From the NCBI GenBank assembly GCA_963924885.1, contig CAWUUY010000369.1:1-37480 (forward strand): a DNA stretch of 37,480 bases, written 5' to 3'. The DNA is from an uncultured Burkholderiales bacterium. GTDB lineage: Bacteria > Pseudomonadota > Gammaproteobacteria > Burkholderiales > SG8-41. Shown here one piece after another: positions 1 through 37,480 of this stretch. How positions within the stretch are numbered: the stretch's first letter is position 1; every line of letters begins with the position of its first letter. A model generated the notes under the pieces. The model was not told the origin of the DNA, made no database searches, and saw nothing but the letters and a program-made list of their open reading frames with translations. The translations under genes and the position numbers were made by a program.

Positions 1-1
1 A

Positions 2-214
2 CTCGCGCGCGCGATCGACGACGGGATCGCGGTCTACGACCCGGTGCCGGCGGGCATGATGCGGCTGGCCGGACGCGAGCGCGCGCAGTTGCTGGTGCAA
101 TCCGCCAACCGTAACCGGTTACAACGCTTTCTCGCCGCGTGGCAACAAGCGTTGACGGAAAAAAAGGCCGGCGCCGCGCGCTGGTCGATTGATGTCGATC
201 CGCTGGAACTGTAG
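2..214 (+). CDS. priA: primosomal replication protein N' (PriA), C-terminal fragment; the gene starts left of the window
   Basis: The frame is open from the window edge to TAG at 212-214. The translation ...RERAQLLVQSANRNRLQRFLAAWQQAL...ARWSIDVDPLEL resembles the conserved PriA C-terminal tail. It is absent from the ORF track because it has no start codon in the window. Confidence 0.7.
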   Translation, partial: LARAIDDGIAVYDPVPAGMMRLAGRERAQLLVQSANRNRLQRFLAAWQQALTEKKAGAARWSIDVDPLEL

Positions 215-233
215 TCGTGCCTTTTGGCCGCCA

Positions 234-242
234 TGTTAGAAT
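234..242 (+). promoter_or_regulatory. candidate extended -10 promoter element (TGtTAGAAT) upstream of argS
   Basis: TG at 234-235, one nt, then TAGAAT at 237-242, about 65 nt upstream of the argS start. No good -35 hexamer is present. Confidence 0.3.
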
Positions 243-306
243 CTCTTGTTTTTAAACGATTTTTTGCTCTGGGCGCGATGGTTAGCTTTCCAGCGGCAGA
301 GCGCCA

Positions 307-2052
307 TTGGACATCATGAGCAACCCTACTTTCGCGGACGCCAAATCAGCCATGGTTGATTTGCTGACGACCGCACTGAATACGGTCGCGCCGGACGCGC
401 GCGGCACGGTCATCACGCTGGAGCGCCCCAAACAATCTCAGCACGGCGATTTTTCCTGCAACGTGGCGATGCAGCTCGCCAAGACATTGCGTGCGAAGCC
501 GCGCGATATCGCGCAAAAGCTGGTGGCGGCGCTGCCGGCCTCGGCGCTGCTGGAAAAAACTGATATCGCGGGAGCGGGTTTTATCAATCTGTATCTGACG
601 CGAGCCTGCAAACAAGGTGTTGTAAATCACATTCTGGCGTCGGGGCCTGCGTTTGGCAAAAGCGTTACGGGTGCGCGGAAGAAAATCCAGATCGAGTTTG
701 TTTCCGCCAATCCGACCGGCCCATTGCACGTCGGTCACGGGCGCGGCGCGGCGTACGGCGCGTGTCTGGCCAATGTGCTGGCCGCCATCGGACACGAGGT
801 GACGCGCGAGTTCTACATCAATGACGCGGGCCGGCAGATGGACATACTGGCGGTGTCGGTGTGGCTGCGTTATCTGGAAGCGCGGGGCGCGGTGGTTGCG
901 TTTCCCGCCGACGGTTATCGCGGCGATTATGTGCGCGACATCGCGCGCGTGCTGGATACCACGCACGGCGCGCGATTTCAACGGGAGTTTCCCACCACCG
1001 CGCCAACCGAGAGCGAAGATGCCGATGCGGCACTGGATGCACTGATTGCACGCGCGCGCGCGATACTTGGCGACGAATGGAAGGCGCTGCATGGTCACGC
1101 GCTGGCCGGCATGCTCGCGGATCAACGCGATGACCTGGGGCATTTCGGTGTGACGTACGATCGCTGGTTTTCCGAGCAGTCGCTGTTCGACAGCGGCGCG
1201 GTGGCACGCGCGATGGAAACACTGCAACGCAACGGCCACCTGTATGAAAAAGACGGCGCGCGCTGGTTTCGCTCCACCAACTTTGGCGATGAAAAAGACC
1301 GCGTGGTGTGCCGCGAGAACGGCCAGTTCACCTATTTCGCCTCGGACATCGCCTATCACCTAGACAAGATCGAGCGCGGCTACGATCAGTTGATCGATGT
1401 ATGGGGCGCCGATCATCACGGCTACATTGCGCGCGTCAAGGGCGCGCTCACCGCGCTGGGCGCGGATGCAGAGAAGCTCACCGTAACCTTGGTGCAGTTC
1501 GCCGTACTGTTCCGCGGCGGCGAAAAAATCGCCATGGGCAAGCGTTCCGGCGATTTTGTCACGCTGCGCGAATTGCGCGAGGAAGTGGGCAACGACGCGA
1601 CGCGCTTTTTTTACGTGCTGCGCAAAAGCGATCAGCATCTCGATTTTGATCTCGATCTGGCGAAATCACGCACCAACGAAAATCCGGTGTTTTACATTCA
1701 GTACGCCCATGCGCGTGTTTGCAGCGTCTACGCGCAGTGCAACGCCGATGCGGCCAGCGTCGCGGGCGCCGACCCGGCGCCGCTGGAGTCGGAAGCTGAA
1801 CTGGCGTTGTTGCAAAAACTTGCGGAGTATCCGGAGATCGTGGAAAGCGCGGCGCGCGAATTGTCGCCGCACCTGATCGCGTTTTATCTCAAGGATCTGG
1901 CCGCGCTGTTCCACAGTTATTACAACAGCACGCGTTTTCTGGTGGATGAGTTGGCGGTGCGCCATGCGCGTCTGGCGCTGGCGGGCGCGGTACGGCAAGT
2001 GCTAGTCAATGGCCTGGCGCTGCTGGGTGTCTCTGCGCCGGAAAAAATGTAA
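307..2052 (+). CDS. argS: arginine--tRNA ligase
   Basis: 581-aa ORF with the class I HIGH-region motif ANPTGPLHVGHGR and an ArgRS-like C-terminal anticodon-binding region. TTG at 307; an in-frame ATG at 316 is an alternative start. Confidence 0.95.
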   Translation: MDIMSNPTFADAKSAMVDLLTTALNTVAPDARGTVITLERPKQSQHGDFSCNVAMQLAKTLRAKPRDIAQKLVAALPASALLEKTDIAGAGFINLYLTRACKQGVVNHILASGPAFGKSVTGARKKIQIEFVSANPTGPLHVGHGRGAAYGACLANVLAAIGHEVTREFYINDAGRQMDILAVSVWLRYLEARGAVVAFPADGYRGDYVRDIARVLDTTHGARFQREFPTTAPTESEDADAALDALIARARAILGDEWKALHGHALAGMLADQRDDLGHFGVTYDRWFSEQSLFDSGAVARAMETLQRNGHLYEKDGARWFRSTNFGDEKDRVVCRENGQFTYFASDIAYHLDKIERGYDQLIDVWGADHHGYIARVKGALTALGADAEKLTVTLVQFAVLFRGGEKIAMGKRSGDFVTLRELREEVGNDATRFFYVLRKSDQHLDFDLDLAKSRTNENPVFYIQYAHARVCSVYAQCNADAASVAGADPAPLESEAELALLQKLAEYPEIVESAARELSPHLIAFYLKDLAALFHSYYNSTRFLVDELAVRHARLALAGAVRQVLVNGLALLGVSAPEKM

Positions 2053-2061
2053 GATACGGTC

Positions 2062-2634
2062 ATGTCCAAGGATTACAAACAACGCCCGAAAAAACGCGGC
2101 GACAACCCCGGCGGCTCGACCTTTGTCGGCATCCTGATCGGCCTGGTGCTGGGCCTGTCGATCTCGCTGGGCGTGGCGTGGTACATCAACAAGATGCCCA
2201 ATCCGTTCAAGGAAAAAGCACAGCCACCGACATCGCCCAAGGGCGCGCCCGCCAAGGCCCCTGACTCGGCGGCCACCGACAAGGGCCCGCGCTTTACGTT
2301 CCCCGAGATCCTCAAAGGCGACGAGAAATCCGAGCCCAAAGGGGACAAAGCAGACAAAGGCGAAAAGACGTCAACACCCGCACCGCGTGAAGCGTTCTTC
2401 CTCCAAGCGGGTTCGTTTCAAAATGCGCCCGACGCGGACAATCTGAAGGCGCGGTTGGCGCTGGTGGGTATAGAAGCGTCGATTCAGACCACGAATTTAC
2501 CCGACAAGGGTATGTGGCACCGCGTCAGGGTGGGGCCTCATACGGATGTGGAGGAACTGAATCGCATCCGCAGCATTCTCAAGCAGAACGGCGTGGATTC
2601 CGCCCTGGTCAAAGTGCGCGAGGCGGAAAAGTAG
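2062..2634 (+). CDS. SPOR domain-containing (FtsN/DedD-like) membrane protein
   Basis: 190 aa with an N-terminal TM helix (FVGILIGLVLGLSISLGVAWYI), a low-complexity Pro/Lys linker, and a C-terminal SPOR-type fold signature FFLQAGSFQNAPDADNLKARLALVGIEA...WHRVRVGP. Confidence 0.85.
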   Translation: MSKDYKQRPKKRGDNPGGSTFVGILIGLVLGLSISLGVAWYINKMPNPFKEKAQPPTSPKGAPAKAPDSAATDKGPRFTFPEILKGDEKSEPKGDKADKGEKTSTPAPREAFFLQAGSFQNAPDADNLKARLALVGIEASIQTTNLPDKGMWHRVRVGPHTDVEELNRIRSILKQNGVDSALVKVREAEK

Positions 2635-2672
2635 CGCGTCGCGGCAAGTTCACGCAGTTTCAGGGAGTCATT

Positions 2673-3356
2673 ATGCGTAGTGGTGGTGTGGTCGAAGTTG
2701 CAAATCGTTGGTTGTCGCAGATACTGGTAAGTGTGCTGGCGGTGCTGACTATGGCGATGGCCAGCCTGACATCCGCGCAACTCGTACCAGGAAAAGATTA
2801 TCTGGTTATCAAGCCGCCACAGCCCACGCCCGCGGGAAAGAACATCGAGGTGATTGATTTCTTTTGGTACGGCTGCGGCGGCTGCAACCAGTTGCAACCC
2901 ACGCTGTACGCGTGGCTGAAACGCAAACCCGCCGATGTCACGTTTCGCCGTCAGCCCGCTGCCTTTCAGGATAACTGGGTGCAACTGGCGCGCACCTATT
3001 ACGCCTTCGAAGCGCTCGACATGACCGACAAGCTGCATGGTGAAGTGTTCGACGCCATCCACAAAACCAAGGCGCTGAATCCGGCCACGCTGTCCAAAAG
3101 CCCGGATGCGCTGTTTGACTGGGTGGCGACCAAAGGCGTCAACCGGCAAAAATTCGTCGATGCCTACAAATCGTTTGGCGTGGCCAACCGCTCACAACGT
3201 ACCATTGACGTTACCGCGGCGTACAACATATCCAGCACGCCCACACTGGTGATAGATGGGCAGTATCTGGTAACGCCCTCGGGCGGCTACGACGTGTTTT
3301 TCAGGAATGTGGATCAATTGATCGAGTTGGCGCGAAAAAATCGCGGAGGGAAATAA
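2673..3356 (+). CDS. dsbA: thiol:disulfide interchange protein DsbA family (active site C-G-G-C)
   Basis: ATG at 2673 preceded by GGGAG. It has a signal peptide, the motif VIDFFWYGCGGC, and the cis-Pro loop STPTLVIDG. The upstream part of track ORF 2514-3356 overlaps the SPOR gene and is not coding. Confidence 0.85.
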   Translation: MRSGGVVEVANRWLSQILVSVLAVLTMAMASLTSAQLVPGKDYLVIKPPQPTPAGKNIEVIDFFWYGCGGCNQLQPTLYAWLKRKPADVTFRRQPAAFQDNWVQLARTYYAFEALDMTDKLHGEVFDAIHKTKALNPATLSKSPDALFDWVATKGVNRQKFVDAYKSFGVANRSQRTIDVTAAYNISSTPTLVIDGQYLVTPSGGYDVFFRNVDQLIELARKNRGGK

Positions 3357-4022
3357 ATGATGTCTAGTCTGAAACGCTTATTCCGGCTGTTCGCGGCCAG
3401 CATGACACTGGCGGCCATTGTTGCCGGAGCCGCCGGCGCGCAGACCCAGATACAAGGCCGGCCTCTCGAACAAACCTATCGTGTGATCCTGCCGCAGAAA
3501 GTCGACACCGGAGATCACATCGAGATCATCGATTTCTTTTGGTATGGATGACCCTTTTGTTATCAGTTTCTGCCCGTGCTGGCAGAATGGGAAAAAAGCA
3601 AACCGGCGGATGTCGTAGTACGCCGCATACCCGCGGTCTTGCGCGAGGGCTGGCTGGCCGATGCGCACCTTTACTACACGCTGGAACTGTTGGGAGAGGC
3701 GGATCGCCTGCATGCCCAGGTTTTCGAGAGCGTGCATAAAGGCCAGTTGCAAACCAGCAATACCGAAGCTGTTGCCGCATGGGCGGTGAAGAACGGCATC
3801 GATGCGCAAAAATGGCAGGCGGCCTATACGAATACCGAGGTTCGCGACCGTGTGGTTCATGCCATGAATCTCGCGCGCAATTACGATGTGCGCGGCACGC
3901 CCGCGGTGATCGTGGATGGCCTTTATCAAACCAGCCCCGGCATGGCGGGTAGCATGATGAGTATTCCCGCCGTGATGGATGCTCTGATCAAATTGGCGCG
4001 CGAACAGCGCAAGAAGCTCTAG
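3357..4022 (+). CDS. DsbA/DsbL-like thiol:disulfide oxidoreductase with an in-frame TGA (3549-3551) at the first active-site Cys; candidate selenoprotein, alternatively a nonsense pseudogene
   Basis: Track ORFs 3357-3551 and 3576-4022 share one frame, separated only by the TGA. The read-through protein aligns without gaps to the upstream paralog: IIDFFWYG[TGA]PFCYQFLPVLAEWEKSKPADV versus VIDFFWYGCGGCNQLQPTLYAWLKRKPADV. The signal peptide and the cis-Pro loop RGTPAVIVDG are intact. Confidence 0.6.
3568..3587 (+). promoter_or_regulatory. candidate SECIS-like stem-loop downstream of the in-frame UGA
   Basis: UUCUGCC (3568-3574) pairs perfectly with GGCAGAA (3581-3587). The 6-nt loop is CGUGCU, with GU at 3576-3577. 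The stem starts 16 nt after the UGA. The U-run at 3555-3558 and the A-run at 3592-3597 could extend a lower stem. Confidence 0.4.
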
Positions 4023-4029
4023 TTTCTTC

Positions 4030-4839
4030 TTGCGCGGCAAGGGCGTGCTGTTGCCAGACAGCGAAAAACCATTGCGTGTTTTCATCACCGGCGCCAGCAG
4101 CGGCATAGGGGCCGCGTTGGCGCAACGTTATGTCGCGCGCGGCGCCGTGCTCGGTCTGGTTGCCCGGCGCGCCGAGGCGCTGGCGACCATTACATCAAAA
4201 ATATCAATAAAAACATATAGTTACCTTGCCGACGTGCGCGATGCGTCACAGATGGCCAGCGCCGCGCAGGCGTTTCTGACCGACGCAGGCTGCCCCGACA
4301 TCGTGATTGCCAACGCCGGCGTGAGCGTGGGCACGTTGACCGAACATGCCGAAGACGCGGAAACCTTTCGGGCGGTGCTGGAAACCAATCTGTTAGGCGC
4401 CTTGCATACCTTCCAGCCGTTTGTGCCGGCGATGAAAGCGGCGGGGCGGGGCAAGTTGGCGGGCATTGCCAGTGTCGCCGGTTATCGCGGCTTGCCCGGC
4501 GCGGGCGCTTACTCGGCATCCAAGGCCGGACTGATCGCGTATCTGGAAAGTTTGCGCATCGAATTACAGCCGGCGGGTATCCGCGTCATCACCATTTGTC
4601 CCGGCTATATCGCCACGCCCATGACCGCGCATAATCCCTACGCGATGCCGTTCATGATAAGTGTGGAAGCCGCTGCGCAAAAAATCGAACGCGTCATCGC
4701 GGCAGATAAAACCTACGCCGTGATGCCATGGCAAATGGCGATCATCGCGCGCATCATGCGCGTGCTGCCGAACGGGCTGTTTGATCGCTTCGCGCGGGGT
4801 CGTCCACGCAAACAGCGCGCCGGGATTACTCGACGGTAA
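4030..4839 (+). CDS. short-chain dehydrogenase/reductase (SDR) family oxidoreductase
   Basis: It has the Rossmann motif [18 protein letters not shown] (IANAG), and the catalytic YSASK. The start is uncertain: TTG 4030, GTG 4045, or TTG 4051/4072. The 3' end overlaps the convergent glmS by 14 nt. Confidence 0.85.
4197..4224 (+). repeat. AT-rich 28-nt element, copy A (inside the SDR CDS, sense)
   Basis: AAAAATATCAATAAAAACATATAGTTAC. It matches copy B at 25/28 and copy C at 24/28. It is an A/T island in GC-rich coding DNA. Confidence 0.8.
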
Positions 4840-6667
4840 CGGACTTGGCGAGATTGCGCGGCTTATCCACATCGGTGCCGCGCAGCAGCGCCACGTGATA
4901 CGCCAGCAGTTGCAGCGGAATCACATGCAGTATCGGCGACAGCGGCCCCGCGTGATCCATCAATGCGATGGTATGCAGCCGATCGGCCTTGGTGATGTGT
5001 GCATCACGATCGGCAAACACATAAAGCTCGCCGCCTCGCGCGCGCACTTCCTGCAAGTTGGATTTGAGTTTTTCCAGCAACTGATCGTTGGGCGCGACGG
5101 TAACCACCGGCATGCCCGCATCCACCAGCGCCAGCGGGCCGTGCTTCAACTCGCCCGCCGCGTAGGCCTCGGCGTGGATGTACGAGATTTCCTTGAGCTT
5201 AAGCGCGCCTTCCATGGCAATCGGGAAATGCACGCCGCGCCCGAGGAACAAGGCATGCTGTTTGTTCTTGAAGCGTTTGGCCCATGCCGCAACCTGCGGC
5301 TCGACCGACAGCACGGATTCCATCGCGCGCGGCAAATGCCGCAAGGCTTTCAGAAAGTCACCTTCTTGCTTTGCGCTCAAGCGCTTACGCTGTTTCGCAA
5401 GCACCAGCGTGAGCACGAACAGCGCGGCCAACTGCGTGGTGAATGCCTTGGTGGACGCCACGCCGATTTCCGGCCCGGCACGGGTAAGGAAACGCAACTT
5501 TGATTGGCGGATCAGCGCGGATTCCGGCACATTGCAGATGGTCAGCGTGTCCTTTAACCCCAGCGCTTGCGCGTGCTTTAACGCGGCCAGCGTGTCGGCG
5601 GTTTCACCGGATTGCGAGATGGTGATGACCAGCGTTTTCGGAGTGGCCACCGGGTCGCGGTAACGATATTCGCTGGCGATTTCGACCGTGGTGGGGATGC
5701 CGGCGATGGATTCCAGCCAATAGCGTGCGACCATTCCGGCGTGGTAGCTGGTACCACAAGCCAGTATCAGTATATTATTGTTTTTATTGAATATTTTGTC
5801 GGCGCCAGTACCAAACAAATTAGGCTGAAGTAAGCGGGCACTCATCACCATTTCGAGCGTATTGGCGATGGCGCCCGGCTGCTCGAAAATCTCTTTTTGC
5901 ATGTAGTGCTGGTAGCGCCCGAGGTCCGCGGCGTCGGCGCTCAGTTTGCTGCGCGTGATCGAACGGCGCGCGGTTTTGCCGTTGGCGTCACGGATCGAGA
6001 CGCCATCGGGGCGAACCTCCACCACGTCGCCTTCTTCGAGGTAGACCATGTCGCGGGTGCGCGCGAGCAGCGCGCTCGCATCGGAGGCCAGAAAATTTTC
6101 GTTTTTGCCACGACCTACCAACAGCGGCGAACCCTTGCGCGCCCCCACCACCACGTGCGGCTCGCGATTAGAAATAAAACCCACGGCGTAAGCCCCTTCC
6201 CACGCGCGGCTGGCTTTTTGCACGGCATCGAAAAGCGACAAGCCCGTGGCCACCAGCGAATGCACATGATGCACCATCACCTCGCTGTCGGTTTCCGAGG
6301 TAAAGCGGTAGCCCTTGGCTTTTATGCGCGCACGCAACGCCTCGTGATTTTCGACGATGCCGTTATGCACGATGCCGATTTCAAGGCCGTTGCGTTGCGA
6401 GAAATGCGGATGGGCGTTGGCTTCGGACGGCACGCCGTGCGTGGCCCAGCGCGTGTGCGCAAGGCCGGTGGTAGCGGTCACGCGGATTTTGCGCGCCAGT
6501 TGTTCCAAGTGCGCCACGCGTCCCGTGGAGCGCAGGCGGGAGAGTTTGCCGTCCGCAACGAAGGCAATACCCGTGGAGTCGTAGCCGCGGTATTCGAGCT
6601 TGAGGATGCCGCCGATCAACAGATCAATGATATTGCGTGATGACGCCGCGCCGACGATGCCGCACAT
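4826..6667 (-). CDS. glmS: glutamine--fructose-6-phosphate aminotransferase (isomerizing)
   Basis: 613 aa with the N-terminal MCGIVG nucleophile, SIS-domain motifs ([20 protein letters not shown]), and the C-terminal [15 protein letters not shown]. Confidence 0.97.
5770..5797 (-). repeat. AT-rich 28-nt element, copy H (inside the glmS CDS, sense)
   Basis: The minus strand reads AAAATATTCAATAAAAACAATAATATAC. It shares the CAATAAAAACA core and the AAAATAT flank with copies A and B, with a 1-nt indel. Confidence 0.7.
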
Positions 6668-6668
6668 A

Positions 6669-8027
6669 TTATCTTTTGTCCTTTTTCACCGGGCGCTTCC
6701 AGCCTTGAATGGAAACCTGCTTAGCTCGCGAAATCGCCAGGTCGCCCGCCGCGACATCCTTGGTAATGGTGGCGCCCGCGCCGATGGTGGCGCCTCGATG
6801 CACGGTCACCGGTGCAACGAGTTGCGTATCGGAGCCGATGAACACGTCATCCTCGATCACCGTGCGGTGCTTGTTGGCGCCATCGTAGTTGCAGGTGATC
6901 GTGCCGGCGCCCACGTTGACGTTGCGCCCGACGCTGGTGTCGCCGATATAGGCCAGATGATTTGCCTTGGAGCCATGGCCGATGTCGCTGGCCTTGACCT
7001 CGACAAAGTTGCCGATATGCACCTCGTCAGCCAGCTTCGCGCCGGGGCGCAGCCGCGCATAGGGGCCGATACGGCAGTTGGCGCCGATGGTGGCGTCGAC
7101 CAGATGCGAGTACGGCTCGACACGCGTGCCCGCCTGAATTTGCACGTTTTGCAGCACACAGTGCGCGCCGATCGCCACGTCGTCGGCAAGAGTGACTTTG
7201 CCTTCGAAAATGCAGCCGATGTCGATACTCACATCGCCCCCGCAAGTCAGATCGCCGCGCACATCGATACGTGCCGGGTCGGCAAGGGTGACACCTTGTT
7301 CGAGCAGACGCTGCGCGGTTTGTTGTTGCACGTGGCGTTCAAGCTGCGCGAGTTGGGTTTTACTGTTGACTCCCAGTGTTTCCCATGCGTCCGCCGCCGG
7401 GATGCCGCTCACCGCCACCCGGTCGGCCAGCGCCAGCGGCACGATGTCGGTCAGGTAGTACTCTTTTTGCGCATTCTGCGGTTTCAACTTGCCGAGCCAT
7501 ACGGCCAGCCTCGCGGTGGGCAACGCCATGATGCCCGTGTTCACTTCACGGATTTTCTGTTGCGCGGCGCTGGCGTCTTTTTCTTCGACGATGGCGCGCA
7601 CTTGTTTGCTCTTGCGCACGATGCGGCCATAACCCGTGGGGTCGTCGAGCAATGCAGTGAGTATGCGCACACCTTTGCCAGCGATCAACCCGCGCAGCGT
7701 TTCGGAGTTTATCAGCGGCACGTCACCAAAAAGCACCAGGGTGGTTTCGGCCTGGCTTAACAACGGCACGGCTTGTTGCAACGCGTGGCCGGTCCCTTTT
7801 TGTTCGGCTTGCAGCGCGAAGGCCACATCCGGGGCGGCAACGGCGTCGCGCACGGCATCGCCGCCATGCCCATAAACCACCACGATTTTTTTCGGCGACA
7901 GCGCGCGCGCGGCGGTCAGCACATACGCGAGCAGCGGCTTGTCGGCGAGTGGATGCAGCACTTTCGGCAGACGCGAAAACATGCGCTTGCCTTGCCCCGC
8001 CGCGAGTATGACCACGTTCAATTTCAT
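6669..8027 (-). CDS. glmU: bifunctional UDP-N-acetylglucosamine diphosphorylase / glucosamine-1-phosphate N-acetyltransferase
   Basis: 452 aa with the N-terminal LAAGQGKRM nucleotidyltransferase motif and C-terminal left-handed beta-helix hexapeptide repeats. Confidence 0.97.
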
Positions 8028-8034
8028 CGCGAAA

Positions 8035-9549
8035 TTATCTCATAGCCACTGTGTAACGGTTCGTCATATAGAATGCAAGCGCTTGTTTTTGCGTGGCATT
8101 GATATGCAGCCCGGCCTTGGTACGGCGCCACAGAATGTCATCTGCGGTGCGCGCCCATTCATGCCGCACGAAGTAATCGACTTCGCGCGCATACAGTGTG
8201 CCGCCGAAGTCCTCGCCCAGATCCGCAATGTTTTTTGCGTCGGTCAGCACGTCGCGGGCAGCCGCGCCATGCCTGCGCGCGAGGGTTTGCAACAGCGTGC
8301 CGGGCAGCGCGGGGTAATCCCGTTGCAACATCTGCATGAAGGCTTCGAGCGTTGCAACACCCAATTCGCCGCCGGGCAACAGGGCTTGCTCGGTCCAGGG
8401 GGCTTTCATTCGGGGAAACCAGTCGGCGAGTTTTTCGAGTGCATGCTCGGCGAGCCTGCGGTAGGTCGTGATTTTTCCGCCGAAGACGGAAAGGACGGGC
8501 GCGGTGTCGGCATCACCGTCCACTCGCAAGGTGTAGTCGCGAGTGATTTTGGATACGTTTTTTGCGCCGTCGTCGAACAGCGGGCGGATGCCGCAGTAGC
8601 TCCACACGACATCGGCGGCTGTGGTTGCGCGCGAAAAATATCGATTCGTGGCGCGGCACAGGTAGTCAATTTCTTCAGCGCTGGCCATACAGGCTTCGGG
8701 GTCGCCGGTATGTTCAACATCGGTGGTGCCAATGATCGTATAGCGGCCTTCATACGGATACACAAAAACCACGCGCCGGTCGTCGTTTTGCAGAATGAAA
8801 GCGTGTTCCCCTTCGTAAAGACGCGGGACGACGATGTGACTACCCTTGACCAGCTTGAGTCCAAAGGGTGTCGCTAAGTGTATGTTTTTATCGATAAATT
8901 GTTTTGCCCATGGGCCTGTGACATTGGCCAGCGCGCGCGCGTTGAATTCGATGGGGGCGGCATTTTCCGGCTGCAAGATCACGCGCCACAGCGCGCCGTC
9001 GCGGCGTGCGGATACGAAGGGGGTGCGCGTCAATATCGTCGCGCCGAGAGCAACGGCGGCGCGCGCGTTGGCGATCACCAGCCGCGCATCGTCCACCCAG
9101 CAGTCGGAATAGATAAATCCTTTGGTCAAACCGGGCTTGAGGCCGTGGTTAAACGGCGCGGCGCCGAGATCCAGCCCGTGCGAGCCGGGCAGGGTGTCGC
9201 GGCGCGCGAGGTAGTCATATAGAAACAATCCCGCGCGGATCATCCACGCCGGTCGCAGTGCCGGCACGTGCGGCATGACAAAGCGCATCGGATGCACGAT
9301 ATGCGGCGCGGCGCGCAGCAGTATCTCGCGCTCGGCGAGCGATTCTCGCACCAGACGAAATTCATACTGTTCGAGATAACGCAGGCCGCCATGCACCAGC
9401 TTGCTGCTGGCCGACGAGGTGTGTTGCGCGAGATCGTGTTGTTCGGCGAGCAACACTTTCAATCCGCGTCCAGCGGCGTCGCGCGCGATACCCGCGCCGT
9501 TGATGCCGCCGCCGACGACTAACAGATCTACCTTGGGTAGACTTTCCAT
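8035..9549 (-). CDS. glpD: FAD-dependent glycerol-3-phosphate dehydrogenase
   Basis: 504 aa. It has the FAD-binding motif [22 protein letters not shown], followed by [23 protein letters not shown], which is typical of GlpD. Confidence 0.9.
8874..8901 (-). repeat. AT-rich 28-nt element, copy I (inside the glpD CDS, sense)
   Basis: The minus strand reads CAATTTATCGATAAAAACATACACTTAG, matching copy A at 21/28. Confidence 0.7.
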
Positions 9550-9583
9550 GAGCGATAGTATGGCGCGGGATTTTCACGCACGC

Positions 9584-9613
9584 AAAAGAAAAGGGGCGGT
9601 TTCTGGCCGCCCC
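9584..9613 (-). terminator. rho-independent terminator after atpC
   Basis: On the minus strand, GGGGCGG-ccagaaa-CCGCCCC (9613-9593) is followed by UUUUCUUUU (9592-9584), 24 nt after the atpC stop. Confidence 0.7.
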
Positions 9614-9636
9614 CTGTTTCGCGTCTTACCGAAAGG

Positions 9637-10068
9637 TTAGCGTTTCTTGCGCAGTTTCTGGATGGCGGCAAGCTGGGCCGCCAGCATGGCGAATTCGGCT
9701 TCGACCGTGGCGATTTCCTGCTTGCTTTGCGCGGTTTTGCGCGCTTCTTCGGCTTGCTTCAAGGCCTCGGTGGCTTTGGCCTCGTCCAGGTCTTTGCCGC
9801 GAATCGCGGTATCGGCAAGCACGGTCACCAGCTTGGGCTGCACTTCCAGCACCCCGCCGGCGACAAACACAAACTCTTCCTCGGCCTGGCCCGGTACCTT
9901 GATACGCACCGCGCCGGCCTTGATGCGCGTGATCAGCGGCGTGTGGCGCGGATAAATGCCGAGCTCGCCCGCTTCGCCGGGCAACACGACGAACTCCGCC
10001 TCGCCAGAGTAAATTTGCTCTTCGGCGCTGACGACGTCTACGTGCAGGGTGTGTACAGCTTCGGCCAT
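9637..10068 (-). CDS. atpC: F0F1 ATP synthase subunit epsilon
   Basis: 143 aa. It is last in the canonical atp gene order and has an epsilon-type N-terminal beta-sandwich and C-terminal helices. Confidence 0.93.
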
Positions 10069-10112
10069 GATTTATTTTGTTTTGTTTCGTTGTCCAACAC
10101 TTGGTTCTTCGC

Positions 10113-11543
<1,431 letters not shown>

Positions 11544-11552
11544 CTATTTCGA

Positions 11553-12416
11553 CTAGACCGCTGCCGCGCCGGCAACGATTTCGGACAATTCCTTGGTAAT
11601 ACTCGCCTGCCGCGTTTTGTTGTAGATCAGCGTCAGTTCGTCAATCACCGTCGCGGCGTTGTCGGAGGCGGCCTTCATCGCCACCATGCGCGCCGACTGC
11701 TCTGACGCCATGTTCTCGGCCACCGCCTGAAAAATCAGTGCTTCGATGTAGCGTGTGAGCACTTGCTCCAGCACCACTTTCGCATCGGGTTCGTATATGT
11801 AGTCCCACGTGCCTTCCGGTGCGCCTAGCGCTTCGCCGGAGAGCGGCAGTAATTGCTCCATCGTCGGCTCTTGCTTCATGGTGTTGATGAAGCGGGTATT
11901 GAAGATCATCACGCGGTCGAAGCGATCGGCGATGTAGCCGTCGAGCATGATTTTAACCGCGCCGATCAGCTTGTCCATCTGCGGCCGGTCACCCATGCCT
12001 GTGACCTGCGACACGATGTTCGCGCCCAAGCGCTGCATAAAACCCAAGCCCTTGTTGCCGAGGGTGCAAACTTCGATTTCTTCGCCCTGCGACTCCCATT
12101 CCTTCATCTTGTTCATCGCCAGACGCAGGATGTTGGTGTTCAAGCCGCCGCACAAGCCTTTGTCGGTGGTGATGACAATGATGCCGATACGCGGCACCGA
12201 ATCACGATCCACCAGAAACGGATGCCGGTATTCCGGGTTCGCGTGGCTGATGTGCGCGGCGACGTTACGGATTTTCTCCGCGTACGGGCGCGCAAGTCGC
12301 ATGCGCTCCTGCGCCTTGCGCATCTTGGAGGCCGCGACCATTTCCATAGCCTTGGTGATCTTGCGCGTGTTTTGCACGCTCTTGATCTTGGTGCGAATTT
12401 CCTTGGAGCCTGGCAT
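11553..12416 (-). CDS. atpG: F0F1 ATP synthase subunit gamma
   Basis: 287 aa with the N-terminal [30 protein letters not shown] and the C-terminal [15 protein letters not shown]. Confidence 0.97.
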
Positions 12417-12419
12417 TAT

Positions 12420-12447
12420 CTAAGTATTTGTTTTTAAACAGTATTTA
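12420..12447 (-). repeat. AT-rich 28-nt element, copy D (atpA-atpG intercistronic)
   Basis: The minus strand reads TAAATACTGTTTAAAAACAAATACTTAG. Both flanks are identical to copy B (ATAAATAC, AAAAACAAATA, TTA), and the centre is 1 nt longer. Confidence 0.75.
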
Positions 12448-12455
12448 TACGAGAA

Positions 12456-13997
12456 CTAGTACGCGCCGTTGGCCTTCCAGTCCTTGACCGCTTCGTTCAG
12501 CTTGGCTTCGTCGTCCTTGGTCAGATCCTTGGTGTCTTCAATGCGCTGCACCAGTTCACCGAACTTGCTCTTGATGTAGTCGCGCATCGAACGCTCGGCG
12601 GCCAGCGCCTTTTTCACGTCGATATCGTCGAAGTAGCCGCCGCTCACCGCGAACAGCGTGAGCGACATTTCCCACACTTGCAGCGGTTCGTACTGCGGCT
12701 GCTTCATCAATTCAGTCACCATGCGACCACGCTCCAACTGCTTGCGCGTGGTTTCGTCGAGGTCGGAGGCGAACTGCGCAAACGCCGCCAACTCGCGATA
12801 CTGCGCCAGCGCCAGACGCACGCCGCCGCCGAGTTTCTTTACGATTTTAGTCTGTGCCGCGCCGCCGACGCGCGACACCGAAATACCTGCGTTAATCGCG
12901 GGACGAATACCAGCATTGAACAAGTCGGTTTCCAGAAAGATCTGGCCGTCGGTAATCGAAATCACGTTGGTCGGCACGAAGGCGGTTACGTCGCCGGCCT
13001 GGGTTTCGATCACCGGCAACGCGGTCAGAGAACCGGTTTTGCCTTTGACCGCGCCCTTGGTGAATTTCTCGACGTATTCTTCGTTCACGCGCGCGGCACG
13101 CTCGAGCAGACGCGAGTGCAAATAAAACACGTCGCCGGGATAGGCTTCGCGGCCCGGCGGACGACGCAGCAGCAGCGACACTTGACGATAGGCCCAGGCT
13201 TGCTTGGTCAAATCATCATAAATAATCAATGCGTCCTGACCGCGGTCACGGAAGTATTCGCCCATAGTGCAGCCGGAGTAGGGCGCGATGAACTGCATCG
13301 CGGCGGACTCGGACGCCGTGGCGGCAACCACGATGGTGTAGGCCATCGCGCCGTGTTCTTCGAGCTTGCGAATCACGTTTTTGATCGACGAGGCTTTCTG
13401 GCCGATCGCAACATAAATGCAAATCAGGTCTTTGCCCTTTTGATTGATAATGGCGTCAATCGCCACTGCGGTCTTCCCGGTCTGACGATCGCCAATAATC
13501 AACTCGCGCTGACCGCGGCCCACCGGCACCATCGCATCAATCGACTTCAAGCCAGTTTGCACCGGCTGCGACACGGATTTGCGCTCGATCACGCCCGGCG
13601 CGACTTTTTCGATCACATCGGTCATCTTGGCATTGACCGGGCCTTTGCCGTCAATCGGCTGACCCAGCGAATTCACCACGCGACCGATCAGCTCCGGCCC
13701 GACCGGCACTTCAAGAATGCGGCCCGTGGTCTTGACGGTGTCGCCTTCGGAAATGTGTTCGTATTCACCCAGAATCACCGAGCCGACGGAGTCGCGCTCA
13801 AGGTTCAGCGCGAGGCCGAAGGTGTTTTTCGGGAACTCCAGCATCTCGCCCTGCATCACGTCCGCCAGGCCATGAATGCGGCAGATCCCGTCGGTCACCG
13901 AGATCACGGTACCCTGGGTGCGCGATTCGGTGGTGCCGGCAAGGTTCTGGATGCGGCTCTTGATGAGTTCGCTGATTTCGGATGGGTTGAGTTGCAT
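12456..13997 (-). CDS. atpA: F0F1 ATP synthase subunit alpha
   Basis: 513 aa with Walker [10 protein letters not shown]. It is highly conserved across the full length. Confidence 0.98.
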
Positions 13998-14018
13998 GGT
14001 AATTGCTCCTGATACTAC

Positions 14019-14555
14019 TTAATGAGTCAGTGCGGCGGCCATGGCGTCCAGCTTGCCACGCACGGTTGCATCAATAACTTTGTCGCCAATCACGATTTTC
14101 ACGCCGCCAATCAGCGACGCGTCGGTTTCGACTTGCGCGGTGACCTTGCGCCGGTATTTGGCCTCGAGTTGGGCGACGAGTTGCTTCACTTGATCGTCGT
14201 TCATTTTCATCGCGGAAACAATTTTGGCTTCCAGCACGCCTTCTTTGTCGCGTTTGAGCGCCTCGTAGTGCGCGCGGATCAGCGGCATCAGATCCAGCCG
14301 GTTGTTCTGCGCCAGCACTTGCACGAAGTTACGCGCGTCGCCGGAGAGCTTGTCGCCGACGACGCCCAGCACCAGGCCTTCGAGTTGCTGCGCGCTGACC
14401 TTGGGATCGCTGATGCAGGCCTGCACGCGCGCGTCCGCCACCACGCCGTCGATATTGGCGAGCGCGTCGGACCAGTTGACGAGCGCATTGCCCTCGCTGG
14501 CGAGCTTGAACACGGCTTCAGCGTAGGGGCGGGCGACGGTGACGGGTTCAGCCAT
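14019..14555 (-). CDS. atpH: F0F1 ATP synthase subunit delta
   Basis: 178 aa. Its N-terminal VARPYAEAVF is typical of the delta/OSCP family, and its operon position fits. Confidence 0.93.
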   Translation of the reverse strand: MAEPVTVARPYAEAVFKLASEGNALVNWSDALANIDGVVADARVQACISDPKVSAQQLEGLVLGVVGDKLSGDARNFVQVLAQNNRLDLMPLIRAHYEALKRDKEGVLEAKIVSAMKMNDDQVKQLVAQLEAKYRRKVTAQVETDASLIGGVKIVIGDKVIDATVRGKLDAMAAALTH

Positions 14556-14581
14556 ATTTTTTTCGCGTTACCGTTGCCGAC

Positions 14582-15052
14582 TTAAAGCTGCTTCTGCACG
14601 TCGGACAAAATGTCCGCATGCGCCTTGGCGTCGACTTCGCGCTTGAGGATTTTTTCCGCACCCGCAACCGCCAGTGTGGCGACTTGCGTGCGCAGCGTTT
14701 CCTTGGCGCGCGAGACTTCCTGCTCGATCTCGGACTTGGCGGCGGCTTTTTCACGATCACCTTCGGCCTTGGCCGAGAGTTTCGCTTCTTCGATCATCTG
14801 GCTAACGCGCTTTTCAGCCTGCCCGACGATTTCAGTCGCGCGGGCGCGTGCCTGCGCGATGGCCTCGTCCGCCTGTTTGGAAGCGCTGTCGAGCGACTTC
14901 TTGCCTTCTTCAGCGGCGGCCAAACCATCGGCGATTTGCTTCTGGCGCGCTTCGATGGCCTTGATCATGGGCGGCCACACGAACTTCGCACAGAAAAATA
15001 CAAAGACGAAGAACGTGACCGCCTGAGCGACCAGCGTGACGTTTAGGTTCAT
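14582..15052 (-). CDS. atpF: F0F1 ATP synthase subunit b
   Basis: 156 aa with a single N-terminal TM helix followed by a long charged, Ala-rich coiled coil. Its operon position fits. Confidence 0.93.
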
Positions 15053-15096
15053 AGGCTTCCCCTGCGGGAATGGTTGTTACGTAGAGAGAGCGGAAA

Positions 15097-15412
<316 letters not shown>

Positions 15413-15438
15413 GATTTTGTGGACTGCTGTAGATCCGC

Positions 15439-16248
15439 TTAATGACTCTCGTGTGCCATCGCCATGTACACAATGGTCAGCATCATGAATATGTAGGCTT
15501 GCAGCGCCACGATCAGAATGTGAAAAATAGCCCAGCCCAGCGCCAGCACGCCGCCGGCCACGGAGCCGACCAAGCCGGTCGCGGCCCACATCCACAGCAG
15601 CATAAAAATGATTTCGCCCGCGTAGATGTTGCCGTAAAGCCGCAGCGAGTGCGACAAGGGCTTGGAAATGTACTCGACGAGGTTGAACAGGAAATTCAGC
15701 GGCATCAACAAAATGTGGCTGCCGAAGGGCGTACAGAACAACTCGTGAGTCCAGCCGCCGATGCCCTTGATTTTGAGGTTGTAGAAAATCATCAAAACAA
15801 AGACCGACAGCGCCAGAGCGAAGGTGGTGTTCACATCCGAGGTCGGCACCGGTTTCCAGTACGCCTGGCCCAGTCCGTGTTCGGTCACCTTGGCGGCGAT
15901 ATCGACGGGAATAAAATCCATCGCGTTCATCAACAGCACCCACACGAACACCGTCAGCGCCAACGGCGCGACAAAAGCGCGGTTGCCGTGGAAAATGCCT
16001 TTGACCTGATCGTCGACAAAATCAAACAACATTTCGACAAATGCCTGACGCTTGTTCGGCACGCCGGCGGTTGCGCCGCGCACGACCCACCACAAAAACC
16101 CGAAACCCACGACGCCGAGCATTAGCGCGGTGGCGAAGGTATCCACATGCAGCGTCCAGAACGCATGTTCGCCGAACGAAACCGTGCGGTTGGTCAGGTG
16201 GTGACCGATGTAACTGGTCGGGGAGAGTTCTTGTCCTGCGGCGGCCAT
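15439..16248 (-). CDS. atpB: F0F1 ATP synthase subunit a
   Basis: It is a polytopic membrane protein with the conserved [13 protein letters not shown] motif. I placed the start at the ATG at 16248 (MAAAGQEL...). The track start at 16308 would overlap atpI by 29 nt. Confidence 0.92.
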
Positions 16249-16279
16249 CGTGCTGTCTCGCTGATTGGTTCGACTGCTT

Positions 16280-16663
16280 CTATTCTTCTTTAACCAGGAT
16301 CGCCGCACGGAAAACCAGCACCGAAACGACGAACGACAAAAACAAAACCGGGTGTATCACATCTTTATAGGATGTCAGCACCGTGCCAAGTAACACCACG
16401 ATCAGCAGGACTCTTACTGATTCCGCCCTGTAAAGCGTGCGCAGGGTTTGCCCTGCTGTTCTAATGCCGCGGCCCGAAACCAGCAGGGCGTAGGCCAAAT
16501 CCGCGATCTGGTTGGCTGCGCCGCCCAACACCGCGGATAGTGCGCCGTGCCATCCGCCCCAAAGGCCGGCGCCCAGCGCAATTACGACGGTGGCGACAAG
16601 CTGCCAGCGCAACACCGTGCGTATCGGCTTGCTGGTGATGCGCTTTAGCACTTGAAACCGCAC
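16280..16663 (-). CDS. atpI: ATP synthase protein I
   Basis: 127-aa small hydrophobic protein with a GTG start. It is the first gene of the atp operon, immediately downstream of a strong promoter. Confidence 0.8.
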
Positions 16664-16691
16664 TTGGATACGCGCCCCAGCAAACTCAATG

Positions 16692-16721
16692 ATTGTAATT
16701 GTTTTTGTGGCAACGGGTCAA
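16692..16721 (-). promoter_or_regulatory. sigma70-type promoter of the atp operon
   Basis: On the minus strand, TTGACC (16721-16716), an 18-nt spacer, then TACAAT (16697-16692), about 30 nt upstream of the atpI start. Confidence 0.6.
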
Positions 16722-16755
16722 CTTTGCTGCTCCGCAATGGTTACTCGCTGGCCAC

Positions 16756-17619
16756 TTAGCGCCTGAGCTTTTCGATCAAGGCGTCGAGCTGATCGAGGCT
16801 GCCGTATTCCACGATCAGCGCGCCGCGACCTTTACCCTTTTGCTTGATCTGCACGTGCGTGCCGAGCTTTTGCGCCAACTCTTCCTGCAAGCGCGCGACA
16901 TCGCGATCCACCGTGCGCGGTAAACGCGGCTTGGGACGGGACACCAGTTCGCCCACGCGTTTTTCCACGTCGCGCACGGTCAAACCCTTGGCGGCAATCT
17001 CGTTGGCCAACTCCACCTGGCGCAGCGCCGGCAGCGTGAGCAAGGCGCGGGCATGGCCCATATCCAGCTTGCCTTGCGCCAGCAGAACACGCACGGGCGG
17101 CGCCAACTCTAGCAAGCGCAACAAATTGGTAATCGCGGTGCGCGAGCGTCCCAGCGCATCCGCCGCCACCTGGTGGGTCATGCCAAATTCGTTGATCAGG
17201 CGTTGAATGCCGGCGGCCTGCTCCAATGGGTTTAGGTCTTCGCGCTGGATGTTTTCGATCAGCGCCACGGCGAGCGCCTGCGTGTCGGGTATATCGCGGA
17301 TTACCACCGGCACGGTTTGCAAACCCGCTATGCGCGAGGCGCGCCAGCGGCGCTCCCCCGCGATGATTTCGTATTGGCCGTCCGCCACGGGACGCACCAG
17401 GATCGGCTGTATCACGCCCTGCGTTTTGATCGATTCGGCGAGTTCTTTCAGCGCCTCCTGATCCATGTAGGTGCGCGGCTGATACTTGCCGGGTTGCAAT
17501 TGATCGACCGCCAGCTCACGCGGCGCGTCACTGGCCGTAGCCACCGGTTTTGCCGGGGCTGGTTCGTCACCACCAAGCAGCGCGTCGAGGCCGCGCCCCA
17601 ATCCTTTGAGTTTTGCCAT
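16756..17619 (-). CDS. parB: chromosome partitioning protein ParB
   Basis: 287 aa with the ParB-box motif IIAGERRWRA and an HTH region, located directly downstream of parA. Confidence 0.95.
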   Translation of the reverse strand: MAKLKGLGRGLDALLGGDEPAPAKPVATASDAPRELAVDQLQPGKYQPRTYMDQEALKELAESIKTQGVIQPILVRPVADGQYEIIAGERRWRASRIAGLQTVPVVIRDIPDTQALAVALIENIQREDLNPLEQAAGIQRLINEFGMTHQVAADALGRSRTAITNLLRLLELAPPVRVLLAQGKLDMGHARALLTLPALRQVELANEIAAKGLTVRDVEKRVGELVSRPKPRLPRTVDRDVARLQEELAQKLGTHVQIKQKGKGRGALIVEYGSLDQLDALIEKLRR

Positions 17620-17626
17620 GGTCTAT

Positions 17627-18415
17627 CTACGGTGCGGCGGCGGATTGCCGGTTAAGCATTTCACCGGCCAGCGCGATATAGGCCTGAGCGCCCTTGGAGG
17701 CGAGATCAAAATGCATGACCGGCAAGCCATGGCTAGGCGCTTCGGCAAGACGGATGTTGCGCGGGATAACCGTGCGATAGACCTTATCGCCGAAGTGATC
17801 GAGCAGTTGTTGCGACACCTGCTGTGCCAATGTATTGCGCGGGTCAAACATGGTGCGCAGCAGGCCTTCGATTTCCAGCGCCGGATTCAGGTGCGTGCGC
17901 ACTTTTTTAACCGTCTGCACCAAATCCGATAGGCCTTCGAGCGCGTAGTACTCGCACTGCATCGGGATCATCACCGCGTCCGCCGCGGTCAATCCGTTGA
18001 CGGTCAGCAGGTTCAGCGCGGGCGGGCAATCGATCAGCACAAAATCGTAATCGCTCACGTGCGGCGCCAGCGCGTCTTTCAAACGCGTTTCGCGATGCTC
18101 CATATCAACCATTTCGACTTCGGCGCCGGCCAGCTCGCGATTCGCGGGCACCACATCGTACTCGCCCCCTTTGTCGCTATTACCCGCGCGCACCCGCACG
18201 TCGGCAAGCATTTTTTCACCGAGCAGCACGTGATAAACCGTGGCAGTGAGCGTGCGTTTGTCTACGCCGCTGCCCATCGTTGCATTGCCTTGCGGATCGA
18301 GATCCACCAGCAACACCCGCTGCTTGGCCGCTGCCAGGCTGGCGGCAAGATTGACGCCGGTAGTGGTTTTTCCCACGCCGCCTTTTTGATTGGTGATTGC
18401 GAGTATGCGCGCCAT
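17627..18415 (-). CDS. parA: chromosome partitioning ATPase ParA (Soj)
   Basis: It has the deviant Walker A NQKGGVGKTT. I placed the start at MARILAIT (18415). The track start at 18436 adds 7 unlikely residues. Confidence 0.95.
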   Translation of the reverse strand: MARILAITNQKGGVGKTTTGVNLAASLAAAKQRVLLVDLDPQGNATMGSGVDKRTLTATVYHVLLGEKMLADVRVRAGNSDKGGEYDVVPANRELAGAEVEMVDMEHRETRLKDALAPHVSDYDFVLIDCPPALNLLTVNGLTAADAVMIPMQCEYYALEGLSDLVQTVKKVRTHLNPALEIEGLLRTMFDPRNTLAQQVSQQLLDHFGDKVYRTVIPRNIRLAEAPSHGLPVMHFDLASKGAQAYIALAGEMLNRQSAAAP

Positions 18416-18432
18416 ATATATAGGTAAGACCC

Positions 18433-19068
18433 TCAAGCCGCTTTCAAAAAAACCAGATGGCGCTCGGCATCCAGACCCGGCACCGCGAGTGGCGTCACGC
18501 CACAGAGTTTGAAGCCGCCATGAAGTTGCGCAATTTCCGCAATGGGGTGTACGCCCTTCATGGCCAGCAGGGCACCGCCGGGCGCGACCAAACGGCCCGC
18601 CATCTCCACAAACGCCGACAGGTCGGAAAACGCACGCGAAATGACTACACTAAATACTTGTTTTAATTGATATTTTTCTATTCGTTCACAGACCACCGTG
18701 GCATTGCTGAGCTGGAGTTCGATCACGGCTTGGTTCAAGAACGCTGCCTTTTTGTGATTGCTGTCGAGCAAGGTAACGTGTACATCAGGTAGTGCAAGCG
18801 CCAGCGGTATGCCGGGCAGCCCTGCGCCGCTGCCGACATCGAGGATGGTTTTCGTTCCGTCCATCGTTGACAGCAACGGCGTTACTACCGCCAGGCTATC
18901 GAGCAGATGATGCGTGAGCATCTTGTCGGTATCGCGCACCGCCGTGAGGTTGTAAACCTTGTTCCACTTTTGCACCAGCGCAAGGTAATCCAGCAGCTTT
19001 TGCTGGGCTTGCGACGGCAACGACAGATTCAGTCGCGCGAGACCATCGGTGAGGATGCGTGCGCTCAT
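18433..19068 (-). CDS. rsmG: 16S rRNA (guanine527-N7)-methyltransferase
   Basis: 211 aa with the SAM-binding motif [16 protein letters not shown] and ISRAF. Its start overlaps the mnmG stop (ATGA). Confidence 0.93.
18650..18677 (-). repeat. AT-rich 28-nt element, copy K (inside the rsmG CDS, sense)
   Basis: The minus strand reads AAAAATATCAATTAAAACAAGTATTTAG, matching copy A at 23/28. The first 12 nt are identical. Confidence 0.8.
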
Positions 19069-20957
19069 GCGGTTTTACGCTGACCACTAAAACCGCGTTT
19101 GGCATAGACCATCAGCACGGAAATCGTCGCCGGCGTAATGCCGGAAATGCGCGCAGCCTGGCCGAGGGTTTCTGGTTGATGCTTGGCGAGTTTTTGTTGC
19201 GCTTCGATCGAGAGTCCGGAGATTTTGGCGTAATCGATATCTAGCGGCAGGCGTGTGTCTTCCTGCTGCGCGCTGCGTTCGATTTCTTCATGCTGACGCG
19301 CGATGTAGCCGTGGTATTTGGCCTGGATTTCTACTTGCTCGGCGACCTGTGCGTCGTCAACCCCAAGGCCCGCTCCCGGCAAGGTCATCAGCAAATCGTA
19401 GCTCACGTCCGGTCGGCGCAAGAGATCGAGCAAGGGATATTCGCGCTCCATCGCTTGCCCGAGCACGCGTTGCGCATCGGCCTCGCTGACCACGCGCGGA
19501 TTGACCCAGGTGGCTTTCAGCCGCTCTTGTTCGCGCGCGATGGCTTCGCGTTTTTTCTCAAACGCGGCCCAGCGCAGATCATCCACCGCGCCGAGCTGGC
19601 GGCCGATTTCCGTCAAGCGCAAATCGGCATTGTCTTCACGCAGCGAGAGCCGGTATTCGGCACGGCTGGTGAACATGCGATACGGCTCCGAAACACCGCG
19701 CGTTATCAAATCATCGACCAGCACGCCGAGATAGGCTTCGTTGCGCTTGGGACACCAGGCCTCGCGCCCTTTCACGTGCAGCGCGGCATTCAGTCCGGCG
19801 AGCAACCCTTGCGCGGCGGCTTCTTCATATCCCGTCGTTCCGTTGATTTGTCCCGCGAAGAACAAGCCGCCGATGGCTTTGGTTTCCAGCGAACTTTTCA
19901 GGCCGCGCGGATCGAAGTAATCGTATTCAATGGCGTAACCGGGCCGCGTGATATGCGCGTTTTCCAGGCCCTTGATCGAGCGCACCAAAGCCAGTTGCAC
20001 GTCATACGGCAGACTGGTGGAAATACCGTTGGGGTAGAACTCGTGCGTGGTCAGGCCCTCGGGCTCGAGAAAAATCTGGTGGGCATTTTTATCGGCGAAG
20101 CGCGTGATCTTGTCTTCAATCGACGGACAATAGCGCGGGCCGATGCCTTCGATCACGCCGGTAAATAACGGCGAACGATCCAGGCCGGCGCGGATAATGT
20201 CGTGCGTGCCTTCGTGTGTATGCGTGATCCAGCACGGCAGTTGCCGCGGGTGTTGCTTGCGCGACCCCATGAACGAAAACACCGGCACGGGATCATCGCC
20301 GGGCTGCTCGGTCATCACCGAAAAATCAATGCTGCGTCCATCGATGCGCGGCGGCGTACCTGTCTTGAGGCGTCCTACCGGCAGCTTCAATTCCCGCAAC
20401 CGTTGCGCGAGGGTCAATGCCGGCGGATCACCGGCGCGGCCCGCCTGATAATTTTCAAGTCCGACATGCACACGACCGGCAAGGAAAGTGCCCGCGGTCA
20501 AGACCACGGCCCGCGCCTTAAAACGCACGCCGATTTGCGTGATCACGCCGGCGACGCGATCCCCTTCCAGAATAAGATCATCCACCGCCTGCTGAAACAA
20601 GCGCAGGTTCGGATGGTTTTCGAGTCGTGTCCGTATTGCCTTGCGATACAACACGCGGTCGGCCTGCGCGCGCGTCGCGCGTACCGCCGGCCCCTTGCGC
20701 GAGTTGAGTATGCGAAACTGTATGCCGGCTTCGTCGGTGGCTGCCGCCATGGCGCCGCCGAGTGCATCGACTTCTTTGACCAGATGGCCCTTGCCGATGC
20801 CGCCGATGGACGGATTGCATGACATCTGGCCCAGCGTTTCGACGCTATGCGTGAGTAGTAGCGTGTTGCAGCCCAAGCGTGCGGCAGCCAGCGCGGCCTC
20901 GCTGCCGGCGTGCCCACCACCGATAACTATTAAATCATAAAAATCAGTGTGTTGCAT
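19065..20957 (-). CDS. mnmG: tRNA uridine-5-carboxymethylaminomethyl(34) synthesis enzyme MnmG (GidA)
   Basis: 630 aa with the FAD-binding motif [12 protein letters not shown]. It is conserved along the full length. Confidence 0.97.
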
Positions 20958-21028
20958 AAAATTATTGGTCGCCGCAGGGTAAGCATTATAACGGACTCCA
21001 AGCCCGTGCGATAGCCATCAGCAGCCGA

Positions 21029-21044
21029 TGTTTCACGTGAAACA
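21029..21044. other. parS centromere-like site 1
   Basis: TGTTTCACGTGAAACA is a perfect 16-bp palindrome that matches the canonical parS consensus tGTTNCACGTGAAACa. Confidence 0.85.
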
Positions 21045-21066
21045 TCGCGGCACCGCTTTACGTGAA

Positions 21067-21082
21067 TGTTCCACGTGAAACA
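21067..21082. other. parS centromere-like site 2
   Basis: TGTTCCACGTGAAACA is, from memory, identical to the canonical B. subtilis-type parS. It lies 22 nt after site 1. Confidence 0.85.
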
Positions 21083-21091
21083 TCTGGCGGA

Positions 21092-22426
21092 TTACTTGCC
21101 GATACAAAAGCGAGAGAAAACCTCGCCCAGCACGTCATCCGCCGTGACTTGCCCGGTAATACTCATGAGCGCCTCGTGGGCTGAGCGCAATTCTTCGGCG
21201 AATAGTTCTTGCCGGCTGATAACACCCCTCGCCCGCTCAAGCCCGGCTAACGCCTTGCGCATGGCTTGCAAGTGGCGCTCGCGGGCCATAAACGCCCCTT
21301 CTGTCTCGCCACGCCACCCTATAGTTTCGGCAAGCGCGCTTAACAGCAGATCCACGCCCTCCCCCGTCTTAGCGGACAAGGTGATATCCGTCCCGTCCCG
21401 CGCTGCCGGCTGCTTCGCTAAATCCGCCTTGTTAAATACGCGCAGACAACGCAACCGGGCCGGCAACCGGCTCAGAATCTCGATGTCTTCGGCGGCTTGA
21501 CCTTTGGTAGCGTCCATCACCATCAAGACCAAATCCGCCTTTTCGATGGCACCCCAAGTACGTGAAATGCCGATGCGCTCGACCGGTTCGCTCGATTCCC
21601 GCAATCCCGCAGTATCGACGATGTGCAGCGGCACCCCAGCCAAATTGATGGTCTGGCGCACCGCATCCCGCGTGGTGCCAGGGATTTCGGTGACGATGGC
21701 GATCTCTTCCCCTGCCAGCCGGTTCATCAGGCTGGACTTGCCAACGTTCGGTTGGCCCGCCAATACCACCAGCGCGCCTTCCCGTAACAGGCTGCCTTGT
21801 CCCGACGCCGCCAACAGGCTTTCCAATTGGGCAACCACCGCGCCCAACCGCGCGCCTTGATCCTGGCGGGTCGGGGTATCGATTTCCTCCTCGGGGAAAT
21901 CCAGGGTCGCTTCGGTCAACGCTCGGAGTTCCAATATCCCGTTATCGACACCCTGTATTTGCTGCGAGTAATGGCCATCCATCGATCGCAGGGCGCAACG
22001 CGCAGCCTGCTCGGTCGCGGCATCTATCAAGTCCGCCACGCCTTCGGCCTGCGCCAGATCCATCTTGCCGTTCAGGTACGCCCGCTGGGTGAATTCCCCT
22101 GGCCCGGCCAGACGCGCGCCCAATTCGAGGCAGCGTTGCAGCACCCGATTCAATACCACCGGCCCGCCATGCCCCTGCAACTCCAGCACGTCTTCCCCGG
22201 TATAAGACGTGGGTCCCACAAAGTAGAGGGCCAAGCCTTCGTCGATCACACTGCCCGTGCCGTCAGAAAATCGTGCCAGGGCGGCAACTCGTGGTTGCAG
22301 AGTTATTCCCGTGATGTCTCGCACGAAAGCGCCCAACGACTTGCCGGAGATACGGACTACGCCGATGCCGGCGCGACCGGGCGCCGTGGCTATGGCGGCG
22401 ATAGTGTCGTGACCGGACACGACCAT
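21092..22426 (-). CDS. mnmE: tRNA modification GTPase MnmE (TrmE)
   Basis: 444 aa with the G1 motif GQPNVGKSSL, DTAGLR, and the C-terminal FCIGK. Confidence 0.96.
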   Translation of the reverse strand: MVVSGHDTIAAIATAPGRAGIGVVRISGKSLGAFVRDITGITLQPRVAALARFSDGTGSVIDEGLALYFVGPTSYTGEDVLELQGHGGPVVLNRVLQRCLELGARLAGPGEFTQRAYLNGKMDLAQAEGVADLIDAATEQAARCALRSMDGHYSQQIQGVDNGILELRALTEATLDFPEEEIDTPTRQDQGARLGAVVAQLESLLAASGQGSLLREGALVVLAGQPNVGKSSLMNRLAGEEIAIVTEIPGTTRDAVRQTINLAGVPLHIVDTAGLRESSEPVERIGISRTWGAIEKADLVLMVMDATKGQAAEDIEILSRLPARLRCLRVFNKADLAKQPAARDGTDITLSAKTGEGVDLLLSALAETIGWRGETEGAFMARERHLQAMRKALAGLERARGVISRQELFAEELRSAHEALMSITGQVTADDVLGEVFSRFCIGK

Positions 22427-22436
22427 GGCAACGCGG

Positions 22437-24134
22437 TTAGGTCTTCGCGCCGGACTTTTGACTGGCTAGTTCCAGCGCGCGATTGATATGCCACTGCTGC
22501 GCGATGGACAGTATGTTGTTCACCAGCCAGTACAACACGAGACCGGCGGGAAAGAAAAAGAAAAACACGCTGAACGCAATAGGCATGATTTTCATCACTT
22601 TCGCCTGCACAGGATCCGGTGGCACTGGATTCAACCGCGTCTGAATAATCATCGACGCGCCCATCAGCAACGGCAGAATGTACCAGGGATCAATCGCCGA
22701 CAAATCGGTAATCCAGCCATAGAACGGCGCGTGACGCAGCTCGACCGACGCCAGAATAACCCAATAAAGTGCAATAAAAACAGGCATTTGCACCAAAATA
22801 GGCAGACAACCCGCCATCGGATTGACCTTCTCCTTCTGGTACAACTCCATCATCGCTTTTTGCAAGCGTTGACGGTCATCGCCATAACGCTCCTTCAACT
22901 GCTGCATCTTCGGCGCGATAATTTTCATCTTCGCCATCGCGCGATAACTGGCTTCCTGCAAAGGATAAAAAATCAGCTTCACCAGCACGGTTAACAAGAT
23001 GATCGCGATGCCCCAGTTACCCACCAGGCCATGGATCCAGTTCAGCACCACGAACAACGGCACGGCAATCACCGTGAGTATCCCGTAGTCCACCACCAGG
23101 TCGAGTCCCTGCGCGAGTATTTCCAGCGTCGCGGTGTCTTGCGGGCCTGCATACAGGGGCACGCTGATCACCCCTTTTTGACCTGCCGCCACAGTGCCGC
23201 CCACGACTTTCACGCCCGCCGCATACAAACCGCTATCCAGTTTGCTGGTATAAAACTCGCGTTGCGTTTTTTCAGTGGGCAAAAACGCACTGAGAAAATA
23301 ATGCTGTACGACCGCTACCCAACCCTCGTCCTGCAGGCTCTTGCTGTACGGCGTCTTGCTCTTATCTATATCGTCAAACGATACTTTTTGAAATTTTTCG
23401 CCCTTGGTGTACACCGCCGCCCCGGTGTAGGTCGGCAGCATCGCCGAATCACCATCGGGCGGTTTACGGTCACGCACCAACTGAAAGTAGCCGTACGGTT
23501 GCAGCGCTTTATCAGTCCCATTGGTGACTTCATACGATACATCCACCACATACTTTCCGCGCGTAAACTTGTAGACCTGTTCCGCCTTCAAGCCATTGGC
23601 CTCTGGAGCGGTCAAACGTACTTCCAGCGTATTGACGCCATTGGCCAACTGATATTCACGAGCTGTGGTGGTATAGATCGTATGATGATTGGGCAAACCT
23701 TCCGCCCCGATCAGACCAGATTGCGCGATATACGTGTTATCGACATTGCTCTGGAACAGCACAAAGTTCTTGCTCTTGTCGAGCGTGCCTTTGTGCTCTT
23801 TGAATTCCAGGCGGCGGATATCCCCGCCCTTGGTGCTGATTTCCGCGCGCAGCAGGTCTGTTTCGACCTTGATGATCTGACCGCCCGCGCCGAGCGCCGA
23901 GGACGGTACAGCCCCGGCCACTAGTGGTGCGTCAGGCGTGCCGGCGGGCGCCGCGCTGGTTGCGGTTGGGGCCGGCGGCACTGGAATACTGCCCGCATCA
24001 GATTTCGCATCAGCCTTTTTGACCGCAGTCTGGGTCGTCGGCACTTGCGCCTTTTGATCCCGCTGCCACGTATCCACCAGCATAAAGGTGGAAAACGTGA
24101 ACACGAAAAACAGTATCAGGCGTTGAGTATCCAT
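22437..24134 (-). CDS. yidC: membrane protein insertase YidC
   Basis: 565 aa with an N-terminal TM helix, a large periplasmic domain, and a conserved C-terminal 5-TM core (GCLPILVQMPVFIALYW). Confidence 0.96.
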   Translation of the reverse strand: MDTQRLILFFVFTFSTFMLVDTWQRDQKAQVPTTQTAVKKADAKSDAGSIPVPPAPTATSAAPAGTPDAPLVAGAVPSSALGAGGQIIKVETDLLRAEISTKGGDIRRLEFKEHKGTLDKSKNFVLFQSNVDNTYIAQSGLIGAEGLPNHHTIYTTTAREYQLANGVNTLEVRLTAPEANGLKAEQVYKFTRGKYVVDVSYEVTNGTDKALQPYGYFQLVRDRKPPDGDSAMLPTYTGAAVYTKGEKFQKVSFDDIDKSKTPYSKSLQDEGWVAVVQHYFLSAFLPTEKTQREFYTSKLDSGLYAAGVKVVGGTVAAGQKGVISVPLYAGPQDTATLEILAQGLDLVVDYGILTVIAVPLFVVLNWIHGLVGNWGIAIILLTVLVKLIFYPLQEASYRAMAKMKIIAPKMQQLKERYGDDRQRLQKAMMELYQKEKVNPMAGCLPILVQMPVFIALYWVILASVELRHAPFYGWITDLSAIDPWYILPLLMGASMIIQTRLNPVPPDPVQAKVMKIMPIAFSVFFFFFPAGLVLYWLVNNILSIAQQWHINRALELASQKSGAKT

Positions 24135-24161
24135 TGCGACGGTCTTATACAGTTTCGGGGT

Positions 24162-24581
24162 TCAAGTCTGGGGTGAAGTGCTGTTTATTGGTATCACGGA
24201 CGCCACAGTACCAAAGCGTGCAGCCACGTCGTGCAAAAGACGATCCAGTTCAATGCGTATCAGTGGATTGCTCATTTTGCGTAGATTATTCTTTTGCTGA
24301 AACACGATATCCACCGCGGGTAAATCGGGTCGCGCGGCCCTGAAAGCTTCCCGAGTCAGCCGCTTGCCCCTATTGCGGTCCACCGATCTTGGCGCGGCCT
24401 TGCGGCTTGCTATCAATCCCAGTCTTGCGGCCGGCCTTGAATTGACCAAAGCGCGCACAAGAAAATTCCGGCTGGACATGCGGCACTCTGCCGCCAGTGC
24501 GGCACGGTACTCGTCCGGCCTCGTTAGCTTATTCGGATTATCCGTCGACCCGCGCTCTGCGGTTCCTTCTAGCCGGGCCAT
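24162..24581 (-). CDS. rnpA: ribonuclease P protein component
   Basis: 139 aa with the RNR motif (SVDRNRGKRLTREAFR), located directly downstream of rpmH. The start position is approximate. Confidence 0.88.
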   Translation of the reverse strand: MARLEGTAERGSTDNPNKLTRPDEYRAALAAECRMSSRNFLVRALVNSRPAARLGLIASRKAAPRSVDRNRGKRLTREAFRAARPDLPAVDIVFQQKNNLRKMSNPLIRIELDRLLHDVAARFGTVASVIPINSTSPQT

Positions 24582-24589
24582 TCGACAAG

Positions 24590-24617
24590 TAAATTATTGA
24601 TTAAAATCAATAATTTA
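24590..24617. repeat. near-perfect AT-only palindrome between rpmH and rnpA
   Basis: TAAATTATTGATT-AA-AATCAATAATTTA has 13-nt arms and a 2-nt spacer. It lies 9 nt upstream of the rnpA start and 35 nt after the rpmH stop. Confidence 0.8.
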
Positions 24618-24651
24618 TTGTTTTTGCTTGGACCACCCACCCAGCCCATGA

Positions 24652-24786
24652 CTACGCCGACAGTACGGCGCGGCCCTTGGCCCTGCGAGCGCGGATCACC
24701 GCACGCCCACCACGGGTTTTCATACGGGCGCGAAAACCGTGAGTACGAGCACGGCTTATTTTAGACGGCTGAAAAGTTCTTTTCAT
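24652..24786 (-). CDS. rpmH: 50S ribosomal protein L34
   Basis: The manual translation is [44 protein letters not shown] (44 aa). It is below the size cutoff of the ORF track. Confidence 0.97.
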
Positions 24787-24853
24787 GACAGTATTTCCTG
24801 AACAGAGAGCGGCACAGAACCAGAACAGAGTTTTGTACCCGGATTAACCTGCT

Positions 24854-24883
24854 ATTACATCGCGTTTAGGGGTGGTTTGTCAA
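24854..24883 (-). promoter_or_regulatory. sigma70-type promoter for rpmH-rnpA
   Basis: On the minus strand, TTGACA (24883-24878), an 18-nt spacer, then TGTAAT (24859-24854), about 70 nt upstream of the rpmH ATG. Confidence 0.5.
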
Positions 24884-24960
24884 TAACCTCCAGAGCTTTC
24901 CGTAACGCCATCGGCTCGCCAATTTAACGCACCATCCCTTTTGTCTACAGACTCCGCGGT

Positions 24961-24969
24961 TGTGGATAA
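24961..24969 (-). promoter_or_regulatory. DnaA box (perfect)
   Basis: TGTGGATAA on the plus strand is TTATCCACA on the minus strand. It lies in the rpmH-dnaA divergent region. Confidence 0.75.
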
Positions 24970-24991
24970 CTCGCTCCAAAGCACGTAAAAT
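24963..24991 (+). promoter_or_regulatory. candidate dnaA promoter whose -35 overlaps the DnaA box
   Basis: TGGATA (24963-24968), a 17-nt spacer, then TAAAAT (24986-24991), about 120 nt upstream of the dnaA ATG. Confidence 0.4.
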
Positions 24992-25109
24992 CATTGATGC
25001 TATACGCTTCGGTGCTGAAGAAAGATTCATATCTATATCTACATGCATCTACATGCCCGAGCCTCTGGCCTAACCTTCTTCGCCTGCCGACCCTAGAGAA
25101 ATCCACGCC

Positions 25110-26465
25110 ATGAACACATTTTGGAGCCTTTGTCTTTCGCAGTTTGAGAAAGATTTGACGGCCCAACAGTTCATCACCTGGATAAAACCGTTAACCGTGA
25201 CGCAATCCGGCAGCGCTGGCTACACCGTGATCGCGCCCAACCGCTTTGTGCAGCAATGGGTGCGCGACAAATTTCTGCCGCGCATACAATCGCTCGCGCA
25301 GGAACATCACGACACCCTTGTAACCATCGAGTTGGTGTTGGCCGACAAAGAGCCGGTTCGTCACCCTTCCTCTACCCTGGCAGCAAGTAGTTTGCCCGTG
25401 GCGGACGATAAGGTCAGAGCGCCGTCTGTTTCGCTGCCGAGAGACCTATCGCGGCTCAATCCGGCCTTTACCTTTGACACGTTTGTCACCGGCAAAGCCA
25501 ACGAACTCGCCCGCGCCGCCGCGACGCAAGTCGCTGACAAGGCGGGTACCGCCTACAACCCCTTGTTTATCTACGGCGGTGTCGGCCTGGGCAAGACCCA
25601 CCTTGCGCACGCCATCGGCAATTGTTTCCGCTCGCATATGCCTAAAGGCAAGGTACGCTACATCCACGCCGAACAATATGTATCGGACGTGGTGCGCGCC
25701 TATCAGCACAAGGCGTTTGACGATTTCAAACGCTACTACCACTCCCTGGACGTGCTGCTGATCGACGACATACAATTTTTCAATGGCAAGAGTCGTACGC
25801 AGGAAGAGTTTTTCTATGCATTCAACGCACTCATCGAGTCACATAAACAGGTAGTGATCACTTGCGATACCTATCCCAAGGAAATCGCGGGAATTGAAAA
25901 TCGACTGATTTCCCGCTTCGGTTGGGGACTCACCGTAGCGGTCGAACCACCCGAACTGGAAATGCGGGTCGCCATACTGATCAAGAAAGCCGCGCAAGAA
26001 AGCATTACGCTGTCGGAAGATGTCGCGTTTTTCCTTGCACGGCACATACAATCAAACGTTCGCGAACTTGAAGGCGGTTTGAAGCGCATCCTGGCATACG
26101 CCCGATTCACCGGACACGATATTTCTGTAGATCTATGCCGCGAGGCATTACGTGACCTGCTAGCAGTCCAAAATCGACAGATTTCCATCGAAAATATTCA
26201 GAAGACCGTCGCCGATTACTACAAGATCAAGGTTTCGGAGATGTACTCCAAGAAACGCACACGCAATGTTGCCCGACCCAGGCAGGTTGCCATGGCGCTG
26301 GCAAAAGAACTGACTCAACTTAGTCTCCCGGACATAGGCGACGCATTTGGCGGGCGCGACCACACCACCGTCCTTCACGCTTGTCGCAAGATCACGGATC
26401 TTAAAACCGTCAATGGCGACATAAGCCGTGATATCACCTCGCTGCTGAAAGTTCTCCGCTGTTAA
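25110..26465 (+). CDS. dnaA: chromosomal replication initiator protein DnaA
   Basis: 451 aa with the N-terminal [25 protein letters not shown], the AAA+ Walker [11 protein letters not shown], and the C-terminal DNA-binding signature [11 protein letters not shown]. Confidence 0.98.
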
Positions 26466-26491
26466 ACCCTGCGGATACTCTAAGGACACTT

Positions 26492-26500
26492 TGGGGATAA
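26492..26500 (-). promoter_or_regulatory. DnaA box-like 9-mer (1 mismatch)
   Basis: TGGGGATAA versus the consensus TGTGGATAA. It lies in the dnaA-dnaN intergenic region. Confidence 0.4.
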
Positions 26501-26614
26501 CTGCCTTTATCACACATCACTGAAAATTCATGAACAATCGACTCACCGGCTCTCGCCGAGTTATCCCTAACGGTTACGATGAACTAACCGCATGAATGAA
26601 AAGGCTTTTAAGAG

Positions 26615-26623
26615 TTATCCACA
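26615..26623 (+). promoter_or_regulatory. DnaA box (perfect)
   Basis: TTATCCACA, 52 nt upstream of the dnaN ATG and immediately followed by an A/T-rich stretch. Confidence 0.7.
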
Positions 26624-26674
26624 GCAACAAGCCACCCTTATTAGTTATTATTAGTTTTTATATAGAGTACAGAC

Positions 26675-30245
<3,571 letters not shown>

Positions 30246-30271
30246 TCCCGCGCGCCCCGGCTGGTGGGGAT

Positions 30272-30298
30272 CGCATCATGCGTGTTACGCGTGATGCG
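30272..30298. repeat. 11-bp inverted repeat at the convergent gyrB/VOC gene ends (possible terminator structure without a T-tract)
   Basis: CGCATCATGCG-tgtta-CGCGTGATGCG has one G-U pair. The loop contains the stop codon of the minus-strand VOC gene. No U-run follows on either strand. Confidence 0.35.
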
Positions 30299-30710
30299 GT
30301 TCCGCCGGCAGTTCCGCCAGTTCGATCAAACAGCCTTCCGTTCCCGCCGGGTCCAGAAACGCGATGCGGCTATTGGCGTGGCCAGGGCGCGGCACCTGAT
30401 CGAGCAACGGCACGCCCTTGGCCTTGAGTTCCGCCAGGGCTTCGTCAATGTTCTCGACTTCAAAACAAATGTGATTGATGCCGCCCTTGCCCTCGGCAAT
30501 CATCTTCTGGTGTTTGCTGTCGGGCGTGGTGCCAGCAATCAGCTCCACCATCGATTCGCCCACCGGGTAGAGCGCGAGTTTCACCGGCCGCACCGGATTG
30601 GTTTCAACCCCGCCGAGCTTGATGCCGAAGCAGTCTTCCCATAAGGCGCGGCTTTTTTCCACATCCTTCACCAGTACACCCACGTGTTCGATACGCTTGA
30701 TCTTCATCAT
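30285..30710 (-). CDS. VOC (glyoxalase/bleomycin-resistance fold) family protein, methylmalonyl-CoA epimerase-like
   Basis: 141 aa with the typical epimerase/VOC pattern IEHVGVLVKDVEKSRALW...VELIAG...GGINHICFEVENIDEALAELKAKGV...IAFLDP...CLIELAE. Confidence 0.8.
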   Translation of the reverse strand: MMKIKRIEHVGVLVKDVEKSRALWEDCFGIKLGGVETNPVRPVKLALYPVGESMVELIAGTTPDSKHQKMIAEGKGGINHICFEVENIDEALAELKAKGVPLLDQVPRPGHANSRIAFLDPAGTEGCLIELAELPAEPHHA

Positions 30711-30728
30711 GACCCCCGTTGGTTTAAT

Positions 30729-30756
30729 GTAAGTATTTGTTTTAAAATATTAATTT
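30729..30756 (-). repeat. AT-rich 28-nt element, copy E (intergenic, between the OCD-family and VOC genes)
   Basis: The minus strand reads AAATTAATATTTTAAAACAAATACTTAC. The plus-strand 14-mer TAAGTATTTGTTTT is identical to the one in copy D. Confidence 0.7.
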
Positions 30757-31847
30757 CTAATGTCCTGCAAAAACCATTCGGTCGGCAATTCGCGTCCCAG
30801 GCCCGCAGCCTTGGCCTTGCGATAGACCAAGGCGCCGACCGACGAAAACTGCACGCCCCAGTTGCCGATGGTGCGGTAATGCGTGATCTGATCGCGAGAG
30901 GTGCGCCCCGGTTTTTTGCCCGACAGAATATCGGTGTAGACCGGCCACTCGTCAAGTTTGAGATTTATGGTCGCGCGCGGCAGGCGTTTTTGCTGTTCCT
31001 CTGTGCCCATCACAAATGCGCCGAGACTGCCGCCGATGCCCTTGCGAAACATGTCGCTCTCGGGAATCGGCAAACCCTCCTTGCCCTGCTGCACTTTTAC
31101 GTCAAAGCGTGCGGCCACGTCCGCGGATATTTCATGCGGGCCTAAGTTCACCACATGCATGCCCGGCTCCAGCCAATCTGGGTCGATGGTGGGCTTGATG
31201 CTGTCGGTGCAGGTGGACAATATATCCACGCCGCGCACAGCCTCGCGCGCGGACGCCACCGGCACGACCTCGAGACCAAGCAGCTTCGACATTTCCGCCG
31301 CGTATTTTTCGCGGTTGGCTGGCGTGCGGCTGAATACTTTTACCTTGGTGAGTTTACGCACCGCCGCGTAAGCCTCCAGAAACGTGCGCGCCATGCCACC
31401 TGAGCCGATCATCCCCACGACACCCGCGTCTTCGCGCGCCAGCAGGCGCGTGCCGATGCCGGCGGCCCCGCCCACGCGCATGTGCTGCAAATGCCCGTCG
31501 TTCAAAATCGCCAGCGGCTCGCCGTTGCCGGTACTGTACAAAAACACCAATCCGCAAAACGTGCCTGGTTGCATGCAGAATTTATTCTCCGAGGTGCTGC
31601 CGTCAGCACCTTTGGGCCAATGCACGATGTCCGACTTCAGCCGCACCGCCAGCACACCGTCGCTTGCGCCCTCCACCGAGCCGAAGCGGTAGTAGCCATC
31701 GTCGCGATCACACGGCACGTAGGTATCAATGCGCGGCCGGAAAATCGCTTTGCCTTGCAGCAGCCCGGCGAACGCGGCTTCCTGCGCCTCAATGCATTCC
31801 CGCATGGTGAGGGTTTGTGCGACAACCTCGTTGTTGATCATCAGCAT
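30750..31847 (-). CDS. ornithine cyclodeaminase / mu-crystallin family protein
   Basis: 365 aa with the Rossmann motif VVGMIGSGGMARTFLEAY and the overall OCD-family layout. A GGGGAG RBS lies upstream. Confidence 0.8.
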   Translation of the reverse strand: MLMINNEVVAQTLTMRECIEAQEAAFAGLLQGKAIFRPRIDTYVPCDRDDGYYRFGSVEGASDGVLAVRLKSDIVHWPKGADGSTSENKFCMQPGTFCGLVFLYSTGNGEPLAILNDGHLQHMRVGGAAGIGTRLLAREDAGVVGMIGSGGMARTFLEAYAAVRKLTKVKVFSRTPANREKYAAEMSKLLGLEVVPVASAREAVRGVDILSTCTDSIKPTIDPDWLEPGMHVVNLGPHEISADVAARFDVKVQQGKEGLPIPESDMFRKGIGGSLGAFVMGTEEQQKRLPRATINLKLDEWPVYTDILSGKKPGRTSRDQITHYRTIGNWGVQFSSVGALVYRKAKAAGLGRELPTEWFLQDIRN

Positions 31848-31883
31848 AACAACTCCCCAGCCACCACGGGCTTCACGAAAAAC

Positions 31884-34472
31884 CTACGCGGCTTTGCGCG
31901 TTTTGGCGGGCGCCTTTTTAGCGGTGGATTTTGCCGCAGGCTTGGCTGCGACTTTGGTCTCGGCGGCGGGTTTGGCGGGGGAGGCTTTCCCGCCGGCTTT
32001 CGCTCCAGCTTTTGGCTCGCGCGGCGCAAACTCAAACGACACCTTGCCATCACTCCCACGCACCAAAAAAGCTGAAAAGGGCCGGCCTTTTTTGCTGATG
32101 AATTTGTGCAGCAAATCGGTTTTACCTTCTTTCAGAAGCTTGGTGACCTGCTCGGGCTCGATGTTACGTTGCAGAATAATTTTACCGGTGCGGAAATCAC
32201 AGGTGCGCGGTTGCGCGGCAGATTTTTCGCAGATGTAGGCCATGCCGTGGTCGTAAACCTTGCTAGCGCATTTGGGGCACGTGCCGATGGATTCCTTGCC
32301 GGTGAAGTCAACCGGCGCGGCGTTTTCATTGGCCTGGCCGAAATCGAATTCGAGTTTGAGTTCGGCGTTTAACTTGATGTTGGCAGCGAAGGGGCGACCA
32401 AGGCGGCTGCGAAAGCCTTGCAGCGGGCCGATGCTCTTTTTGGCGATGAGTTCGTCAATCTCGGCGGGATCAAACTGCCGTCCTGCTAGAATTCGCCACA
32501 GAGAAAATTCGCATTTTTCGCACTGGAATTTTTTGTAGTTTTCAGAAATCGTGCCACCGCAGGCTGGGCATTTGGCTTTAAGCGTGACGTAATCGCCGGG
32601 CACGGATTCACTGTCGTGCGCTTTGGCGCGCTCAACGATATGGCGCGTCATCTTGCCGATCTCGCGCATGAAGGTTTCGCGTTTTAACTTGCCCTGCTCC
32701 ATCTGTTTTAACTTGTATTCCCATTCGCCGGTCATTTCGGGGGAAGCCAGTTCGGGGATTTCCAGTCCGCGCAGCAGCGTAAACAGCGCAAACGCCTTGG
32801 GCGTGGCCTGCAATTCGCGCCCCAGGCGCACCAGGTATTCTTCGGCAAGAAGTTTTTCAATGGTGACGGCGCGCGTGGCCGGCGTGCCGAGGCCGCGCTC
32901 TTTCATCGCGTCGCGCAGCTCTTCGTCTTCCACCAGCTTGCCCGCGCCTTCCATCGCTGACAGCAGCGTGGCTTCGTTAAAGCGCGCAGGTGGTTTGGTT
33001 TGCGTGGCGAGCACGTCGATTTTCTCGGTCTTTGCTTTTTCGCCTTTTTTCACCGCCACCAGATTGGGTGAGTCGCCGTCTTCGGCGGCGGCTTTGCCGT
33101 GCACCTCCAGCCAACCGGCGTTAACCAGCACCTTGCCTTCGCTCTTGAACGCTTCTTTTTCGACGCGCGTGATGCGCGTGGTCACCATGTATTCCGCGCT
33201 CGGATAAAACACTGCGAGGAACTGGCGCACCACCAGATCGTAGAGCTTGGTTTCTATTTCGTTCAGCGCTTTGGGCGGCTGTCCAGTGGGGATAATTGCA
33301 AAGTGATCGGAAATTTTGGCATTGTTGAAAATGCGCTTGCTGGATTTGACCCAGCCTTGCTTCAATATTTTTTTTGCAAATGGCGCGTATTCTGAATCGG
33401 ACAACACCTTCAGCGTTTCTTTCACCGTGTCGATATAATCTTCCGGCAGCGCGCGCGCGTCGGTCCGCGGATAGGTCAGCACCTTGTGTTTTTCGTACAG
33501 CGACTGCGCCAGCGAGAGCGTGGTACGCGCAGAGAAACCGAAGCGCCCGTTGGCCGCCCGCTGCAAACTGGTCAAGTCAAACAACAGCGGCGAGGCCTGG
33601 GTGGTGGGTTTGCTTTCTTCTTCGATAAGGCCGGGCTTGCTGTCACACTTGGCTTTGATCGCGGCGGCGCGCTGGGCATCCCATAGGCGCTCGGCACGAA
33701 GGTCGGGGTCCCCTTCGCCTTCTTTGGCATCCTTTTTCGCTTTGGCGAAATTTTCGTCGATCCAGCGGCCCGCGTACGAACCGTCGGCCACACCAAAGAC
33801 ACCATGCACCTCCCAATAATCCTTGGGCACGAAGCGTTTGATTTTTTCCTCGCGCTCGACCAGGATCGCCAGTGTCGGCGTCTGCACGCGGCCCACCGGC
33901 GTTTTGTGAAACCCGCCACTCTTGGAATTAAACGCGGTCATCGCGCGCGTGCCGTTGATGCCCACCAGCCAATCGGCCTCCGAGCGACAGATCGCGGCGT
34001 CGGCTAGCGGCAGCATTTCAGCGTCGCTGCGCAGATGCTTAAAGCCTTCCTTGATCGAGCCTGCGGTCATCGATTGCAGCCACAGACGCTGCACGGGTTT
34101 TTTGCTGCCTGCGTGATTGGCAATGTAACGGAAGATCAACTCGCCTTCGCGGCCCGCGTCACAGGCGTTGATGACCCCGGTCACATCCTTGCGCTTGAGC
34201 AATTTCGTCAGCAGTTTTAGGCGCGCTTCGGACTTTTCGATCGGCAACAAATCAAAATGTGGTGGAATTACCGGCAGATTGGCGAAAGACCATTTGCCGC
34301 GCTTAACTTCAAATTCTTCCGGCACGGCAATCTGCACAAGGTGACCGACCGCGGACGACAGCACAAAATCGGCGCTCTCGAAATAATCGTCGTGGCGCTT
34401 GAAGCCGCCGAGCACGCGGGCGATATCGCTGGCCACCGACGGCTTCTCAGCGATAATTAGTTGTTTTGACAT
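31884..34472 (-). CDS. topB: DNA topoisomerase III-type (type IA) with C-terminal zinc ribbons and a Lys/Ala/Pro-rich tail
   Basis: I placed the start at MSKQLIIAEKPSVA (34472). It has a Toprim domain, the active-site Tyr context LTYPRTDARALPEDY, the Cys4 motifs CPACGG...CEKC and CPKC...C, and the tail KAGAKAGGKASPAKPAAETKVAAKPAAKSTAKKAPAKTRKAA. Confidence 0.9.
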   Translation of the reverse strand: MSKQLIIAEKPSVASDIARVLGGFKRHDDYFESADFVLSSAVGHLVQIAVPEEFEVKRGKWSFANLPVIPPHFDLLPIEKSEARLKLLTKLLKRKDVTGVINACDAGREGELIFRYIANHAGSKKPVQRLWLQSMTAGSIKEGFKHLRSDAEMLPLADAAICRSEADWLVGINGTRAMTAFNSKSGGFHKTPVGRVQTPTLAILVEREEKIKRFVPKDYWEVHGVFGVADGSYAGRWIDENFAKAKKDAKEGEGDPDLRAERLWDAQRAAAIKAKCDSKPGLIEEESKPTTQASPLLFDLTSLQRAANGRFGFSARTTLSLAQSLYEKHKVLTYPRTDARALPEDYIDTVKETLKVLSDSEYAPFAKKILKQGWVKSSKRIFNNAKISDHFAIIPTGQPPKALNEIETKLYDLVVRQFLAVFYPSAEYMVTTRITRVEKEAFKSEGKVLVNAGWLEVHGKAAAEDGDSPNLVAVKKGEKAKTEKIDVLATQTKPPARFNEATLLSAMEGAGKLVEDEELRDAMKERGLGTPATRAVTIEKLLAEEYLVRLGRELQATPKAFALFTLLRGLEIPELASPEMTGEWEYKLKQMEQGKLKRETFMREIGKMTRHIVERAKAHDSESVPGDYVTLKAKCPACGGTISENYKKFQCEKCEFSLWRILAGRQFDPAEIDELIAKKSIGPLQGFRSRLGRPFAANIKLNAELKLEFDFGQANENAAPVDFTGKESIGTCPKCASKVYDHGMAYICEKSAAQPRTCDFRTGKIILQRNIEPEQVTKLLKEGKTDLLHKFISKKGRPFSAFLVRGSDGKVSFEFAPREPKAGAKAGGKASPAKPAAETKVAAKPAAKSTAKKAPAKTRKAA

Positions 34473-34614
34473 GGGTTTTCTAGGGATGCTCGCGCGAAAA
34501 TCGTGGTTTGCCGCAAGTGGCGGCCTAAAAGAGCGGCAGATAATAAGAACAAATCGGGACTGAGCGCAAGCGCAGCAAATCTTGACGCCGGTAGTGATCG
34601 CACCCCACAAAAAC

Positions 34615-34642
34615 AAAAATACTAATAAAAACAAATAGTTAT
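34615..34642 (+). repeat. AT-rich 28-nt element, copy C (overlaps the dprA stop codon; dprA-topB intergenic)
   Basis: AAAAATACTAATAAAAACAAATAGTTAT. The TTA at 34639-34641 is the dprA stop codon on the minus strand. Confidence 0.8.
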
Positions 34643-35718
34643 GATAGGCGTTGCCACAGGCCGCCAGCCAGGCTGGCAACCGCGCCTTCCAGCTCCAACT
34701 GGATCAGGGCCGCGCTGACCTCATGTACCGGCAACCCCGCGCGGCCAGCCAGCGTATCAATATCGCACGGATCATAGGCCATGTGAGCCAGTAACGGATG
34801 GCCGGGCGTGCCGGAAGCAGCCTTGGCTGCCGTACTGGCAGGCGCTGGCAGCCGGAGCTCGCCAAGGATATCCACCGCGTCATCCACCAGCTTGGCGCCC
34901 TGTTTAATCAGTACGTGGCAGCCCTTGGACAGGGTTGAGTGGATCGAGCCGGGAATCGCAAACACATCCTTGCCCAGTTCATTGGCGATGCGCGCGGTAA
35001 TCAAAGAACCGCTCGACAACGCGGCCTCCACCACCAGACAGCCGCGCGACATGCCGCTGATGATGCGATTACGGCGCGGAAAGTTCGCCGCCAGCGGCGG
35101 CGTGCCCAAGGGAAATTCCGAAATGATCGCGCCTTTTTCCGCGATGGCGTGCGCCAGATCACGATTGCGCGCGGGATAGACTTTGTCGAGTCCGGTGCCA
35201 ACGATGGCGATGGTGGAAGAAAGACCCGCCAGCCCGCCGCGATGCGCGGCGGCATCCACGCCCAACGCCATGCCGCTGACTATGCATAACCCGGCGTTAC
35301 TCAGGGCCGAGGCAAAAGATTCCGCCGTGAGTTTGCCTTGCGCCGTCGCATTGCGGCTGCCGACCACGGCGATCGCCGGCTGATTCAGCAAATCGCAGCG
35401 GCCTTTCACATAAATCAACGGCGGCGGATCGGCTGTTTGCAGCAGTGCCTGCGGGTATTCCGTGTCGGCCAGCGTGACCACATGGTTGTTCGCATCCGCC
35501 AGCCATGTTTCAACCGCTGCGGGATCGCCATACAAATCACCGTCGAGTATCGCATCGGCGATCTTGCCGCTGACCACGCGCGTCAACGCGGACCGGCTTG
35601 CCGCCAAGATCTGTTCGGGGCCGCCGAACGCCAGCAGGAGTTTACGGAACGATTCGCCTCCGAGCCCTTGCGTGAGGCTCAGCCGCAGCCAAGCCGCGAT
35701 GTCCGGAGCTAGCGGCAT
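34639..35718 (-). CDS. dprA: DNA-processing protein DprA (Smf)
   Basis: 359 aa with the Rossmann-like DprA core (VVGSRNAT...SGMALGVDAAAHRG...AIVGTGLDKVYP) and a C-terminal winged-helix-like region. Confidence 0.93.
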   Translation of the reverse strand: MPLAPDIAAWLRLSLTQGLGGESFRKLLLAFGGPEQILAASRSALTRVVSGKIADAILDGDLYGDPAAVETWLADANNHVVTLADTEYPQALLQTADPPPLIYVKGRCDLLNQPAIAVVGSRNATAQGKLTAESFASALSNAGLCIVSGMALGVDAAAHRGGLAGLSSTIAIVGTGLDKVYPARNRDLAHAIAEKGAIISEFPLGTPPLAANFPRRNRIISGMSRGCLVVEAALSSGSLITARIANELGKDVFAIPGSIHSTLSKGCHVLIKQGAKLVDDAVDILGELRLPAPASTAAKAASGTPGHPLLAHMAYDPCDIDTLAGRAGLPVHEVSAALIQLELEGAVASLAGGLWQRLS

Positions 35719-35766
35719 GGGCGGAGAATGCGCGCCGCCTGAGCCGCGCTCCTACAGAACCGGGGA

Positions 35767-36894
35767 TCAGGGATTAGTAACGACGTCCGTGATCGACACC
35801 GGGCGGCTGGATTCCATCACCAGCGCGAACGAGGCGCGGTCAAACGTGCGGAACACCATCACCAAGCCATAACGATTATCGGGCAGATTCGCCAGATCAG
35901 CGTCGTTGACTGGTGTCGTCGTGGGATATAGCGGGCCGTCGCGCGGCGTGAGTTTTTCTTCGTAATAGGGGCGTCGCTCGTCGCTGCCGCTCAGACCCTC
36001 GCGACCGAACATGGGGCTGGTGCGCAGATTGTAGCGGGCAGTATTCTGACTGCGGTAAAGCGCCATGACGTGGCCGACTTCAACGCCATCCTTGGCGCCC
36101 TTCGACAATGCGACGATGAAAAACTTGCCGGTTTCCCACAGGTTGTCATGCAGCGCCACCACGCGCCCTTGAACCTTGCTGTTCGGCGAACGCGGCACAT
36201 AGACAAATTGCGACGTTTCCTTGCCCACCGCGATCAAACGGTCGTCGGTGTAAATCTCCTGCACGGACTTGACGATTTCAACACGGCTGATGTCGCCGAA
36301 CTGACGCACGCGCGCCTCGCCCAGATACAACGCCATATAACCGAGCGTCGCCCCGCTGTCCGGGTCCACCAGTTTGTCGCCGCGGCGGTAGATATGCCAG
36401 TCCAAGCCCTTGTCTTTGGTCAGACCCTTGACGAAAGCGACGCTGCCGGCGCCCACGGCGACACGGCTTTCTTCCGTGGCCATGATGCGCGGCGCGCTAT
36501 CCAGTTCGGTTTCGCTGACGATCATGGGCCGCGATAAAAACGCGTTGATGGCGGAAGGATGGATGGTCGGCACCGCCTGGGTGAGATCCTCGCGGCGCAC
36601 GCTGGGCGAGAGTTTGACCGTGTCAACGCTCAAACGACCGGTGGCGCGATCCAGCACGATAATGTCGCCCGGGAAGATGCGATGCGGGTTGCGCACCTGC
36701 TCGCGATTCATGTCCCACAATTGCGGCCAGTTCCAGGGCTTTTCCAGATAGCGCCCCGAGATGCTCCACAGTGTGTCACCACGCTGGACGGTGTAACGAT
36801 CCGGCGCTTCGGCCTTGAGATCCTGCGCGCCAGCAAAGGCGGTCAGAAGGAAGGAGGCGGCAAGAACCAGCAGCGATATAATCTTGGTTTTCAT
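35767..36894 (-). CDS. LysM peptidoglycan-binding domain-containing protein (secreted)
   Basis: 375 aa with the signal peptide MKTKIISLLVLAASFLLTAFAGA and the LysM motif YTVQRGDTLWSISGRY. It has the conserved position next to dprA/def. Confidence 0.88.
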   Translation of the reverse strand: MKTKIISLLVLAASFLLTAFAGAQDLKAEAPDRYTVQRGDTLWSISGRYLEKPWNWPQLWDMNREQVRNPHRIFPGDIIVLDRATGRLSVDTVKLSPSVRREDLTQAVPTIHPSAINAFLSRPMIVSETELDSAPRIMATEESRVAVGAGSVAFVKGLTKDKGLDWHIYRRGDKLVDPDSGATLGYMALYLGEARVRQFGDISRVEIVKSVQEIYTDDRLIAVGKETSQFVYVPRSPNSKVQGRVVALHDNLWETGKFFIVALSKGAKDGVEVGHVMALYRSQNTARYNLRTSPMFGREGLSGSDERRPYYEEKLTPRDGPLYPTTTPVNDADLANLPDNRYGLVMVFRTFDRASFALVMESSRPVSITDVVTNP

Positions 36895-37047
36895 ATAAGT
36901 ACCCCAATGACAGTAACGTCAGGTTGGCTCCGTGCACCGCAGACCGTCCGCAGAAACGCTGCGAGGACGAGCGGTTTGTTGTACGCACGCAACATGACAT
37001 TTTGGTTTAAATTCTGCATCTAGTGAATTCTATTAGCAAGATTTTTT

Positions 37048-37480
37048 GTGGCCAAGCTCCCTATTTTATTGTATCCAGACTTGCGGTTGCATACCGTGGC
37101 CGCCAAAGTCACGCAGGTCGATGACAAAATTCGTCAATTAATCAAGGACATGGGTGAAACCATGTATGCCGCGCCCGGAGTTGGTCTTGCCGCAACACAG
37201 GTGGACGTCCATCTGCGGATTATTGTCATCGACAGCTCTCCTACGCACGATCAGTTGCACGCCTTCATTAACCCGGAACTCCTTGAATTGTCAGGAGAAG
37301 CGGACTGCGAGGAAGGCTGTCTGTCGGTGCCCGGCATCTACGAAAAAGTGACCCGCGCGCAACGTATCCGCGTGCGCGCGCTCGACGAAAACGGCGTGCC
37401 GTTTGAACTGGACGCCGAAGGCTTGCAAGCGGTGTGCATTCAGCATGAAATGGATCACCTCGACGGCAAGGTGTTTGTCG
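37048..37480 (+). CDS. def: peptide deformylase, N-terminal about 144 codons (runs off the right edge)
   Basis: The manual translation from GTG 37048 is [11 protein letters not shown]...[10 protein letters not shown]...EGCLSVPG...[13 protein letters not shown], which contains all three Def motifs. It is absent from the track because no stop codon falls in the window. Confidence 0.93.

Follow-up and report, generated by a model that had tools for sequence, protein, structure and literature searches.

DsbA-like selenoproteins with a UxxC motif were first predicted in 2005, from the Sargasso Sea, by Zhang and Gladyshev, and were assigned to COG2761 (PMC1088965). They were later recorded in a small number of Deltaproteobacteria and Clostridia (PMC1794560), appeared as 'DsbA 1-3' in the GOS survey of 2008 (PMC2398784), and had been reported for 41 organisms by 2016 (PMC5029168). 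A 2026 review lists them as 'DsbA-like protein form 1, PF01323, UxxC', with functions that it calls uncharacterised (PMC13188914). This literature agrees with what a preliminary description of the DNA studied here had stated, namely that computational surveys are the only source for such proteins (PMC1088965, PMC2398784, PMC5029168, PMC13188914). For the Betaproteobacteria, FdhA was the sole selenoprotein family listed in 2006 (PMC1794560). A second point of reference is DsbL, whose dipeptide is P-F (CPFC; PMC8405906), again as the preliminary description had noted. DsbL, from uropathogenic E. coli and Salmonella, has a potential of about -95 mV, acts as the specific oxidase of arylsulfate sulfotransferase, and has DsbI as its partner.

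We analysed a stretch of 37 480 nucleotides (the window), which covers the housekeeping genes around oriC of a betaproteobacterium with 58% GC. It carries argS, a SPOR-domain gene, dsbA1, dsbA2, an SDR gene, glmS/U, glpD and the atp operon, together with parAB, rsmG, mnmG/E, yidC, dnaA, dnaN and gyrB. The features of the dsbA tandem are collected in Table 1. The TAA stop codon of dsbA1 (3354-3356) abuts the dsbA2 ATG at 3357, and the GGAGG that serves dsbA2 lies inside the end of dsbA1, implying that the two genes are co-transcribed and translationally coupled.

The dsbA2 gene is made up of two ORFs in one frame, 3357-3551 (64 codons) and 3576-4022 (148 codons), and their coordinates and their sole break, the TGA at 3549-3551, are as first described. 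Downstream of this codon, 156 sense codons precede the TAG. The read-through product has 221 residues, ...IEIIDFFWYG-U-PFCYQFLPVLAEWEK..., and the TGA falls on the first Cys of the CxxC motif, as had been claimed: the context is FFWYG-TGA-PFC in dsbA2 and FFWYG-TGC-GGC (IEVIDFFWYG-C-GGC) in dsbA1. The second Cys and the cis-Pro loop are likewise intact. The gap-free alignment to the adjacent DsbA that had been reported holds across the active site, but seven gap positions (two small indels) occur further downstream, and the identity of the two products is 34%. By eye, the N-terminus of dsbA2 has the basic n-region, hydrophobic core and A-G-A motif of a putative signal peptide, and neither a twin-arginine motif nor a lipobox was seen on inspection of this part of the sequence.

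Table 1. Features of the dsbA1-dsbA2 tandem in the window.
Feature	Positions	Strand	Details and basis
dsbA1 (upstream tandem paralog, unusual C-G-G-C active site)	2673-3356	+	ORF list; Pfam DSBA 29 bits (cut-off 25.6)
GGAGG Shine-Dalgarno of dsbA2	3345-3349	+	within dsbA1 3' end; read from sequence
dsbA2	3357-4022	+	complete 221-codon gene, DsbA-family oxidoreductase; U proposed at codon 65; stop TAG 4020-4022
Predicted Sec-pathway signal peptide	3357-3440	+	MMSSLKRLFRLFAASMTLAAIVAGAAGA then QT; inspection of sequence
TGA replacing the nucleophilic Cys of CxxC (proposed Sec codon)	3549-3551	+	next base C
U-P-F-C redox motif (U proposed)	3549-3560	+	
Possible extended SECIS	3555-3595	+	lower stem 3555-3563 / 3587-3595; RNAalifold consensus; weaker support
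Seven codons +4 to +10, TAT CAG TTT CTG CCC GTG CTG	3561-3581	+	zero synonymous variation, 15 Sec-type genes
SECIS-like upper hairpin	3568-3587	+	7-bp stem 3568-3574 (UUCUGCC) / 3581-3587 (GGCAGAA); loop 3575-3580, CGUGCU
G-T-P, cis-proline loop (RGTPAVIVDG)	3894-3902	+	alignment to B. pseudomallei DsbA

With Cys put in place of the stop, the read-through product scores 51.4 bits against Pfam DSBA (PF01323; cut-off 25.6). Its best solved relative is the DsbA of B. pseudomallei (PDB 4k2d, E = 4.5e-34, residues 45-217), and further solved-structure matches are to the classical periplasmic DsbAs of Bordetella and Pseudomonas. U65-P-F-C68 is aligned to the CPHC of 4k2d and T181-P182 to its cis-Pro loop, the T and P of which are invariant among the homolog alignments. 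The structure modelled with AlphaFold was that of the closest Cys homolog, P0001, 79% identical to the dsbA2 product; the model has a pLDDT of 91.8, with the N-terminal helix as its low-confidence part, and compares with the Burkholderia, Pseudomonas and Bordetella DsbAs at a TM of 0.9 and an rmsd of 1.6 Å. The dsbA2 product is thus a DsbA-family protein with the classical DsbA fold. It scores below the cut-off of the NCBIfam DsbA equivalog models (51 against 279) and is therefore not an equivalog of E. coli DsbA.

The product has the P-F dipeptide and its status as an accessory DsbA paralog in common with DsbL. We considered whether it might be a DsbL and rejected this identity: the common dipeptide is not evidence of orthology, the solved structures matched at E <= 1e-5 include no DsbL chain, and neither dsbI nor assT was found near dsbA2, whose neighbours are argS, the SPOR-domain gene, dsbA1 and the SDR gene.

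Among the best 120 protein-database matches, 13 are fragments of 146-149 residues that begin with (M/V)LAEWEK or MAEWEK, as in the window, which indicates that gene callers cut dsbA2 at one point everywhere. The search also returned full-length Cys homologs with C-P-F/Y-C, and a full-length U-containing entry is absent from these 120. The DNA behind the fragments reads argS-SPOR-dsbA1-(60-66-aa ORF)-(147/148-aa ORF) every time, with TGA at the identical codon. The annotated products are a 60-66-residue ORF and a 146-149-residue 'DsbA' fragment. A pattern scan for FFWYG-TGA-xx-C-Y over one genome per GTDB species gave eight matches, of which five are new Sec-type loci, all in betaproteobacterial MAGs; the other three (L016, L017 and L019) have no ORF and were set aside as chance matches. 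One of these five MAGs is titled Nitrosomonadales and another, implausibly, Bordetella parapertussis. A metagenome scan contributed three additional Sec-type loci.

Sixteen distinct loci of the argS-SPOR-dsbA1-dsbA2 type thus have this TGA at the identical codon (FFWYG-TGA-PFCY). They come, like all Sec-type sequences, from betaproteobacterial MAGs or from metagenomes, and five of them belong to GTDB species-representative betaproteobacterial MAGs. Carriers of the TGA form include the assemblies GCA_009885185.1 and GCA_031405155.1 and the MAGs to which contigs DHVE01000054.1, CAMDDY010000023.1, CANIID010000070.1, JANPOH010000337.1 and JAYVQD010000545.1 belong, and P0001 and P0016 stem from sister genomes of the Cys form. 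A Cys codon, TGC or TGT, occupies the position in 54 of the 70 distinct tandem loci and in all the full-length database homologs that were read. The 15 complete Sec-type genes share 66-99% nucleotide identity (mean 77.5%) and have no indels between the mature N-terminus and the C-terminus. The 34 codons that precede the TGA have a median dN/dS of 0.08 and the 155 that follow it one of 0.13, with a pS of about 0.55.

The preliminary description had allowed for a very recent nonsense mutation or a sequencing error at the TGA, which would make dsbA2 a pseudogene or an artefact of assembly. Nothing but the single in-frame stop speaks for this. Four contigs that were assembled independently contain the dsbA2 gene of the window with 0-1 mismatch, the TGA recurs in the 16 loci down to 66% nucleotide identity, and dN/dS stays near 0.1 downstream of it. 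From these comparisons we regard sequencing error, recent nonsense mutation and pseudogene as excluded, and attach only a negligible probability to them.

TGA is the ordinary terminator of four of the 27 window genes checked, none of which has an internal TGA, and it is the true stop of three Sec-type genes. The code is therefore standard, and the meaning of the UGA at 3549 is set by its context. A scan of the window for other TGA-split ORF pairs returned only antisense or inter-gene cases, as expected at 58% GC. We then have to consider that the TGA is a true stop, and that a 64-residue peptide is followed by a separate 148-residue protein initiated at GTG 3576. Gene callers annotate the locus in this way everywhere, and GTG or ATG is found at the same place in all orthologs; yet no Shine-Dalgarno-like site precedes GTG 3576, in contrast to the GGAGG before ATG 3357, and the C-terminal piece would have neither a signal peptide nor an active site. 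The stretch of eight codons that separates the TGA from 3576 is kept in frame and specifies a conserved peptide, PFCY(Q/E)(L/F/I)LP, with synonymous changes present. Such changes occur among the Sec forms in the P, F and C codons right after the TGA, from which it follows that this stretch is translated in the dsbA2 frame. Frame and length are moreover kept without indels in the 15 genes. Taken from the sequences, these observations argue strongly against a split gene, which we consider very improbable.

The hairpin downstream of the TGA proved to be exactly as first described, with a perfect 7-bp stem that begins 16 nt past the TGA, the 6-nt loop CGUGCU, and G3576 27 nt from the U of UGA. Its energy in the window is -9.9 kcal/mol, and positions 2-3 of the apical loop are G-U. 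The limits quoted for bacterial SECIS elements (bSECIS) are a loop of 3-9 nt, an upper stem of 4-16 bp, a G in the first two loop positions, a UGA-to-loop distance of 16-37 nt and an energy of -7.5 kcal/mol or lower; with a loop of 6 nt, a stem of 7 bp, a spacing of 23 nt and -9.9 kcal/mol, the dsbA2 element lies within all of them (PMC13188914). An equally good hairpin follows 10 of the 1073 TGA trinucleotides in the window (0.9%), and the 71-nt region 3540-3610 folds no better than shuffled sequences (z = 0.16). The hairpin alone is for both reasons only suggestive, and its significance comes from the comparative data. Searches of Rfam at gathering and permissive thresholds returned nothing relevant. 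To our knowledge Rfam holds no bacterial SECIS family, which would make this result uninformative.

The hairpin is kept in all Sec forms, at -9.2 to -9.9 kcal/mol and, in one locus (L029), at -7.8. Third-position entropy has a mean of 0.79 bits over the 15 genes, and it is exactly zero at the seven degenerate codons +4 to +10, which correspond to the 5' arm and loop and form the lowest-entropy 7-codon window of the gene (run-length permutation p = 1.5e-4). Likewise, pS is 0.11 over these codons against 0.55 gene-wide, a five-fold drop. The third codon of the run is TTT in the window and CTT in most relatives (TAT CAG CTT CTG CCC GVG C/ATG). Two third positions vary in the 3' arm, that of an Ala (GCA/GCG) and that of a Glu (GAA/GAG); both have A or G only, each facing a U, so that 99% of cells in the 14-sequence alignment are paired and the sole changes are from U-A to U-G. 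Double compensatory changes in the stem were not seen in this alignment; the element is too conserved for covariation, and the synonymous-site analysis was used instead. RNAalifold recovered the upper stem and added the lower stem given in Table 1, which has the weaker support in view of the missing double compensatory changes and of the competing folds.

Structure prediction gives two competing folds. The first, preferred by variants whose loop region contains AUG, is a long and imperfectly paired stem that runs from UGA+1 to about UGA+40. In the second, UCUGCC is paired to GGCGGA (3605-3610); folding of 48 nt favours it for the window and for four orthologs. These pairings are predicted to be as stable as the local hairpin, or more so, in several orthologs and in the window itself. 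Among the predicted folds, the local hairpin is the best fit to the bSECIS model. It lies just beyond the stretch covered by a ribosome paused at the UGA.

In distance trees with 200 bootstrap replicates, Sec and Cys forms are interleaved, and monophyly of the Sec forms was obtained in 0/200. The Cys form P0001 is nested among Sec forms in 167/200 replicates, and in 187/200 one Sec group separates from the other and joins P0008 and P0011, both of the Cys form. Hairpin decay is seen in the nested Cys genes, with -2.9 kcal/mol in L105 and -4.1 in L106, and L105 encodes the identical peptide YQLLPVM with five of seven codons synonymously different. An equivalent stem is also missing from the more distant Cys forms examined. 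The preliminary description had suggested asking of orthologs whether TGA or Cys covaries with the hairpin; the pattern, TGA and hairpin together in the 16 loci and the hairpin lost in nested Cys forms, is the one that a selenoprotein predicts. On these alignments, we take the contrast with the nested Cys forms to be decisive in tying the hairpin to the TGA.

Both Sec groups carry the same hairpin sequence, so the history that needs the fewest events, and in our judgement the likeliest, is that the Sec form arose once and reverted to Cys several times. In this sample, the C-G-G-C form of DsbA1 was seen only in genomes with a Sec-type DsbA2.

The UGA might also be read by something other than the Sec machinery, for instance a near-cognate tRNA-Trp or tRNA-Cys, perhaps with stimulation by the hairpin, giving a product with Trp or Cys in place of Sec. 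The tRNA scan and Pfam annotation revealed no tRNA and no sel gene within the 37-kb window, and no tRNA, hence no tRNA-Sec, was detected by the tRNA scan in the flanks of ten loci, which is in keeping with this reading. So is the base that follows the UGA, which is C in all the Sec-type genes; UGA-C is a weak termination context. Insertion of Trp, on the other hand, would inactivate the enzyme at its nucleophile, yet selection on the protein as a whole is strongly purifying, and if Cys were needed, TGC or TGT would be the simpler codon, one that related lineages do use. The hairpin geometry and the G-U of its loop fit the bSECIS model, and Sec decoding is common in Betaproteobacteria (PMC1794560), a point that we treat as background and not as evidence for the dsbA2 lineage. 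No formate dehydrogenase was found in the rest of the window by Pfam annotation. Altogether we consider near-cognate read-through improbable.

[quoted passage not shown] This reading, already proposed in the preliminary description, is supported by the conserved UGA, by coding constraint (purifying selection) on both sides of it, by an RNA-level constraint on the hairpin that is lost with Cys, and by the DsbA fold and family of the product. We envisage that translation of the dsbA1-dsbA2 mRNA would start, for dsbA2, at ATG 3357, and that at the UGA the hairpin 3568-3587 would recruit SelB-GTP-Sec-tRNA(Sec), so that Sec is inserted and termination avoided. The 221-residue precursor would presumably be exported via the Sec pathway and lose its signal peptide. 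The mature protein, a DsbA-fold oxidoreductase of about 21 kDa, would then have a U-P-F-C motif that cycles between the selenolate/thiol and selenenylsulfide forms.

The gene is mis-annotated wherever it is found; the proteomes of this lineage consequently lack an intact periplasmic oxidoreductase, and a selenium requirement is presumably hidden. We know of no Sec-containing DsbA that has been characterised biochemically. With Sec in place of a nucleophilic Cys, the active-site bond is expected to have a lower redox potential and to exchange faster. DsbA could thereby move from being a pure oxidant towards faster or isomerase-like catalysis. Natural U-P-F-C and C-P-F-C versions, about 80% identical, exist within the clade and can be compared directly, and the clade is a clean example of SECIS decay following the replacement of Sec by Cys. 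If our reading is correct, a pairing of DsbA1 with DsbA2 and the repeated reversions would provide a natural system in which to ask what a disulfide oxidase gains from selenium.

With the classical DsbAs (B. pseudomallei 4k2d, P. aeruginosa 3h93), the dsbA2 product shares the FFWYG-x-P-x-C-Y context, the cis-Pro loop, the fold (as modelled for the Cys homolog) and a putative N-terminal signal peptide. It differs from them in the proposed Sec in place of the nucleophilic Cys, in having P-F instead of P-H, in an identity of only about 31%, and in being an accessory paralog that adjoins a second dsbA. The RNA element has in common with the SECIS of E. coli fdhF and fdnG, and with the bSECIS consensus, an intragenic hairpin shortly downstream of the UGA, G then U within a small apical loop, and a spacing within range; unlike the E. 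coli elements, to which it is unrelated in sequence, it has no bulged U, and it is by sequence a candidate SelB site. Its distance from the UGA is 16 nt, whereas the minimal SECIS of E. coli begins at about 11 nt.

The published DsbA-like selenoproteins and dsbA2 have in common PF01323, a UxxC motif in which Sec takes the place of the first Cys, Cys homologs, and a downstream hairpin with a G in its loop; they also share the condition of being known from prediction alone. Since DsbA-like UxxC proteins have been predicted since 2005, dsbA2 represents a new, unannotated member and not a new kind of system, and a specialist would not be surprised by a UxxC selenoprotein with the DsbA fold. Compared with the COG2761-type family of 2005, as that family is described, dsbA2 encodes a classical DsbA with a putative signal peptide, is betaproteobacterial, and is second in a dsbA tandem. 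What appears to be specific to it is this classical type with its putative signal peptide, the nearest solved relatives being the Burkholderia, Bordetella and Pseudomonas enzymes, and its second position in a dsbA tandem found widely among Betaproteobacteria. We would suggest, tentatively and as the less likely outcome, that these genes form a distinct, undescribed subfamily: a classical Sec-DsbA exported by the Sec pathway, belonging to aerobic freshwater and soil Betaproteobacteria, and maybe paired with a remodelled DsbA1.

The first of the two tandem paralogs, dsbA1, has an unusual active site, C-G-G-C, in the window and also at the tandem loci L001, L003, L004, L008, L011 and L014. Across 70 distinct tandem loci, which are phylogenetically non-independent, C-G-G-C was found in dsbA1 at 8 of the 16 loci where dsbA2 is of the U-P-F-C type, and at none of the 54 where the dsbA2 motif starts with Cys; dsbA1 at these 54 carries CPHC (51 loci), CPYC (two) or CPGC (one). 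This pairing of motifs across non-independent loci suggests that the two paralogs co-evolve.

Two Cys-type dsbA2 relatives, L105 (P0001) and L106 (P0016), are nested among the Sec forms in the tree and retain the hairpin sequence as a decayed remnant (for example, TTGCTGCCGGTAATGTCGGAA versus CTTCTGCCCGTGATGGCGGAA). These remnants look like fossil SECIS elements that have survived replacement of Sec by Cys.

The 5′ arm of the SECIS-like hairpin has a second possible partner, GGCGGA, about 30 nt downstream (window 3569–3574 with 3605–3610), and a further alternative fold is a long imperfect stem that begins directly after the UGA (window 3552–3591). RNAfold favours one or other of these alternative pairings in several orthologs. 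The real stop codon is itself TGA in three Sec-type dsbA2 orthologs (L004, L007 and L020), so that within a single mRNA one UGA would be read as a sense codon and another would terminate translation.

The Sec-type locus L013 (CAMDDY010000023.1), from a GTDB representative, has the record title ‘MAG: Bordetella parapertussis’. This label looks wrong, because the arrangement at L013, argS-SPOR-dsbA1-dsbA2(U), is the same as that in uncultured Nitrosomonadales and Betaproteobacteria MAGs.

The 3′ ends of the SDR gene and glmS, which are convergent, overlap by 14 nt (window 4826–4839). Positions 9000–30245 of the window form a replication-origin neighbourhood, with the atp operon, parB/parA, rsmG, mnmG, mnmE, yidC, dnaA, dnaN and gyrB in series. 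A gap of roughly 1 kb separates yidC from dnaA, and this is where rnpA/rpmH and oriC should be expected.

Positions of selected genes in the window
Feature	Position	Strand	Remarks
dsbA1	2673–3356	+	active site C-G-G-C at about 2873–2884
SDR gene	4030–4839	+	
glmS	4826–6667	−	
dnaA	25110–26465		after yidC, before dnaN and gyrB
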